Assembly (NCBI GenBank): GCA_963827165.1
Contig: CAWGZR010000005.1
Coordinates: 32,001-96,000, forward strand
Direction of reading: 5' to 3'
From: Candidatus Bathyarchaeota archaeon
GTDB taxonomy: Archaea; Thermoproteota; Bathyarchaeia; Bathyarchaeales; Bathycorpusculaceae
Length of the DNA stretch: 64,000 bases
The notes under the pieces were generated by a model, which had not been told where the DNA came from, ran no database searches, and worked only from the letters and a program-made list of their open reading frames with translations. Within the stretch, counting starts at the first letter, position 1; each line of letters opens with the position of its first letter. The position numbers and the translations under genes are program-made. Below are positions 1 to 64,000 of the stretch, one piece after another.

Positions 1-332
1 GTGCTGGAGCCAGACCCAGTGTCATATACAGCGCCTAACCCCATCCAGTTATTAAAAGAATTCGAACCCATTCCTATCGCGTCGAGTGCTACATCAGCGT
101 ATACTGCGGTCACGGTGGTTTCAGGCTGGCCAATTATACACCCATAAGGTCCAGATGTCTGAGGTGACGCACTAGATATTTGCGTCGAATTTATCTGTGA
201 TGGTATAAACGATCCGCCTATTGAGTTAACCACAGCTCCATGTATGGGCTGCAAAAAAACATTTGCCACCATCAAGCTCAAGAGCATGACTGCAATTATT
301 CCAACTATTCTTTTTCCTTGTCTCACTTTCAA
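1..332 (-). CDS. Secreted protein, 5' part (runs off the window edge)
   Basis: Manual translation from TTG at 332: MKVRQGKRIVGIIAVMLLSLMVANVFLQPIHGAVVNS..., open to position 1; basic N-region plus hydrophobic signal peptide. Confidence 0.7.
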   Translation of the reverse strand, partial: MKVRQGKRIVGIIAVMLLSLMVANVFLQPIHGAVVNSIGGSFIPSQINSTQISSASPQTSGPYGCIIGQPETTVTAVYADVALDAIGMGSNSFNNWMGLGAVYDTGSGSS

Positions 333-624
333 ATTCCTCGCGGTTGTTATGGATTGGTTGTATAAGAGACTTTCGTAAGACACTATAAACCAACCGTTTG
401 CTTGTCAGGTCTTCAAGAAAAAAATTGCGTGTGTTCAGTAATCCCAGAGGTCGACAAAGGAGTTCTGAAGTCAGGGATAGGAAATAAATTTAGCTCCCAA
501 AAACAAAAATGCTGCAAACCGTTTTAGCGCCCGTCCTCACGACGCTCCAACATATACAGTTAATTACTCCCCTAACATTTAGCAACTCAATTTAAGTTTG
601 CTTCGCAAAAGCAGAAGGACATGC

Positions 625-2124
625 ATGAAAAATAGACTGATAATAGCCTTATCACTTATGGTAATAGCGGTCATTACAATATCATTGCTTGCGGCTTCAG
701 AAAATAAACTGCCTTCTCCCTCTCTTGTTGGGGCTAAGAAGCCCTTCTATCTTGGCGTCACATACTGCGGCAGTTCGGTTGCCGGGGCCGACCAATTAAT
801 CGACAGCATAAAGAATTGCACTAATCTGTTTGTAGTGCAGTCTGGACCCTTGATGGATAATCTTACCGACCTAAATCAGGTATGCAGCTATGCTGTTCAG
901 GCTGGGTTGAAGATTATAGCGTACTTCACCAACACCAGTCCCACCGTAAATGTGCCCTCATTCATCAGCCATGCTCAGGCTACGTGGGGCAGCAACTTTC
1001 TGGGTGTCTATTATTGTGATGAGCCTGGAGGAAAAATGCTTGATACCGGAATTGCTGTAACTTCCGACGATTTGATTATAAGTGGAGCATATGGCGAAGT
1101 CGATGAAATTCCCCAAAACCAAACTCAACCCCAACTTTCCTACTCTACATCGGGCATAGTATCAATAGTACGGTTCACCAACCAGTCAACTGTAAGCCCG
1201 TTTCTAACACCTGTCATTACAACTTATTACCCTAACGGCACCATTACTTATACAGCTTTTACGACACTAATCTACGAGCCAAACGGCAAAGTTCTAAACG
1301 AAAACGGGCAAGTTGTAACTAACCAGGGTAACATTTCGCAGTTTGAACCCTACCAGCAAGTCCTGAATCAAGACCCTCTGCTCAATTACACCGATGCTGC
1401 TAACTTATACGTGAGCAATTTAAAGTCGACGTTGTCTGGTATTGGCAATCAAACAGACGTTAATCTTTTCACCTCTGATTATGGGCTCTACTGGTATGAT
1501 TACCTAGCAGGTTATAACACCGTATTTGCTGAACAATTTGGGACAAACGCCGACACACAAGCCTTAGCTTTAGTGCGGGGTGCTGCTGACATGCAGGGTA
1601 AAAATTGGGGCGTTATGATTGAGCCTTCATGCCAGTCGCCGCTTACACTTCAAACGGGCGATCAAATATACGGCGAGCTAAAACAGGCATATGAGGATGG
1701 CGCTGAGTATGCGGTGTTATTCAACTATGCGCCAAATTGCAATAGTACATTAGGGCTTTTACGGGACGAGCAGTTTGCCGCAATTCAGAGATTCTGGGAA
1801 AATGTCGTACAGAACCCTAAAGAAACCAATAACGTCACTGTGCAAGTCGCATTGGTTTTGCCTGCTAACTATGGGTTCAGCATTTCAAGCGCGGGGCACG
1901 ACACGACAAGCAAAATTGACACTATTTGGGGTATATGGGGACCAGACGTAAACTCGAAGCAGGTTTGCAGCTCAGTGCAGCAGTCCCTTGCTAAATATGG
2001 GTCAAGACTTGATATCATATATGCGGATTCAGGTTATCCGACCGCTGGAAGATATCAACAGGTGATATACTGGAATATCCCTCGACAACCCTTCTTAATG
2101 ATAAAGCAGTGGCTCAATGTTTAG
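625..2124 (+). CDS. Secreted/membrane-anchored hypothetical protein, possibly glycoside-hydrolase-like TIM barrel
   Basis: N-terminal signal/TM (MKNRLIIALSLMVIAV), GVYYCDEPGG and LFTSDYGLYWYDY motifs, many N-x-S/T sequons; ATG at 625 preferred over TTG at 598. Confidence 0.65.
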   Translation: MKNRLIIALSLMVIAVITISLLAASENKLPSPSLVGAKKPFYLGVTYCGSSVAGADQLIDSIKNCTNLFVVQSGPLMDNLTDLNQVCSYAVQAGLKIIAYFTNTSPTVNVPSFISHAQATWGSNFLGVYYCDEPGGKMLDTGIAVTSDDLIISGAYGEVDEIPQNQTQPQLSYSTSGIVSIVRFTNQSTVSPFLTPVITTYYPNGTITYTAFTTLIYEPNGKVLNENGQVVTNQGNISQFEPYQQVLNQDPLLNYTDAANLYVSNLKSTLSGIGNQTDVNLFTSDYGLYWYDYLAGYNTVFAEQFGTNADTQALALVRGAADMQGKNWGVMIEPSCQSPLTLQTGDQIYGELKQAYEDGAEYAVLFNYAPNCNSTLGLLRDEQFAAIQRFWENVVQNPKETNNVTVQVALVLPANYGFSISSAGHDTTSKIDTIWGIWGPDVNSKQVCSSVQQSLAKYGSRLDIIYADSGYPTAGRYQQVIYWNIPRQPFLMIKQWLNV

Positions 2125-2798
2125 GGGCCGTGCAATTCGTTGTGTTGTTGTGTTCTCTGTTGCTGTATTAATTAAGCATCGAAAAACCGAAAACCTTTCA
2201 AAAAGCGCTTCTACGCGGCTGAGACTACCTTACCTTCATTTTTTTAGTTATTTAGGGCACAATCCTCTTATACGATAATTGATGTTTAGGTTTGTGCAAC
2301 GTTGGCGCTTTTGGGTATGTTTACGCTTTACTGTTGCTTATTGTAGGCAAGCTCAAAAGCGACGTTAGCGCGCGATTGCATCTAGGTAATAATGGTGCCT
2401 CTGGACCTGAATTGTCGGTTTTTGTCCATCGCAGTGTCATAAAATTTAGCATTTGACTTTCCGAGAAAAAGGCTGTTGTTACGTCTTAACAACAATCGTT
2501 AAATATTAACAACCCAAAAAATAGTGAGAGACCTCGCAAAATGCGAAAACACGATGTAACCATAGCCCTCTCAAACCGCATACTCCAAAAAAAGTGACCA
2601 AGAAGCTACAAAGTGCAAGAAAAGATCAGGAAGCGAATACACGAAATTATTCTTCGAAGAGCTCTTTTTACGCCTTCAAACTTGGACAGACAAAGAGTCT
2701 CCTTAAAGCTTATCAAAGAAAGCTTGTTCGCGAATAAACTTTTCTTGAGTATCCTATTATGATAATAGTCTCGATTGTTTTGATTTCTAACAAAATAT

Positions 2799-3662
2799 TT
2801 AATAGAGCGGTGGATTCTGGACTACCTGCCCTGTTGCCGCATCAATTAAGATAAAATCCATAGGTGGCATACTTAGTATGCCAGATTTTTGCATATCTAT
2901 TTGCCAGACATAAATGTAAATTACACCATTACCGGTGACATGTGAATAGTTTTCTGGAGGATTTGTCAAGTCGCCTGTTGATGGATTAACCTTAATCGGC
3001 AGTGATTCACTGTGAACGGTGTCGTTGGTCACAATGGACCAGGGCATGAGATTAATGTACAATGTCATGCCTTGAAGTGACGTTTTGTTCCAGTCATCAG
3101 CTTCTAAGCCTATTAGGAGTGCTTGGTACATTGAAACTGGCGGTCTAAATGAAGAATTAGTATCTGTAATGGGAACTACTCCAAATCTACTATAGTATGC
3201 TGCTGCGTCTTTCCCGTTAACTTGGTCAAATTCTTTCTGAATTGAGGTTGTTTGATTGTACTCAAATAATGCAATCGCCGAGCTCGCAATCAAAAGAGCT
3301 ATCAGCATAAAGGCAACTGGTTTCAAGCCTAACTTACCGCCAAAGAAGCGTCTATGTGCTTTTTCTCGTCCGCTACTTTTTGGTGATGCGTTCTCTACGG
3401 TTTGCACAGTTAACAGAGCATCTTTTCCTTCGTCAGATAAGCAATATTTGCCATATTCATCAGTTTTTATCAAGCCGTTAAGTTTAGTTAGGTGATGTTG
3501 CAGGTGTCCGCTACTTTCAATGGCTGTCTTTTTCTTCAATTCAGCAAACCCTAAAGCACCTTCGCTTAGAACCTTCAGAATCAGTATACGTGTTGGATGC
3601 CCAAGTGCGTCAAATACCTCTGCACGTTGCCTGTCATGCTCTACCTGTTTTTCATCTTCCAT
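2799..3662 (-). CDS. ArsR-type wHTH regulator fused to a TM helix and an extracellular domain
   Basis: FDALGHPTRILILKVL...HLQHHLTKL wHTH; central TM helix; C-terminal ILIDAATGQV (PepSY-like). Confidence 0.8.
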   Translation of the reverse strand: MEDEKQVEHDRQRAEVFDALGHPTRILILKVLSEGALGFAELKKKTAIESSGHLQHHLTKLNGLIKTDEYGKYCLSDEGKDALLTVQTVENASPKSSGREKAHRRFFGGKLGLKPVAFMLIALLIASSAIALFEYNQTTSIQKEFDQVNGKDAAAYYSRFGVVPITDTNSSFRPPVSMYQALLIGLEADDWNKTSLQGMTLYINLMPWSIVTNDTVHSESLPIKVNPSTGDLTNPPENYSHVTGNGVIYIYVWQIDMQKSGILSMPPMDFILIDAATGQVVQNPPLY

Positions 3663-3753
3663 TTTCGCCCTCTCCTAGTTTCTTGTTCATCAATGTCCAA
3701 TACTCTATTTAATACCTCTTTTGTAGACCAAATAAAAAGTAAATGAACAATTA

Positions 3754-3783
3754 GTCCAGTTTTCTGGACACAATATTGTCCAG
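3754..3783. promoter_or_regulatory. Overlapping inverted repeats, candidate operator between divergent genes
   Basis: GTCCAG-tttt-CTGGAC (3754-3769) and CTGGACA-caatat-TGTCCAG (3764-3783). Confidence 0.5.
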
Positions 3784-3877
3784 TCAAAAAAAAGCGTGAC
3801 CTAGTCGATTAATGATTAAGCAAAAACTAACTGACAATACTGTATAGAGTCTATATCCACATCGCATATTAAGAGTT

Positions 3878-5227
3878 GTGATATGTGATATGTTGGGGAT
3901 TATGAAGATGAATAAAAAATTTAAACTACTCTTAACGTCAACAATTTTGATTGCAATTCTCGCAATATCATGCAGTTATGCAATATTGACGCCAATTGCA
4001 AAGGCAGAGACAGAAACGAACTCAGGTGGACCACAAATTACTGCGGCTTCTTCAAATGGAACCTTAACCACACCAATTTATATGCCTGGAATCGGGAATT
4101 CAACTCAGTCAGCAAACATAGACCCTTCTTCGACCAATTTAAAAGCAAACAACATTACGTTAGCTGATTCAACAATTCTTAGTGCGCAGCCAATGACTTG
4201 GGGAAATCGTTGGTGGATAATTGATCAATGGACGACGCCTTCATACATGAGTGGTTCATTTACAGCTGTTGCCGATTCATTCCAAGGCTGGAGTTCTGGT
4301 GATGCAATTATTTATGAGCCCATGAACGTGGCTTATGGTACATCCAGCTCAAATTTCAACTGGTTCCAGTTTTGTATATTCTTTAATCAGAACGGGACCG
4401 TAAATTGGGGTGTCCAAGATACTCCATTAGGTGGATCTAGTTATACATGGTATCCAGCGCCAATGTCTTATACAGTGGGGCACTCCTATAGTTTCTCCTT
4501 CACCACATCTGGCAGTAGCACTGTTGTCTTCAGTCTAACTGACACTACAACTAACAATCCACAAACACATAGCTTCAGTTCTCCCGGAGTGACAATTCTA
4601 GTGAATCCTATCTATAATAGCCAAGAGAGTTATTCGCCAGCAAGTTGTGTTGAAGGCTGGAACAATGCCAACCAAGTGACTAACGCCCCAACTTTTACAA
4701 CAACAATTGGCACAGGTGAAAGCAATTACTACTATTGGACATTTGTATCTACAGGTGCTGCGATAAATGGTGTTACTACTAATGTTGTTGTAAGCGGCTC
4801 TAATTACCAGTGGTCAATGACACCGGCGACGTTTATATCAAGCCTCTACGGAAATCCCATACCGATTGGACAAGGATCAGTTACAAATGCAAACTATATC
4901 ATAGGCGCACCTAACAGTCAAGATGCAGTAATTTATGGAGGAAATCCTGGCGATGGCGGAAGCATAGGTGGAAATTTAGTTACAAGTACTGGCGGAACAA
5001 TTGTGGTTGATGGTTATGTTTCACCCGGCTACTATAGCGACCTGATTATATACGTGTCCGTTGATGGGTCAACATGGATTCAGGCAGGAAGTATCCTTGT
5101 TGGGTCGAATTCCGGAACACATATTGATGTATGCACATATTCTAGCGCTTTCAACTACATTCAAGTTACCGGCTATGACTATACAGATAGCGTAAACTTT
5201 CATTTAGACGCCGTTTATGTAACATAG
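3878..5227 (+). CDS. Secreted Ser/Thr/Gly-rich beta-sandwich protein
   Basis: Signal peptide, Trp/Tyr-rich beta-strand composition, C-terminal YVSVDGSTW...LDAVYVT jelly-roll-like motif; true start probably ATG near 3902-3908. Confidence 0.7.
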   Translation: MICDMLGIMKMNKKFKLLLTSTILIAILAISCSYAILTPIAKAETETNSGGPQITAASSNGTLTTPIYMPGIGNSTQSANIDPSSTNLKANNITLADSTILSAQPMTWGNRWWIIDQWTTPSYMSGSFTAVADSFQGWSSGDAIIYEPMNVAYGTSSSNFNWFQFCIFFNQNGTVNWGVQDTPLGGSSYTWYPAPMSYTVGHSYSFSFTTSGSSTVVFSLTDTTTNNPQTHSFSSPGVTILVNPIYNSQESYSPASCVEGWNNANQVTNAPTFTTTIGTGESNYYYWTFVSTGAAINGVTTNVVVSGSNYQWSMTPATFISSLYGNPIPIGQGSVTNANYIIGAPNSQDAVIYGGNPGDGGSIGGNLVTSTGGTIVVDGYVSPGYYSDLIIYVSVDGSTWIQAGSILVGSNSGTHIDVCTYSSAFNYIQVTGYDYTDSVNFHLDAVYVT

Positions 5228-5652
5228 CGGTAAAAACCGTATATAGGACAATTAGCCTTTTTTTTCTTTATATTCTACCCTAAATGTTCGGTTATGTTAC
5301 TTTTGAAGCAAAATATGCCGATAACTCTTTTGTTCTTTAAACTCCCAATCCTTTTATTTGCAACCTTAGCAATGAAGTCGGGGAAAACGCTAAGTAACCT
5401 TCTTAGGCAGCGAAATCGGAACGAAGAAAACAAACTCTTGATACATAGCTGAAAACGCCGTCTTTAATAGAAGACAAGTACTCCTTAATTATTCCGCCCC
5501 TAAAATAACCAATAACCTATTAAGTGATATTACAAAGTAAACCGAGAAATTCATTTTAGCTTTAATTGATCGTCACAAGAAAATTTGCGTAGTTTTACCT
5601 AACTAACAAGATGTATGAGATAATTGTAGCGGCGGGCGACGGTTTTTTGTGT

Positions 5653-6111
5653 TCAAGCAATTTTCTTTTCTGTTTCGCTCCAAATTTCCACTGCAAAGCT
5701 GGTTAGTGCCCAATGCCAACCGCGCTTTTCCACAACATGCTCGCCGAATTCTTTCTCTAAGCGTTTATTCATTCTTAGAATTCTCCTGCTGACCTGATGC
5801 CTGTTAACCTTAAACCTTTGAAGCTTAACAGCCAAATCCTTCGGCAGCAGCCCTGAAGAACCAACCTCAAAGAGTCCCTGCAAAATCTCACGGTCTACCT
5901 CATCAGAACACACAACTCGCTCGATTAGTGATTGCTCAAAATTGAAAGAACCCTTCAGGCCAGCGAAAATCGTGCGTAACATCAGCTTGACCTCTTCAAC
6001 CTCTGCCAACGTCTGCTTGAGGAGTTGCTGGTTATACTTCAAGCGACCAATTTTATCGCTTTGACTGCGCTTCTTTTTGTTATTTTGAACAGGTTTTTCA
6101 GCGGTTTCCAT
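5653..6111 (-). CDS. Coiled-coil + wHTH protein of a plasmid/virus-like module
   Basis: DREILQGL..GLLPKDLA..VNRHQVSRRILRMN..VEKRGWHWALT wHTH pattern; start taken at METAEK (6111). Confidence 0.65.
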   Translation of the reverse strand: METAEKPVQNNKKKRSQSDKIGRLKYNQQLLKQTLAEVEEVKLMLRTIFAGLKGSFNFEQSLIERVVCSDEVDREILQGLFEVGSSGLLPKDLAVKLQRFKVNRHQVSRRILRMNKRLEKEFGEHVVEKRGWHWALTSFAVEIWSETEKKIA

Positions 6112-6297
6112 GACAGAACGCTCACTCCAAGAATTTTTCTCCATCAACACAGGGCAAAAATGACAGTAGGTAATCAGGACCAAACAGTGGCAGAAAAGCG
6201 GGTCCTGAAAAGCATGGACTTTTCCCATGCCCTAAGCATACTGCTGAAATGTCTTTTGAACAGGTTTTAACAGCCATTAGCGCAGAAATAACCGAAG

Positions 6298-7209
6298 TCA
6301 AACGGTGTACTCCCCAAGTTTTCTCTGTCCTTCAGCCAGCTTTTGCGGGTCAGCCTCATCATCTACTCGCCCAAGGGCTTCAATTAGCTGCTCAAATTTA
6401 ATCTCAAGCCGATCCAATTTCTTATCGATCCGCTTGACTTTCTCAGGCATCTGCATATAATCAATCGCCGCATCTTTGCCGATGTTCTCAAGCTCGCCTT
6501 CGCCCCAGCTGTGATCAATCTTGCGACGCCCCGCTCTAACACTGAAGTATCTGCCAAACAGTTTCGCGATAGGATCCTCAACAGCCATTTCGCCGCCACA
6601 AAATGCTCCCTCAGCTAAGATAACTCCGTATTTCTTAGCTAAAGCCACCGCAATGCGATTACTCAGGTTCATGGCTAAGCCGTAAACTTCCGCCGGGTTC
6701 TTACCTCGAATCACCGGCACATGAACAATCCAACTCTTTGAAGTATGCCTAACCTTAACACCCTGCTCCAAACCCAAAAGAGCCGTCCAATTCTGCATCT
6801 CCACAGCCTTAAACTTCCCATCAGGATAACGCCCCTCTGCCAAAATCTTAAAAGACACTTGGCACTTGTCCAGCCGGTGCAACTCGCCAGGAAAAACTCT
6901 GCCCTCACATGACTTGAGAAGATTTGAGCCCTCGGTTGTAAGGGCATAAAAGGTTGCGCTGCTGCGTTTCTCCTGGTAGATTAGGCCTGCTTTTTGTAGC
7001 TTGCCGATGTAGTACCATACGTGGGAACGGCTTAAACCCAAGATTCTGCCAGCTTGAGTGGGGTAATCACCTGCATAAATGCGCTTCATCAAAGGAAGAA
7101 CCCATGTGCGGACTTTATCGCTGTCAAACTGCACGCTACCTGTGGCTTGATGTCTAGTTGTACTTTGAGCATTTTCAGCACCAACTTTTGTACTTTGATT
7201 TTCAACCAA
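6298..7209 (-). CDS. wHTH-domain protein with C-terminal coiled coil; candidate replication/maintenance protein of an integrated element
   Basis: N-terminal wHTH (LGLSRSHVWYYIGKLQKAGLI), central IDHSWGEGELE motif, coiled-coil tail; function inferred from context only. Confidence 0.6.
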   Translation of the reverse strand: MVENQSTKVGAENAQSTTRHQATGSVQFDSDKVRTWVLPLMKRIYAGDYPTQAGRILGLSRSHVWYYIGKLQKAGLIYQEKRSSATFYALTTEGSNLLKSCEGRVFPGELHRLDKCQVSFKILAEGRYPDGKFKAVEMQNWTALLGLEQGVKVRHTSKSWIVHVPVIRGKNPAEVYGLAMNLSNRIAVALAKKYGVILAEGAFCGGEMAVEDPIAKLFGRYFSVRAGRRKIDHSWGEGELENIGKDAAIDYMQMPEKVKRIDKKLDRLEIKFEQLIEALGRVDDEADPQKLAEGQRKLGEYTV

Positions 7210-7212
7210 AAA

Positions 7213-7458
7213 TCAAGCCTCCAGCCGGTTGGATAAGGAGTCATTTATTTTCGCTTTGATCTCCTCCTCGAAAGCATCAACAGAAAGCGTTAGGTCATCT
7301 AACGAAATGCAAAGTTTTCTATTTTCTTCCCAAAGTAGCCGATTTTCTTTTTCCAGAACCGCAATCCTTTCTTCATATGTTAGTAGGACGCGCTGAACTT
7401 CTTGCAAAACATCCGATCTAATTCTGTCCCTTATTGAACCGTCGCCATTTTGAATCAT
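7213..7458 (-). CDS. Small coiled-coil protein
   Basis: Heptad pattern YEERIAVLEKENRLLWEENRKL; tightly coupled to its neighbours. Confidence 0.6.
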   Translation of the reverse strand: MIQNGDGSIRDRIRSDVLQEVQRVLLTYEERIAVLEKENRLLWEENRKLCISLDDLTLSVDAFEEEIKAKINDSLSNRLEA

Positions 7459-7724
7459 CGGTACCTGCCTCCAAAACGTCTACGCTCAAGAACTCCCCGC
7501 CCAGAACAAGAACCGCCGCCATGCGTACAATGCCGATTAGCAAAACTGTACCGCTTACACGAAATATCAGTTCCATCAGCAAACGCCAACTTTGCGAACT
7601 TGCAGAAAAACAAGTCCTTGGAACAAGTATCCATGACAGCGCAGTCTTTCGACTGAAGATTACTTATGCAAGGATAATATCCAAGAAGACACGGAGGCTT
7701 AAACGAATCAGCGACAAAGCTCAT
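7455..7724 (-). CDS. Small Cys-rich protein
   Basis: 89 aa with multiple Cys; 4-bp overlap with the downstream gene. Confidence 0.55.
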   Translation of the reverse strand: MSFVADSFKPPCLLGYYPCISNLQSKDCAVMDTCSKDLFFCKFAKLAFADGTDISCKRYSFANRHCTHGGGSCSGRGVLERRRFGGRYR

Positions 7725-7885
7725 TTAGGGCTGCCTCCTCTGGGCTGAAACTTAGAGCAAACGCTGCTTGAAGATAGCTGATTAATCGACTTCTTACCCT
7801 TCAAAGCGGGCTCAGAGCAGCGCCCACACCAAAAAACACAGTCCACACAACGAGGTTCTTCAACCTTCTGATTCTCAGTAAAATC
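7721..7885 (-). CDS. Small Zn-finger-like ORF absent from the ORF track; start codon unclear
   Basis: DFTENQKVEEPRCVDCVFWCGRC...VCSKFQPRGGSPK*; the stop overlaps the ATG of the next gene (ATGA). Confidence 0.45.
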   Translation of the reverse strand, partial: DFTENQKVEEPRCVDCVFWCGRCSEPALKGKKSINQLSSSSVCSKFQPRGGSPK

Positions 7886-7931
7886 TAAGAGCCTAAAAAA
7901 AGAGAAAAAATCAGTACCTTTTCTTGGCTGG

Positions 7932-7948
7932 GTTGGTGGGGCTGCCCG
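7932..7948 (-). repeat. att-like direct repeat of the tRNA-Pro 3' end
   Basis: GTTGGTGGGGCTGCCCG is identical to 13517-13533. Confidence 0.7.
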
Positions 7949-7963
7949 TCCCTAAACCCATTT

Positions 7964-8092
7964 GAGAGTGTGTGAAAACTCAAATTCAGTTTTAGAAATT
8001 GCGCCTTATATGAAAAAAACAACTCACACTTCGCCCAAATCATCATTAAAACAGCAATTTTCTGAAATTGAAAATGGTTTTTACACAGTCTC
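7964..8092. mobile_element. MITE-like element (~129 bp) with IS1182/IS5-like terminal inverted repeats
   Basis: GAGAGTGTGTGAAAACT (7964-7980) versus GGTTTTTACACAGTCTC (8076-8092), 14/17 complementary; a related lone end AGACTGTGTGAAAAGTC lies at 9350-9366. Confidence 0.55.
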
Positions 8093-8178
8093 GTTTTGGG
8101 GTAAGCCCGGTCCGGCTCGCCATACAAATCTTTGTTCAGACCACTCTACCTCTGTTTTTTGGCTTTTTCACCATTTGA

Positions 8179-9201
8179 TTTGTAGTCACCTCAGACGTTA
8201 AATATAAATAATGTAGTCACCAATTATAATTTGTGCACATTGAAATTAGGGAAAAAAACGGTTCAAAAAAATATTACCTTGCCCATTCCTTCAGGGATGC
8301 CGACAGCGTTAAGAAAGTTCGTGTTTTTCTCGGTAGAGACTTGACCAATGAAGCTCTTCTGTTGCGTAAGAAAAGCGCTGAAGCAGAACTTAAACAAAGA
8401 GTCAAGAAAGCAAAGGCGATAAACAGCCCTTTCTTTACTGTTCTATCGCCCATTGAGTTAAAGGAACTTGCAACGCTGGAGGTGCGTGGGGAGCTGCGCG
8501 TGCGCCATCTTTCAGAGTCTGATTGGACCAAGTTCAAGGAAACCTTCACTTACGACACAAACGCCATAGAAGGTTCTCGCGTAGACGTCAACGAAGTGAA
8601 AAATATTCTGGAAAACAAAGGTTGGCCTCAAGATAAAGGCAAAGAAGATATCGCTGAAACCTTCGGGGTGGCAGATGCAGTTGACTATATACGATCAACA
8701 AACGAGCACATCTCTTTAAAGCTTATCCAAGAACTCCATCTCACAGTCTTCAAGAATTCAAAACATTTTGCAGGAGATTTCCGCGAAAAAGGTGTAGAAG
8801 TGGTGGTCGCGGATGCCTTGGGCAATATTGTTCATCCGGGAGCTCCGTCGCAACATATTGAGCCATTGCTTAAAGAGTTAGTGCGATGGTATAACAAAAA
8901 CAAAACAAAGTGCCCGCCTCTTGTTTTGGCTGCTGTAGTTCATAACCAATTTGAAGTCATTCACCCCTTCCAAGATGGCAACGGGAGAGTCGGGCGACTA
9001 TTGCTAAACAACATATTACTAAAACATAATCTGCCACCCTTGAACATCGAATTAAAAAATCGAGCCCAATACTACGCCGCCCTACAAGCATACGAAAAAG
9101 AAAACAACATACGCCCAACGTTGGAGCTCATGCTAAAAGAATACCGTGCCCTCAAAAAAATCATCAAATAGGTGACTACAAAAAACGGAAATGTAGTCAC
9201 C
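8179..9201. repeat. Four TGTAGTCACC motifs flanking fic
   Basis: Copies at 8181, 8212, 9171 (inverted) and 9192. Confidence 0.85.
8233..9171 (+). CDS. fic: Fic-domain protein (class II, N-terminal inhibitory motif)
   Basis: Canonical HPFQDGNGRVGR motif; inhibitory TNAIEG motif; extra N-terminal beta-sheet domain (KKYYLAHSFR..VKKVRVFLG). Confidence 0.93.
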   Translation: MHIEIREKNGSKKYYLAHSFRDADSVKKVRVFLGRDLTNEALLLRKKSAEAELKQRVKKAKAINSPFFTVLSPIELKELATLEVRGELRVRHLSESDWTKFKETFTYDTNAIEGSRVDVNEVKNILENKGWPQDKGKEDIAETFGVADAVDYIRSTNEHISLKLIQELHLTVFKNSKHFAGDFREKGVEVVVADALGNIVHPGAPSQHIEPLLKELVRWYNKNKTKCPPLVLAAVVHNQFEVIHPFQDGNGRVGRLLLNNILLKHNLPPLNIELKNRAQYYAALQAYEKENNIRPTLELMLKEYRALKKIIK

Positions 9202-9216
9202 CAGAATTCCTGGCGG

Positions 9217-9263
9217 CTGTTTGACGTGCAGAAGGTCGCTGGTCTGAATCTGGTCCGACCTAC
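9217..9263 (+). pseudogene. Degenerate 3' half of tRNA-Val(GAC), att-site remnant
   Basis: ctgt-TTGACGT-gcag aaggtc gctgg tctgaat ctggt ccgacct: anticodon arm, variable loop, mutated T arm and acceptor 3' strand. Confidence 0.55.
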
Positions 9264-9833
9264 TCCCGCGTAGAAATGCTCCATTGACTGTTTTTAAAGT
9301 ATTTTGTTATTCTTGCTCCTTTAGCTCTTTGTGGTTTGAACCCCGACACAGACTGTGTGAAAAGTCTTTTTCCTGTGATAGTCACTCACCATTAAGCTTA
9401 AAGCTAGCTTACGATTCGGCATACACCAACGAGACATACCTGACGGGCGGATAAGGGGTAAGGTGGAAAAACAAATCAATATAGCTCTAATAGCTATAGT
9501 CGGAATCGAGTATACGCCTCAGCAAAAGCGGAAGGAGCTTCACGAAGTCTAATTATGAAAACTCGTACTTTTACCTTGAATTCTAACCAGAGTTTAAGTA
9601 ATTAGATTTACAAAGCAGCAAAGATTCCTATGGGGCATCGTCCCGTTTTTTCAAAGAAAACTGGATTTAGTACCCAAACTCTTGAATTTGAAAAGTCGTT
9701 TTTGTCAAGTTTTCCTCAACAATGCATAAGTTATTTAAATCATAACAGGGCAAGCTGGAGAGCTATGGGTATGAAGCACGTGTGAATGCTTCTTCAACCC
9801 AAAAAAATAAATCGATAGGAGAAGAAAAGAAAA

Positions 9834-12497
9834 TTGAAAATAACAGAAAACAAAATTACATCCATTATGATTTCGATATTCTTAATACTTTCAATGACAG
9901 CTTCGCTAACACTAATACCGAACGTTAGAGCAACAGTAGGACTTGACATAGCAACTTTTGGCTTCATAAGCGTTGGACCTAGCCCGGTCGGAGTAGGGCA
10001 AACAGTACACTTGAACTTCTGGGTCGATAAACCGACACCTACGGCTAACGGAGCTTACGGAGATAGGTGGCAGAATCTTAAGGTTACAGTTACAAAGCCG
10101 GGTGGAACCACAGAAGTCTTGGGACCTTTCATCGCTGACGATACCGGAGGAACCTACACTACCTACGTGCCCTCCACAGCAGGCAACTATACCTTTGTCT
10201 TTAGCTTTCCAGGCCAAACAATTACAGGTTCCAATCCAGCACCAACAGGGACATCCGATCCAGCAGCAATCGGTACATATTTTGAACCTTGCACCAGCAG
10301 CCCAGTATACTTAACCGTTCAACAAAACCCGATACCGAGTTATCCATCAACCCCTTTACCAACAAACTACTGGCAAACTCCCGTATTCGCAATGAACACC
10401 GGCTGGAACGGCATAAGCGGCAACTGGCTTTCAACTGGGCTCGCATCCAGACTTAACAATGCCTTCAACGCCAGCGAAAACTTCGACCCGTATACAACGG
10501 CTCCAGCGACTGCCCACATAATGTGGACAAAACCATACGCTATAGGCGGATTAATCGGAGGAAACTATGGAGTTGCAGGTTCAGACCAATACACCAATTA
10601 TTATTCGACACCGCAATACGAACCTAAATTTACACCGCCAATCATCATAAACGGCGTACTCTACTACAACCTGTATCCTGGAAGTTCAACAAGCCTCGAA
10701 GGCTGGGTAGCCGTAGACTTATACACCGGACAAACATTATGGACCCAAAATTACACGACAATAAACTTGAGGATGGGTCAAGTACTAGATTACGTCTCAC
10801 CCAATCAGTACGGCGGCCTCGCATACTTGTGGGGCAACAACGGCAACACGTGGTCGATGTTCGATGCAATGACAGGAGACTGGATATTGAGCATTACAGG
10901 CGCACCTAACGGTCCCCAGTTCATGCTCGATTCATCCGGAAATCTAATCGCTTACTACATCAACAGTACCGCTGGCACACAAATAATCCAAGGCCAACCC
11001 GTAACTACTCCCAAAGGCGGCGCAATGCTACAATGTTGGAATGCTACAGAAGCAATTGAATACCCCACCGGATACATACCAGGACTCACAGCGATACAAT
11101 GGCAATGGAGACCGGGACAAGGAACAAGCATTCCTTGGTCATCAGGAATCATGTGGGCAGCAGCTGTAGCAACGACAATCACTGAACCAAATGGAACAGC
11201 GGTGGCACTCTCCCCTGCCCTCGGTTACACCACTTATAGCCAAGACATTACTGGCAATGACATTGTATTGTTCGCTGTTCCCGGGATATCAGGTACTTAT
11301 TCAGGCGGCTTAACTAGTTGGCAACCAGGCTGGGACATCGAAGCAGGCTACAGCTTAACAACAGGCGCGCAACTATGGATTGTTAACAGGACGCAAGTAC
11401 CCGACACAAGACTTGGCGAATGGCCTTGCTTTAACAGTGGCGAATATATTATGCCAAACTTTGAAATGATGTCAATAAGCGGCTTCAGCAGCAGCACTGG
11501 AAAACAGTTATGGGGACCAGTTTATCTAAACAGCACAGGCGACGAATGGGGCAACTACCAAGCCTATCCACTAATGGCATACGGCATCGTTTATGTCGCC
11601 GACTTAGGCGGCTACGTCTACGCTGTAAATGCTACAACAGGCGCTCGTTTATGGACTTGGAATACAGGAAGCGGCACATACGCAACACCATACAATGTCT
11701 TTCCTCTTTGGAGCATGGCACTAGTCGCAGGCGGAGACCTCTTCGTATTTGGCGGGCATGAGTACAGTCCACCATTGTTCCCCGGAGGTCAGTTATACTG
11801 TATAAACGCCACCACAGGCAACCTAAACTGGAGCATTCTTAACTTTCCAATTTCAAACGGTCCCACCACGGCAATAGCAGACGGAATCCTTACACTACCC
11901 AACGCATACGACAACCAAATCTACGCCTTCGGCAAAGGACCCAGCCAAACGACAGTAACAGCACCTTTGGTTGGAGTGACAACTTCTACACCAGTGACGA
12001 TAACAGGTTCTGTGACTGACATCTCCGCAGGATCGCAGCAGACAGCAGTTGCAGCAAACTTTCCGAACGGATTACCATGTGTTTCCGACGCTAGCATGAG
12101 CCAGTTCATGGAGGCAGTTTACGAGCAGCAGCCAATGCCAACCAACGTAACAGGGGTACCTGTAACAATCTCCGTTATAGACAGCAACAACAACAACAGA
12201 AACATCGGCACGACAACGACCGACGCCAGAGGCAACTTCGCCTTGACATGGACACCTGACATCACAGGCAACTTCACCGTCATCGCCACCTTCGCCGGAA
12301 CAGGATCATACTATGGATCCTCAGCGTCAACAGGCTTCAACGCAGCTTCACCTCCGACAACAGCAGTACCAGCACCAACAACGGTCAGCGGCTTAGCTAC
12401 TCAAAACGCAGTCATGTACATCGGCGTTGCGATAATCATTGTCATCATCGTAGGCATCGTCGCACTTGCAGCCATAATGCTCAGAAAACGACCGTAA
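9834..12497 (+). CDS. PQQ-type beta-propeller repeat surface protein with C-terminal membrane anchor
   Basis: Signal peptide; repeats such as VYAVNATTGARLWTW and LYCINATTGNLNWS; C-terminal Ig-like domain, TM helix and RKRP tail. Confidence 0.88.
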   Translation: MKITENKITSIMISIFLILSMTASLTLIPNVRATVGLDIATFGFISVGPSPVGVGQTVHLNFWVDKPTPTANGAYGDRWQNLKVTVTKPGGTTEVLGPFIADDTGGTYTTYVPSTAGNYTFVFSFPGQTITGSNPAPTGTSDPAAIGTYFEPCTSSPVYLTVQQNPIPSYPSTPLPTNYWQTPVFAMNTGWNGISGNWLSTGLASRLNNAFNASENFDPYTTAPATAHIMWTKPYAIGGLIGGNYGVAGSDQYTNYYSTPQYEPKFTPPIIINGVLYYNLYPGSSTSLEGWVAVDLYTGQTLWTQNYTTINLRMGQVLDYVSPNQYGGLAYLWGNNGNTWSMFDAMTGDWILSITGAPNGPQFMLDSSGNLIAYYINSTAGTQIIQGQPVTTPKGGAMLQCWNATEAIEYPTGYIPGLTAIQWQWRPGQGTSIPWSSGIMWAAAVATTITEPNGTAVALSPALGYTTYSQDITGNDIVLFAVPGISGTYSGGLTSWQPGWDIEAGYSLTTGAQLWIVNRTQVPDTRLGEWPCFNSGEYIMPNFEMMSISGFSSSTGKQLWGPVYLNSTGDEWGNYQAYPLMAYGIVYVADLGGYVYAVNATTGARLWTWNTGSGTYATPYNVFPLWSMALVAGGDLFVFGGHEYSPPLFPGGQLYCINATTGNLNWSILNFPISNGPTTAIADGILTLPNAYDNQIYAFGKGPSQTTVTAPLVGVTTSTPVTITGSVTDISAGSQQTAVAANFPNGLPCVSDASMSQFMEAVYEQQPMPTNVTGVPVTISVIDSNNNNRNIGTTTTDARGNFALTWTPDITGNFTVIATFAGTGSYYGSSASTGFNAASPPTTAVPAPTTVSGLATQNAVMYIGVAIIIVIIVGIVALAAIMLRKRP

Positions 12498-12518
12498 GCA
12501 ACTAAAACAACCTAAATC

Positions 12519-12556
12519 CCAAAACCACCTTTTTCTTTTTTTTTATTTTTTTTTTT
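12519..12556 (+). terminator. Oligo-T archaeal terminator between convergent genes
   Basis: Long T tract after the stop at 12497. Confidence 0.6.
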
Positions 12557-12622
12557 GACTAACGTCATCCTTAGTAGGTGGAAAATAGACAAAAAAAATT
12601 TAAGCCTCAAGATAAGTCTAGG

Positions 12623-13132
12623 CTATTCTTTCTTCGTTAGTTTTGTTGCTTCTTTGATTGCTTGGACGTACACTTCTTCTTTTAGCCTGAAGCCTTCCTC
12701 TATCAACTCGTCAAGAGCCTGCAGAAATCCGTCAAATTCGATTTTCCTTTGCTTAAGAGCCATAAGCAAAACGAAAATGGTTCCCCGAGGTGTTAAGCCG
12801 AGTAAACGTGCCGCAGAACGAGCGGACACTTCATCTATGAGAACTATGTCCAAGTTTAGCTGCTTTGCAAGGGACAAAGCTTCTTCCTCTCCCTTGTCCA
12901 ACTCTATTGGTATCTCGAAAGTGTCAGCAGCCACAACTTTAATCCAGCCCCGGGCAACCGCGTTTTCAACGATGTAGGCGTCTTTTCGTCCGAGCGATTT
13001 TCCTTTTTCAACTACCTCGTTCCAAACTTCTTTTGGAATCAGGATTTCTCCAAAGAGTACTTTCAAAAGGTCTAGCTTGCCTATTTTAGCTAGGTAAATG
13101 AGGGGGGTTGAGTTGGAGACGGCGCCTGGCAC
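12623..13132 (-). CDS. PIN-domain toxin (DUF3368/VapC-like)
   Basis: VSNSTPLI, IPKEVWNE, LDKGEEEAL, VLIDE..AR..A..LGL...GT motifs. Confidence 0.9.
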   Translation of the reverse strand: MPGAVSNSTPLIYLAKIGKLDLLKVLFGEILIPKEVWNEVVEKGKSLGRKDAYIVENAVARGWIKVVAADTFEIPIELDKGEEEALSLAKQLNLDIVLIDEVSARSAARLLGLTPRGTIFVLLMALKQRKIEFDGFLQALDELIEEGFRLKEEVYVQAIKEATKLTKKE

Positions 13133-13440
13133 TAGGAAGCCTTCCGTAGGCCTTTCAAATCTTCCTTAAATTCTGCCAGCGTATAAGGAACGTGAACTTC
13201 TTTTCTTTTTGCCTCATCCATCATTTCCCAAACTGACAAGCCGCATTTTCTAGCCGCCTGCCAGAGCGTTATTTTGCCTTCTTCATATTCCTGTAAGTTC
13301 TTTTCAATTAGCCAGTCCTTCGCTGCTTTCATAAGGAACCTTCGTATGACAGTAGATTTGTCCATTCCTTCTTTTTTGGCAACTTCGTCTATGATTTTGG
13401 CGAGATCATTTTCTACTCTAGTTGTTAAGGTCGTCGGCAC
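13132..13440 (-). CDS. UPF0175-family antitoxin (RHH + HTH)
   Basis: N-terminal RHH; YEEGKITLWQAARKCGLSVWE motif; overlaps the toxin gene. Confidence 0.85.
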   Translation of the reverse strand: MPTTLTTRVENDLAKIIDEVAKKEGMDKSTVIRRFLMKAAKDWLIEKNLQEYEEGKITLWQAARKCGLSVWEMMDEAKRKEVHVPYTLAEFKEDLKGLRKAS

Positions 13441-13518
13441 ATCTTATCCCGTATTAAAATGATGCAAATAAATACTTAAGTATTCGCAGAGAAAAAAGGA
13501 ACCACTCAAAAAGTTTGT

Positions 13519-13596
13519 TGGTGGGGCTGCCCGGATTTGAACCGGAGTCTATAGAGCCCAAGTCTACAAGCCTAGACCAAGCTAGCCGACAGCCCC
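13519..13596 (-). tRNA. tRNA-Pro(TGG)
   Basis: GGGGCTG/CAGCCCC acceptor stem, anticodon arm GTAGA-CTTGGGC-TCTAT, TTCAAAT T-loop, encoded CCA, no intron. Confidence 0.95.
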
Positions 13597-14059
13597 GCGC
13601 GTTGCTGGCTACATTAATTTCAGCGGGGTCATAAAAACCTTAGCCACAGTCTACGCGCAGGTATAGATAGAGACATTACCGTTTTTAAGCGGTTTCACGA
13701 TCAAGACGCAGAAAAAAGCGTCTATGAAAAGCATGATTGGAAATATAGGGGATATTTGATTTCTCTTTTGGAACTATACCGGTTGTTCCATGTATTTGGG
13801 AGTCTATCTATCCATCGCTCAATCCACTTAGGAACTCTATTTACCAATGCTGCATTCTTATAATTTAAGAAAATCTCTAATAAAAATTACCAAAATCACG
13901 GTGCCTTCATTTTCAGGGCCAAAATATTGTTGACAAGGATGAAAGTTTAGTCGGGCTGCAATTTGGGTAAGATTTGAGTGCAAATCTGGAAAATCGATTA
14001 ATAATCTCCACCGTTAGAAGAAGTTGAAAACTTGAAAACAGAGAAGGGAGATTTGGAGG

Positions 14060-14302
14060 ATGAAGCAAATACAGGTGTATGTGTTGGATTTGACCAAAAT
14101 TGGTGGAAGCGGAGACCTTTGGTGTCCAGGATGTGGAAACGCGATATCTCCAGATGACTGTACCGAAGTGGGTTATTCAATTCTAGAAGCAAAGGTCAGT
14201 AATCAGAGTTTAGAGGAACTAATGGTTCGCTGCAATAAGTGTGAAAGTGAACTGCATTTGATTGGATTTTCGCTCTTACAAAAACTGGACGCGAACTTGT
14301 AA
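14060..14302 (+). CDS. Small Zn-ribbon protein
   Basis: CPGC...CNKC; GGAGG-like RBS upstream. Confidence 0.7.
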   Translation: MKQIQVYVLDLTKIGGSGDLWCPGCGNAISPDDCTEVGYSILEAKVSNQSLEELMVRCNKCESELHLIGFSLLQKLDANL

Positions 14303-14808
14303 CCAAGCGTAGAGGCAGGAAATAACGCAACAATCTCTGCATAAAAATAGAAACAAAAAACCAGGGGAATCCGACTTGGAGAAACCGGAAAAGCAGAATT
14401 TATCTTAAGGGTCATAGTAAACCGAATTTAAGTGAAATAGTTGAAACACTACGATCCGCCCCGGCAACCACTTTCTTCTTCAGGCTAACTGAAGATCGAA
14501 CGGCCGCATCTAGAGCCGCTCTCACGCTCATATTACCCCGTTATACACCTCTGTTGCCCCAACACCCGCATGCAAAAATGAGTAATTCAAAAACTAAAAG
14601 GCAAAACCAATATTCCCAAATTCGCCAGATTCCACGATTTAAGCCCCAAATCTCAGCTCTTTCGAGCACACCAAAGCAAGGGGATCCCCCTAAAATTACT
14701 CAAAAATGAATAATTGAATAGCAAGAGGCAAGAAGCCGCCAAGTTCAGGCGCACAGAGCATATGTTGGTTATGGACTTATGAAAAAAAGAAAACGAGTGG
14801 GGATGCTT

Positions 14809-14913
14809 TTACATCATTGGGTATTCTTTGACGGCGGTTGCGGGCATGGTGATTGTTTCGGTTACGCCTCTTATTGAGGAGATTTGTTCTCCTACGAAGT
14901 GGCGTCTCTGTCT
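14809..14913 (-). pseudogene. C-terminal remnant resembling an Lrp/AsnC ligand-binding domain
   Basis: RHFVGEQISSIRGVTETITM...* resembles the Lrp/AsnC C-terminus; lies in frame after the trxB TAG. Confidence 0.5.
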
Positions 14914-15849
14914 CTATGCCTTGGCTTTTCTAACGTAGGCTGAAGCACGCATCGCAGCCATTGCGCCTTCCCCAGCCGCCGTGACCACCTGCATCCCGCC
15001 GCATGTACAGTCTCCAGCAGCGAACACACCTTCGACATTTGTTTTCTGTTGTCGATCAACAGTTAAGCAGCCTGATGGGTCGGTGGCTACTCCAGCGTTT
15101 TTAACTATGGATGTCATAGGTACTCCGCCTAAAGAAACAAAAACGCCTTTAACGGCCCGCTCCAACTCGCGTTTTGAATTGAACTCTAGAATTTTCACAG
15201 ATTTAACCACCTGCTCGCCCACGATTCTTACAACTTGCCCCATGATGACTTCAATGTTCGCTCTGCTTCTGAGCCTATCCATGAGGGCACCTTCAAAATT
15301 TAGTTGTTGCTGCTCACTCACAAGCAGAACCTGGCTTGCCAAATCTGACATGAATAGGGCGTCGATAGCTGCTTCTTCGCCGTTGCCCACCACTGCCACC
15401 GTCGCGTTCCTAAAGAATGGACCATCACAGGTTACACAGAAGCTGACGCCACGTCCGACAAAATCGGTTTCGCCTGCCACAAGCAGTTTTCTGCGTTGAG
15501 TCCCAGTTGCGATAATCACTGCAGACGCCTCGTAGCTTTGTTTTCGGGATATGACCCGTTTGAATTCGCCCTTCAGCTCCAACGCCACAACTTCCTCGCC
15601 TTCCGCGATCTCCGCTTGAAAACGCAGAGCCTGCAAACGCATTTTCTCCGCTAATTCGCTGCCTTTAACGCCGAATTCGAAGCCGGGAAAATTCTCGATT
15701 TTAGGCGCCAACCATGCCCTGCCGCCGACGACGCCTGCCTCCAAAACAACGGTTTTCAACCCCAGCCACGAAGTGTAAATTGCGGCGGTCAACCCTGCGG
15801 GTCCGCCTCCGATAATCAAAACGTCGATCTTTTTGCTTTCTGCTTCCAT
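14914..15849 (-). CDS. trxB: Thioredoxin reductase
   Basis: GGGPAGLTAA FAD motif, CVTC redox motif, TNVEGVFAAGD. Confidence 0.93.
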   Translation of the reverse strand: MEAESKKIDVLIIGGGPAGLTAAIYTSWLGLKTVVLEAGVVGGRAWLAPKIENFPGFEFGVKGSELAEKMRLQALRFQAEIAEGEEVVALELKGEFKRVISRKQSYEASAVIIATGTQRRKLLVAGETDFVGRGVSFCVTCDGPFFRNATVAVVGNGEEAAIDALFMSDLASQVLLVSEQQQLNFEGALMDRLRSRANIEVIMGQVVRIVGEQVVKSVKILEFNSKRELERAVKGVFVSLGGVPMTSIVKNAGVATDPSGCLTVDRQQKTNVEGVFAAGDCTCGGMQVVTAAGEGAMAAMRASAYVRKAKA

Positions 15850-16006
15850 TTTGACTTCACCAAAAACTCAGTATCCTAACTTTACTGTATCCAACGGAGG
15901 TTGAATAGGTTTTCGATTGCTGTGCTGTGAGAAAGGAAATTTTAGGTGGTTTTTAGTTTGGGTTTTTAAGGTGCACCGCCCTAAATGGTTTTAGGGTGTC
16001 ATTGGC

Positions 16007-16447
16007 TTGCAGCAAAATGAGGAGCTTAATGCGTCAACTTTCCAGACTTACATGTATCTTGTTAAAGTAGGCAAGCCCGTTGGACCAAGGGACGTCATGC
16101 GTGGAGCCAACCTAAGCAGCCCCAGCGTGGCTTACAGGAATCTTCAGAAACTCGTAGATCTTGAATTAGTGGTCAAAGACGAGTACAGCAACTACGTTAT
16201 CAAAGAAAAAGCAAAAATGAAAGGCTACATGTGGTTTGGCAAAACTTTGTTGCCGAGCTTTGTTATATTCGGCTTCATATTTGTAGGCGTATTGATTGCT
16301 GAAATCGGCATTTTGGTTCCGCACCTGATCTTGGGCTCTTCGATTCAAGAGTCATTCTGGCTCTGGATCATAACCACCATTGCCGCCGCACTGCTTTTTC
16401 TGGTCACAGCCGTACGCTTCAGAATGAAGCTTAAGAACCAGCCTTAA
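16007..16447 (+). CDS. wHTH protein with two C-terminal TM helices
   Basis: PVGPRDVMRGANLSSPSVAYRNLQKL wHTH followed by two hydrophobic segments. Confidence 0.75.
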   Translation: MQQNEELNASTFQTYMYLVKVGKPVGPRDVMRGANLSSPSVAYRNLQKLVDLELVVKDEYSNYVIKEKAKMKGYMWFGKTLLPSFVIFGFIFVGVLIAEIGILVPHLILGSSIQESFWLWIITTIAAALLFLVTAVRFRMKLKNQP

Positions 16448-16513
16448 AAACACAGCGCGCATGCAGGAAATTTAGGGTTCTAAAAAAAATAAAAAGAAAG
16501 GTTAGTTGTTTGT

Positions 16514-18163
16514 TTATTCTTCGCCTTGGGGACCGCCCATTCCGCCTGGGCCGCCTGCTCCGCCTTTGGGCGATTTAGCTGTTATCACGTCGTCGATGCG
16601 CAGTATCATGGCTGCTGATTCCGCTGCTGATTTGATAGCTTGTTCTTTAACAACGATTGGCTCGATGACTCCGTTTGCGATGCTGTCTTGCAATTTGCCT
16701 GTGAAGACATTGATGCCAAAGTTTTTGCCGTCCGCTGTGTCGTGTTTTTGGCGAAGTTCAACGAGGATGTCTATGGGTTCTAAACCTGCGTTTTCGGCGA
16801 GTGTGCGTGGGATGACTTCAACGGCGTCTGCAAATGCTTCAACGGCTAGTTGTTCTCGTCCGCCGACTTTGGTCGCGTATTTGCGTAGTTCCTTAGCGAT
16901 TTCGACTTCAACTGCGCCGCCGCCTGGAACAATCTTATTGTTTTCAATAACGTCAGAAACCACTGATAACGAGTCAATCATGGCTCTTTCTGCTTCGTCA
17001 ACGAGGCGTTCAAGCCCTGCGCGGATAAGTATTGCAACGCTATGCGCATCTTTGCATTTTTCGACGAAGATCATTTTGTCGTCGCCGATTTTGCGTTCTG
17101 TAACTGATCCTGCGAAGCCAAGATCTGCAGCTTTAAGGTCGTCTAGATCGCTGATTATGCGTGCACCTGTTGCTCTTGAGAGTTTCTCCATGTCGGATTC
17201 TTTTACGCGTCGCGCCGCCATTATGCCGACTTTGGATAGGAAATGCTGAACCATGTCGTCGATGCCTTTCTGGCAGAACACCACGTCTGCGCCTGAAGCC
17301 TTAACTTTGGTAACCATCTTCTGCAGCATGTCGTCTTCCTGATTTAGGAAAGCCTTCATCTGAGACGGGTCTTTTATTCGGATTTCCGCGCTTATCTCGG
17401 TTTTCTCGATTTCAAGCGCTGCATCCAGCAAAGCGATCTTTGCGTTTTCCTTACTCTTAGGCATTCCAGGGTTTACGACTTCTTTGTCGATGATTATGCC
17501 TTGGATAAGTTGGGTTTCAAGAAGGCTTTTACCTGTTTTCTTTATGAGTTGGATATTATCGATGTCCGCAATGGTTTTGTCTCCCCGTTGCTCAGCAATC
17601 TGTTTGACGGCTTCGATGCTTATTTCCGCCAAATGCTCGCGTGCGCTGCCGACGGCCTTGCTGCTCATGCTTGTTAAGGAAACCTTGAGTAGGGTGGCTT
17701 TGTCGTTGACGTCCAGTGGAGTGGCAAGTTTGTTTATGACTTCGATAGCTTTCTGGCTGGCTTTTCGGTAGCCGCTGACCAATATTATTGGGTGGATGTT
17801 TTGGTCAAGGAGTTCCTCAGCTCTTTTGAGGAGTTCACTTGCAAGAACCACTGCAGTTGTTGTTCCGTCGCCGACCATGTCGTCTTGGGTTTTTGCGATT
17901 TCAACCATCATTTTGGCTGCGGGGTGTTCAACGTCGATTTCCTTGAGGATTGCGGCGCCGTCGTTTGTTATTGTTATGTCTCCCAGGCTGTCGATGAGCA
18001 TTTTATCCATGCCTCTTGGGCCAAGGGTGGTTTTGAGCACTTCGCCTATGACGCGTGCCGCCATGATGTTGTTTCTTTGGGCTTCTTTGCCCCTGCTTCT
18101 TTGTGTTCCTTCTTTTAGAATGAGGACTGGCTGTCCTGAATTGGTTGTTGTTAAATACGCCAT
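16514..18163 (-). CDS. ths: Thermosome (group II chaperonin) subunit
   Basis: [19 protein letters not shown] tail. Confidence 0.97.
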
Positions 18164-18381
18164 ATGTTACACCATCTTAATAGAACTTGTTTTTATTATA
18201 TCGGAAATAAGCAAAAAGTCAACGGAAATATAAACTTTTAGCTTCGGAAACTGTAGGTTTCCGATTTTTCAGGTTGGGTACATGGTTTTTTGGATTACAT
18301 TTTTGGTTTGAGGCTAAAGGGTTGTTGTTGCGATTTGTCTGATGGCTCGGGCGGATGGCGCTCCATCGGGATTGATTGATT

Positions 18382-19779
18382 TTAATCGGACGACTTCTGA
18401 GCAACAATGCGACCAGCCTTGATGGCGTCCAGCATAGCTTGATAATCATGCTCGACTTGTTCTGCGTAGGAAACGCTAAAGTCTGCAATCGCCTCATCGA
18501 ACGATTTACCCCCATCCAGATACCCTGAAATCCCAGCGGCATCTCCAGAACGGGCATGACCAAGCGCCAAACAGTTACTACAGCACAAAAGATAATCCTT
18601 AAAACCTGTAACATTCAACACGGAAACATCAACGGACCCTTTCATATCTCTTAGTTGGCGCCAATAATAATCACGTCCGGAAGAAGCAAAACCGCGGCTC
18701 CACCCCAAAAAAGCGTCGCTTGCCGACTGCATTAACCGCTGCCCAGTCACCACACGGTCCGCATGATTGGCAAATTCCCCGGGACCAAGATATCGTTCCA
18801 ACACAGAAGACCCCGCTTCCTTTTGCTGCAAAACAATTTCGTCATCTGTTGAGTTAGCTTCCAACAAAGCTACGAAGCACCTGGTTCCCACGCTGCCCAC
18901 ACCCACAACTCTTAGCGCGGCATCAACAAGATGATAACGATACAGCAGCTCGCGACGATTTATTTCAACGCTGGTGACGTACTCAAGCCAAGCTTTTTCC
19001 AGGTCGTTTCTTGATACCTGAATTTTACTTTCAGGATTGTCTGTTAAGGGAACCATAAGGGGTGGATTATTGATAAATTGTCGTTGAGAACCCACGACTT
19101 CAGTGAACTGCTCAAGTGATTGTTGCTCCGTTCTACTGCGGGCTTTCTTAATGGTTTTTGTCAGAATTTTCGACGCTTTTTTGGAGTTCTGAAACGTTTC
19201 TAAAAACTTCTTAGCATCCACATGGTAATACCACAATTCCAGAGTTAGCATATTGGCAAAGTTGGTTATTGCCTTACGATACTTTCTAGAAGTGTACCTC
19301 GCTAATTCGCGGCAATCTTCAGGTTTAAACCCGTTGTCCAGCCCCGCAACAACTGCGCTGACTGCTAACCGTTTGAGGTCCCACTCCCACGGACCAGGGA
19401 AACATTCATCAAAGTCATTTATGTCAAAAATTAGTTTGCGCTCCGGCGAAGCAAAGATCCCGAAATTGGATACGTGCGCGTCGCCGCACAACATTGTTTC
19501 GATTCCGGTGACGGGTGTAACTGTAAGGTCAGCTGCCATTACAACGGCTGAACCCTTAAGATAAGCAAAAGCTGAAGCCGCCATGCGGCTATATTTGATA
19601 GGTAGCAAGAACTGCAATCGTCCTTTGTCATTTTCTTGAATTAGGTTGACGGGGTCTTCGATATTACTGGGGCGTTTCCATTCACGGTGGCTCCACCAAG
19701 GAATCTTTGAACTAAGCTCTTTCCCTTTTTGCCAACGCTCCTGATGACTAAAACCGCTATTTGGCGGAATAGATGAAAT
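18382..19779 (-). CDS. DUF2252 family kinase-like protein
   Basis: CGDAHVSNFG, FDINDFDE, VGVGSVG motifs; the frame extends upstream to ATT at 19779 (or ATC at 19782) after an AGGAGGT RBS. Confidence 0.85.
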   Translation of the reverse strand: MSSIPPNSGFSHQERWQKGKELSSKIPWWSHREWKRPSNIEDPVNLIQENDKGRLQFLLPIKYSRMAASAFAYLKGSAVVMAADLTVTPVTGIETMLCGDAHVSNFGIFASPERKLIFDINDFDECFPGPWEWDLKRLAVSAVVAGLDNGFKPEDCRELARYTSRKYRKAITNFANMLTLELWYYHVDAKKFLETFQNSKKASKILTKTIKKARSRTEQQSLEQFTEVVGSQRQFINNPPLMVPLTDNPESKIQVSRNDLEKAWLEYVTSVEINRRELLYRYHLVDAALRVVGVGSVGTRCFVALLEANSTDDEIVLQQKEAGSSVLERYLGPGEFANHADRVVTGQRLMQSASDAFLGWSRGFASSGRDYYWRQLRDMKGSVDVSVLNVTGFKDYLLCCSNCLALGHARSGDAAGISGYLDGGKSFDEAIADFSVSYAEQVEHDYQAMLDAIKAGRIVAQKSSD

Positions 19780-19959
19780 GATTCTCTATACCTCCTTTTT
19801 GTTACGATTACCCATTCATTTGGCAACGGTCAGTTGCCAACAATCAGTTATTTTTATTCAGAAATAAAGATATGTGATTGTCTATGATCCTCACAAATTT
19901 AAAAATTTACGATTAGCCCCTAACGCCTCAAAAAAATTATGAATTTGAAGAAAACCGCC

Positions 19960-20150
19960 CTATTCCTTTTCTTCTTTATGCCTGATCTTGTAGCGCAACT
20001 TATCTGTCTTATCAACTGTGAAAGCGTCAGGGCATGGACCTACCTTATCCGTATTGTTTTTTTAGGCTCCAGAAGAATTCCCTTTCCCGTATCGGTCACT
20101 GCGAGTTTTGTGCCTTCTTCGATTTTGTATTTTCTGGGAGTTTTCAAAGC
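19960..20150 (-). pseudogene. AbrB/MazE-type antitoxin remnant
   Basis: RKYKIEEGTKLAVTDTGKGILLEPKK, then a frameshift; N-terminal strand and start missing. Confidence 0.55.
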
Positions 20151-20271
20151 GATGTTGTTACTTTTGAATGCGTATTATTTTTAAGGATTACAGAAAAATT
20201 CTCAGGTCGATTGGACAAGGTTACGAAGGTTTTTTAGCCGCAGGCCACCACATACCTAACAATGACCTTGT

Positions 20272-20808
20272 ATGAGCTTGCTTGACCAAAACGATTTCAT
20301 AATGCAGAAAAAAATCCTCTCCGCCCACGAACACTACGACTTCATGGACCTGCAAGGCAACAAGCTAGCCGAAGCTGACGCCAACCTCATCCAGATCCCA
20401 CCCAAATTTCAAGTCAAAGATATTCACAACATCGAACTCATGCATCTGCAGGGCAAGACCCTGAGCTTCCGCCATGAATTCACCCTCTACGGCTCCGACG
20501 GCGAAGAACTTGGAACCATGAAGCGTAAGATAGCTAAGCTGGTCGGCGAAGAATTCTGGGTTGAAAAAAACGGTCAGGAATTCATGCGTATCTATGGAGA
20601 CTTCACTGAACACGAATACCAATTTGAAGTCGCCGGTCAATCCGTTGCCGCAGTCCACAAAAAATGGGTGACGCTAAGAGACCAAATGGGAGTCTCAATA
20701 ACTGGCAACGCGGATCATCGAATAATCATAGGTGCTGTTATTGTGATAGAACACGTGGAGGTAACAGAAAATAAATCCTCTTCAAGTTCTTCTAACTTAA
20801 GATTGTAG
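20272..20808 (+). CDS. LURP-one/scramblase (Tubby C-like) protein
   Basis: FIMQKKILS..., IYGDFTEHEYQF, VAAVHKKW motifs. Confidence 0.8.
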   Translation: MSLLDQNDFIMQKKILSAHEHYDFMDLQGNKLAEADANLIQIPPKFQVKDIHNIELMHLQGKTLSFRHEFTLYGSDGEELGTMKRKIAKLVGEEFWVEKNGQEFMRIYGDFTEHEYQFEVAGQSVAAVHKKWVTLRDQMGVSITGNADHRIIIGAVIVIEHVEVTENKSSSSSSNLRL

Positions 20809-20812
20809 TTTA

Positions 20813-21145
20813 CTATTTTTTGCGTATGTTGCATTGGAGTACTTTGGGGCAGATTAGGCATTCGTCTTGTGTTAGCATGGTTTCTCCCGGGGCGTGGAGT
20901 AGGCTGCTGTAGTGGGCGCATTTGGCTGGGCTGTCGAAGACCGTTGGGTACTCGGTTGGTTTGACTTCAATGACCTTGTTTTTTTCGGTTCTGATGTCGA
21001 GTTTGCTCATGCAGTAGGGGCAGGCGAAATGAGTTTGCCGCGGAATGGTGCTTGTGTCGGTTATGACGGTCGGCTTGTCAAATAGTTTTTCGCATCCTTT
21101 GTAAGGGCATTTGAGTTTTTGCTCATGCCCATGGAAAAGCTGCAC
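20813..21145 (-). CDS. Cys-rich Zn-finger protein
   Basis: CPYKGC, HFACPYC, C..CLIC..C. Confidence 0.7.
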   Translation of the reverse strand: MQLFHGHEQKLKCPYKGCEKLFDKPTVITDTSTIPRQTHFACPYCMSKLDIRTEKNKVIEVKPTEYPTVFDSPAKCAHYSSLLHAPGETMLTQDECLICPKVLQCNIRKK

Positions 21146-21338
21146 GTCACTCGCCTCCCATGTTGTATCCTATCGAATATAGCAATATTTAATAAACTTA
21201 TCAGCCGACGGCACATCATGCATAATTGCACAACACAAATACACAAAGCACCCAAAAGCAACATCCAAACCATTTTTCAGAGACTTATTATTCAATCTTA
21301 CACATATCTGCCGGCTGTGGTCTATTGAGTATAATTAA

Positions 21339-21895
21339 TGTTGGGTATGCTACCTGTTAATTACGCCAAAGGCAAAGATGCTAGTAGACGTTGGTTGGCC
21401 AGGTGGAATGCAAGAGCTCAAGTGGAGTCTAGCTGAGGCAAATTTATCAGTGAAAGATATCACGCACGTTCTGATTACCCATTACCACATCGACCATAGC
21501 GGAATCGCCCAGGAATTGAAGGACAAAGGCGCAAAACTTGTGGTTATGGAAAGCCAAATCGAGAATATGAATGACCAGAAGAAATTCATCAGACCGCCTT
21601 TGGTGTTTCACGAGATAAAGAATGAAGGCAACATTGTGCTAGCCTTTAGTGATATCGAGTTTTCCTCAAAACTTTAGGCATTGAGGGCGAAATTATCTCT
21701 ACTATGGGACATAGCGTCGATCATGTTTCCCTCGTTCTAGATGAAGGCACCGCTTTCACGGGAGACCTGCCGCCTGAAAATAGCTCGCCAAAAGGAGGCA
21801 GTGCCTTAAGGGATTGACAACATGTCCGAGCCATGAAGGCAAAGAGAATCTATCCCGCACACGGTCAATCATATGAATTGCCCGCTCGAACCTGA
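21339..21895 (+). pseudogene. MBL-fold hydrolase pseudogene
   Basis: THYHIDH motif; frameshift near 21660 continues into GHSVDH, FTGD and YPAHG with an internal TGA; start lost. Confidence 0.8.
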
Positions 21896-22182
21896 AAGGC
21901 CCACCGAGTATAGAACAAGTCATTTCATAGCCTATAGATAGCACGCAGTCACAAGAATTGGCGTCTAAATCTGCATAGTCAACTTGACCTTTGCGAAAAA
22001 CAATCATCAAATAAGAAACTCGACAATCATCGATTCACATAATGTCGAAGTCTTTTTTTTGACTCGCTTTGTTTGCTGCAGTTAAGATGTTTGTTCAACA
22101 TTTCATAATAAATATGAACAAATCTCAAACAGCCTTATATCGATTCGCGACCCAATAACATCAAAAAAGAATGGTGGAAAAA

Positions 22183-22248
22183 ATGGAAAAAACATCCCCA
22201 AAGAAAACCGCTCCAAAAGGAGAAATCCTGTACTTTCCGCATATATAG
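22183..22248 (+). CDS. Putative 21-aa micropeptide
   Basis: MEKTSPKKTAPKGEILYFPHI*, GGTGG RBS-like sequence and TTATAT box upstream. Confidence 0.35.
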   Translation: MEKTSPKKTAPKGEILYFPHI

Positions 22249-22258
22249 GTGAGAAAAA

Positions 22259-22372
22259 ATGATCGTGGAAACAAGTTTGCCCATATTTGTGCTTTGCGCA
22301 AGTTCGTTGGCGGCAGCCTTCGTTTATTATAATACGAAATACCGAAAATTCATCAGGGAAAATCCACCTTAA
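22259..22372 (+). CDS. Putative 37-aa single-TM micropeptide
   Basis: MIVETSLPIFVLCASSLAAAFVYYNTKYRKFIRENPP*, with AGGTGA RBS. Confidence 0.45.
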   Translation: MIVETSLPIFVLCASSLAAAFVYYNTKYRKFIRENPP

Positions 22373-22531
22373 TCCAGCCTACCCAGATCGAACACAAAAG
22401 AAAACAGGAGGAGATGACAAAAGAGCCGAAAACAAAATGAAAAGGAATCTTCAAAGCCAATTCCGAGTCCGCCAGAACACGAAATTGGCTTCCTTTTTTC
22501 TTCTTTTGGCCAAGTTTTTTTGAAATATAAG

Positions 22532-22608
22532 TGGAGCCTCGAGCGGGCTTCGGTCCCGCGGCCTGCTGCTTACGAGGCAGCCGCTCTACTAGGCTGAGCC
22601 ATCGAGGC
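22532..22608 (-). tRNA. tRNA-Thr(CGT) with atypical D and T loops
   Basis: Perfect stems GCCTCGA/TCGAGGC and GCTGC-CTCGTAA-GCAGC; T-loop ACCGAAG; encoded CCA. Confidence 0.9.
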
Positions 22609-22947
22609 ACACCGTTTATGTTTGCTAATCAGTGAAACCCAAGTTTTTAAATGTTTTATTGTTGGATTTGTGTGTTAAAAAGCATTAATTCAACATGCTA
22701 TAGCGTACTTCGATTTCCATGTTGAACCGAGGGTAGGTTCTATTCACGCACATGCGCTTCTCCACGATGCGTTGTTTTCTCGTCTACTGTGGAGTCTAGA
22801 TTTACCGCCTGTTTGGAGCATCAAGAAAACGGTGGCAGGGGTACGGAAAAAACCAACAGGAAGAGGTCTGTTTTGATGCAACCCAACCACAAGAACGGGC
22901 TAGCGCCAATTTTAAAAGCATTAGACAGCTTATCTTGACTTACAGTT

Positions 22948-23994
22948 TTGAATCCGAGGACTATCGATTTGGCTGACAAAAAAACAGGAAAAAAACTAGT
23001 CCGAGAAAATGTAAATATCGGCGAGAGAAGAATAATTGACATCATAGCCCGCCACCTCGAAATAATGCCTAACATGCCCGTGCCCTTTGGCGACGACGTG
23101 TCCGCCGTCAGCCTAGACGAAAAGCAGGTGGCAGTACTTAAAACTGACATGATGGTAGGCAAAACCGACGTGCCTCCCAACATGAGCCTTTGGCAAGCTT
23201 CACGCAAAGCGGTCGTGATGAACATCAGCGACTTTGCATCCAAAGGAGTCCAACCTAAAGCCGCCCTTGTAGCTCTTGGCCTACCCAAAGGACTCATGCA
23301 AAAGGATATTGAAGAAATCGCACGGGGTCTAAACGCTGGCGCAAGGGAATATGGAGCGTACATTGTCGGCGGGGACACGGGTGAAGCCTCAGACCTCATA
23401 GTTTCTATTAGTTTATACGGTTCGGCAGAGAAAACGAGTTTGATGCTTCGCAACGGTGCTAAGCCAGGCGACGTGTTGGCAGTCACAGGGTTCTTCGGCA
23501 AATCAGCTGCAGGGTTGCGTCTGCTGATGAATAATTGTTCAGCGTCCCCTCATCTGCGCGAGGTTTTGGTTGGGGCAGTGTGCATGCCTAAAGCCCGCTT
23601 AAAAGAGGGGTTAGCTCTTAGCCGCTCAGGTGCCGTGTCAGCATCGATTGATTCAAGCGACGGCTTGGCTTGGAGCCTGCATGAAATCGCCAAAATGAGC
23701 AATGTTGGCTTCATAGTTAACACCGTTCCCGTCTCTGACGAGGTGAGGCGGTTTGCGGAATTCAACCATCTTGACCCTTTGGAGCTGGCGCTCTACGGTG
23801 GCGAAGAATATGAGTTGGTCACAACCGTCAAACCTGACAAGTGGGTTGAAGCTGAAGCCGCAGTCGAAGAAGTCGGAGGATGCCTATTGCCCATTGGAAA
23901 GGCTACAAGGGATACTCAGATGCTCTTAGATGTTGATGGGGTCAAAGGTACTGTTGAAGCCCGGGGCTGGGAACATTTCAAAAGCAAGGTTTAG
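22948..23994 (+). CDS. thiL: Thiamine-monophosphate kinase
   Basis: GDDVSA, NISDFASKG, VGGDT, IDSSDGL, GGEEYEL, GWEHF; start uncertain. Confidence 0.93.
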   Translation: MNPRTIDLADKKTGKKLVRENVNIGERRIIDIIARHLEIMPNMPVPFGDDVSAVSLDEKQVAVLKTDMMVGKTDVPPNMSLWQASRKAVVMNISDFASKGVQPKAALVALGLPKGLMQKDIEEIARGLNAGAREYGAYIVGGDTGEASDLIVSISLYGSAEKTSLMLRNGAKPGDVLAVTGFFGKSAAGLRLLMNNCSASPHLREVLVGAVCMPKARLKEGLALSRSGAVSASIDSSDGLAWSLHEIAKMSNVGFIVNTVPVSDEVRRFAEFNHLDPLELALYGGEEYELVTTVKPDKWVEAEAAVEEVGGCLLPIGKATRDTQMLLDVDGVKGTVEARGWEHFKSKV

Positions 23995-24551
23995 CCTTTG
24001 CAATCCAGTAGATAATTGATTATCGTTATGCATGAAGCTGCCAAGTAAGGTTGTTTGCCTAAACTGATTTTTTCGCCAAACCTAAGCGCAAAGCGCTCCA
24101 CGTTTCTGGGTAACCCAACATGGTCGCCAAGTACAAAAACTGCGTCATCAGCGAGTTCCATGTCAGCGACGTTTTTTCCCCCCTCTTCCAAGACATAAAC
24201 TTGATGCGCCGGGGCTTCGGATTTGAGCAGTGCTTCGAAACTTGTTTTGTCGGTGCTGATGCCTGGGTGGGGTTTGCCTGCGATGGTTTTTCTGAGAATT
24301 TGCTGCCATGTATCCACGTCTGTGCGAACGTCGTATAGTTTTTCGCCGTCGATTTTTATATGCAGCGGAGGGTTCGGGGGGCCGTTCAATATAGTGTGGA
24401 AGGTCACGTCTCTACGCAGGCCGTGGGAAAGGAAGAGGCTGGCAACTATGCATTCGTGCGCGATGTCTAAGCGTCCAGCGTCATGAAGATCATGAAAAAA
24501 GGCATCGGTTTTTCCCAGACGCGAGAACAGGATAAATTGTCGTGGCAACAC
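23991..24551 (-). CDS. trmY: tRNA (pseudouridine54-N1)-methyltransferase
   Basis: GRLDI..C..SLFLSHGLRRD, FVLGDHVGL SPOUT motif. Confidence 0.88.
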   Translation of the reverse strand: MLPRQFILFSRLGKTDAFFHDLHDAGRLDIAHECIVASLFLSHGLRRDVTFHTILNGPPNPPLHIKIDGEKLYDVRTDVDTWQQILRKTIAGKPHPGISTDKTSFEALLKSEAPAHQVYVLEEGGKNVADMELADDAVFVLGDHVGLPRNVERFALRFGEKISLGKQPYLAASCITIINYLLDCKG

Positions 24552-24620
24552 AGTTCACATTTTAGTGCTACGCGAGCTTGCCTAAAAGCCCTTCCCAAAC
24601 GATAATGTCAAGCCCGAGAT

Positions 24621-24977
24621 TTAGACAATCAAATGCAGTAAGACAAGAATGTTGTTTACAACAACAACGGCGGTGAACAATACGATAGTGAAGTATGCGA
24701 TTCTTAAGGTTTTCAGGGCAATTTTGAACGAGTTCGAGCTAGGATCAAATACCCGCATTAAGATCTTCCTCGCCAAAACAAAAATCAGTCCCACCACAAC
24801 GGTAACTGTTAACTTTACAATTACGAAACCTGACAGGTTAGAGCTCACTAACCCTGCAAGGAATGGATTTAACTCCTGAGTGCCAAAAAACAAAGCGCCG
24901 ACAACCGTAGTTAAACAATCCATTGATCCCATAAAAATCAGAAACAAGCAACTCGATACAGTTCGGGAACTCTGCAA
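24621..24977 (-). CDS. DUF5658-like membrane protein
   Basis: DCLTT..G....ELNP motif with hydrophobic helices. Confidence 0.7.
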   Translation of the reverse strand: MQSSRTVSSCLFLIFMGSMDCLTTVVGALFFGTQELNPFLAGLVSSNLSGFVIVKLTVTVVVGLIFVLARKILMRVFDPSSNSFKIALKTLRIAYFTIVLFTAVVVVNNILVLLHLIV

Positions 24978-25212
24978 AACTTTCAGCTCCTTTTCGATTA
25001 AAAACTAAGCTACAAGTTTTCAAGTAAGGATTTAGCGAAAAGCAAAGGTTGCCAAAATCCAGTTGTTTTATGTTATAGACTTTGAAGGCTTGTAGTTTCC
25101 AAAGTAACTAATGTTTGAATGAGTTTTTATATGTTCACTACTTTGAGGGAGGCAATAGGGTGGAATGGGTAACTTAAAAACTTTACAAGCTAAGCCCGTT
25201 TTGCAACTCTGG

Positions 25213-25617
25213 TCAGATTAAAACCCTTTTAATTATGGCTGAGTGATTCGCGTTTTTCTCCATGAACACGCTTATCTTGTTTTCACCAATCTTCATAAAA
25301 AGCACTTTGAGGCTGCTACCTTCAACTAAAGCACTTTCAATTTCAGCAACGCTAATTTGTTTTGCAATTTCCACACTGGATTGATCCAGTTGATAAGAAA
25401 AAAGCGCGTACTGACTAATTTTATCGTCTTCCGCCAAATCTAGCACGGCTGAAACGTTGCTTCTTATTATGTAGCCTAAAACCCCGTCCAGCTTGCGTAT
25501 TTCAACTAGGCTGGCGCCTAAACTTGCAAAAGCGGGATCTTCACTGTCCGCAGTTGTTACGGCGACAACATCGGTCAATGCTGTTTCCGTGTGGTTGGCA
25601 ATTGCGTTCTTTGTCAA
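25213..25617 (-). CDS. Roadblock/LC7 (MglB-like) domain protein
   Basis: LVEIRKLDGVLGYII...IESALVEGSSLKVLFMKIGENKISVF roadblock pattern. Confidence 0.8.
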   Translation of the reverse strand: MTKNAIANHTETALTDVVAVTTADSEDPAFASLGASLVEIRKLDGVLGYIIRSNVSAVLDLAEDDKISQYALFSYQLDQSSVEIAKQISVAEIESALVEGSSLKVLFMKIGENKISVFMEKNANHSAIIKRVLI

Positions 25618-26438
25618 CTTTGCTCCTCCAGCACCACGGGTATGACAGGTTTTACCATCACAAGTTTGCCATCGCCTGTTCGCAAAGTCTGCAGGATCCT
25701 TTCGGGAATCTGAATAATCCCCTTAGCTTTGCCGTCTGCCTCTCTAATGGGCCTAAACTTGCACATCGCAGATTTACCCTCTAAGGTTTCAATGTTCACC
25801 AGCAAAATCTGGGTATCGCCGTAGAGATCACTCCATTTGCCGACAACGTCAGCATCAACACGCACCACATCTGAAGCAACCAACAACCCTCCGATCTTCT
25901 CCACCATAAACTGGTTAACAGGCGGCTTGGGAAAAACACGTTCGGAAGAAACCGTGGGCACAACAGAAATCTGCTCAGCAGGCGCGGGTTCCTGAGGCAA
26001 CTGAACGACCGCTTTATCCGAGTTAACTTCAGGTTGGCCAGGATCAATTACTTGGCTGTCGGATTCTGCAGGAGATGTTTGATCTAATAGTTTTATGAAG
26101 GTTGGCACGATAACGCAGGCTAAGGCTTTGATCATTTTTTCGTCTGCCGCCCGTGATGAAACGATTGCTAAGTAACGGCTGTGTGTAGATGTGATGCCAA
26201 TCTGTGTGCTTACGCCGAGGATGGTCAGGTTTTCTACGCCACCCATGAAAGTGGCTCGGGTTGCGATTTCGTCGTATGCTTGAACCATTCTTTTGGCTCG
26301 TTCTGCAGCGACAAATTCTTCGTCGCCGGCTAGGATTTCTCCGTCTTTTGTAAAAATGGCAGCTTGGGTTAGCTCCGGGCTAATGTTTTTAAATTCGCCT
26401 AAAATTGTCTGCAGCGGTTTTGTCGAGGCTTCGATCAC
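25614..26438 (-). CDS. Roadblock-like domain + Pro/Glu linker + double-psi beta-barrel-like (Cdc48/VAT-N-like) domain
   Basis: N-terminal AAIFTKDGEILA roadblock pattern; C-terminal VVRVD...KGIIQIPERILQTLRTGDGKLVMVKP. Confidence 0.65.
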   Translation of the reverse strand: MIEASTKPLQTILGEFKNISPELTQAAIFTKDGEILAGDEEFVAAERAKRMVQAYDEIATRATFMGGVENLTILGVSTQIGITSTHSRYLAIVSSRAADEKMIKALACVIVPTFIKLLDQTSPAESDSQVIDPGQPEVNSDKAVVQLPQEPAPAEQISVVPTVSSERVFPKPPVNQFMVEKIGGLLVASDVVRVDADVVGKWSDLYGDTQILLVNIETLEGKSAMCKFRPIREADGKAKGIIQIPERILQTLRTGDGKLVMVKPVIPVVLEEQS

Positions 26439-26458
26439 CTTTGCTGCCAGCCTCCAAT

Positions 26459-26884
26459 TTAAGTTATCTTGAATAGTATTCGCTCTGGGATGCCTTCGTC
26501 CTGCAGCACAAGGTATTTGAGGCCTTCTGTGTCTCCGAGTTGGTCAAGCCATTTGAGAGCTTCGCGAACCTTCTGCAAAACAAGTAGCCTCTCTTGATAA
26601 CTGCGAACTACTGCCTCTATTGCAGTTAACTCGTGGAACGCGTTGGCGTCTAACACGATGTTTAGGGTGCCGACTGTGATTTCGCTGGGGTTCTCCGTTG
26701 ATGCTTTTTTGCCTGCTAGTTTCATGACAACTTCGCGGACTTTCTTTGATTTTTCAGCTAACGTGCGGATTTCATCCAGCCGTCGCAGATACTCGCCCAA
26801 AACGCTTTTTGTTTCGGACAGCTCCTTATCCAGGGCGTCGGCTATTGCTTGTGCGGAATTGTATTCTTGTATTTGAGTTACCAT
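26459..26884 (-). CDS. Coiled-coil hairpin protein (prefoldin-like topology), unknown function
   Basis: Two long amphipathic helices separated by a short beta hairpin (EITVGTLNIVL), with a C-terminal beta hairpin. Confidence 0.7.
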   Translation of the reverse strand: MVTQIQEYNSAQAIADALDKELSETKSVLGEYLRRLDEIRTLAEKSKKVREVVMKLAGKKASTENPSEITVGTLNIVLDANAFHELTAIEAVVRSYQERLLVLQKVREALKWLDQLGDTEGLKYLVLQDEGIPERILFKIT

Positions 26885-26981
26885 ACTTTTTTACCCTCCA
26901 AGAGGAAACGAAAGAGAAAAGGAAAAAGGTGGTGATGCAAATTTCACCTTACCCCCGAAATTTCAAATCAAACTTGTTTGC

Positions 26982-27491
26982 TTAAGGTCCGTTGTATGAA
27001 GCTGAAGTTGTGATCGTGTTGCCTTTTGAAGTCATCAATGCTATCGTGTACTGCGCGCTGTTAACGAATGAAGTCGCGGTTGCAGGCAAAGTTATGTAAA
27101 CGTCTACTGAAGTGCCTTTAGCAATTGGTAGCTGTCCTTTAGATAAAAGGCTTGTAGCGGTGGTGCCACTGAGATATCCTTCGGCTATTTTTGCGGTATT
27201 TCCATCTATAGTTACTGAAGATATGGTTACTGTTGCGGAGCCTGTGTTTTGAATGGTTACGATACCTGCAGAAGTTGTGCCGCCTGTGAGGTTGGTTGGA
27301 CTGTTATATGTGTTAGTTAAGACAGCGTTGGTTACTTTTGCTTGTTCAGAGTTTCCCATGAATCCGATAGTTAATGCTCCCATCCATGCTGCGACGACGA
27401 CGCTGACTGCTACGGTTACAGCGATTAGTATGATTGTTGCTATTACGGGGCTTAGTGCTTTTGCGCTTTTCCTAAATTTCCTGAAATTCAT
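26982..27491 (-). CDS. Archaeal type IV pilin
   Basis: Class III signal peptide KSAKA/LSPVIATIILIAVTVAV; AGGAGG RBS before ATG at 27491; IQNTGS motif. Confidence 0.92.
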   Translation of the reverse strand: MNFRKFRKSAKALSPVIATIILIAVTVAVSVVVAAWMGALTIGFMGNSEQAKVTNAVLTNTYNSPTNLTGGTTSAGIVTIQNTGSATVTISSVTIDGNTAKIAEGYLSGTTATSLLSKGQLPIAKGTSVDVYITLPATATSFVNSAQYTIALMTSKGNTITTSASYNGP

Positions 27492-27708
27492 TTGTTTTTG
27501 TACCCTCCTTGGGTTAAATATACGTTCCACGAACAAAGCTAATAAATATTATGACTTAATACACAATATTATAGATGTGTCGAGCACAACTACACCAAGT
27601 CGAACTTCAAAGTAAAATTTACCCAGTTGGCTGGCCCTGCTGACCGCTGGATGTTGAGTTTGTGAAAAAGATATTGGGCGATTTCAAAAAACTTTTGGAG
27701 TTTTCGGG

Positions 27709-28041
27709 TTAGGATTCTAGTTCGTCGAAGAATCCGAGCAGCAGTTTGGCTACTTTTTCGCCGAGTTCCGTTTTTAGGTAGTATTTCTTGAGTGGGTCGA
27801 TTCGTTCGCTTTTGGCTAGCCCTAGCGATTCGATTTCGATCATTCTTGCCCTAAATGTTCCGTCGCTTAGTGTAAGTTTGTTTTTGCGCATGAAGTCTTT
27901 GGCTTCTTTCCATTTGCCGCGTCCCGCATAGAGAAGGAACAGGCAGTCGATTGCGTGGTCTTTTTCAAGCATGGTTTTGACGGCGGACAGTTTGGGGTCT
28001 GTCAAGATGTGCTTGATTTTATCGTCCTCGTTTTTTGCCAT
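27709..28041 (-). CDS. wHTH transcriptional regulator
   Basis: LSDGTFRARMIEIESLGL...YLKTELGEKV wHTH. Confidence 0.75.
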   Translation of the reverse strand: MAKNEDDKIKHILTDPKLSAVKTMLEKDHAIDCLFLLYAGRGKWKEAKDFMRKNKLTLSDGTFRARMIEIESLGLAKSERIDPLKKYYLKTELGEKVAKLLLGFFDELES

Positions 28042-28407
28042 TTTTTCTTAACACCTTTCCTTTACATTTTGTTATTAAACCAAAAGTTAGCGTCTTATGC
28101 TTTTAAACCATATTGCGAATCGTGAAACATATCTAAAGACGCCTTCCTTCAGAAAACATGTATAACGTGCAACTTGCTTATAAATTATTAGCAGGTAGCA
28201 AAAATTGATTAAGGTTAAACATTCAGCCATAAAATGGAATTGAAATCAATAAAGCTCTTATTTTTTTATAGAATGTTGGGTTTGCATGGGAGGGCTTGGT
28301 TGCTGCAGTTTTTTGATGTTGAATAGGGTGAGTTGGTTTCTTGGGGAACGGTAAATTTAACTACGAAAGCCTGCAAATTATGTTCACTTTAGAATGAGGC
28401 GTAAGGT

Positions 28408-29001
28408 ATGGCTGCCCTAACCGTTTATGAGGTTCCGACTTGGAGCCAAATCTACGATATGCTGCTGAACCAAGCAGCTAAAATCCGAAGCGACGGCTAC
28501 GTTCCCGATATCATAGTTGGCATCGCCCGGGGCGGTTTGGTGCCCTCACGAATTTTGGTCGATCTTCTGGAGACGCGGGATTTCGCTATAATCACCATAG
28601 AATATTACATTGGGATAGGCCAAACTCAGCGGGAACCCATCCTAAAACAGTGCCTCCATATCCAACTAACGGGCAAGAAAGTTCTGCTGGTTGATGATGT
28701 TTCTGACGGCGGTAAAAGCTTGCAGCTTGCCAAGAAGCATTTGGAAGATCAATGTGCCAAAGAAATAAAGATTGCCACCATCTACTGCAAACCAGGAACA
28801 GTAACTACACCCGATTATTTCGAGAAGGAGACAAGCCACTGGATCGTTTTTCCTTGGGAAGCCCGAGAAACCCTGATTAAAATAAGGCGCAAAATCAGTG
28901 GCGAACGCGCTATAAGCAGAGAAGTCTCCAATCTTGTGCGCTCGGGGTATCCAAAGCAGTTGGCTGAGAAACTCCTCCAAAACGATGGAAAGATCAAATA
29001 A
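28408..29001 (+). CDS. Purine phosphoribosyltransferase (HGPRT/XGPRT-like)
   Basis: IVGIARGG, VLLVDDVSDGGKS, WIVFPWE. Confidence 0.9.
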   Translation: MAALTVYEVPTWSQIYDMLLNQAAKIRSDGYVPDIIVGIARGGLVPSRILVDLLETRDFAIITIEYYIGIGQTQREPILKQCLHIQLTGKKVLLVDDVSDGGKSLQLAKKHLEDQCAKEIKIATIYCKPGTVTTPDYFEKETSHWIVFPWEARETLIKIRRKISGERAISREVSNLVRSGYPKQLAEKLLQNDGKIK

Positions 29002-29564
29002 TGCTGCATCAAATAAAAGAATTTGGGGCCTACGCTGAAATAACTGGGTTTAGAGCCGTGAAATTCTCGGATGCAGAAGCCTTCCTCAAGGAATGCCGAA
29101 AGAAAACCCGCTCTGTTGACCTGCAATTCTATGACGCTGACCTGATCGCGACCCGGAAACACCTGTATTTCGCTGTCCTCAATGCACTGCAAGCTTTCCA
29201 CAACAAAACCAACGTTGCCAAAAGCTTAGCTGTCGAAACCATGCTTTACGCTTCTGCCCAACGACAAATACAGCGAGCCATCCAACGATGCGGCATAAAA
29301 CCCCAAACTCAAAACATGGCTGTCACAATAATTGGGGAAAACCTCGTTGAAATTCAAGCGTCGCTGCAGAAAATTAGCGCATGCATCAAAGTTAAGCCCG
29401 ATGAAACCGTGTTGGAAATAACCAGGGTTAAGCTTGAGAAAATTAAGTCATCTTTCCAAATCAAAGATGAAGAGGTCAAATCGGTGATTAGCGGCGGCGA
29501 CTTGGAAGCAGCAGTTGTTGGCCTCGTCGTTGAACGTGCAGCCCTGCTTGCAACTCAACTCTAA
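29001..29564 (+). CDS. cgi121: KEOPS complex subunit Cgi121
   Basis: AKSLAVETMLYASAQRQIQRAI motif. Confidence 0.88.
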   Translation: MLHQIKEFGAYAEITGFRAVKFSDAEAFLKECRKKTRSVDLQFYDADLIATRKHLYFAVLNALQAFHNKTNVAKSLAVETMLYASAQRQIQRAIQRCGIKPQTQNMAVTIIGENLVEIQASLQKISACIKVKPDETVLEITRVKLEKIKSSFQIKDEEVKSVISGGDLEAAVVGLVVERAALLATQL

Positions 29565-29566
29565 GA

Positions 29567-30094
29567 CTACAGCATTTTCTCTTTCATAACGGACAGGACA
29601 TCGCTGGGTTTAAGCAGTGAAATTCCCGTGAGGGCGCCCAGAACCTCGATCTGAAGGATGCGGTTGGGGTTGTTCATGTCTGCTTTGCGTTTAATGTCTG
29701 AAGCCGCAGCTTCAATGATTTCTTTGGAGTGCAACGCGGTGAAGCGTTTCTCAACAGTGACCCTGAAGGATTCTTGTTCGCCGATTCTGGCGGCTAACTC
29801 TTGTGTTACATGTTTGATTTCTGCCAAGTCGGTTGGTATAACCCGTTCGATGGGAACGATTCGCAGGGAGTAACGGAACTCGTATGGACGCTCCTTAAGG
29901 ATGTCGCGTAGCTTTTCTATGGCGGTGAAGGGATCTAGTGTGGTTTTAGCCACGATTAAGCCACGGATTTTAGTCTTAGCTGCCTGCGGGTCAGGGTCGC
30001 CTAACTCATCTTTGAGCAAGTAAAACAGCTCGTTGCACATCGGCCTCTCGTTACCTCTTGCTGTCGTAGCAACAAGGTTGAAGTTACTGATCAT
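29567..30094 (-). CDS. THUMP-domain protein (Tan1-like)
   Basis: SFRVTVEKR, KADMNNPNRILQIEVLG. Confidence 0.88.
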   Translation of the reverse strand: MISNFNLVATTARGNERPMCNELFYLLKDELGDPDPQAAKTKIRGLIVAKTTLDPFTAIEKLRDILKERPYEFRYSLRIVPIERVIPTDLAEIKHVTQELAARIGEQESFRVTVEKRFTALHSKEIIEAAASDIKRKADMNNPNRILQIEVLGALTGISLLKPSDVLSVMKEKML

Positions 30095-30807
30095 AACGTT
30101 CCCAGAATTGAAAATGGGGACAGGTTATTTCTGCCTTTGGCTTCCCCGCCGGATATTTTCTTTTTTCGCACCAGTACCTGTAGGTTTTCTAGATTCCCAA
30201 ACGGGAGTGTCTGATGAACCAAAGAGATGAAAAACTCTTTTCAGGGCACTGCGTTTGTCTGTGAATGCAACGTGTACCCCTAGTCCGATTAGACGCTTCA
30301 ATTAGGCGCCAAATACTTCGATGAAGAAATCGACACAAGGTATCGCATGTTGAATTGATTCTTCAAGATACAAATTGCGGCTCTTCATGTAAAAAGCTAA
30401 CCAATTACGTGAAGGGTTTATGTTAATTTTGGGTCAGCGTTATTTTGACGATTTCTCACAGCGTAGAGCTCGAAGCCGTCGCCTCACATCATCCCGATCT
30501 CAATGTGGGTCTACGGAAATTTATTCATTTTGTTCAAAGAAAGCGGGTTTTTTACGAGGTCAGTCGGGTTACAAGGTCTGAGACTCAAGTGTCCAAGTTT
30601 TCGCTTTGCCCAATTTTCACCACTACAGCCTGCATTAGTGTTCCGTTGTTTGAAAGGACTGGAAAGTTTATGTGGAAAAATCTGTTCACGAAACATGTTT
30701 TAGCCCTAATTCATCATGCAGGATTAACGACAGTTGACGAATCTAAATCTTTAAAGTTCCGCAAGGGTAGGGTAGATTATACGTGTATTTGGAGGTGAAA
30801 AAGAGAT

Positions 30808-30876
30808 ATGATATTCGAAGAAGAAGATGAATGGGAAGAAGGCGAAGACGAAGAATGGGAAGAAGAAGAATGGTAA
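30808..30876 (+). CDS. 22-aa acidic Trp-containing micropeptide
   Basis: MIFEEEDEWEEGEDEEWEEEEW* with a perfect GGAGGTGA RBS at 30791-30798 and T-rich tracts downstream. Confidence 0.65.
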   Translation: MIFEEEDEWEEGEDEEWEEEEW

Positions 30877-31019
30877 ACCAATGACCAACTAGTTTTCACT
30901 ATATCTTTTCTTTAGACTAAGCTTTCCATTGTTTTGGTTTTGCCGTTATTAAAAAAAAGGACAGACACTTTTTCCATGATCGTTTTTTATCCGATATTCT
31001 TTGCGAAGAACTCCAAAGT

Positions 31020-31255
31020 CATTTTGTGAATGCAAGGAACCTTAACACGACTTGAAATTTAGCGATCATTCGCTAAAAGCTTAACTGAAAAGACACTTGC
31101 GATAATTGGCGATAGCAAGAGAAGTTGACGTGTCAATTTACGATGCCTCGTATCTTTCCGTTCTGAAAACCAAATCCAAATTAATTACGGTCGACGAGAA
31201 AATGTCCTAAAAGTGTAGGGCATCTTCGGTGTTCTCCATGTTAAAGAATACGTAC
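31020..31255 (+). pseudogene. VapC/PIN toxin remnant
   Basis: LAIAREVDVSIYDASYLSV..SKLITVDEK (31106-31210) with stops on either side. Confidence 0.6.
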
Positions 31256-31321
31256 AAAATTTCAACTCCGCTTTTTTAAATTTATAACTTAGTTGTTACC
31301 TTCATAGTTGAGAGTTTAGCT

Positions 31322-33127
31322 ATGACCCGAATTGCTGTGCTTAATCAGGACAAATGCAAAGTTAAAAAATGCAACCAAGTCTGCGTCAGCTACTGCCCGA
31401 TGGTTCGCAGCAGAGTGGAAGCCATTAGGGTAGAAGGAAACAAAGCGGTCATATCCGAATCTCTCTGCAGTGGCTGCGGGATCTGTGTTAAGAAATGTCC
31501 CTTCAAAGCCATCACTGTTGTCAACTTGCCCGACGAGTTAGAGAAGGATTGCAGCCACCGGTTCACCGAAAACAGCTTCAAACTTTTCCGGTTACCAATG
31601 CCATCACCCGGCACGGTGCTGGGTTTACTGGGACAGAACGGCATAGGCAAAACCACGACGCTTAAGGTTTTCTCTGGTGAGATAAAACCGAACTTGGGAA
31701 AGTTCAATGATCCGCCTGATTGGCCGGAAATAATCCAGTATTATCGGGGTTCAAGCCTTCAAGATTACTTTCAGAAAATGAGTGAGAAAAAACTCAAAGT
31801 GAGCAGCAAACCCCAGTACGTTGATAAAATTCCGAAGGCGGTCGCTGGGAAAGTGGGCGATTTGCTGGAAAAGGTTGATGAAAGAAAACAGTTAGACGCC
31901 ATCGCTGAGGAGCTTGAGCTCAAAAAAGTGTGGGACAGACCTTTAGATGTTCTTAGTGGTGGGGAACTTCAACGTGTTGCCGTCGCCGCTGCCCTCAGCC
32001 GCGACGCTGACGTTTACCTTTTTGATGAGCCATCAAGCTACCTTGACGTTAAGCAGAGGCTCGTCGTCGCAAGGGCTATTCGCAGCCTCAAGGAACAGCA
32101 GAAAACCATTATCGTTGCTGAACATGACTTAGCCATAATCGACTACTTGTCGGACCAAATCTGCTTATTCTATGGCGAACCAAGTGTCTACGGCGTCGTT
32201 TCACACGTTCACGGTACACGAACAGGCATAAACATTTACCTCCAAGGATACATCCCTGACGAGAACATAATGTTCCGAAAGGAAGCAATTGTTTTCCATG
32301 AGAAGCCGCCGACCGCAGGCTCAAACATTGGTGAACCAATTTTGAAGTGGGACCACATGGAAAAGTCGTTCAACGAATTTAAGCTCTTCATTGAGCCCGG
32401 CGAAATCAAAGTCGGCGAAATCGTTGGCATTTTGGGTCCTAACGGGATTGGAAAAACCACGTTTGTAAAGATTCTTGCTGGCATTGAGGAAACGGATAAT
32501 AAGAAAAAGCTTGGGGAGTTAACTGTAAGCTACAAACCTCAGTATATTGCCCCGGATTATGCTGGAACTGTTGCAGAATTGCTCATGAGCGTTGCCAAAG
32601 AAAACTTCACTTCAAGCTGGTACAAAACCGAGGTATCCCAACCGCTAAGACTTCAGGTTCTAATGGACAAAAACGTAATGGAACTAAGCGGTGGAGAGCT
32701 TCAAAAAGTCGCGATTGCTGCCTGCCTCAGCCGCAAAGCTGACCTGTACCTTCTTGATGAGCCAAGCGCATACTTAGACGTTGAAGAACGCTTGAACATG
32801 GCTAAGACTCTTCGACGGGTTGTTGAAGCTCACGGCATCCCAGCCTTTGTGGTTGAACACGACGTTGTAACCCAGGACTTCATCGCCGATCGTCTAATGG
32901 TTTTCAACGGTGAACCCGGCGTTAAGGGCACAGCAAATCCTCCGACCAGCCTCAGGAAAGGCATGAACACTTTCCTCAAAGAAATGGACATAACCTTCCG
33001 ACGAGACTCAGTCACAATGCGTCCCAGAGTCAACAAAGAAGACTCGCAAATGGACAAGTTCCAAAAAGGTATAGGCGAATATTATTACACCAAAACAACA
33101 AAGCCAGAACCAATAGCCAAGAAATAG
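31322..33127 (+). CDS. rli: ABCE1/Rli ribosome recycling ATPase
   Basis: N-terminal Fe-S Cys cluster, two ABC domains (GQNGIGKT, GPNGIGKT, LSGGELQ). Confidence 0.97.
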   Translation: MTRIAVLNQDKCKVKKCNQVCVSYCPMVRSRVEAIRVEGNKAVISESLCSGCGICVKKCPFKAITVVNLPDELEKDCSHRFTENSFKLFRLPMPSPGTVLGLLGQNGIGKTTTLKVFSGEIKPNLGKFNDPPDWPEIIQYYRGSSLQDYFQKMSEKKLKVSSKPQYVDKIPKAVAGKVGDLLEKVDERKQLDAIAEELELKKVWDRPLDVLSGGELQRVAVAAALSRDADVYLFDEPSSYLDVKQRLVVARAIRSLKEQQKTIIVAEHDLAIIDYLSDQICLFYGEPSVYGVVSHVHGTRTGINIYLQGYIPDENIMFRKEAIVFHEKPPTAGSNIGEPILKWDHMEKSFNEFKLFIEPGEIKVGEIVGILGPNGIGKTTFVKILAGIEETDNKKKLGELTVSYKPQYIAPDYAGTVAELLMSVAKENFTSSWYKTEVSQPLRLQVLMDKNVMELSGGELQKVAIAACLSRKADLYLLDEPSAYLDVEERLNMAKTLRRVVEAHGIPAFVVEHDVVTQDFIADRLMVFNGEPGVKGTANPPTSLRKGMNTFLKEMDITFRRDSVTMRPRVNKEDSQMDKFQKGIGEYYYTKTTKPEPIAKK

Positions 33128-33411
33128 CTCAAGCAATTGTTTGTTCGGTTCTTCGTTCACATACCGCCTAAGGCGATTGGCAAAAGATAGCTCCAAATTA
33201 GGAGCCAAAGAACAAAGTAAAATCAAATGCTTATCTTGCAATATCCCAGCTAATTTTACATTTTTAAAGCAAAAACAATCATTTGCAACCGACTCCACAT
33301 TTGCCAAAACCAAAATTTTTTCCTCGGTATGCAGTTAACTTAAAAAACAAGCAACAAATATACTAAGCACTCGACAGGGAGAAAACAGGGAAAAAGCGGT
33401 GTTGGCAGCAA

Positions 33412-35037
33412 GTGGCTCAAGCAACCTTCGATGAAATTTCAGCCAGTGACTTCTTTTACAGGAACAGAGACATCGCTGGCTTCACAAACCCATCCAGAGC
33501 CATATTCGCCGCAATCCGAGAGTTAGTCGAAAACTCTTTGGATGCCGCCGAAAGCCAAAAAATACCACCCGAAATTTACGTGCGCCTCTCTTTCGAGGGT
33601 GAAGCCTCCAAAGATACTCAAATCTACAAGCTGCGCGTAGAGGATAACGGTAGTGGAATTCAACCACGCTTCATCCCGTCTGCTTTTGGACAGGTGCTCT
33701 TTGGAAGCAAGTATAAACTGAAGCAGACGCGGGGAACGTTCGGTTTAGGCGGGAAAATGGCTGTTCTTTACGGTCAAGTCACTACTCATCAGCCAGCCTT
33801 CGTAACTTCCTCCACGGGGCAGGCGAAGATTTATAGTTTTAAGTTAATGATTGATATTCAAAGGAATCGCCCAATAATTCTAGATCGCAAAGTCCTAATC
33901 AACAAGGACAATTGGCGTGGAACTATCGTTGAGTTCTCTCTTGAAGGCGACTACCTAAGGGCGATGCCTAAAATCCTCGATTACTTCAAGCAAACAGCTA
34001 TGGTGAACCCCTACGCGAATCTGACTTTTGTCGATCCTAAAGGCAGGCTCTACAAATTCACGCGAGCAACCACCGAAATGCCAGAGCCACCCAAAGAAAC
34101 CTTGCCGCATCCCTACGGCGTAGACGTTGAATTACTACAGCGGCTCATAATGGTCACCCCTTTCAATAACATGACTGACTTCTTGACAGGACACTTTCAC
34201 AGAGTCGGCGCCGTCACCGCACTCAAATTCCTGATCTTCAGCGACTTAATCACGTTCACATGCTCGCAACATGGCAAAATTCCAACTGACCAGATAAAAT
34301 TAGTTGACAATAAACCAGTCTGCCCACAATGCGGGAAAGATGCACAATCAAGCACTAAGAATCCTAAACGGTTGTCCCATGAAGAAATTGTTCGCTTAAT
34401 GCAGAACCTAAAAAAATACAAGGATTTCCTGCCTCCGGACGCCAGTTGCCTTTCACCCTTAGGCGAGGAATTGCTTAAAACAGGCGTTCAAAAAGAGTTG
34501 AGCCCCGAGTACCTTGTCGTGCACCAACGCAAACCATCCACTTATGCAGGCCATCCTTTCATCGTTGAAATGGCAATCGCTTACGGTGGCGGAGTGCCGA
34601 AGCGAGGCAGCTTTGTGATTTACCGTTTCGCCAACAAAATCCCGTTGCTGTACGATGAAGCAAGCGACGTTTCTTACCGCGTGATCTCAGCCATGAATTG
34701 GCGCCGCTACAAAGTTGCTCCAGACATGCCCATCGCCATCGTCATTCATATATGTAGCACAAAAGTGCCATACAAGACTGTTGGCAAAGAATTTATCGCT
34801 GATCGCCCCGAAGTGCGTCGCGAAGAAGCAAACGCGATCCGCGAAGTTGCTCGACAACTGCAGCATTTCCTTTCACGTCAAGAACACGTTCATATGGAGA
34901 AGAAGAGGCTTGGAATCTTCGGCAAGTACCTGCCTAAAATCGCCCAGTTCTCCGCGACGTTAGCTGGGCAAGAACGGGTTCCAGACATAGATAAACTGTT
35001 AAAGAGTGTACAAAAGTATGGCGCAGAAGAAAGCTAA
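33412..35037 (+). CDS. top6B: DNA topoisomerase VI subunit B
   Basis: ELVENSLDA, EDNGSG, RGTFGLG, RFANKIPLLY. Confidence 0.96.
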   Translation: MAQATFDEISASDFFYRNRDIAGFTNPSRAIFAAIRELVENSLDAAESQKIPPEIYVRLSFEGEASKDTQIYKLRVEDNGSGIQPRFIPSAFGQVLFGSKYKLKQTRGTFGLGGKMAVLYGQVTTHQPAFVTSSTGQAKIYSFKLMIDIQRNRPIILDRKVLINKDNWRGTIVEFSLEGDYLRAMPKILDYFKQTAMVNPYANLTFVDPKGRLYKFTRATTEMPEPPKETLPHPYGVDVELLQRLIMVTPFNNMTDFLTGHFHRVGAVTALKFLIFSDLITFTCSQHGKIPTDQIKLVDNKPVCPQCGKDAQSSTKNPKRLSHEEIVRLMQNLKKYKDFLPPDASCLSPLGEELLKTGVQKELSPEYLVVHQRKPSTYAGHPFIVEMAIAYGGGVPKRGSFVIYRFANKIPLLYDEASDVSYRVISAMNWRRYKVAPDMPIAIVIHICSTKVPYKTVGKEFIADRPEVRREEANAIREVARQLQHFLSRQEHVHMEKKRLGIFGKYLPKIAQFSATLAGQERVPDIDKLLKSVQKYGAEES

Positions 35038-36100
35038 GATTATTGAGAGAAGAAACGAAGTTCTCGCCGGCTTGAAAAAGTTCGGCAGCAAAATGTACAG
35101 TCAGCTAGACGAAGGTGTTTTTCCAACTATTGATATGCCAAGCCGCGGGACCGACAACATAATGTATGATGCGACTCTGCGTCAATACATTCTTGGCGAA
35201 AAAAACGTCAGTCGAAGCGCAAGAAACATAAGGCACATTAAACCGTTCACTCAGCTGGCCTGGGCAGCCATGTTCAGCAACGAACTTACCTCGCAGCGCA
35301 AAACTAGCACCTTAAGAGATGTCTACTACTCCGCGCAGGCTTACGAAATGACTTTCACGGACCAGCAGGAATCCAACAACATAATCACCGACCTGGAAAC
35401 GCTAACAGGGTTCGCACGGGAAGACTTTCACATTTTCCCAGAAGAACGCAGCGCAATCTTCGGCGACTTAGATATAGGCTATACTGTCCCAGGCTATGAG
35501 GGCAAAACCCTGAATTTAACTAGCCACCCCGACGGCGTCTTGATCGGCCCAGCCTTAACCTCGTCCGAGTTAATAAAAACGAACGCCAACAAAGTCATAG
35601 CCATAGAGAAAGGCGCCCTATTCACAAGATTCATTGAAGAAAACGTTCATAATAAACACAAGGCGCTGCTAATTTCATGCGGCGGACAAGCACCTAGACA
35701 AACCCGCAGCTTCATTAGGCGATTACACGATGAACTGAATTTGCCCGTTTACATTTTAACCGACGGTGACCCATGGGGGATGCACATTGCACAGGTCATT
35801 ATTTCGGGTTCAGCCAACGCAGCCCACCTAAGAGAACTCAACACGCCTGATGCAGTTTGGAGTGGTGTTTGGGCGAGCGACATAATCGAGTACAAGCTAC
35901 CGACGGATCCGCTGGATGAAGTAGACATAAAACGCCTTTATGAGTTGCAGAAAGACCCACGCTACCAGAATGACCCTATCTGGCAAAAAGAAATAAAGTT
36001 GTTTTTGAAGATAAAAAGAAAGGCTGAGCAGGAAGCTTTCAGCCGTTATGGATTAACCTATATTGTTGATGAGTATCTGCCGACAAAACTGAAGAATTAA
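35018..36100 (+). CDS. top6A: DNA topoisomerase VI subunit A
   Basis: TLRDVYY catalytic Tyr region, AIEK, TDGDPWG TOPRIM. Confidence 0.96.
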   Translation: MAQKKAKIIERRNEVLAGLKKFGSKMYSQLDEGVFPTIDMPSRGTDNIMYDATLRQYILGEKNVSRSARNIRHIKPFTQLAWAAMFSNELTSQRKTSTLRDVYYSAQAYEMTFTDQQESNNIITDLETLTGFAREDFHIFPEERSAIFGDLDIGYTVPGYEGKTLNLTSHPDGVLIGPALTSSELIKTNANKVIAIEKGALFTRFIEENVHNKHKALLISCGGQAPRQTRSFIRRLHDELNLPVYILTDGDPWGMHIAQVIISGSANAAHLRELNTPDAVWSGVWASDIIEYKLPTDPLDEVDIKRLYELQKDPRYQNDPIWQKEIKLFLKIKRKAEQEAFSRYGLTYIVDEYLPTKLKN

Positions 36101-36104
36101 GTGT

Positions 36105-36530
36105 TTACATCATGGCTGCGTTGGTTGCCTCTTCTTTCTTTTCCGCCCACACCTTTATGGTTGCTTCGTTGCCCTTAATGTCGGTTGAGCCTTCGATGTG
36201 CCCCTTAGTGTTGTTGAGCCAGCTGAGCCTTGGCGAATTCGTCATGTAAGTCACTTCGCCGCTGAAGTTGTTTGCTTTACCAGTGCCCTTGCCCGAAATC
36301 ATAACAACGTCACCTTCCTTAGTCATCTCGATTGAGCGGCTTTCCCACTCGTTTGTCCCATCCATCTTCATCTTGACGTCGGTGGTTTCCATGTGGCTAG
36401 CTCGATATTTCTCGCCTTTAGCTTCGCCACTGGAATTATACTCTATAATTGCGCCCTCTGAACTAAACTCTTTGATAATCACGGCGTCGGTTTTCTCTTT
36501 GATTTCAACCAACATTTCTCTTTTTTCCAT
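36105..36530 (-). CDS. Hypothetical beta-barrel protein
   Basis: Alternating beta-strand pattern, TNSPRLSWLN motif. Confidence 0.7.
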   Translation of the reverse strand: MEKREMLVEIKEKTDAVIIKEFSSEGAIIEYNSSGEAKGEKYRASHMETTDVKMKMDGTNEWESRSIEMTKEGDVVMISGKGTGKANNFSGEVTYMTNSPRLSWLNNTKGHIEGSTDIKGNEATIKVWAEKKEEATNAAMM

Positions 36531-36755
36531 CAAAAAACACCATCCAATAAAAATCAAGTTGAAAATTTATCTTTATGTGACTGTGCTACGGCAAGAACAA
36601 GCTTTGGCAGCGCAGCCTGAGGACAGGTTTGAAGCGGATTGCCTTTTCTTCAGCCGCCTTTGGCAGAGACTTAAAGGGTGAGAAACAACAAATAATTTAA
36701 AATACCCCTCTTGTTTAATGTAGCCATTAACACGGAGAGACAGGGCGCATCATCT

Positions 36756-36959
36756 ATGAGTGAAGAAGGCGACACATTCTGGGTATCGCTTGCCGAAAAA
36801 TTCTTCGGCTTAATCGTAATAGTAATAGGCGGAGTGCTGCTTTATTTGACAGCTACAAGCACAAGCGAGCTTGGCGCGTTCAGCCTGTTCTTCGGGGTTT
36901 TAAGCGTAATCCTGCTTGCCATCGGCTTGTTCATGCTTCTGGTTAGACCTTCAGAATAG
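36756..36959 (+). CDS. Small two-TM membrane protein
   Basis: Two hydrophobic segments. Confidence 0.7.
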   Translation: MSEEGDTFWVSLAEKFFGLIVIVIGGVLLYLTATSTSELGAFSLFFGVLSVILLAIGLFMLLVRPSE

Positions 36960-37121
36960 CGCTATCAAAAACTCTTTGAAATCTACACTCGACTTTTCGG
37001 GCTATCTTGGTTTTTCCAGCGTTCGCCATTTTGCGATGAATGGTTCGGAATGATGCCGCTATTCATTTATAAACCATAAAAACATTAGTCACATGTACAA
37101 TTTGTTAGGAAGCGAAAAACT

Positions 37122-38909
37122 ATGCCTACACGCCAACCCATCGTATGCGTCTTAGGACATGTAGACGCGGGCAAAACCTCACTTCTAGATGAACTTCGGA
37201 AAACCAGCGTTCAAGCCCGCGAAGCTGGGGGAATGACACAGCACATAGGTGCCAGCTTTTTCCCTGTTGAAACTCTCAAACAGCTTATCGGTCCTTATCT
37301 GTCTAATTTTAAAACAGGCATAGAAATTCCCGGTTTGCTCATTGTGGATACACCTGGACATGAAGCTTTTACAAATCTGCGCCGCAGGGGTGGAAGTGTC
37401 GCTGACATCGCCATCCTCGTTGTAGATGCGCTGCGGGGCTTTGAGGCACAAACCTACGAATGCATAGAAATCTTGAAGGCACGCAAAACCCCGTTCCTCG
37501 TCGCCGTTAACAAGATTGACCGTATCCCAGGCTGGACGCCGCACCAGGGTATGCCGTTTTTGCAGTCTTACGCTTCCCAATCAAGTTTTGTCCGTGAAGC
37601 TCTCGACAACCGCCTCTACACTGTCATGGGAGAGTTTAGTCGGGAAAGCTTCAAAACTGACCGCTTCGACCACATCCGCGACTTCACAATCAATGTGGCT
37701 TTAGTGCCGACAAGCGCCAAAACGGGTGAAGGCCTATCCGAACTCGTTATGGTTTTGGTCGGGTTGAGCCAGCAGTTCCTAAAGAAGCGGCTTCAAACAA
37801 CCGAAGGGGCGGCTAAAGGCTCGGTTCTCGAAGTCAAGGAAGAACCAGGTTTAGGCTTAACGTTGAACACTATCATTTACGACGGCACTCTGCATAAGGA
37901 TGACTTGATTGTTGTAGGTGGGCGCAACGGAGCAATTTCTGCTCGTGTACGTGCTATTTTGGTGCCTAAACCTCTTGACGAGATGAGGGATCCACGGGAT
38001 AAATTCACTTCTGTCGATTGTGTTTTTGCCAGCGCAGGGATTAAAATTGTTGCTCCCGATTTGGAGGGCGCTTTAGCTGGTGCACCCCTTTTCGCCGTCC
38101 CTGCGGGTGAAGACCCAGCAAAGTACTCCAAACTCATAACTGAAGAAATCGGCAGAATCAGAATCTCCAAAGAGATTGAAGGCGTTATCGTCAAAGCTGA
38201 CACTTTGGGTTCTCTCGAAGCAATGGCTGAGATCCTTAAGGCAAACAACGTCCAAGTGCGAATCGCTGATGTGGGCGACATCAGCAAACGTGACGTTATC
38301 GAGGCATCGGTCGTGAAGACGCGTGAACCTTTGGTTGGCGCCGTGTTAGCTTTTGGCGTTAAAACGTTGCCTGACGCCGAGCAAGAAGCAGCAGCAAACG
38401 GCATCCCAATTTTCAACCAACCCATAATCTACAACTTAATCGACGCATATTTGCAATGGGCGAAGAACAAGCGTGAAACCAAGAGTGAGGCCGAATTTGA
38501 TGCGCTTGTGAAGCCGGGAAAAGTAACAGTTTTGCCAAACTGCATTTTCCACAGGGCTAAACCTTTAGTTGTGGGCATTGAAGTTTTAGGCGGAAGACTA
38601 AAACCGAAATATGGACTAATACGCAAAGAAGACGGCAGCGACTTGGGCGAGGTTGACCAGATTCAGGATCAAGGAAAAGCAATAGCTGAAGCTAAAGTGG
38701 GCATGCAGGTCGCAATTTCTATGGATAAACCTATCGCGGGCAGACACGTGTTCGAGAGAGATGTGCTGTATGTTAAGGTTCCTGAGAAGGATGCACAGGC
38801 ATTGTTAACGACCCACGCGGATGACTTAACTGCGGAAGAACAGGATGTGTTGAAAGAATACATTAATATGATGCGCAAAAAAGTACCCTTCTGGGCAGGC
38901 GTCATGTAA
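37122..38909 (+). CDS. infB: Translation initiation factor aIF5B (IF-2)
   Basis: GHVDAGKT, DTPGHE, NKID. Confidence 0.97.
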   Translation: MPTRQPIVCVLGHVDAGKTSLLDELRKTSVQAREAGGMTQHIGASFFPVETLKQLIGPYLSNFKTGIEIPGLLIVDTPGHEAFTNLRRRGGSVADIAILVVDALRGFEAQTYECIEILKARKTPFLVAVNKIDRIPGWTPHQGMPFLQSYASQSSFVREALDNRLYTVMGEFSRESFKTDRFDHIRDFTINVALVPTSAKTGEGLSELVMVLVGLSQQFLKKRLQTTEGAAKGSVLEVKEEPGLGLTLNTIIYDGTLHKDDLIVVGGRNGAISARVRAILVPKPLDEMRDPRDKFTSVDCVFASAGIKIVAPDLEGALAGAPLFAVPAGEDPAKYSKLITEEIGRIRISKEIEGVIVKADTLGSLEAMAEILKANNVQVRIADVGDISKRDVIEASVVKTREPLVGAVLAFGVKTLPDAEQEAAANGIPIFNQPIIYNLIDAYLQWAKNKRETKSEAEFDALVKPGKVTVLPNCIFHRAKPLVVGIEVLGGRLKPKYGLIRKEDGSDLGEVDQIQDQGKAIAEAKVGMQVAISMDKPIAGRHVFERDVLYVKVPEKDAQALLTTHADDLTAEEQDVLKEYINMMRKKVPFWAGVM

Positions 38910-38997
38910 ACACCAGCCATTTTTGTGCCGATTTTTTGATTTAAAGCCAAAATGCATCGAGAAAAATTTCAAAAAAGGTCGAGCCTGAAATGTTTGG

Positions 38998-39603
38998 TTA
39001 AGTTGTCTTTTGTTTGAAACGAATGGTTAACATACCATCAATGCAGAAAGGCGACAATTCCCCTTCCGAATCTTGCCTTATGCACAATGGTTTCATGTCG
39101 CATTTTGGGCAGACCGCACTTTTCAATTGGGGACCTGTTGTGCCTAAGAAGCTTTTTTCTTTGAGCGTTTCATAGGCGAATTTGAGGTATTTGCCTTCAG
39201 CCACGCGCGGTACATTGTATTTGGCTGCTTCAACCCCTGCTTGCGTGGCAAAGTACTCGTAGAACTTTTTCGTGCCTTTTTTCGAGTTGCAGTTTTTGCA
39301 TATCCAAACAAGATTCTTCTCCGTGTCTGGACCGTTGAACTTTCGGGGCAGCAGGTGCTCTAGGGTCAGATTGGCTGTGGCTCCACAGAAAACGCACTGG
39401 TCCCCGTTTTGTCGCTCTTTGACGTACTCGCGGATTTCATTCCAGGCAATGGTGCCTAACTTTAGCTGCTTAAACTTGTTCAAAACAAACCCGTAATCGG
39501 TCTTTCCCATGCCTGCTGAATCAGCGATGATTTTCGCGTATTGCCAATAAATTAAATCTTTAACGGTTTTAACCACTGCAGGCGGCATAATGGTTGCCCT
39601 CAA
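38998..39603 (-). CDS. HNH endonuclease with an additional C-terminal Cys cluster
   Basis: CVFC..EHLLP..G..NLVWICKNCNSKK; C-terminal CPKC..C..C. Confidence 0.85.
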   Translation of the reverse strand: MRATIMPPAVVKTVKDLIYWQYAKIIADSAGMGKTDYGFVLNKFKQLKLGTIAWNEIREYVKERQNGDQCVFCGATANLTLEHLLPRKFNGPDTEKNLVWICKNCNSKKGTKKFYEYFATQAGVEAAKYNVPRVAEGKYLKFAYETLKEKSFLGTTGPQLKSAVCPKCDMKPLCIRQDSEGELSPFCIDGMLTIRFKQKTT

Positions 39604-39688
39604 GTTCTGGAAAGATAACTTTGTAATTACGTCACTTGCACTTTTTAGGGTTTACTACTATCCAACTTTTTTGTTTCTGATTATTTTT

Positions 39689-39985
39689 TTAGCCGCCGCC
39701 TACTGGGGGCAAAATAGCCAACGTATCCCCATTCTGAAGCTCTGTTTGCAGCCCGTTCATCGTTGAGGTACTGTTTCCGTTAACCAGAAATTGCAAAAAA
39801 GCTTTAGGCTGCCCAGATTTGCCATCGTAAACATAATCAGTGAAGGCGGCGCCATATTTTTCTGAAAGCATTTTAAGAACGGAGTCAACCGTCACCTTTC
39901 TGCCAGCTGGGAAAGTTAATGTTTCTTCTCTTTTGTTCACGATTTCTCTGAGGTTAGTGAAGAAGCGAACTTTAACGTCAACCGT
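39689..39985 (-). CDS. Ubiquitin-like SAMP/MoaD family protein
   Basis: VKVRFFTNLRE first strand, LVNG, C-terminal PPVGGG; start inferred at ACG 39985. Confidence 0.88.
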   Translation of the reverse strand, partial: TVDVKVRFFTNLREIVNKREETLTFPAGRKVTVDSVLKMLSEKYGAAFTDYVYDGKSGQPKAFLQFLVNGNSTSTMNGLQTELQNGDTLAILPPVGGG

Positions 39986-40449
39986 TTCGACTCACCGTTA
40001 CATATTAGTGAAAGACCCTGAAAAATAACCGTTGCGCAAAAATTTGCCGATAAATAAGGTTTTAAACGCAAGCCAGGCAAAGAATTTCAAATCATTTTAT
40101 TATGATTCACCTTGGTTGGGGCGCTGGGCAATTAAGGAAGAAAAGTGGAAATGGGGAATTGCAGTTATCCACCGTCGGTTTTTTTAACCAGACGCCCTCA
40201 ACCAATAGTCAGAGTTTAACAGGTTACATATATTATTTTTCCTTTTATGGGCTCAAAAGTCAAGAAAATGAATGAAGAAGATTAAAATCATTTAAAAAAA
40301 ATCCGACGTTACGACGCGCCAAAAAATCGGGTCTTGAAAAAAGCAAATTTGCTTTTCTCTGACATCTTAGCATTGTAAAAAGGTGTTGACCGACTTGTTT
40401 ATCTTTAAAGCTGTTTCTATAAAACTGCAAACCGTACAGGCATGAAAGG

Positions 40450-41226
40450 TTGATACACGTGAAGCTAAGTCTGTCTAACGGAATCTTCAGCAAATTAAGC
40501 CTCAACGGGAACTTCGCTGCTGTTAAGCAGCTCGGGTTTGAAAACATCGAATTCAACATGAAAGCCATAAAGAAAGAGCATGACAGGGACGTCTATCGAG
40601 AACAGAAAGCGCTGGCTGCTTCCGGCTTGAATTGCCTCACACTTCACGCGGCTATTCTGCACGTGAAAGACCCCATCGAAGTCCACCAAGCCGTTTATTA
40701 CGGGAAAATCTCGCTTGAATGCGCTCGCGCTCTTGGCGTTTCTCTCATGACCATACACTCAAACGTTTCAAAGAAGCTGCCTCGCAACGTCAGGGAAAGG
40801 TGCTTGAACGAAATTTTCAACGATGAAATCAAGCCTTTTGCGAAAAAGCTGGGTGTCAAGTTGGCTTTGGAAAACCTTTCTTACACGTCGACTGGTTTTG
40901 GCAAAAACGTTGAGCAGCTTGAAGAAGTCCTATCCATCATCGGTGATGAAGAAATGGGAATAACTTTTGATTTTTGCCACGCACTCGAAACAAAACAGAC
41001 TGATCCTCTTTTAGAGAAATATGGCTGCCGCATCTGCAACATTCACATGGCCAATAAAGCGCATGAACCATTTACCGAACCCAAACCCGAACTGCTGTCC
41101 TTCCTGACCAAACTGCGGGGCTATGGCTATGATGGCCCAATAACCTTAGAGCTTGTACACGACACCCCTATTGAAGAAATTGCGAAAAGTAAAGCCCTTT
41201 TTGACAGACTTCTAAGCAAGTCTTAA
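40450..41226 (+). CDS. Sugar-phosphate isomerase/epimerase (xylose isomerase-like TIM barrel)
   Basis: LALENL, FDFCHA, IHM, ITLE metal-binding motifs. Confidence 0.85.
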   Translation: MIHVKLSLSNGIFSKLSLNGNFAAVKQLGFENIEFNMKAIKKEHDRDVYREQKALAASGLNCLTLHAAILHVKDPIEVHQAVYYGKISLECARALGVSLMTIHSNVSKKLPRNVRERCLNEIFNDEIKPFAKKLGVKLALENLSYTSTGFGKNVEQLEEVLSIIGDEEMGITFDFCHALETKQTDPLLEKYGCRICNIHMANKAHEPFTEPKPELLSFLTKLRGYGYDGPITLELVHDTPIEEIAKSKALFDRLLSKS

Positions 41227-41481
41227 CGGCTCGGACATTTTTCGCCTCGTTCACATATAGCCCGGATACCTTTCTGCGCGTTTATAAGCGTGGGTTCCCT
41301 TATGTGGGTGAAGAGTCTCTTTTGTTCTCTGGGTTAATCCAGTTCGAGTCACTGATTCTTTTTCAAGAGAAAAAACGAGAAGGGGTAAAAAAACACATGT
41401 ATTTTTTGGTTGGAGCATGGGCTCTGGAAGAGAAACTGCGGGAAAGTTCTCGCAAAACAATGGTGGCGGAGACTCGAATTT

Positions 41482-41688
41482 ATGGTTAATATCGGTGATG
41501 CAATAAGGTGTCCAGAATGCCAAACCTTAGGATGCGTAGTATGGGTTTCGCCTGACAAAAAAACGATGGGCGTGAGATGCCACATGAGTCATCGGGAAGC
41601 AGATCGACCGGCGTCTAAATACGGCGGGAGAGTTGCTGTCTCAACAAAGACAAGGAAAAACGTGGTTTTCATAACAGCAGTAAGCTGA
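41482..41688 (+). CDS. Small Zn-ribbon protein
   Basis: CPEC...CHMSH. Confidence 0.6.
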   Translation: MVNIGDAIRCPECQTLGCVVWVSPDKKTMGVRCHMSHREADRPASKYGGRVAVSTKTRKNVVFITAVS

Positions 41689-41770
41689 TTTTAGATATTT
41701 TGAGCAACTTTTTTGTCGCCTTTCCAATCCCGCCATCCTTCAGGGTGATTCAGCGCTGCTGAACTCATGG

Positions 41771-42082
41771 TCATAGAACGTAGATGTCTTGTACCGTTAC
41801 TAGCCCGTTGTCCCCGACTATAAGTTTTAGTTCTGGGAGAAGCGGTTCAAGCTTCGATTGCTGATCAATAACTTCGATTATTACAGGCATGTTGACCGTG
41901 ATGCCTTCAAGTTTGAGCGTTGATTTGCCTCTTTTGCCGAACCCGTCTACACCCGTCCAAACTGTGGCGCCGCTGACTCCTGCCTTGACCAAAAAATCCA
42001 TGACGAGTGGTTCAAGCCGTTTGCCGCCGAGCATGTCGTTTCGTTTGAACCTTATAGTTAAGATCCACATTTTGAGCCTCAC
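41771..42082 (-). CDS. DUF190 (PII-like) protein, usual crcB partner
   Basis: GATVWTGVDGFG, PVIIEVID. Confidence 0.88.
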   Translation of the reverse strand: MRLKMWILTIRFKRNDMLGGKRLEPLVMDFLVKAGVSGATVWTGVDGFGKRGKSTLKLEGITVNMPVIIEVIDQQSKLEPLLPELKLIVGDNGLVTVQDIYVL

Positions 42083-42468
42083 CTAACTATCCGCTCCATC
42101 AATTCGTTGCCGATTGCTTTTCCACCTAAAACGGCGCCCAAGGACAAACCGACGTTGGCTAATATGTTCAGCGCCACTAGGATAAAGCGGTTGTTATCCA
42201 TGAGGTTGCTGGTTTCTAACGCGAACGAGGACATTGTTGTGAAGGCCCCGCAGAACCCTGTAGCAACAAGCAAGGAGTAGTTTGAATCCAAGTTTAAAGC
42301 AACTGCCAGAACGGAGAACAACCCCAGAATAAAGCTGCCGATAACGTTGACTGCTAAAACGTTTATGGGCAAACCGCCGACAGTTTTCGATGAAGCAACC
42401 ATTGAGTAACGGAGAAAAACGCCGACTAATGCGCCAGCCGCTAACAACGCGAATTCTATCATTTTCAT
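42079..42468 (-). CDS. crcB: Fluoride channel Fluc/CrcB
   Basis: VNVIGSF, GFCGAFTTMSSF. Confidence 0.95.
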   Translation of the reverse strand: MKMIEFALLAAGALVGVFLRYSMVASSKTVGGLPINVLAVNVIGSFILGLFSVLAVALNLDSNYSLLVATGFCGAFTTMSSFALETSNLMDNNRFILVALNILANVGLSLGAVLGGKAIGNELMERIVR

Positions 42469-42492
42469 ATGTGCCTACCTTTCTTCTTTTGA

Positions 42493-42556
42493 GTAGGCAT
42501 TATCAGCGTCCTACGGAGCGGTTCTGACCGTGCGGTCAAGGCTAATGCCATAGCGC
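42493..42556 (-). ncRNA. Fluoride (crcB) riboswitch
   Basis: GCTATGGCATTAGC...AACCGC...GCTGATAATGCCTAC matches the crcB-motif pattern and lies just upstream of crcB. Confidence 0.85.
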
Positions 42557-42726
42557 AGATTTTAATGCAAAAATCAAGACACAAATTATTATATTTATTG
42601 GTTCAAAAAAAGTATTTTTGACCATGCTCAAGAAACTTTGACGGGGGGTACCATTCTGCGACTACCCCAGGTCAAAATTAGGCTTTTCCGAAACCTAAAA
42701 TAAGCTGGCAACAAAATTGTACCCAT

Positions 42727-43995
42727 TTGAGGTTTAAAGCCTTGTCATCCATTATTGAAGACCTCATTGCCAGAAAAGTTTTCAACAACCGTGGAGAAGA
42801 AACCATTGAGGTTGACGTAATCACAACTGGCGGCTTCGGTAGAGCTGCCGCTCCCGCTGGGAAAAGCCGCGGAAAAGCCGAAGTGGAATATTACCCGCAA
42901 GGCGGAGTCGACGCAGCCATAAAGAAAGTTGACGATTTGATCGCTCCTGAACTCGCAGGGTTGAACGCTGATTTTCAAGAGGAAATCGATAGCACCCTAC
43001 ACGAAGTGGATGGTTCAACGGATTTCAAGAACATCGGCGGAAACACAGCATTCGCCATCTCATTAGCCAATGCTGAAGCCGCCGCGAACAGCCATGGGCT
43101 TTTGCTCTTTCAGTTTCTAGGAGGCAACGCTGCAACTACGCTGCCCTACCCACTTGGCAACTGCATAAGCGGCGGTCAACATGCTCGGGGCAAAGCTCCA
43201 GACATCCAGGAGTACCTAGCGTTGCCGCGTGGAGCTGAAACCTTTGTTGAGGCGCAGACGGCGAACACCCAGATTCACCGTAAAATCGGCGACTCACTCA
43301 AGAAGAAAAGCACGACTTTTAACGGGGGCAAAAGCGACGAGGGCGCCTGGATAGCTAACATCGACACGACTGACGCATTTGAAGTGATTGCCAAAGCCTG
43401 CGAAGAAGTTGGTAACGAACTTGATTTTGAATGCAGCTTCGGCATAGATGTGGCGGCTTCTTCACTTTGGAAACCTAAAGAGGAAAAATACGTTTACCAG
43501 AGCGAGGGAAAGAAGCTGGAGACAGCCGAGCAGCTAGAGTTTCTCCTTGAATTAATCGAAAAGTACCACATCGCCTATGTTGAAGACCCATTTCACGAGG
43601 AAGATTACGAAAGCTTCGCAGAATTGACCCGTAAAGCCAAAAACTGCCTCGTCTGTGGCGACGATTTGTTCACAACTAATACTGAAAGGTTAAATAATGG
43701 AATTAAGATTAACGCTGGAAACGCGATCATCATAAAAGTCAACCAGATTGGCACTCTCAGCGATGCAGCTCTAACAATCGAGACAGCACAACGGCACGGG
43801 TACGACCCCGTAGTGTCCCATCGTTCAGGAGACACATGCGATTGGCACATTGCTCATTTAGCTGTGGCATACAAGTGCCCACTCATCAAGACAGGAGTAG
43901 TTGAAGGCGCACGCATAGCCAAGCTGAACGAACTGATACGCATCGAGGATTTCCTCGGGCATAGAGCCAAAATGGCTGATTTAAAAATACGCTAA
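42727..43995 (+). CDS. eno: Enolase
   Basis: DIQE, DVAAS, EDPF, GDDLFTTN, KVNQIGT, SHRSG; start may be TTG at 42742. Confidence 0.95.
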   Translation: MRFKALSSIIEDLIARKVFNNRGEETIEVDVITTGGFGRAAAPAGKSRGKAEVEYYPQGGVDAAIKKVDDLIAPELAGLNADFQEEIDSTLHEVDGSTDFKNIGGNTAFAISLANAEAAANSHGLLLFQFLGGNAATTLPYPLGNCISGGQHARGKAPDIQEYLALPRGAETFVEAQTANTQIHRKIGDSLKKKSTTFNGGKSDEGAWIANIDTTDAFEVIAKACEEVGNELDFECSFGIDVAASSLWKPKEEKYVYQSEGKKLETAEQLEFLLELIEKYHIAYVEDPFHEEDYESFAELTRKAKNCLVCGDDLFTTNTERLNNGIKINAGNAIIIKVNQIGTLSDAALTIETAQRHGYDPVVSHRSGDTCDWHIAHLAVAYKCPLIKTGVVEGARIAKLNELIRIEDFLGHRAKMADLKIR

Positions 43996-44009
43996 CAGAA
44001 GTGAAAAGT

Positions 44010-44798
44010 ATGTCTGAAGACGAAGTAAAAGATAATGAACAGGTAGAAAACGAAGAGGAAAACATAGAGGAACCTGCCCCAGAAGAGCAGCAAGCCGAGC
44101 ACACTGAAGCTGAAACCGAAGAGGTTCCGCCAGAAGAAGAAACAGCACAAGCTGCCCCAGCCGCTGAAGCAGCATCAGGCGAAGAACTTCTTTTGCCCCG
44201 CGACACGTTGTTGTCAGCAGGCATCCACATCGGCACTCGAATGAAAACCTTAGACATGGAACCATTCATTTACCGTGTCCGCCCAGACGGTTTATTTGTG
44301 CTTGACGTTAAAAAAACAGACGACCGAATAAGAGTAACCGCGAAATTCTTGTCACGTTACGAACATGCAAAAATCTCAGTGGCAGCAACAAGGCTGTACG
44401 CTCAAGAACCAATCAAAATGTTCTGCAAACTTACAGGCGCAACACCGCTCATCGGCAGATTCATCCCAGGGCAGCTTTCTAACCCACAGTATCCAGGCAG
44501 AATCGACCCTGAAGTCATAGTTGTCTCAGACCCCAGAGCAGACGCGCAGGCAGTTAAGGAAGCAAGCAATGTCGGCATTCCGATCGTCGCCCTATGCAGT
44601 ACAGACAATGAGTTTGCAGGCGTTGACTTGGTGATCCCAACCAACAACAAAGGAAGACGAGCGTTGGCAGTCATATTCTGGCTTTTAGCGAGGCAAATTC
44701 TACGGGAAAGAGGCGAGCTTGGCCCCGACAAAGACCCGCCGGTAACCATCGATGACTTTGAAGCCAAAGTGACACGCGAAGAGGAGGAGGAACCCTAA
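44010..44798 (+). CDS. rps2: 30S ribosomal protein uS2 with acidic N-terminal extension
   Basis: AGIHIGT, GRFIPG, IPTNNKG. Confidence 0.96.
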   Translation: MSEDEVKDNEQVENEEENIEEPAPEEQQAEHTEAETEEVPPEEETAQAAPAAEAASGEELLLPRDTLLSAGIHIGTRMKTLDMEPFIYRVRPDGLFVLDVKKTDDRIRVTAKFLSRYEHAKISVAATRLYAQEPIKMFCKLTGATPLIGRFIPGQLSNPQYPGRIDPEVIVVSDPRADAQAVKEASNVGIPIVALCSTDNEFAGVDLVIPTNNKGRRALAVIFWLLARQILRERGELGPDKDPPVTIDDFEAKVTREEEEEP

Positions 44799-44803
44799 AG
44801 AAG

Positions 44804-45655
44804 TTGCCGACCCTTCGGCGTCCTACCGTCGCAGGACAGTTTTACGAAGCCGACGCCGAAGAGCTCAGAGCACAAATTAAAAGTTGTTTCCTCCACAAGA
44901 TAGGCCCACAAAAACTTCCGGAAATAAACCTTAATTCTCACCCGCGAAACATCGTCGGGTTAATTTGCCCCCACGCAGGATACATGTATTCGGGTCCCGT
45001 TGCGGCTTCCGCTTTTTACGAGTTAGCCGAAGACGGCAAACCAGACACAGTTGTGCTTATGGGACCAAACCACACCGGTTACGGTACCGCTTTGAGTATG
45101 ATGAGAGAAGGCGCATGGCAGACCCCCCTCGGCAGCGTAGAAATAGACACCGCTTTAGCAGATCAGATAAGAGCTGAGACCGGCCTAATAGACATCGACG
45201 ATGTCGCCCACCGCTATGAACACTCGATCGAAGTGCAGTTGCCATTCCTTCAGTTTCTTTATGGAGACGCGTTCAAGATTGTTCCCATCTGCTTTCTGAT
45301 GCAGGATTACGATTCGGCCACCGAAGTTGGAAGCGCACTTGAGGAAGCTTTGGACGCAACCAACACCGTGGTCATCGCTTCTTCAGATATGACTCATTAT
45401 GAACCCGTAAAGAAGGCGGCTGAAAAAGACAAAGCAGCACTCAAAGCCATAACAGATCTGGATGCAAAATGTTTCTACGAAACAGTTGAGTCTCAAAACA
45501 TCACGGCATGTGGCTACGCGCCCATAACGGCCCTAATCACTTACGCAAATGGCATTTGCGCCAAAGCTCAACTGCTGAACTACCATAACAGTGGCGACAT
45601 AACAGGCGACCACTCTAGTGTCGTAGGCTACGCAGCTGTAAGCTTTAAAAAATAG
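44804..45655 (+). CDS. MEMO1 family protein (AmmeMemoRadiSam B)
   Basis: AGQFY, PHAGYMYSG, EHSIEVQLPFL, SSDMTHY. Confidence 0.93.
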   Translation: MPTLRRPTVAGQFYEADAEELRAQIKSCFLHKIGPQKLPEINLNSHPRNIVGLICPHAGYMYSGPVAASAFYELAEDGKPDTVVLMGPNHTGYGTALSMMREGAWQTPLGSVEIDTALADQIRAETGLIDIDDVAHRYEHSIEVQLPFLQFLYGDAFKIVPICFLMQDYDSATEVGSALEEALDATNTVVIASSDMTHYEPVKKAAEKDKAALKAITDLDAKCFYETVESQNITACGYAPITALITYANGICAKAQLLNYHNSGDITGDHSSVVGYAAVSFKK

Positions 45656-45667
45656 CGTAAATACTTT

Positions 45668-46321
45668 TTAAATTGAGTTCCATCTGCTGAGGGCTTCCAG
45701 TTTTTTCCTGTCGCTTTTAAGCTGCTGAATCTCGACGTAAATATCATTTGCCGCTATATACTGAACATCATACTGACGGATCGTATCCTGCATTGCTTCT
45801 CCCCAATTCAACAGATGCGGGTAACATGGTTTGATTTGGTTGCTACCCTCTGGGCGTTCAAACCAAAATTCACAGTAAGTCCCTGTATAGCCGCTGGTTG
45901 TAACCCGGAAACCAAACTTCTCCAGCACAACCCCCAATTGGCCCAATACGCGACGCACTGCCCGATCCAAAACCTCAGGAAACTTGTCAGCTACCTGCTT
46001 ATACCGTTCAATAGATTCGTGTAGACACGGCTTCAAATGCCACCACAAATCGGGATTATCGAATTCCTCATGAACCGTTCTATTTGCGCCCTTAACCAAA
46101 GAGTTAACATCAGCTTTCATGGAACCAATTCCTTCTTCAGTCAACCCTAATGTGACTTCGGGAGATTTGGTAATGTAATCCTTCGCAGTCTTTCTGTACC
46201 ATTCAGTCGCGAAAATCACGGTTTCTTTCGTAAACTCAACTTTGAGTTCGTCCATGCTTGAGAGAAGAGGGGAAAGCTCCGCTTCTTTTCTCGCGATCAA
46301 AGCGTCTATTTCTTCACTCAT
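45668..46321 (-). CDS. Hypothetical helical protein
   Basis: 217-aa ORF with RBS-like GAGG; no motif recognised. Confidence 0.7.
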   Translation of the reverse strand: MSEEIDALIARKEAELSPLLSSMDELKVEFTKETVIFATEWYRKTAKDYITKSPEVTLGLTEEGIGSMKADVNSLVKGANRTVHEEFDNPDLWWHLKPCLHESIERYKQVADKFPEVLDRAVRRVLGQLGVVLEKFGFRVTTSGYTGTYCEFWFERPEGSNQIKPCYPHLLNWGEAMQDTIRQYDVQYIAANDIYVEIQQLKSDRKKLEALSRWNSI

Positions 46322-46816
46322 GCACAGAAATCCTCAAAGTCCCATTTTGAACGTGTTCCCTTCAATGTCTAATACTGATAGATGAAAAAAGATTCTGCAA
46401 CTGAAATCTATATTCAGGTTCCAGATTTGCACTCACTTAAAATCTGAATAAAACGTCATCGCTGTCTGCCGAAGGCATATAGAGCAAGCGATACAGAGGT
46501 CTTCATAACCAAGCGGTTGTAACATCAAAGTGCAACAACATCATCTTATATCTTAATCTCACGTAACGTGTGTTGAGCGAGAAAGGAAAAGCAAGGGATT
46601 GCCAACAACAGTTGGGCGGTCTGGCTGATAACGAGGCGACAAGGCATCTTTGCCCAAAAGTTTTTGCCTGTCCCCCGCTAACACATGGCTTGGCCACCTA
46701 ACGCTACTTTTACCTCCATTAAAACAAGGCAATCTCTTTAACGGTATTTTTCAAAATATAGTTTAGATTTTGATTTTCCAAAAAAAGGAAAAAAGAGATT
46801 AAAGTAGTTGGCTTGC

Positions 46817-47005
46817 CTATAATTTGCTTTTTACTTTTGAAGCTGCTTTCTTGGTTTCTTTAGCCGCTTTTTCGCCGACTTTTTTAGCGTCTACAGCGAC
46901 CTTCTTTGATTCCTGAGCAACTTTTCCGCCTGCTTTCTTGGCGTCAACTGCAACTTTTTTTGCTTCTTCTTCTACTTTATTTTTCGTGTTTTTTATAGTT
47001 GGCAT
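46817..47005 (-). CDS. Small Lys/Ala-rich repeat protein
   Basis: KKVAVDAKK repeated at 18-aa spacing; followed by a T-rich terminator. Confidence 0.65.
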   Translation of the reverse strand: MPTIKNTKNKVEEEAKKVAVDAKKAGGKVAQESKKVAVDAKKVGEKAAKETKKAASKVKSKL

Positions 47006-47256
47006 AATTTTAACCAGTTTAAGTTTTGGGATTCCACATTTAAAAAGCCTCTGTTTTTTACTTCTCTTTAGGAAAGGCTCTTTAAAAAATCCCAGTTTCT
47101 GTTTCCAAACCCATGCCTAAGCTTAAAGCATTTCAAGCTTCATCTTGAACAAACCGCAGAATTCAAGTGAATTGGCGGCTTTTTGAAGCTGCGTTTTAGC
47201 AAAAGAATGTTTTTATTATTATTGACATTATAGCTACCGTTTAAGGTGTAAAGTGT

Positions 47257-48198
47257 ATGGGTAAAGGGTCAGGTTACGGGAAAGTGATTTTGTTCGGCGA
47301 ACATTTTGTTGTCCACGGTGCACCCGGCATCGTCTCCGCAATTGACGCAACAACAGACGCCGAAGTCAAAAAAGCCGCAAAAGGCTTAAACATCAAAGAC
47401 GAAAGAAAAACCGCCAAAGGATATAGCGAAGAAAAACGTCTTCAACAAATCGAATCCATAGAGAGAATGTTAAGAACCATGGGTATCGATCCCAAAATCG
47501 GGTTTGACATTTGGGTCGGTGGGTCACTTCCAGGCTTCAGTGGACTCGGTGCTTCCGCGGCAAGCAGCGTCGCCATAGCACGAGCCATAGCGCAGGAACT
47601 GGGAATGCAAATTTCTGATGAAAAAATCAATAAGATAGCTTATGAGGCGGAGAAAGCTTACGCAGGCAACCCGTCGGGCATCGACAACACGGCGGCAACC
47701 TACGGAGGCTTGATGTGGTTTAAAAAAGACGCGGCTGGTGGACAAGACAAGATTGAAAAACTGCATTTGCGGAGACCAATCGAAATTGTCATCGGGAGCA
47801 CAGGCAAAGTCGCAAACACCAAAGCCATGGTTGAAGGCGTCGCTGAACGCAAAGACAAAAACCCAGCCAAATACGACCCGATTTTTAAACAGGCTGAAAA
47901 TATAGCTGTTGCTGGGCGAAGAGCCCTCGAGGGATACGATCTAAAAAAAGTCGGCGAACTCATGAATGAAAACCACCGTCTTCTCCAAGAAATCGGCGTT
48001 TCCAGCAAAGAACTTGATATGCTTGTTGAATTAGCTCATAAACAGGGGGCTTTTGGGGCAAAGCTTACAGGGGGAGGAGGAGGCGGATGCATGGTGGCAT
48101 TGACTCCTGGGAAAGAGTTGCAAGGCAAAGTTTTGAGCGCTATCAAAAGCTTAGGGCTTGAAGTGCTAAGCACAAGGATTGGCGCAAACGTCTATTAA
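47257..48198 (+). CDS. mvk: Mevalonate kinase
   Basis: GKVILFGEHFVVHG, GLGASAA, PSGIDN, GAKLTGGGGGG. Confidence 0.95.
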   Translation: MGKGSGYGKVILFGEHFVVHGAPGIVSAIDATTDAEVKKAAKGLNIKDERKTAKGYSEEKRLQQIESIERMLRTMGIDPKIGFDIWVGGSLPGFSGLGASAASSVAIARAIAQELGMQISDEKINKIAYEAEKAYAGNPSGIDNTAATYGGLMWFKKDAAGGQDKIEKLHLRRPIEIVIGSTGKVANTKAMVEGVAERKDKNPAKYDPIFKQAENIAVAGRRALEGYDLKKVGELMNENHRLLQEIGVSSKELDMLVELAHKQGAFGAKLTGGGGGGCMVALTPGKELQGKVLSAIKSLGLEVLSTRIGANVY

Positions 48199-48428
48199 GC
48201 AAAGAGATTGAAGCGGGAAATTCGCCCAGTCAACCACTTTTCCTTTAATTCAAGACCTGATTTTCCGAAAGGAGCACATGGTAGAATTCTATGTCTTGGT
48301 GCTCAAAAGGGCTGATCCGTGATCTTTTGCGAAAAAACCGGCACAGGTGGGTGGGAAGAGCCATCAATTTTATTTGACGAATATGTCTTAGTATGCATAG
48401 TTGTGTATAACTGGGGGCTGAAGATGAA

Positions 48429-49181
48429 ATGGAGGGATAGAACGGCTCCTGTTTGACCTTTTAAGCGACAGCAGACTCAGCAATCTTCGAGAGCTAAAAA
48501 ACAAGCCGTCTAAAATGAATTAGCTTGCAAGAAAACTGGATTTGACCGCCACTGAGGGTTTTAGGCAGTTACAGCGCTTAAGCGAAGATAAATTGATTCA
48601 GAAACTCCCTGACGGAAACTATGCCATGACAGAATATGGCAAGTTAACTCTCCAGTTTTTGAAACCAGTCGAGTTCATATTTCAGCACAGGGATTACTTT
48701 TTGACCCAGGATATTTGGCGTTTGCCGTACCCCCTACGTGAATCGAATTGGCGAACTATCAGGCGCCTCTCTCGGTATGGACACAATCGAGAACATCAAC
48801 ATGGCTGCCCACGTAGTCGGCGAAGCGGAAAAGTACGTTTGGGGCTTAGGCGACAAAGCGTTAGAATCAATAGGGACGGAAATGGTAAAGGGAATTTCAA
48901 GAGGCGTCAAATTCCGTTTCATTTTCAATGAAAGCTTGCTGCCCAACTACAAGCCTGTTATCGGAGAGGAGCCCTTCATTGAAAAGAGAATGCTAACTGA
49001 GATACCGGGATTAATTTTTTGCACTGAGAAAGATGCTGGAGTTTGCTTCCCGTTGATTAATGGAAGGATGGATTACCTTGGTTTCTTTGGAAGAGACCAA
49101 ATGTTTGTGAATTGGACCAAAGACTTGTTTCAATACTACTGGGACAAAGCAAAAGCCTGCCGTTCATCGCCAAAGCAGTAA
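48429..49181 (+). pseudogene. wHTH/DUF1724-type regulator pseudogene
   Basis: Frameshift just after ATG, in-frame TAG at 48521, second frameshift near 48730-48737 joining the two ORF-track fragments. Confidence 0.8.
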
Positions 49182-49249
49182 CCAATAACCAGCCGATGTA
49201 AATGCCATTCTTTTATGAATTCTTTACTTCCTTAACATAGCCTAAAATT

Positions 49250-50512
49250 CTATAAATTTATGACTTCAGCCTTTTCTGGGATACAAACATCTGTTAGCCC
49301 TGAAATTTGCTGATAAAGAGCTTCTGCCTGCTTGAGGTCACCATGCACTAGAACTGTTCGCTTTGGCTTGAGCTGTTTTACCAATTCTACAAGTTCCCCT
49401 TGATCTGCATGACCAGAAAGTTCAATCTGAACAATCTTCGCCTTAACCGAATATCTCTCACCATCAATCTTAACATAACCCTTGTCTTTAGCCAGTTTCA
49501 AGGGGCTGTCGGAAGGCAAATAACCTGAAGTGACAATCACAGTATTCTCCTCAATTTCTGCCCATTCATTAAGCAGGGCAAGGCTGGCGCCTGCATGGCC
49601 AAAACCCGGAGTACACACCACTATAGACGGTTCCTCAATCTCTGTTGTTCTATCAATCTCTCGCACATGCTTATACTCAAACGGTTTTGTTCGTTGCTTG
49701 GTCCCTTGCTCAAAAACGTCTTTGTTAGCGTTGAAAATTTTTGTTATTCTATTTGCCAACTTGGAAAGCATATATACGTTATAGTTGGGCAATGTTCCGT
49801 TTTCAATTGCTTGATCTATTCGTTTAGCCATCTCTTGACTTCGGTGGAACGCAAAAGTGGGAATCAAGACGTTGCCTCTGTGCCTTAAAGTGGTTTTAAT
49901 CTCAGAAAACAATTGGTCGATAAGTTCCCCACGCGGCTGCCTATTTTTTCCGCCATATGTTGACTCTGAAATAAGAACATCCGGCTCTTTCGGAAGGACA
50001 TTGACGTTGCAGCCTTCGAGGATTTCAGTATTATGCAGACAAAAGTCCCCAGTGTACAGGAGAGATTTTCCGTCGACGTTGATGCCTGTCATGCAGGCGC
50101 CGGCGACATGCCCAGCAGGATACATATCTACCTTCATATCCTGTAAAGCTAGGGATTCCGGGGAAGCCCAATACTCTTTTAGCTTCTCTGCTGTTTCGTT
50201 ATAGTATCCTGTTGCTTCACCGTTGAGTTCTTGAACTTTTATCATGTCTTTTAGCAATTCAACAGTAATGTCCCGAGTAATTCTTGAGCCTACTATCACT
50301 TGGTTGTTTCTGGATTTAGATAGACGAAGCAGGCTTCCTGAATGGTCCAGGTGGGCGTGGCTGATAATTATTGCGGCAAAGTTTTTGGGATACTCATCGG
50401 TTACATTGTCGAGTTTTATGCCGTAATCTAAAGCGATCTTATAGCGGTCAGTTGTAACTGCAATGCAGGAGCCGCCGACTTCTCTTGCTGCACCTAAGAC
50501 ACGAATCTTCAA
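49250..50512 (-). CDS. MBL-fold beta-CASP ribonuclease (aCPSF-like)
   Basis: LGAAREVGGS, SHAHLDH, AGHVAG, ESTYG, LSGHAD, LVHGD. Confidence 0.9.
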   Translation of the reverse strand: MKIRVLGAAREVGGSCIAVTTDRYKIALDYGIKLDNVTDEYPKNFAAIIISHAHLDHSGSLLRLSKSRNNQVIVGSRITRDITVELLKDMIKVQELNGEATGYYNETAEKLKEYWASPESLALQDMKVDMYPAGHVAGACMTGINVDGKSLLYTGDFCLHNTEILEGCNVNVLPKEPDVLISESTYGGKNRQPRGELIDQLFSEIKTTLRHRGNVLIPTFAFHRSQEMAKRIDQAIENGTLPNYNVYMLSKLANRITKIFNANKDVFEQGTKQRTKPFEYKHVREIDRTTEIEEPSIVVCTPGFGHAGASLALLNEWAEIEENTVIVTSGYLPSDSPLKLAKDKGYVKIDGERYSVKAKIVQIELSGHADQGELVELVKQLKPKRTVLVHGDLKQAEALYQQISGLTDVCIPEKAEVINL

Positions 50513-50759
50513 TTTTTTTCCTCGTCTAAAAGTAAGGAAACCCTTTCTTAAGCTAAGGCAGCCCATCAAATATTAATGTAGTTATTTGCAAAGCAGTTAT
50601 TCAGGCGATTAAGGAGCATTAAGATGATTGATACATCTGTTTAAATTGATGCTGAGTTGATGCCGTAAAAGCCGGAACTTTCATTTTTGCAATTGACAAC
50701 GATTCAGCGATTCTTTTATTAAGACTGGGAAATGTTATTTTGAAAAGAGGCGAACCGAA

Positions 50760-52070
50760 TTGGGCTTGCGAGCCTTCATTGAACAACTAGAAGATAACGG
50801 TCAATTAACCAAAATCCGAAAGCCCGTATCCACAGAATACGAATTAGCAGGTGTTATAAATGCGCTGGGCGAGAAGCCCGTTTATTTTGAGAACATTAAG
50901 GAGTCACCGTACCCTGTCGTTGCAGGGCTTGTTTCATCCAAAGAGCTTATTGCAATGTCGCTTGGCATTCAAAAAGACAGATTGCTTCCTAAATTATCTA
51001 GAGCCATCGAACATCCCGAGCCGCCGCAAACGGTCAGCAATGGTGAATGCCAAGAAGTGGTAGAGTCAAACGTTGACTTAACCAAGCTTCCAATAATGCG
51101 TTACACCGAAAAAGATGGGGGAAAATACATCGCCTCAGCCACAACTATAATTGAGGATCCTCAGTTAGGAAGAAACATGTGTTTTCACCGTCTCATGCTT
51201 AAAGATAAAAACCACTTCGTCGCCCGCATCGTCGAAGACCGCGGAACCGATACAGCACTCAAAAAGTCAGGCGGCGAACTCGACATAGCAATCTGCATCG
51301 GGAACTCGACTGCCGTTTTGTTGTCAGCTGCTACGTCGCTGCCAAAAGGCGTGGATGAACTGGGAATGGCAAACGCTCTGGAGAAGACCAAGTTGGCGAA
51401 GTGCAAAACAGTCAATTTAGAGGTGCCTGCGGACTGCGAGTTTGTTCTTGAAGGCAGAATCACCAAAGAGAAAACTACTGAAGGACCATTTCTGGATTTA
51501 ACGGGTGTTGTCGACCGCGTTCGTCAGCAGCCAATTATAGAAATCAAATGCATCACGCACCGAAAAAACCCGATTTACCAGACAATTCTCGCAGGTAAAA
51601 ACGAGCACAAGTTCCTTATGGGCATGCCCAAGGAACCCACGATTTACAATGAAGTTAACAAGGTTTGCCAATGTAGAGATGTCTATATCACGCCCGGCGG
51701 ATGCAGTTGGCTCCACGCTGTCGTTCAGATAAAGAAACAAAATGCTGATGATGGCAAAAAAGCGATTGCCGCCGCCTTTGAAGGGCATAAATCGCTCAAA
51801 CACGTGGTGATCGTCGACGATGATATTAACATTTATGACTCCAACGAGGTGGAGTGGGCGATCGCGACAAGATTCCAGGCGGACAAGAACTCGGTTATAT
51901 TGTCAAACCAGCCGGGCTCTTCACTTGACCCTTCAGGCGACCTGAGTGAAGGCAAGAAAGCAACCACAGCCAAGGCAGGGTTAGATGCAACCATCCCGCT
52001 TGTTGCAACGGGCAAAGGATTCAAGAAAGAAGAATACGTCGAAGTAAACTTGAACAAGTACCGGGGATAA
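50760..52070 (+). CDS. UbiD-family decarboxylase, probable trans-anhydromevalonate phosphate decarboxylase
   Basis: EGPF, VDDDI, WAIATRFQ, SLDPS; adjacent to AcnX genes within the MVA cluster. Confidence 0.88.
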   Translation: MGLRAFIEQLEDNGQLTKIRKPVSTEYELAGVINALGEKPVYFENIKESPYPVVAGLVSSKELIAMSLGIQKDRLLPKLSRAIEHPEPPQTVSNGECQEVVESNVDLTKLPIMRYTEKDGGKYIASATTIIEDPQLGRNMCFHRLMLKDKNHFVARIVEDRGTDTALKKSGGELDIAICIGNSTAVLLSAATSLPKGVDELGMANALEKTKLAKCKTVNLEVPADCEFVLEGRITKEKTTEGPFLDLTGVVDRVRQQPIIEIKCITHRKNPIYQTILAGKNEHKFLMGMPKEPTIYNEVNKVCQCRDVYITPGGCSWLHAVVQIKKQNADDGKKAIAAAFEGHKSLKHVVIVDDDINIYDSNEVEWAIATRFQADKNSVILSNQPGSSLDPSGDLSEGKKATTAKAGLDATIPLVATGKGFKKEEYVEVNLNKYRG

Positions 52071-52072
52071 AT

Positions 52073-53272
52073 ATGTATTTAACTAAGCAAGAACAGAAAA
52101 TGCTCGACGGCGCCGAAGGCTACTCGGTACGGAAAAGCATGGAGATTCTCGTTGCGTTGGGCGAAATTTACGGCGCAAAAAGCCTCATCAAAATTGGCAG
52201 CGTCCAAGTGTCAGGAGTCTCATACAACAACCTCGGCGACGCCGGACTGGAATTTCTTGACGAATTGGCAAAAGACGGCAAAGTCCGTGTGCTCACAACA
52301 CTCAACCCGGCGGGGATGGATTTGGAAAACTGGCGCAACCTGGGCATTAGCCCAGAATTTGCTGAAAAACAAAACCTTATCATAAAAGCCTTCGAGAAAA
52401 TGGGGATACTCGTCAGCTGCACCTGCACACCCTACCTCATCGGCAACCTGCCTCTTTTCGGCGAACACATTGCCTGGTCTGAAAGCTCAGCCGTCACGTT
52501 CGCCAACTCCGTAATCGGAGCGAAAACGAACAAAGAAGGCGGACCATCTGCGTTGGCTGCGGCATTCGTCGGCAAAACACCGTGCTATGGGCTACATATG
52601 GATGAGAACCGCGTTCCCGACGTCCACGTAGAGGTCAAAGCGGAATTTACGAAGCTTTCAGACTGGGGCGCACTAGGTTACGCGGTCGGTAAGATGGCAG
52701 AAAACAAAATTCCCTATATCACAGGCATAAAAACCGCGGATCTTGACGAGCTTAAATCTTTCTGCGCCTCCGTTGTGACTTATGGCGCTAAGCCCATGTT
52801 TTACATCAAAGGCATAACGCCCGCGTCAGAACAACAAACGATTCCAAACTCGAAGGTGACAATCGAGCAAACTGACATCAAAAACGCTTACGACAACATC
52901 AATGATCAGGTAAGCGACATCGAACTCGTCTGCGTCGGCTGTCCACATTGCTCAATTAACGAAATTGCCAAAGTCGCAGAGTTGGTCGAATGCAAGAAGG
53001 TTGCTGGGGGCACTGAGTTTTGGGTTGCAACTTCCCGAACGGCAAAGCAGCTCGCAGACAAGCGCGGCTACACCCAAATCATAGAGGCGGCGGGTGGCAA
53101 ATTCGCATGCGACACATGCATGGCTGTAGCTCCTCTCAAAGGCAGGTTCAAATCGCTGGCGACAACGTCAGCAAAGGGATGCTTTTACTCGAGACAGAAC
53201 CTCATGAAAACCAAGATGGGGAGCATAGAAGAATGCGTTCAGGCGGCGGTGACCGGGAAATGGAGCAGTTGA
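52073..53272 (+). CDS. Aconitase X large subunit, probable phosphomevalonate dehydratase L
   Basis: CTCTPY, WSESSA..FANSV.GA.TN, GCPH, DTC. Confidence 0.9.
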   Translation: MYLTKQEQKMLDGAEGYSVRKSMEILVALGEIYGAKSLIKIGSVQVSGVSYNNLGDAGLEFLDELAKDGKVRVLTTLNPAGMDLENWRNLGISPEFAEKQNLIIKAFEKMGILVSCTCTPYLIGNLPLFGEHIAWSESSAVTFANSVIGAKTNKEGGPSALAAAFVGKTPCYGLHMDENRVPDVHVEVKAEFTKLSDWGALGYAVGKMAENKIPYITGIKTADLDELKSFCASVVTYGAKPMFYIKGITPASEQQTIPNSKVTIEQTDIKNAYDNINDQVSDIELVCVGCPHCSINEIAKVAELVECKKVAGGTEFWVATSRTAKQLADKRGYTQIIEAAGGKFACDTCMAVAPLKGRFKSLATTSAKGCFYSRQNLMKTKMGSIEECVQAAVTGKWSS

Positions 53273-53667
53273 AGGGCAGAATAATCTACAAAGGCAAAGC
53301 CGAAGGCGAAGCACTCGTCTCTAGTCAGCCTATCTCTTTCTACGGCGGCGTCGACCCAACAACGGGAGTCGTAATCGAGAAAGGGCATGAGCTGCAGGGT
53401 CAAAGCGTCAAAGGCAAAATGTTGGTGTTCCCAACAGGCAAAGGCTCAACGGTCGGCTCCTACACGCTGTATCGCATGAAGAAGAACGGCACGGCACCAG
53501 CGGGCATTATAAATAGGGAATGCGAAACTGTGGTTGCAGTCGGCGTCATAATTAGCGAAATCCCATGCGTAGACAAAATTGAAATCTCAAAAATCAAAAC
53601 GGGCGAAAAAATCCAAATTGAAAACGACTGCATAAGCGCATTGCAAACGGTTAACCCTGTTTCTTAG
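53260..53667 (+). CDS. Aconitase X swivel (DUF126) subunit, probable phosphomevalonate dehydratase S
   Basis: ISFYGGVDP.TG, GKGSTVGS; ATG at 53260. Confidence 0.9.
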   Translation: MEQLKGRIIYKGKAEGEALVSSQPISFYGGVDPTTGVVIEKGHELQGQSVKGKMLVFPTGKGSTVGSYTLYRMKKNGTAPAGIINRECETVVAVGVIISEIPCVDKIEISKIKTGEKIQIENDCISALQTVNPVS

Positions 53668-53724
53668 GCTTAACAAATTTCTTCAGACATTTTCAAAATA
53701 GTATCGGTCGAACCCAGACAGTCT

Positions 53725-54396
53725 TTAGAGAGACATATCGTTTTTTATCCGGCTTAGATGGGTTACGAAGAATGCGGATATTACGCCTATCCAGAGAAGA
53801 ATGGAACCAAGGAAAAGCCGTTCGGTGATCCCGCCAATTCTGGAGTTTAGATGAGGCAGTAGGAAAGGCAACCCAAACTCAATCGCCCAAAGAACCACTA
53901 CAATCATCGCCAGCTGTTGCGCGATACGTTCTAATCCGTTAAACTTTTGGTTTTGCCCCAGTTTCTGCGAGATGGCAACTGTTCCGAAGGCTCCACCGAT
54001 GAAGGCGATAATTGCGACGACAAGATGAATCGTGCCATGCCACGATACGGGCGTTGCTGGGACATCAGTTGGGAATGCCGCCAAAAGTAGTGCTCCAACA
54101 GCCCATATGCCAAGCAGGTATGTTCCTGTTCGAAATTGATTCCGTGCAACCCCATGGTAATCGAGTGTTTTGAGGAAAGCAAAAATGAACAAGAGTGAGA
54201 GCACTCCGCGGTTGAGGAAGTTTATGGTCATTATGAAGCCGAATTCCCCTACTGCAAGGTCGCTTTCTTCTTGGCTGATTGGGCTGTAATGCGGTGGCAA
54301 TAGCTGAACCACCACATCAAGAACCACGTACAGAATTACTTGAACCGTCGAAGGAAAGGGAGTTAAACTTATCGCTTGGCCACCTGCGTCAACCAA
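53725..54396 (-). CDS. DUF998 family membrane protein
   Basis: YSPISQ.ESDLAVG, FPTD, G.IH, GITER. Confidence 0.8.
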   Translation of the reverse strand: MVDAGGQAISLTPFPSTVQVILYVVLDVVVQLLPPHYSPISQEESDLAVGEFGFIMTINFLNRGVLSLLFIFAFLKTLDYHGVARNQFRTGTYLLGIWAVGALLLAAFPTDVPATPVSWHGTIHLVVAIIAFIGGAFGTVAISQKLGQNQKFNGLERIAQQLAMIVVVLWAIEFGLPFLLPHLNSRIGGITERLFLGSILLWIGVISAFFVTHLSRIKNDMSL

Positions 54397-54452
54397 CAGT
54401 TACCTTTTTCTCAGGGCTCAAAGTTGTCCAAAGAATAAGCTTTCCGAGTTTT

Positions 54453-54905
54453 TTAGTCGATAGGTTTGTTCCATCCGCCGTTGCTGAATCTTCCAAGGCA
54501 GCCAAAAGGAAACGCGAGCAGCAGGTCGATTATTGCGATGACCGGCAGAAACACTATGTTGAAAGTGACCTGCAATACGAGGTTGAGAGCGGAAAACGCC
54601 AAGACCAGAAGCAGCCCGTTGAGCCAGATACCCACTTGCCAACCTTTAGTTTTGTGCAGGCTGTTGATTAACGCAATGTTCACCGCGCCAAGGACCAGCG
54701 GCTGAGCAAAATAACTGATGGCAAGGAAGAATGCGAAGCCCAGAGGCGGCATGTAGCTTAAGAAGCCGGTTTGCGAGCCAACTAGCCAAGCCTGAAACAC
54801 GATCAGAATTACGACTGTCACCAAACCTTGAACGAGAAGTTTCTCCCACAAACGCATGTTCTTGAAGCGGTCAAACATTTTGCTTTCACTTCGCATTTTC
54901 TGCAA
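54453..54905 (-). CDS. Multi-TM membrane protein
   Basis: About four hydrophobic helices; true start may be further downstream. Confidence 0.7.
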   Translation of the reverse strand: MQKMRSESKMFDRFKNMRLWEKLLVQGLVTVVILIVFQAWLVGSQTGFLSYMPPLGFAFFLAISYFAQPLVLGAVNIALINSLHKTKGWQVGIWLNGLLLVLAFSALNLVLQVTFNIVFLPVIAIIDLLLAFPFGCLGRFSNGGWNKPID

Positions 54906-55806
54906 TCCAATTAGCTACAGCTGTTTCTGTTGGGGTTCCCCGAATCCCGTAGTTATCGTAGGCGCTGTTCCAGTACACGATCCAGCATCCTTTAAGCCCC
55001 ATGCTTTTGAAAAGGTTCAAGCCGCTGATGATATAGTTGGTTTGGGCGGCGCTGTCACTTGTCGACATGCCAAACTCAGTTATCACCACGTTCTTATGGG
55101 TGATTTGCTGCAGGTTTTGGATGAAAAGCGGAGAGAGCACTAGGAATGAATTCATGTAGACGTCTAAGCCCACGAAATTGAGTTTTTGGCTGAATTCGAC
55201 CGGAAGGTTACTTCTTACCACGTAGCCGATTCCGAAGTTCGTGTAAAGCTTTGCTGATAAGTGATGGGCTTCGACTGCCGCGTAGACGCTGTCGAAGTGG
55301 GATATGATTTCGTCATCGGTGAAGAGGGCGCCTGCGGTCCAGCTTGATGAGGTTTCAGGTTCATTCATGATTTGGATGTATGTCAGGTTGCCGCCCCATC
55401 GGTTGAGGTATAAGTTTACGTTTGCAATGGATTCATCGTTTGGAATTACAACAGCCACTGCCAATCCATAATAATTCGTGGCTTGGAAGAGCATATCTGT
55501 TTTCTGGTCGTTATTATCGTCGAAGTATGGCGGGAAGTTGACACGTATAACTTTGAAGCCGACATTGTGGATCTGCGCGACTTGCCCGTAGACGTCACCT
55601 AGGTTGTCCTGTTCGTAAACATAGTGTATACCAACTTGAAAAGAAGAGTTCGAGTTACCGTTGGCAGACACATAATAGTCGTAAGGGTAGAAAAGCATAA
55701 CGAAAACGAACATAACACATAGCGTAATGACAATTAGGTTTTTGACCAAGCTTTTGTTCGTGAACCTGACTAAACCTTGGACAAGGTTCGAAGCAGGCTT
55801 CCCCAT
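54886..55806 (-). CDS. Membrane-anchored clan GH-A-like glycoside hydrolase
   Basis: N-terminal TM, NEP acid/base motif, ITEFG nucleophile motif. Confidence 0.75.
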   Translation of the reverse strand: MGKPASNLVQGLVRFTNKSLVKNLIVITLCVMFVFVMLFYPYDYYVSANGNSNSSFQVGIHYVYEQDNLGDVYGQVAQIHNVGFKVIRVNFPPYFDDNNDQKTDMLFQATNYYGLAVAVVIPNDESIANVNLYLNRWGGNLTYIQIMNEPETSSSWTAGALFTDDEIISHFDSVYAAVEAHHLSAKLYTNFGIGYVVRSNLPVEFSQKLNFVGLDVYMNSFLVLSPLFIQNLQQITHKNVVITEFGMSTSDSAAQTNYIISGLNLFKSMGLKGCWIVYWNSAYDNYGIRGTPTETAVANWIAENAK

Positions 55807-55885
55807 AGCCTATGTTGTCTACGAATCGCCTTTTAAGTTTTAATGAAACAAAACCAAAAAAACAGCCTGGAAGCATTGATCAGCA

Positions 55886-57478
55886 GTGTTTCCTGCAAAA
55901 GTAATTTATATTTTAAGAGCCTATAGCGCATGCAGGGTTAGCATGAAACGCCTCGCCTGCATCCTCTTAATCTTGACGATTTCGATCAGCGGGCTACTTG
56001 TCCAAAACGCTCATTCACAATATCAGCCCACTGGAAGCGTAACCATAAATTCCAACACTGAATGGACCGTTGCGCAGAGCCCAATTAATTTTAACGCGAC
56101 AGTAACAGTAAACAGCAACGCGACTTTAACAATTGACCCAGGAGTTACGGTCAACTTGGGAATGAACTATTTGTTCATTAATGGAGCGTTAACTGCCCAA
56201 GGCCAAGCAAACAATCGGATCATTTTCGAATCGAACGCAAATCAAACTTCACAAATCACCCCAAGTGAACCGATATATTTTAGCCAAGGAAGCACACCAT
56301 GGAATAGCGAAAACAACTCGGGGTCAATCATCCAAAACGCCGTTTTAAACTCGGTAAGCGTTAACATCGAGGGCGCATCGCCAGAAATAGACAGCTGTGT
56401 TTTCAATTATGTCACCCCATTTGAGCCGCCCATCAGCGTTAGCAGCGGTTCACCTCAAATCTCAAACAACATCATAAATTACAATGTTCAAAGTTCCGGC
56501 TTCATTCTCACTTTCATAAGCGTCTTCGGCGGAACACCCTTGATAACCAACAACCAGTTTGAGGGAGCCTTCTCCGGCCAAACCAACATCGGCATACAAG
56601 TTACTTCAGGAGCCCCGGTTATAAGTGGCAACACTTTCGCCGCTCAGTACGGCAACAATAGCAACGGAATAAAAGTAACTTCGGGAACTCCTCAAATATC
56701 AAGCAACCAATTCAACGGCGAGGGATGGCTAACAGGAATCGATGACTCCTCCACCGCCCCCTTCACCGTTTCAAACAACGTGTTTTCGAACTGCTTAGCT
56801 GGAATCAATGTTAAATCAGCGGGTGGGCTAAGTGTTCAGGGCAACACGTTCTCGAAAGGAACCGACGGCTTAGATATTTTCACTGGAGCATCTGTGACAA
56901 TCACCAACAACCTGATCGACGGCAACTCTCGCTATGGAATCAACGGAGGTGGAACCATAACTTCCAACACAATTACCAACAACCAAATCGGAATCCACAA
57001 CCCTCAGGCGGGCATAATTAGCGACAACAACATTGTTGGTAACACACAAAACAGTATAACCGCCGCGGCAGTAAGTATTGATGCACAGAACAATTGGTGG
57101 GGAATTTCCGACCCAGCAACTATCAACCAGACAATCTACGACTCAAAAGATGATTACCACCTTGGTACAATACGATTTGCCCCCTTCTTGACTCAGCCCA
57201 GCACTTCAGCGCCACCTATCCCCAACTATACACCGACCGTTACGCCTGATCCACAAGCAACCCAAACCCCAACACAACCCCCGACTCAGCCACCCCCAGA
57301 ACCACCCACGCCTTCGCCGATTCAATACTCTCAAACATTCGCTTATCAAGTTGGCAACCTAATAAATCTGAATCTAATAGTCACCGCGATTGCGATTGGA
57401 CTTGCTATTGTATGGGTAACTGTTATTTTGGGGTATGCCGCTAGAAGAGGCATTTCGAAATTAAAGGCTAAGAAATGA
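55886..57478 (+). CDS. Right-handed parallel beta-helix surface protein with Pro/Thr linker and TM anchor
   Basis: Repeated ISNN/ITNN rungs, AQNNWWG, PT-rich linker, C-terminal TM; start probably ATG at 55943. Confidence 0.85.
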   Translation: MFPAKVIYILRAYSACRVSMKRLACILLILTISISGLLVQNAHSQYQPTGSVTINSNTEWTVAQSPINFNATVTVNSNATLTIDPGVTVNLGMNYLFINGALTAQGQANNRIIFESNANQTSQITPSEPIYFSQGSTPWNSENNSGSIIQNAVLNSVSVNIEGASPEIDSCVFNYVTPFEPPISVSSGSPQISNNIINYNVQSSGFILTFISVFGGTPLITNNQFEGAFSGQTNIGIQVTSGAPVISGNTFAAQYGNNSNGIKVTSGTPQISSNQFNGEGWLTGIDDSSTAPFTVSNNVFSNCLAGINVKSAGGLSVQGNTFSKGTDGLDIFTGASVTITNNLIDGNSRYGINGGGTITSNTITNNQIGIHNPQAGIISDNNIVGNTQNSITAAAVSIDAQNNWWGISDPATINQTIYDSKDDYHLGTIRFAPFLTQPSTSAPPIPNYTPTVTPDPQATQTPTQPPTQPPPEPPTPSPIQYSQTFAYQVGNLINLNLIVTAIAIGLAIVWVTVILGYAARRGISKLKAKK

Positions 57479-57620
57479 ATCTTTAAGTTTTTCTGCCGAG
57501 TGGAACAGCCAAAATTTGAGATAGCAGTTTTTTTCGCCTTTAAAAAATTGTTGTCTTTTTTTGTTCTCGGTAATCCTTTTCAATGAGTGATTTGATATTT
57601 CATGTAAAGGTTGATGAAAA

Positions 57621-58421
57621 TTGAACGACACGAAACCAGTAATCCTAAAAATCGGCGGATCAGCCATCACCGATAAGACAGGAGAATTAGCCGCTAAAAC
57701 AGAAATCATAAACCGCTTAGCTGAGGAAATCAAGCGGGCAGATCTTGACAACCTGATAATTGTTCACGGCGGCGGAAGTTTCGGACACCCAACGGCGGCG
57801 AAGTACGGCATAAAAGATGGGTACAAAGAGGACCCAACTCAAAAACTTGGTTTCGCTGAAACACATCATGTAATGACGGTTTTAAACGGGCTGGTTATGG
57901 ATGCACTTATTTGGCATGAAATTCCAGCGATAAGCATCGCGCCATCATCTTGCTTCATAAGTGAAAACGGGAAAATCAAGTTCTTTGACGATTCAGTGCT
58001 TCAGGCAATGGCTAAAATGACGTTTACACCAGTTATGTACGGGGATGCAGTGTTGGATGAAAAACTGGGTTTCACAGTTATTTCAGGCGACCAGTTGGTT
58101 GCTTACTTGGCAATCAAATATAAGGCTCAAAAAATTGTCATAGGCGCCGACACCGACGGCTTGTTTGACGCTGACCCGAAGACTAACCCTGATGCAAAGC
58201 CGTATAAGCATTTGACGTTGGCTGAGCTTAAGCAGATTCAACCTAAACTAGGCAAGTCAGCGGGCACAGACGTTACAGGCGGAATGGCGGGCAAAATAGC
58301 CGAGCTTATACCGGCTATTGAGCAGGGTGTTCATGTCACGGTTACGGGAGCTACGAAGGGATTATCTATTTACAGAGCCCTAACAGACCAAAGTGTTTTA
58401 GGCACCGAAATCGAGAAGTAA
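57621..58421 (+). CDS. ipk: Isopentenyl phosphate kinase
   Basis: KIGGSAITDK, VHGGGSFGH, SGD, DVTGGM. Confidence 0.93.
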   Translation: MNDTKPVILKIGGSAITDKTGELAAKTEIINRLAEEIKRADLDNLIIVHGGGSFGHPTAAKYGIKDGYKEDPTQKLGFAETHHVMTVLNGLVMDALIWHEIPAISIAPSSCFISENGKIKFFDDSVLQAMAKMTFTPVMYGDAVLDEKLGFTVISGDQLVAYLAIKYKAQKIVIGADTDGLFDADPKTNPDAKPYKHLTLAELKQIQPKLGKSAGTDVTGGMAGKIAELIPAIEQGVHVTVTGATKGLSIYRALTDQSVLGTEIEK

Positions 58422-58425
58422 CGTT

Positions 58426-59526
58426 ATGGTTGAAGAAACGGAGAATCGCAAGGCAGATCATATAAGGATTTGCCTAGAACAAAAAGCGCAAGCCAAGAAA
58501 GCCACCTCAGGTTTCGAAGACATCCAACTAATCCACCGAGCCCTTCCGGAGCTTGACCGGGAAAAAATAAGTTTATCAACATTATTTTTCGACAAAAAAC
58601 TTTCAGCTCCGATAATCGTCGGAGCGATGACTGGTGGAACGCGGGAAGCCATAAAAATTAACGATTCAATCGCGCAAACAGTCGAAAAGCTCCATCTAGG
58701 CATGGGAGTTGGAAGCCAAAGAGCAGCTATCGAAAACAAGAAGCTCGAAGGCACATACGCGATAGCACGCAAAAAAGCGCCGACAGCCTTCTTGATCGCA
58801 AATATCGGAGGAGTTCAACTCGCGCACGGATACGGCTTAAAGGAAGCGAAGAAAGCTGTAGAAATGATAGAGGCGGATGCATTGGCAATTCATATGAACC
58901 CGTTGCAGGAAGCGATTCAACCCGAAGGACAAACTAATTTCAAAGATGTCCTCTCAAAAATCGGTGAAATTGCTGCTGGTCTAAATGTACCCGTCATCGT
59001 TAAGGAGACGGGCTGCGGAATTTCTGCGGAAGACGCAAAAGCGTTGGAGGCGGCGGGCGTGAAAGCCATCGACGTTGGTGGAGTCGGTGGGACAAGTTTC
59101 GCAGCAGTTGAATATTACCGTTCGGCTAATGGAAAAACGATGGATAAAGATTTCTGGGACTGGGGAATCCCCACGGCAATAAGCCTGATTGAAACAACTC
59201 AAACCGTAAAGATTCCAGTAATAGCTTCAGGCGGAGTTCGAAACGGCTTAGACATAGCAAAGTCAATCGCGTTAAATGCAAGTTTAGCCAGTTTATCCCA
59301 ACCGGTGCTTGAAGCCGCCACAAAAGGAATCAAAGAAACTGAAGAAGTGCTATCATGCTTGATCGATGAACTGCGTAACGTTATGTTTCTGGTCGGCGCC
59401 AAAAACCTTGAGTCTCTCGCAAAGGTGCCAGTGGTGGTAACGGGAAAGACAACAGAGTGGCTGAACATTCGAGATTTCGATACGACAAATTACGCGCAGA
59501 GGAGACCCGCACCTTTTGAATATTGA
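58426..59526 (+). CDS. fni: Type 2 isopentenyl-diphosphate isomerase
   Basis: RKADHI, AMTGG, GVGSQR, HMNPLQE, KETGCG. Confidence 0.96.
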   Translation: MVEETENRKADHIRICLEQKAQAKKATSGFEDIQLIHRALPELDREKISLSTLFFDKKLSAPIIVGAMTGGTREAIKINDSIAQTVEKLHLGMGVGSQRAAIENKKLEGTYAIARKKAPTAFLIANIGGVQLAHGYGLKEAKKAVEMIEADALAIHMNPLQEAIQPEGQTNFKDVLSKIGEIAAGLNVPVIVKETGCGISAEDAKALEAAGVKAIDVGGVGGTSFAAVEYYRSANGKTMDKDFWDWGIPTAISLIETTQTVKIPVIASGGVRNGLDIAKSIALNASLASLSQPVLEAATKGIKETEEVLSCLIDELRNVMFLVGAKNLESLAKVPVVVTGKTTEWLNIRDFDTTNYAQRRPAPFEY

Positions 59527-60586
59527 AAAGTTTCTTGAAGAAAAGGCACCCTTAATCGACAAAGCCATCGAAAAATACATCCCTAGAAAATTCACGAAAG
59601 ATTCGGTTCTTTTTAAAGTTGACCAACCAATGTACAGCTACAACATAGAACCTCTTAACAAGGCAATTGCGGAACCGATTTGGGATATGCTGGATCGGGG
59701 CGGAAAAAGGTGGCGTCCAGCGCTTTTTTTGCTGATATGTGAGGCACTTGGTGATAACTCAGATTTCTGCTTGGACTTTTCGATTATTCCAGAAGTCATC
59801 CATAACGGAACATTGGTGATTGATGACATCGAGGACGCATCGGAACTTAGAAGGGGTAAACCATGCACCTACAAAATCTTCCAAATGGACATTGCGGTTA
59901 ATGCTGGAAACGCCATGTACTATCTTCCTCTTCTGCCGCTGATGATGCAGAGAACAAAAATTGCACCCGAGAAGCAGCGGGATGTCTACGAAGTTTATGT
60001 TCAAGAAATGATTAACCTCAGTCTGGGACAAGCCATGGATATCGCCTGGCACAGAGGAATAGCCAACGCTGACCAGTTGCGCGAAGAAGATTACCTGCAA
60101 ATGTGCGCTTACAAAACAGGCACCCTTGCACGGATGGCGGCGAAAATGGCCGCAGTGCTCGCAGGCGCAGATAAGCCCCTGGTTGATAAGCTTGGACGAC
60201 TAGCGGAAAGCATTGGGGTTGCCTTTCAAATGCAGGATGACATTTTGGATTTGACTGGCGTTGATTTTGCGAAAAATAAGGGCGGTGTTGGGCAAGACAT
60301 CACAGAGGGCAAACGGAGCTTGATGGTTATATTCACGCTTGAAAAGGCAAATAGCGCCGACAGGAAGCGTCTTATAGAAATTCTCAACATGCATACTTCC
60401 GATCGGGCGCTACGTGACGAAGCCATCGCCTTGATGCAAAAGTACAAAGCCATAGAACACGTCAAACTTACTGCGGAACGAATGGTTGAGGAAAGCTGGG
60501 TTGAAACTGAGAAGCTGCTGCCGACACCTCAAGCTAAGGAAAAATTAAAAGCGTTCGCTGAATTCCTGATTAAAAGAAGCAAGTAG
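59516..60586 (+). CDS. Polyprenyl (geranylgeranyl) diphosphate synthase
   Basis: GGKRWRP, DDIED..RRG, KTG, FQMQDDILD. Confidence 0.93.
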   Translation: MNIEKFLEEKAPLIDKAIEKYIPRKFTKDSVLFKVDQPMYSYNIEPLNKAIAEPIWDMLDRGGKRWRPALFLLICEALGDNSDFCLDFSIIPEVIHNGTLVIDDIEDASELRRGKPCTYKIFQMDIAVNAGNAMYYLPLLPLMMQRTKIAPEKQRDVYEVYVQEMINLSLGQAMDIAWHRGIANADQLREEDYLQMCAYKTGTLARMAAKMAAVLAGADKPLVDKLGRLAESIGVAFQMQDDILDLTGVDFAKNKGGVGQDITEGKRSLMVIFTLEKANSADRKRLIEILNMHTSDRALRDEAIALMQKYKAIEHVKLTAERMVEESWVETEKLLPTPQAKEKLKAFAEFLIKRSK

Positions 60587-60589
60587 TTT

Positions 60590-62356
60590 GTGAGTGTAAT
60601 TGGTTTGGCAATAGAAAATGATATTGAACTTAGAGAGCTTATTCGGAAAGCTGCGTTGTTGAACGCTGTTTCTCATGATGGGAAAGCTCAAGCAGGAGCT
60701 TTAGTAGGCAAAATTCTTGGCGAAAGAGCGGACCTGCGGTCAAAAGTGAAGGAGCTTTCAGGTTTAATCAACATCGTTGTAAACGAAATCAACATCCTCC
60801 CCTTGGAGGAGCAGAAGGCTATTGTTGAGAAGAATTGGCCCGAAACTCAAAAGAAAGAGAAGCCGGAGGAAAAACATCTCAGCCCCCTGCCAAACGCCGA
60901 CAAGTACAAGCTGATAGTTACCCGTTTCTCTCCGAACCCCGACTGCGTACTTCATTTGGGTTCCGCCAGAGCTATCCTCCTAAGTCATGAATACGCCCGC
61001 ATCTACGGGGGTAAATTTATCCTGCGGTTCGAGGATACAGACCCGAAAGTGAAGAGGCCGTCGCTTATTTTTTATGACAGCATTAGGCAAGATTTGGCGT
61101 GGCTCGGCTGCAAAGTCGACGAGGAATATATCCAAAGCGATCGACTCCCCATCTACTACGAATTCACTGAGAAGCTGATTGGGGGCGGCAACGCCTACGT
61201 CTGCGAATGCCCCGCTGAAGAGTTCCGCAAAAAAACCTTGTTGAAACAACCCTGTCCATGCAGGATCGTACCCGCGAATGAGCAGCTGGAACGATGGAAA
61301 CGCATGCTAAGCGGCGGCTACACCGAGGGGCAAGCGGTGGTGCGGATTAAAACTGACATTGAGCATCCGAATCCAGCAGTCAGAGATTGGCCCGCCCTAA
61401 GGATCATTGATACAAAAAAGTATCCGCATCCGCGGGTCGGCAGCAAGTACATTGTTTGGCCGCTCTACAATTTGGCAGCGGGTTTAGACGACCACCTGAT
61501 GGGCATGACACACATCATTCGAGGTAAAGAACACTATACGAATATGGTTCGTCAAAAATATATGTACGAGTATCTGGGCTGGACTTATCCGGAAGCGATA
61601 CATTACGGCAGACTCAAAATCACAGGCGCTTTTCTAAGTAAATCCAAAATCATTCAAGGAGTTAAAGAAGGAATCTACACAGGTTTTGACGACCCCCGTC
61701 TAGGTACTTTCGCGGCTTTGAGAAAAAGAGGCATAACCTCGGAAGCCATCAAAAAAATGATGATTGACGTGGGAACAAAATCGAACGATGTGACCTTGAG
61801 TTGGGAGAACTTATACTCGTACAACCGCAAAATCCTTGACGCAACAAGCAATCGATACTTCTTCGTTCCTGCGCCTTTTGAGCTAAAAGTCTTGAATTTG
61901 CCGCGGAGTTTTCAGGCTAAGCTGCCTTTACATCCTGAGCATCCGGAACGCGGCTTCAGAGAATATACAGTGACTCCTGAAGGGGAAGGGCAAACCGCAG
62001 AGTTCTGGATTTCGACCAAGGATATCGAGGCGTTGGAGCCAGGCAAAGTTGTGAGGTTGATGGAGCTCTTCAACGTTAAAGTCGAAGCGAAGACTGCAGC
62101 TTTGGTGATGGCATCGTTTGCAAGCGAGTCATATGAAGACGTGAGGAAAATTAAGGCTCAGCTCATCCAATGGATTCCCAAAGACGCGGAGTTTCAGTGC
62201 CAAATCGTAATGCCTGATGCTTCAGTAACCGAAGGGTTTGCTGAAAGCGCCTGCAAAATGTTAAAGCCAGACGCAATCATACAGTTTGAGCGTTTCGGAT
62301 TCACCCGAATCGACCAAGTAAACCAGAAATTAATTGCGTATTACGCTCATAAATAG
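60590..62356 (+). CDS. gltX: Glutamate--tRNA ligase
   Basis: RFSPNP..HLG, RFEDTDP, LSKSK, QFERFGF. Confidence 0.96.
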   Translation: MSVIGLAIENDIELRELIRKAALLNAVSHDGKAQAGALVGKILGERADLRSKVKELSGLINIVVNEINILPLEEQKAIVEKNWPETQKKEKPEEKHLSPLPNADKYKLIVTRFSPNPDCVLHLGSARAILLSHEYARIYGGKFILRFEDTDPKVKRPSLIFYDSIRQDLAWLGCKVDEEYIQSDRLPIYYEFTEKLIGGGNAYVCECPAEEFRKKTLLKQPCPCRIVPANEQLERWKRMLSGGYTEGQAVVRIKTDIEHPNPAVRDWPALRIIDTKKYPHPRVGSKYIVWPLYNLAAGLDDHLMGMTHIIRGKEHYTNMVRQKYMYEYLGWTYPEAIHYGRLKITGAFLSKSKIIQGVKEGIYTGFDDPRLGTFAALRKRGITSEAIKKMMIDVGTKSNDVTLSWENLYSYNRKILDATSNRYFFVPAPFELKVLNLPRSFQAKLPLHPEHPERGFREYTVTPEGEGQTAEFWISTKDIEALEPGKVVRLMELFNVKVEAKTAALVMASFASESYEDVRKIKAQLIQWIPKDAEFQCQIVMPDASVTEGFAESACKMLKPDAIIQFERFGFTRIDQVNQKLIAYYAHK

Positions 62357-62368
62357 AGATGAACTAAC

Positions 62369-62683
62369 ATGAAAAAACTCGATAAAGCAATAATTTGGCC
62401 AATCTACTTCGACGCCACCCGCACCAGAAAGGATGGGCGCCGTGTTCCCAAAAGTTTGGCGGTTCAGTCGCCGAAAATCGATGAGGTAAAGTTGGCTGTT
62501 GATCGGCTTGGCTTGAAGAATGAGATCAGACTCGAGGCGCATTTTCCTAAGAGGCCCTGGGTTAAGACGGGAATGTTGCTGGTTGAAAAGAAAGAGTCAA
62601 AAGAAAAGATAATGCAGAAAATCGCAAAGCAGCTTGTAAGAATAAAGAATGTTCAGGCAAACAACATGCCTAAGAAAGGTTAA
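62369..62683 (+). CDS. srp19: Signal recognition particle protein SRP19
   Basis: IWPIYFDA..TRKDGRRVPKSLAV..P. Confidence 0.93.
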   Translation: MKKLDKAIIWPIYFDATRTRKDGRRVPKSLAVQSPKIDEVKLAVDRLGLKNEIRLEAHFPKRPWVKTGMLLVEKKESKEKIMQKIAKQLVRIKNVQANNMPKKG

Positions 62684-63078
62684 GCTTTTTCTTTGCTTGC
62701 GATAAGCACTGCGTTGATTATGCCGTCGTTTCCTGGGCGACTGGTAACTTTTGCTAAGCCCAAGGCGGTTTCGATTTCCGCGCCTTTAGTTATGACGCCT
62801 CTGCGGTTATAATCGACGTTTGCAGCGTTGCGGACCACACGTGTGATGCCCGTTTTCTGGGTTTTACCCGTTTTAGGGTCGGTTACTGAAGCGAACTTGT
62901 CGCTTAGAACTTTGACTTTGGTATTGCCGCCAAGACCTCGCGTGGTTTTCCTTTTGGGTTCGCCGAGAATTGTTTCAGCTGGGTACCCGCCTGCCTCATA
63001 TTTTTTCTTGACGCGGTAAGCTCTTTTTTTGCCGCCTGAAAGTTTGCGTTTGCGTAAAGTGCCATGCCAAACAGACAT
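62680..63078 (-). CDS. rps8e: 30S ribosomal protein eS8
   Basis: RKLSGGK, RRGVITKGA, VTSRPGNDG. Confidence 0.96.
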   Translation of the reverse strand: MSVWHGTLRKRKLSGGKKRAYRVKKKYEAGGYPAETILGEPKRKTTRGLGGNTKVKVLSDKFASVTDPKTGKTQKTGITRVVRNAANVDYNRRGVITKGAEIETALGLAKVTSRPGNDGIINAVLIASKEKA

Positions 63079-63185
63079 TATTTCACATTTCCTAACGAAT
63101 ATCTAATTCGAGCATTCACTAAAACATTAGATTTCCATATAAACGTATCCGTTTCAAGAGAAGCTAACTCAGTTAGAACGCTCCA

Positions 63186-63788
63186 TTACGGCAGGTCCTT
63201 TTCATCTTTTAGTGACTCACCAAAAATCTTCCGCAGATTTCTTTTCATTTCTGTTATGTCATTGGGCAAGCCGAAGTAGTCGGCGAAGTCAGCAGTGGTT
63301 TTTAATAGCATTGAGCGCCCGCTTTTTTCAGCCATGATCAAGTGGCTCTCCTTCAACTCTTTAATGTGGCCGTAAGCATGTTGCCCCCTGACGTCGATGA
63401 CTCGTTTCTGGCTGATAGGCTGCCTAATTGCAATGTAAGAAAGCGTTTTAAGCGGACCTGAAGAAAGCAATGGACGGTTGACAAGCTTCTGGATTAAGTG
63501 AGTAAATTCTGCTTTGACTTGCAAAACGTAGCGTTCATCTTTCAAAGCTAATATCTCAAGCGCCGTATTTCTTGCCTGATATTCCTTCATTAGAGCATCT
63601 GCGTATTTTTGGGCTTTCTTTTTTGAGCGGCTACCTATGACTTGGCAAAGCTTGTTCAAATCCAATGGGCGCCCTGCGACAAAGAGGGCAGCTTCTATTA
63701 GCACTATGCAGTGGGCTTTTCGCCCTGCATCAAGGGCCTGCTCCTCAACTGAGGTTAGTTCAGCCGGTTGTTCCTTCTGTTTTTCCAA
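63186..63788 (-). CDS. scpB: SMC-Scp complex subunit ScpB
   Basis: IEAALFV, TLSYIAIRQP, TTADFADYFGL. Confidence 0.92.
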   Translation of the reverse strand: MEKQKEQPAELTSVEEQALDAGRKAHCIVLIEAALFVAGRPLDLNKLCQVIGSRSKKKAQKYADALMKEYQARNTALEILALKDERYVLQVKAEFTHLIQKLVNRPLLSSGPLKTLSYIAIRQPISQKRVIDVRGQHAYGHIKELKESHLIMAEKSGRSMLLKTTADFADYFGLPNDITEMKRNLRKIFGESLKDEKDLP

Positions 63789-64000
63789 CGTTTAATTTCC
63801 CCACAGCAATGTATAATTCTTCAGTTTCCTCATTCTGCCACAAACTTACCAAGCCATCCTGAGCTAAAAACAGCAAGTAAATAAAAGTTCTCAATGCCTC
63901 AATCCGTGTCATCCCTTTGGAGAGGGTTGAAAAATCAATTATTCCTGAACCGCCAAGTTTCTCCCGTAAAACAGAATATAAATTCTCAATTTGCACTTCG
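63760..64000 (-). CDS. scpA: ScpA C-terminal wHTH (partial, continues beyond the window)
   Basis: TFIYLLFLAQDGLVSLWQ motif directly upstream of scpB. Confidence 0.8.
   Translation of the reverse strand, partial: EVQIENLYSVLREKLGGSGIIDFSTLSKGMTRIEALRTFIYLLFLAQDGLVSLWQNEETEELYIAVGKLNVGKTEGTTG

Follow-up and report, generated by a model that had tools for sequence, protein, structure and literature searches.

Roadblock/LC7 proteins form an ancient group whose best understood role is that of a partner to small GTPases, as in the MglB and Ragulator systems, and they generally dimerize. In Myxococcus, the polarity of type IV pili is controlled by MglA/MglB, and in Ragulator a helical subunit wraps the Roadblock dimers, which is the analogy that the earlier note on this DNA drew for the protein called CC below. 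Asgard Roadblock systems have also been discussed in relation to eukaryogenesis. Bathyarchaeia abound in peat and sediments, and to our knowledge the surface structures of these archaea are essentially unstudied. A 2014 census tallied hundreds of ‘orphan’ Roadblock genes in prokaryotes, none of them characterized, and describes systems in which two MglB genes are coupled (Wuichet and Sogaard-Andersen, 2014; PMC4316618). Archaeal type IV pilus loci also encode Roadblock/LC7 proteins, those of arCOG02603, as one sentence of a later article notes (Makarova, Koonin and Albers, 2016; PMC4858521).

The locus described here lies in a 64,000-nucleotide stretch of DNA (the window) on contig C5 of a Candidatus Bathyarchaeota archaeon genome that is 94.5% complete. 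An ORF check places five genes on the minus strand with the positions and spacing that the earlier note had reported (Table 1), including the close packing of the CC, RblDPBB and RblS genes: 20 nucleotides (26439-26458) separate the first two, and the RblDPBB and RblS genes overlap by 4 nucleotides (25614-25617). This overlap is only suggestive of pairing between the Roadblock domains of the two products. The terminator-like hairpin beyond RblS should be read with the knowledge that the terminator scan overall was not above shuffled sequences (5 found versus 3.8 +/- 1.7 expected).

Table 1. Coordinates of genes, predicted domains and candidate signals of the locus (window positions)
Feature	Position	Strand	Remarks
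Terminator-like hairpin and T-run	25185-25199	(-)	14 nt past the RblS stop
RblS	25213-25617	(-)	134 aa; predicted stand-alone Roadblock/LC7 protein; start overlaps RblDPBB stop by 4 nt
RblDPBB	25614-26438	(-)	274 aa; predicted Roadblock fold, Pro/Glu-rich linker and barrel
RblDPBB, C-terminal cradle-loop barrel	25638-25928	(-)	residues about 171-267; predicted AbrB/Cdc48-N-like
RblDPBB, Pro/Glu-rich linker	25929-26072	(-)	residues about 123-170; disordered, length variable
RblDPBB, N-terminal Roadblock/LC7-fold domain	26073-26438	(-)	residues 1-122; structure model
CC	26459-26884	(-)	141 aa; helical hairpin protein
Conserved spacer element	26901-26966	(-)	motif, short hairpin, then T/C-rich tract
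Spacer T/C-rich tract	26901-26930	(-)	
Spacer short hairpin	26931-26948	(-)	terminator-like match at 26948-26931
Spacer motif TTGARATTnGGGGGTARGG	26947-26966	(-)	sequence conservation among spacers
Pilin	26982-27491	(-)	class III signal peptide; longest frame 26982-27536
110-aa small protein (earlier ‘wHTH’)	27709-28041	(-)	ORF

A conserved core, made up of the pilin, CC, RblDPBB and RblS genes, is held together in one order of Bathyarchaeia. Locus comparison revealed the same gene order in 27 related loci that carry CC and RblDPBB, with RblS downstream of RblDPBB in 26 of 26 evaluable loci and the pilin gene upstream of CC in 24 of 24, a recurrence beyond what chance would give. Loci that keep this core include those of families f2, f3, f6, f7 and f8, and a search for the flanking genes of the window at four loci (L026, L027, L031 and L032) found none of them. 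The presence or absence of RblDPBB and CC is concordant in all 10 genomes checked for both.

The 110-aa gene is peripheral and lies outside this invariant core. It lies next to the core in 19 of 23 evaluable loci and as a rule precedes the pilin gene; it is not beside the core in L053, L055, L056 and L057, is located elsewhere in family f6, and is present in two copies in a genome that lacks the module (G017), all of which speaks against its initial inclusion as a module member. The earlier label of ‘wHTH regulator’ is best taken as tentative. The profile of this protein, which is 67-91% identical across loci and is encoded by 14 of the 121 genomes of the class, retrieved no solved chain at E values up to 10, and 4 of 15 relatives have HxlR matches, all of them weak (best E 0.025).

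The pilin carries a class III signal as had been proposed, as evidenced by a TIGR02537 match of 26.9 bits (cut-off 20); its Pilin_N score of 21.6 bits falls under the 25.2 cut-off, and the UpsA match is weak. A genome-wide profile search also recovers the signal (C5:59372-59461), whose motif is KA|LSPVIATIILIAVTVAV, and the C-terminal part of the protein is variable. The start codon (ATG 27491) is preceded by GGAGGG, which resembles a Shine-Dalgarno sequence. The gene is a highly represented orphan that is distant from ATPase/TadC genes, and the pilins most similar to its product within the genome, at 33-34% identity, belong to the C1 pilus locus. Pilin contigs with at least 99% identity are present in four of four peat metatranscriptomes, which also hold contigs of CC, RblDPBB and the 110-aa gene; none of their contigs spans both the pilin and CC genes.

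The spacer between these two genes contains a conserved element that, from its sequence, is probably terminator- or attenuator-like. By our reading, its G-rich core (GGGGTARGG) is retained in 16 of 18 spacers. The folding z-scores of the spacers are no different from those of shuffled sequences in 13 of 14 cases, and the element matches no Rfam family. A comparable motif and hairpin follow the unrelated aRF1 gene, between convergent genes, which suggests that this is a generic 3′-end element rather than an operator.

Both proteins that the earlier note had assigned to the Roadblock group appear to belong there. The N-terminal domain of RblDPBB is predicted to have a Roadblock/LC7 fold: its structural model (pLDDT 80-90) has the order alpha-beta-beta-alpha-beta-beta-beta-alpha, and Foldseek aligns it with MglB (1j3w, 6hjm) and Roadblock chains (3kye, 9jue) at E values of about 2e-6 and target-normalised TM-scores of 0.70-0.79. 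VIA-align gives Z scores of 15.4 (rmsd 2.0 over 115 residues) and 15.2, versus 10-11 for profilins. RblS is by profile a stand-alone Roadblock/LC7 protein, with Pfam Robl_LC7 (PF03259) matches in 21 of 31 relatives (best E 8e-6) and a family profile that retrieves 7yh1, a Roadblock chain of solved structure (E 2.9e-5); among RblDPBB relatives, 5 of 30 match Robl_LC7 (best E 0.0017). The window's own RblDPBB and RblS match no Pfam family at E values up to 1, and its genome contains no PF03259 match at E values up to 0.01.

Along the lines of the earlier note, the module might be an MglB-like GTPase regulator, either a GAP or a scaffold, and control the polarity of the pilus by way of an MglA-like small GTPase encoded elsewhere. 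This model agrees with the proximity of the fold to MglB and Asgard Roadblock structures, with the JGI naming of many relatives (‘regulator of Ras-like GTPase activity (Roadblock/LC7/MglB family)’), and with the link to a type IV pilus presented below, which fits it as well. However, the required partner is missing from the places searched. The window holds no MglA-like GTPase, as noted previously, and its sole Roc-like match is aIF5B. The MglA-like GTPase that was proposed to act in trans is likewise absent from the genome, which contains no Pfam Ras or Arf match at E values up to 0.01, sub-threshold Roc and SRPRB matches only in aIF5B and a 401-aa GTPase, and eight ORFs with G1-G3-G4 motifs that range from 311 to 595 aa, none of them the size of a small GTPase. 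Of 41 relatives, four have Ras/Arf matches (G005, G018, G033 and G038), and the module is present in just one of these (G005), the only one of 30 genomes with an RblDPBB match that also has a Ras/Arf-family match. At the level of gene content, therefore, a Ras-like partner is largely refuted, and we consider regulation of the MglB type highly improbable.

The remainder of RblDPBB offers other clues. Residues 123-189 are modeled with pLDDT <50, and the linker columns are gappy and weakly conserved in the alignment (A1). Beyond the linker, the model places two beta-beta-alpha-beta units in a single chain (residues 175-265, pLDDT 60-80). The previous description of this region as a double-psi barrel is partly confirmed: the two repeat units and a CDC48_N match (hhalign, 51%) agree with it, but the AbrB/MazE match is higher (92.7% probability, E 4e-7), and we regard the barrel as AbrB/Cdc48-N-like, with a topology that may be either double-psi or swapped-hairpin. 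The swapped-hairpin barrels of AbrB, MazE and SpoVT and the double-psi barrels of Cdc48 and VAT N-domains share the beta-beta-alpha-beta repeat with RblDPBB, which also carries the motif ‘G-x-I-x-I-P-x-x-h-x-x-x-L ... G-x-x-V’ of AbrB/Cdc48-N cradle-loop barrels. Unlike them, it has both repeats in one chain behind a Roadblock domain. The number of barrels per RblDPBB relative varies from one to three.

The AbrB resemblance raises the prospect that RblDPBB is a DNA-binding regulator of pilin expression or of its own expression, and that it has no part in pilus assembly. The barrel would bind an operator, for which the G-rich spacer motif or the pilin promoter are candidates, the Roadblock domain would serve as a dimerization or sensor module, and RblS would modulate the regulator by forming mixed dimers. 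In keeping with this, the hhalign ranking puts AbrB/MazE above CDC48_N, and the roughly 20-nt spacer motif is conserved in sequence across several families with unremarkable RNA folding. A three-barrel paralog whose gene neighborhood includes a HAMP protein and a histidine kinase of the HAMP-PAS type has been counted in its favor as well. However, the AbrB/MazE match covers 27 columns, or half of the barrel, and barrels of the CDC48_N type have the same motif and bind proteins. Moreover, a language-model search returned CDC48_N and Molydop_binding clusters (0.83-0.85) and not AbrB; among the relatives, 1 of 30 matches Pfam CDC48_N (E 0.13) and none does so at threshold. The similar motif and hairpin behind aRF1 also count against an operator. 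We consider a role in transcription unlikely.

The third protein of the trio, CC, had been described as a coiled-coil hairpin, and a confident model (pLDDT 89.4, pTM 0.77) indeed depicts a helical hairpin, with a strand (residues 3-8), a helix (11-57), a beta hairpin (68-77), a second helix (82-116) and a second beta hairpin (122-140). CC is 67-91% identical within the order and belongs to a family without known function that is conserved throughout the Thermoproteota, from Pyrobaculum to Bathyarchaeia; it occurs in 147 of the 401 genomes of this phylum and comprises 3920 clusters at 90% identity and 127 at 50%. Elsewhere in this phylum its homologs have unrelated, varied housekeeping neighbors and no Roadblock neighbors, and four of five cultured species that bear CC have no Pfam Roadblock gene. 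CC therefore must have a role that needs neither a Roadblock protein nor this pilin.

Prefoldin was evaluated as an identity for CC and rejected. Both consist of a long hairpin of antiparallel helices to which small beta elements are added, the best Foldseek row for CC is a prefoldin subunit (E 0.1), and JGI labels Culexarchaeia members of the family as ‘prefoldin subunit 5’. We took as prefoldins those proteins whose N- and C-terminal helices are joined by one or two beta hairpins and that match PF02996 or PF01920 at threshold. CC has the order strand-helix-hairpin-helix-hairpin rather than helix-hairpins-helix, the window's own copy has no Pfam Prefoldin match, and the matches in 21 of 55 family members are weak and below threshold (best E 2.5e-4). 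VIA-align returns only generic helical hairpins (Z about 10), and a canonical prefoldin alpha is encoded elsewhere in the genome (C10, E 1e-26).

The connection of the module to pili rests on comparisons among genomes. Judging from its genes, which include four ATPase/TadC loci, the organism can make pili: four T2SSE matches and eight T2SSF matches are distributed over contigs C1, C2, C3 and C9, and a prepilin peptidase (Peptidase_A24) is encoded at C9:173744-174106. All of the T2SSE matches thus lie on contigs other than that of the window, which agrees with the reported absence of a pilus ATPase from the latter. Among the 41 relatives, 29 of the 30 genomes that have an RblDPBB match encode an ortholog of the C9-type ATPase (identity of 66% or more), versus 1 of the 11 that have none, and the one RblDPBB genome that lacks the ortholog (G031) is 76% complete. 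This co-occurrence is largely phylogenetic. Four genomes of the same genus (G006, G015, G017 and G018) have neither RblDPBB nor any T2SSE match over the Pfam cut-off, versus two T2SSE matches in the control, G013. In an aIF5B tree, G006 and G017 fall in a different starred clade than G015, each next to module-bearing genomes, which implies at least two independent co-losses of the module and the pilus ATPases; the count of about two events derives from this single-gene tree, in which G018 is not placeable. Finally, the module adjoins the C9-type ATPase gene and a T2SSF/TadC gene in G030, where the ‘wHTH’ gene and the divergently transcribed ATPase gene are about 300 nt apart. The pilus tie suspected at the outset is upheld by these patterns.

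The module might instead serve an unrelated cytoplasmic process, with its position beside the pilin gene reflecting inherited gene order. The breadth of the CC family and its housekeeping neighbors would be accommodated by this explanation, as would the terminator-like element between the pilin and CC genes, the absence of a contig that bridges them, and the observation that L024 and L028 combine a disrupted or shortened pilin gene with an intact trio. However, the pilin gene is adjacent in every evaluable locus, across families in which other neighbors have changed. The agreement of RblDPBB with one clade of pilus ATPases, the co-losses with all pilus ATPases, and the abutting genes in G030 also speak against inherited gene order as the explanation, and we view an unrelated process as distinctly unlikely.

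A conserved unit that accompanies one pilus motor and lacks a small GTPase as partner has the look of an accessory module of an archaeal pilus, of a type not described before. We tentatively favor the view that CC, RblDPBB and RblS form an accessory or regulatory module of the C9-type ATPase/TadC pilus, to which we assign somewhat less than an even chance. By analogy with Roadblock proteins generally, the two Roadblock domains might pair to create a dimeric platform, from which the barrel, tethered by the flexible Pro/Glu-rich linker, would bind a target. The module would then act on pilus assembly, through either the ATPase or the prepilin, without any small GTPase. An older idea, reportedly from Koonin and Aravind, is that Roadblock proteins are regulators of NTPases, and the ATPase as a target agrees with this idea because it is itself an NTPase. 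Most pilin transcripts may stop at the terminator-like spacer element, such that the three downstream genes would be read at a lower level.

Several observations weigh against this accessory role. Physical linkage to the pilus machinery is found in 1 of 30 genomes (G030), the co-losses amount to about two independent events, and G032 has the C9-type ATPase and no RblDPBB, which means that the pilus can exist without the module. The wider distribution of CC, the terminator-like element that separates the trio from the pilin gene with no bridging contig, and the fact that the nearest sequence relatives of the barrel are the DNA-binding AbrB and MazE domains, which fits a transcription factor equally well, also count against it. 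A more specific proposal is a GTPase-independent Roadblock switch, in which a heterodimer of the two divergent Roadblock proteins, with its tethered barrel and CC, would bind the ATPase or the cytoplasmic prepilin leader directly and thereby gate one pilus. This proposal is doubtful at present; if it is true, a function would be known for the first time for ‘orphan’ Roadblock proteins of prokaryotes, and it would also assign a role to the CC family. The analysis also brings to light a 141-aa helical hairpin protein that is conserved throughout the Thermoproteota.

Compared with known systems, the two divergent Roadblock proteins of the module, which may pair, recall the heterodimers of Ragulator/LAMTOR and MP1-p14, whose structures (1veu, 2zl1, 6ehp and 5x6u) are among the matches; those complexes are eukaryotic and act on Rag GTPases. 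The arCOG02603 proteins, compared by description only, are likewise Roadblock proteins of archaea whose genes accompany those of type IV pili. The statement in the earlier note that it knew of no described system with this layout is partly right: the arCOG02603 passage is without the orphan-pilin linkage, the fixed four-gene order and the barrel fusion, and ‘Bathyarchae’ occurs 0 times in PMC4858521. MglB of Myxococcus xanthus and Thermus thermophilus has the Roadblock/LC7 fold in common with the module and supplies the best structural matches (1j3w, 6hjm and 3t1r). Unlike MglA/MglB, however, the module is accompanied by no MglA-like GTPase, either close by or at another place in the genome, one of its Roadblock copies is fused to a tethered barrel, and its linked genes encode a pilin and a helical hairpin protein. 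The module thus presents, in a lineage almost without Ras-like GTPases, a concrete case of orphan Roadblock proteins, two in number, that gene order and phyletic pattern tie to one type IV pilus system.

An ORF listing confirmed the five minus-strand genes that an earlier note on this DNA had described, together with the 20-nt gap between CC (a helical hairpin protein) and RblDPBB (a Roadblock domain joined to a barrel) and the 4-nt overlap between RblDPBB and RblS (a stand-alone Roadblock protein). GGAGG-like sites lie upstream of CC and of RblDPBB. The pilin passes TIGR02537 (26.9 bits; cut-off 20) with a typical class III signal, as had been claimed. Housekeeping genes border the module on both sides: TrmY, a DUF5658 membrane protein and ThiL on one flank, and a phosphoribosyltransferase and Cgi121 on the other. 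The position of the DUF5658 gene (24621-24977) downstream of RblS is kept within the genus only. The window also contains tRNA genes for Pro(TGG) at 13519-13596 and Thr(CGT) at 22532-22608.

Coordinates of the module genes and of the element between the pilin and CC genes
Feature	Position	Strand	Description
RblS	25213-25617	-	134-aa ORF
RblDPBB	25614-26438	-	274-aa ORF
CC	26459-26884	-	141-aa ORF
Spacer element	26901-26966	-	~20-nt motif TTGARATTnGGGGGTARGG, short hairpin, T/C-rich tract
Pilin	26982-27536 (longest frame)	-	start in the earlier note: ATG at 27491, preceded by a GGAGGG site
110-aa protein	27709-28041	-	ORF

Relatives of RblDPBB number more than 354 and belong to Bathyarchaeia wherever they are named. 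A match is present in 30 of 41 related genomes, a count that includes G011, whose sole match is a three-barrel paralog lacking CC, RblS and pilin neighbors. Our survey of gene order covered 27 loci in which CC adjoins RblDPBB. Three of these are cut by contig ends, and a pilin gene lies directly upstream of CC-RblDPBB in all 24 evaluable loci, such that the proposed linkage of the trio to a pilin holds in other genomes. All 26 loci evaluable for RblS have its gene on the downstream side. The core order is also kept in four loci from other families (L026, L027, L031 and L032), where the flanking genes of the window were not found, and the presence or absence of CC and RblDPBB is concordant in 10 of 10 genomes of the order searched for both. 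CC and the 110-aa protein (each 67-91% identical across loci) change at a much lower rate than do the pilin (38-62%), RblS (34-64%) and RblDPBB (25-53%). L024 and L028 have a truncated or split pilin frame; the split or truncated pilin and RblDPBB frames seen in some relatives (L024 4860-5066 and 5868-6669, L028 7799-8294, L018 5748-6717) could be assembly errors or decay.

Of the 23 loci evaluable for the 110-aa protein, 19 have its gene next to the core. In family f6 and in genome G183 it is located on other contigs, and two copies are carried by G017, which has neither the module nor a T2SSE match over the Pfam cut-off. A search of 121 genomes of the class recovered this highly conserved protein (27709-28041 in the window; also L061, L062) in just 14; it has the invariant stretch LTLSDGTFR..M.E.E.LG.A. 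Profile and structure-chain searches returned no family and no solved relative, and its earlier label of ‘wHTH’ is not confirmed.

The genome of the window has four ATPase/TadC loci (contigs C1, C2, C3 and C9), and every one of them has pilin-like genes of its own. A prepilin peptidase gene lies close to the C9 locus. The module pilin is an orphan whose closest paralogs are the C1 pilins (33-34% identity). Two of the four ATPases, those of C1 and C9, were used as queries against the 41 relatives. Orthologs of the C9 ATPase (G000 C9:183906-185636; at least 66% identity) occur in 29 of the 30 genomes with an RblDPBB match and in 1 of the 11 without one (G032), counts that are phylogenetically non-independent; G031, the RblDPBB genome without this ATPase, is 76% complete. 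Co-occurrence with a pilus ATPase, which the earlier note had raised as a check, is therefore observed for the C9 type. The C1-type ATPase tracks the module poorly: its orthologs (at least 69% identity) are confined to about ten genomes, and only some of the module-bearing genomes have one.

Four genomes of the same genus lack RblDPBB (G006, G015, G017 and G018; 88-97% complete), and no T2SSE match over the Pfam cut-off is present in any of them, compared with two in the control G013. On a tree of a single gene, aIF5B, G006 and G017 (support 100/99) are sister to G008, and G015 groups with G014 and G005 (96/87); G018 gave no aIF5B match and was left off. G006 with G017 and G015 fall in different clades beside module-bearing genomes, so that on this tree module and ATPase were lost together at least twice. 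In G030, the module adjoins a C9-type ATPase gene (70% identity) and a T2SSF gene, divergent from the 110-aa gene. Both the shared losses and this adjacency weaken a reading in which the association is mere synteny, which we judge to be quite unlikely.

The C3 locus was considered as a pilus locus without pilins that uses the module pilin. This idea was rejected because the locus has pilin-like genes of its own, with a divergent N-terminus. Beside it (G000 C3:227665-230250) are two CheY-like receiver proteins, judged on N-terminal sequences only. Within the C1 pilus locus, an 1818-aa protein (C1:23917-29373; L099 9918-15374) opens with a class III signal that hardly differs from the one on the 155-aa pilin at C1:16362. 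It is a giant pilin-like protein, possibly of adhesin type.

Searched alone against Pfam, neither RblDPBB nor RblS of the window yields a match. A model of RblDPBB built from 30 relatives comprises an N-domain (residues 1-122, pLDDT 80-90) with the element order alpha-beta-beta-alpha-beta-beta-beta-alpha, a Pro/Glu-rich disordered linker, and a C-domain of two beta-beta-alpha-beta units (pLDDT 60-80). The top Foldseek matches of this model are MglB (1j3w, 6hjm, 3t1r), a Streptomyces Roadblock (3kye) and Asgard Roadblocks (9jue, 7f8m), at E ~2e-6 and target-normalised TM-scores of 0.70-0.79. VIA-align against 48,161 chains scored Roadblock and MglB at Z 15.4 and 15.2, profilins at 10-11 and GAF domains at ~9. 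The Roadblock-like nature of the N-terminal domain is thus upheld. When the profile of the 274-aa protein was run against solved chains, its sole match was an Asgard profilin (E 1.2); by fold, too, profilins rank below Roadblock, and a profilin assignment was rejected. A stand-alone Roadblock identity of RblS is supported by Robl_LC7 matches in 21 of 31 relatives (best E 8e-6) and by the match of its family profile to the solved Asgard Roadblock 7yh1 (E 2.9e-5). An hhalign comparison of the RblDPBB N-domain with RblS was not significant (E 0.077); the two are too divergent to be linked by sequence. Complex prediction for CC with RblDPBB and RblS scored 0.00 against a mark of 0.32, a ‘no answer’ that is evidence neither way.

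Fold searches did not reach the C-domain of RblDPBB because the N-domain filled the result lists. Profile-profile comparison with families from related genomes matched this domain to AbrB/MazE (92.7% probability, E 4e-7, 27 columns) and to CDC48_N (51% probability), and a language-model lead pointed to CDC48_N and Molydop_binding clusters (0.83-0.85). On these grounds we name the domain (residues ~168-268) a cradle-loop barrel. The barrel of the earlier note stands in this form, and its ‘double-psi’ type is possible. The number of barrels behind the Roadblock domain varies among relatives, with two in G021 and G016 (402-414 aa; L028 6001-7245, L029 5974-7182) and three in the 531-aa G011 paralog (L064 10983-12578 = L030), which is encoded near a HAMP protein and a HAMP-PAS histidine kinase. 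The AbrB likeness of the barrel, together with the conserved DNA motif between pilin and CC, would also suit a module that functions as a transcription factor, although we consider this unlikely.

The spacer that carries this motif measures 69-119 nt across loci, and by reading of the sequences the G-rich core is kept in 16 of 18 spacers. The element is conserved across families whose flanking proteins share only 25-60% identity. A terminator scan placed one terminator-like site within the spacer (26948-26931) and a second 14 nt past RblS. RNAalifold gave -0.98 kcal/mol, folding energies were not better than those of shuffled sequences (single-sequence z-scores -1.36 to +0.60, except L026 at -3.2), and no Rfam family was found for the spacer. 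GGGGTARGG does not mark a regulon, as evident by its 22 genome-wide sites versus 29 expected. A look-alike of the element follows the aRF1 gene between convergent genes (G000 C5:895949), and the element is possibly a lineage-typical 3′-end or terminator element. No TATA-like box was seen between the spacer hairpin and CC in the window.

Contigs of at least 99% identity in four peat metatranscriptomes cover the pilin in 4/4, CC in 2/4, the 5′ half of RblDPBB in 2/4 and the 110-aa gene in 1/4; uncovered stretches are uninformative and depths cannot rank genes. No contig in the four sets bridges two genes. We infer that the pilin transcript may be abundant and mostly end at the spacer element, with CC, RblDPBB and RblS read at a lower level past it.

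CC, described earlier as a coiled-coil hairpin protein, is indeed modeled as a helical hairpin (pLDDT 89.4), with a strand, a 47-residue helix, a hairpin, a 35-residue helix and a further hairpin. Fold searches gave nothing beyond weak matches to prefoldin (E 0.1) and to helical hairpins of a generic kind (Z ~10). With the canonical prefoldin alpha encoded elsewhere in the genome, CC was rejected as the prefoldin alpha of this organism. The CC family extends well beyond the module, with profile matches in 147 of the 401 Thermoproteota genomes, spread over 79 of the 161 genera. For ten of its members, identical sequences are on record under source names such as cultured Pyrobaculum, Staphylothermus, Thermofilum, Ignisphaera and Fervidicoccus, as well as Ca. 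Nitrosocaldus and Ca. Culexarchaeum; all are named ‘hypothetical’ or, by JGI, ‘prefoldin subunit 5’. HMMs of the RblDPBB N-domain (RblN), barrel and RblS gave no Roadblock or barrel match in 20 CC loci outside Bathyarchaeia (L033-L052). These HMMs are narrow, and therefore the neighbors in five of the 20 loci were also checked by Pfam, which revealed unrelated housekeeping genes. No Pfam Roadblock gene is present in four of five cultured CC-bearing species. The CC family lacks fixed neighbors and counts as a separate uncharacterised family. Paralogs of ~190 aa occur in many related genomes. The paralog in the genome of the window (C2:47649-48320; L063 5893-6564; 223 aa) overlaps the end of an M50-CBS site-2 protease gene by 4 nt; it follows this gene rather than lying in a pilus locus, and was rejected as a pilus-locus member.

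The earlier note had proposed an MglA-like GTPase partner acting in trans. In the genome of the window, which is 94.5% complete, no Ras or Arf match was found at E up to 0.01. A weak Roc match is aIF5B (37122-38909), the sole GTPase-like match in the window, and a weak SRPRB match falls in a 401-aa GTPase. A scan for G1-G3-G4 motifs yielded eight ORFs of 311-595 aa, none of small-GTPase size. Among the 41 relatives, only G005, G018, G033 and G038 have Ras/Arf matches, and only G005 of these also has the module. An MglA/MglB model fails because the GTPase is missing, and we regard it as highly improbable. Our preferred reading, held tentatively and at somewhat less than even probability, is that CC, RblDPBB and RblS serve the C9-type pilus as an accessory module in the cytoplasm. 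In this reading the Roadblock domains of RblDPBB and RblS would pair, the tethered barrel would contact a pilus component, and no small GTPase would take part.

A full-text literature search, with most subscription journals outside its coverage, returned nothing on the layout of the module, and nothing on Bathyarchaeia pilins or a Roadblock domain fused to a barrel. To this extent the earlier statement that no such system has been described is sustained. A 2014 survey (Wuichet and Sogaard-Andersen, PMC4316618) counted 328 MglB homologs uncoupled from MglA and stated that none had been characterised. The broader link is not new, as Makarova et al. (PMC4858521) already place Roadblock/LC7 proteins (arCOG02603) in archaeal type IV pilus loci.
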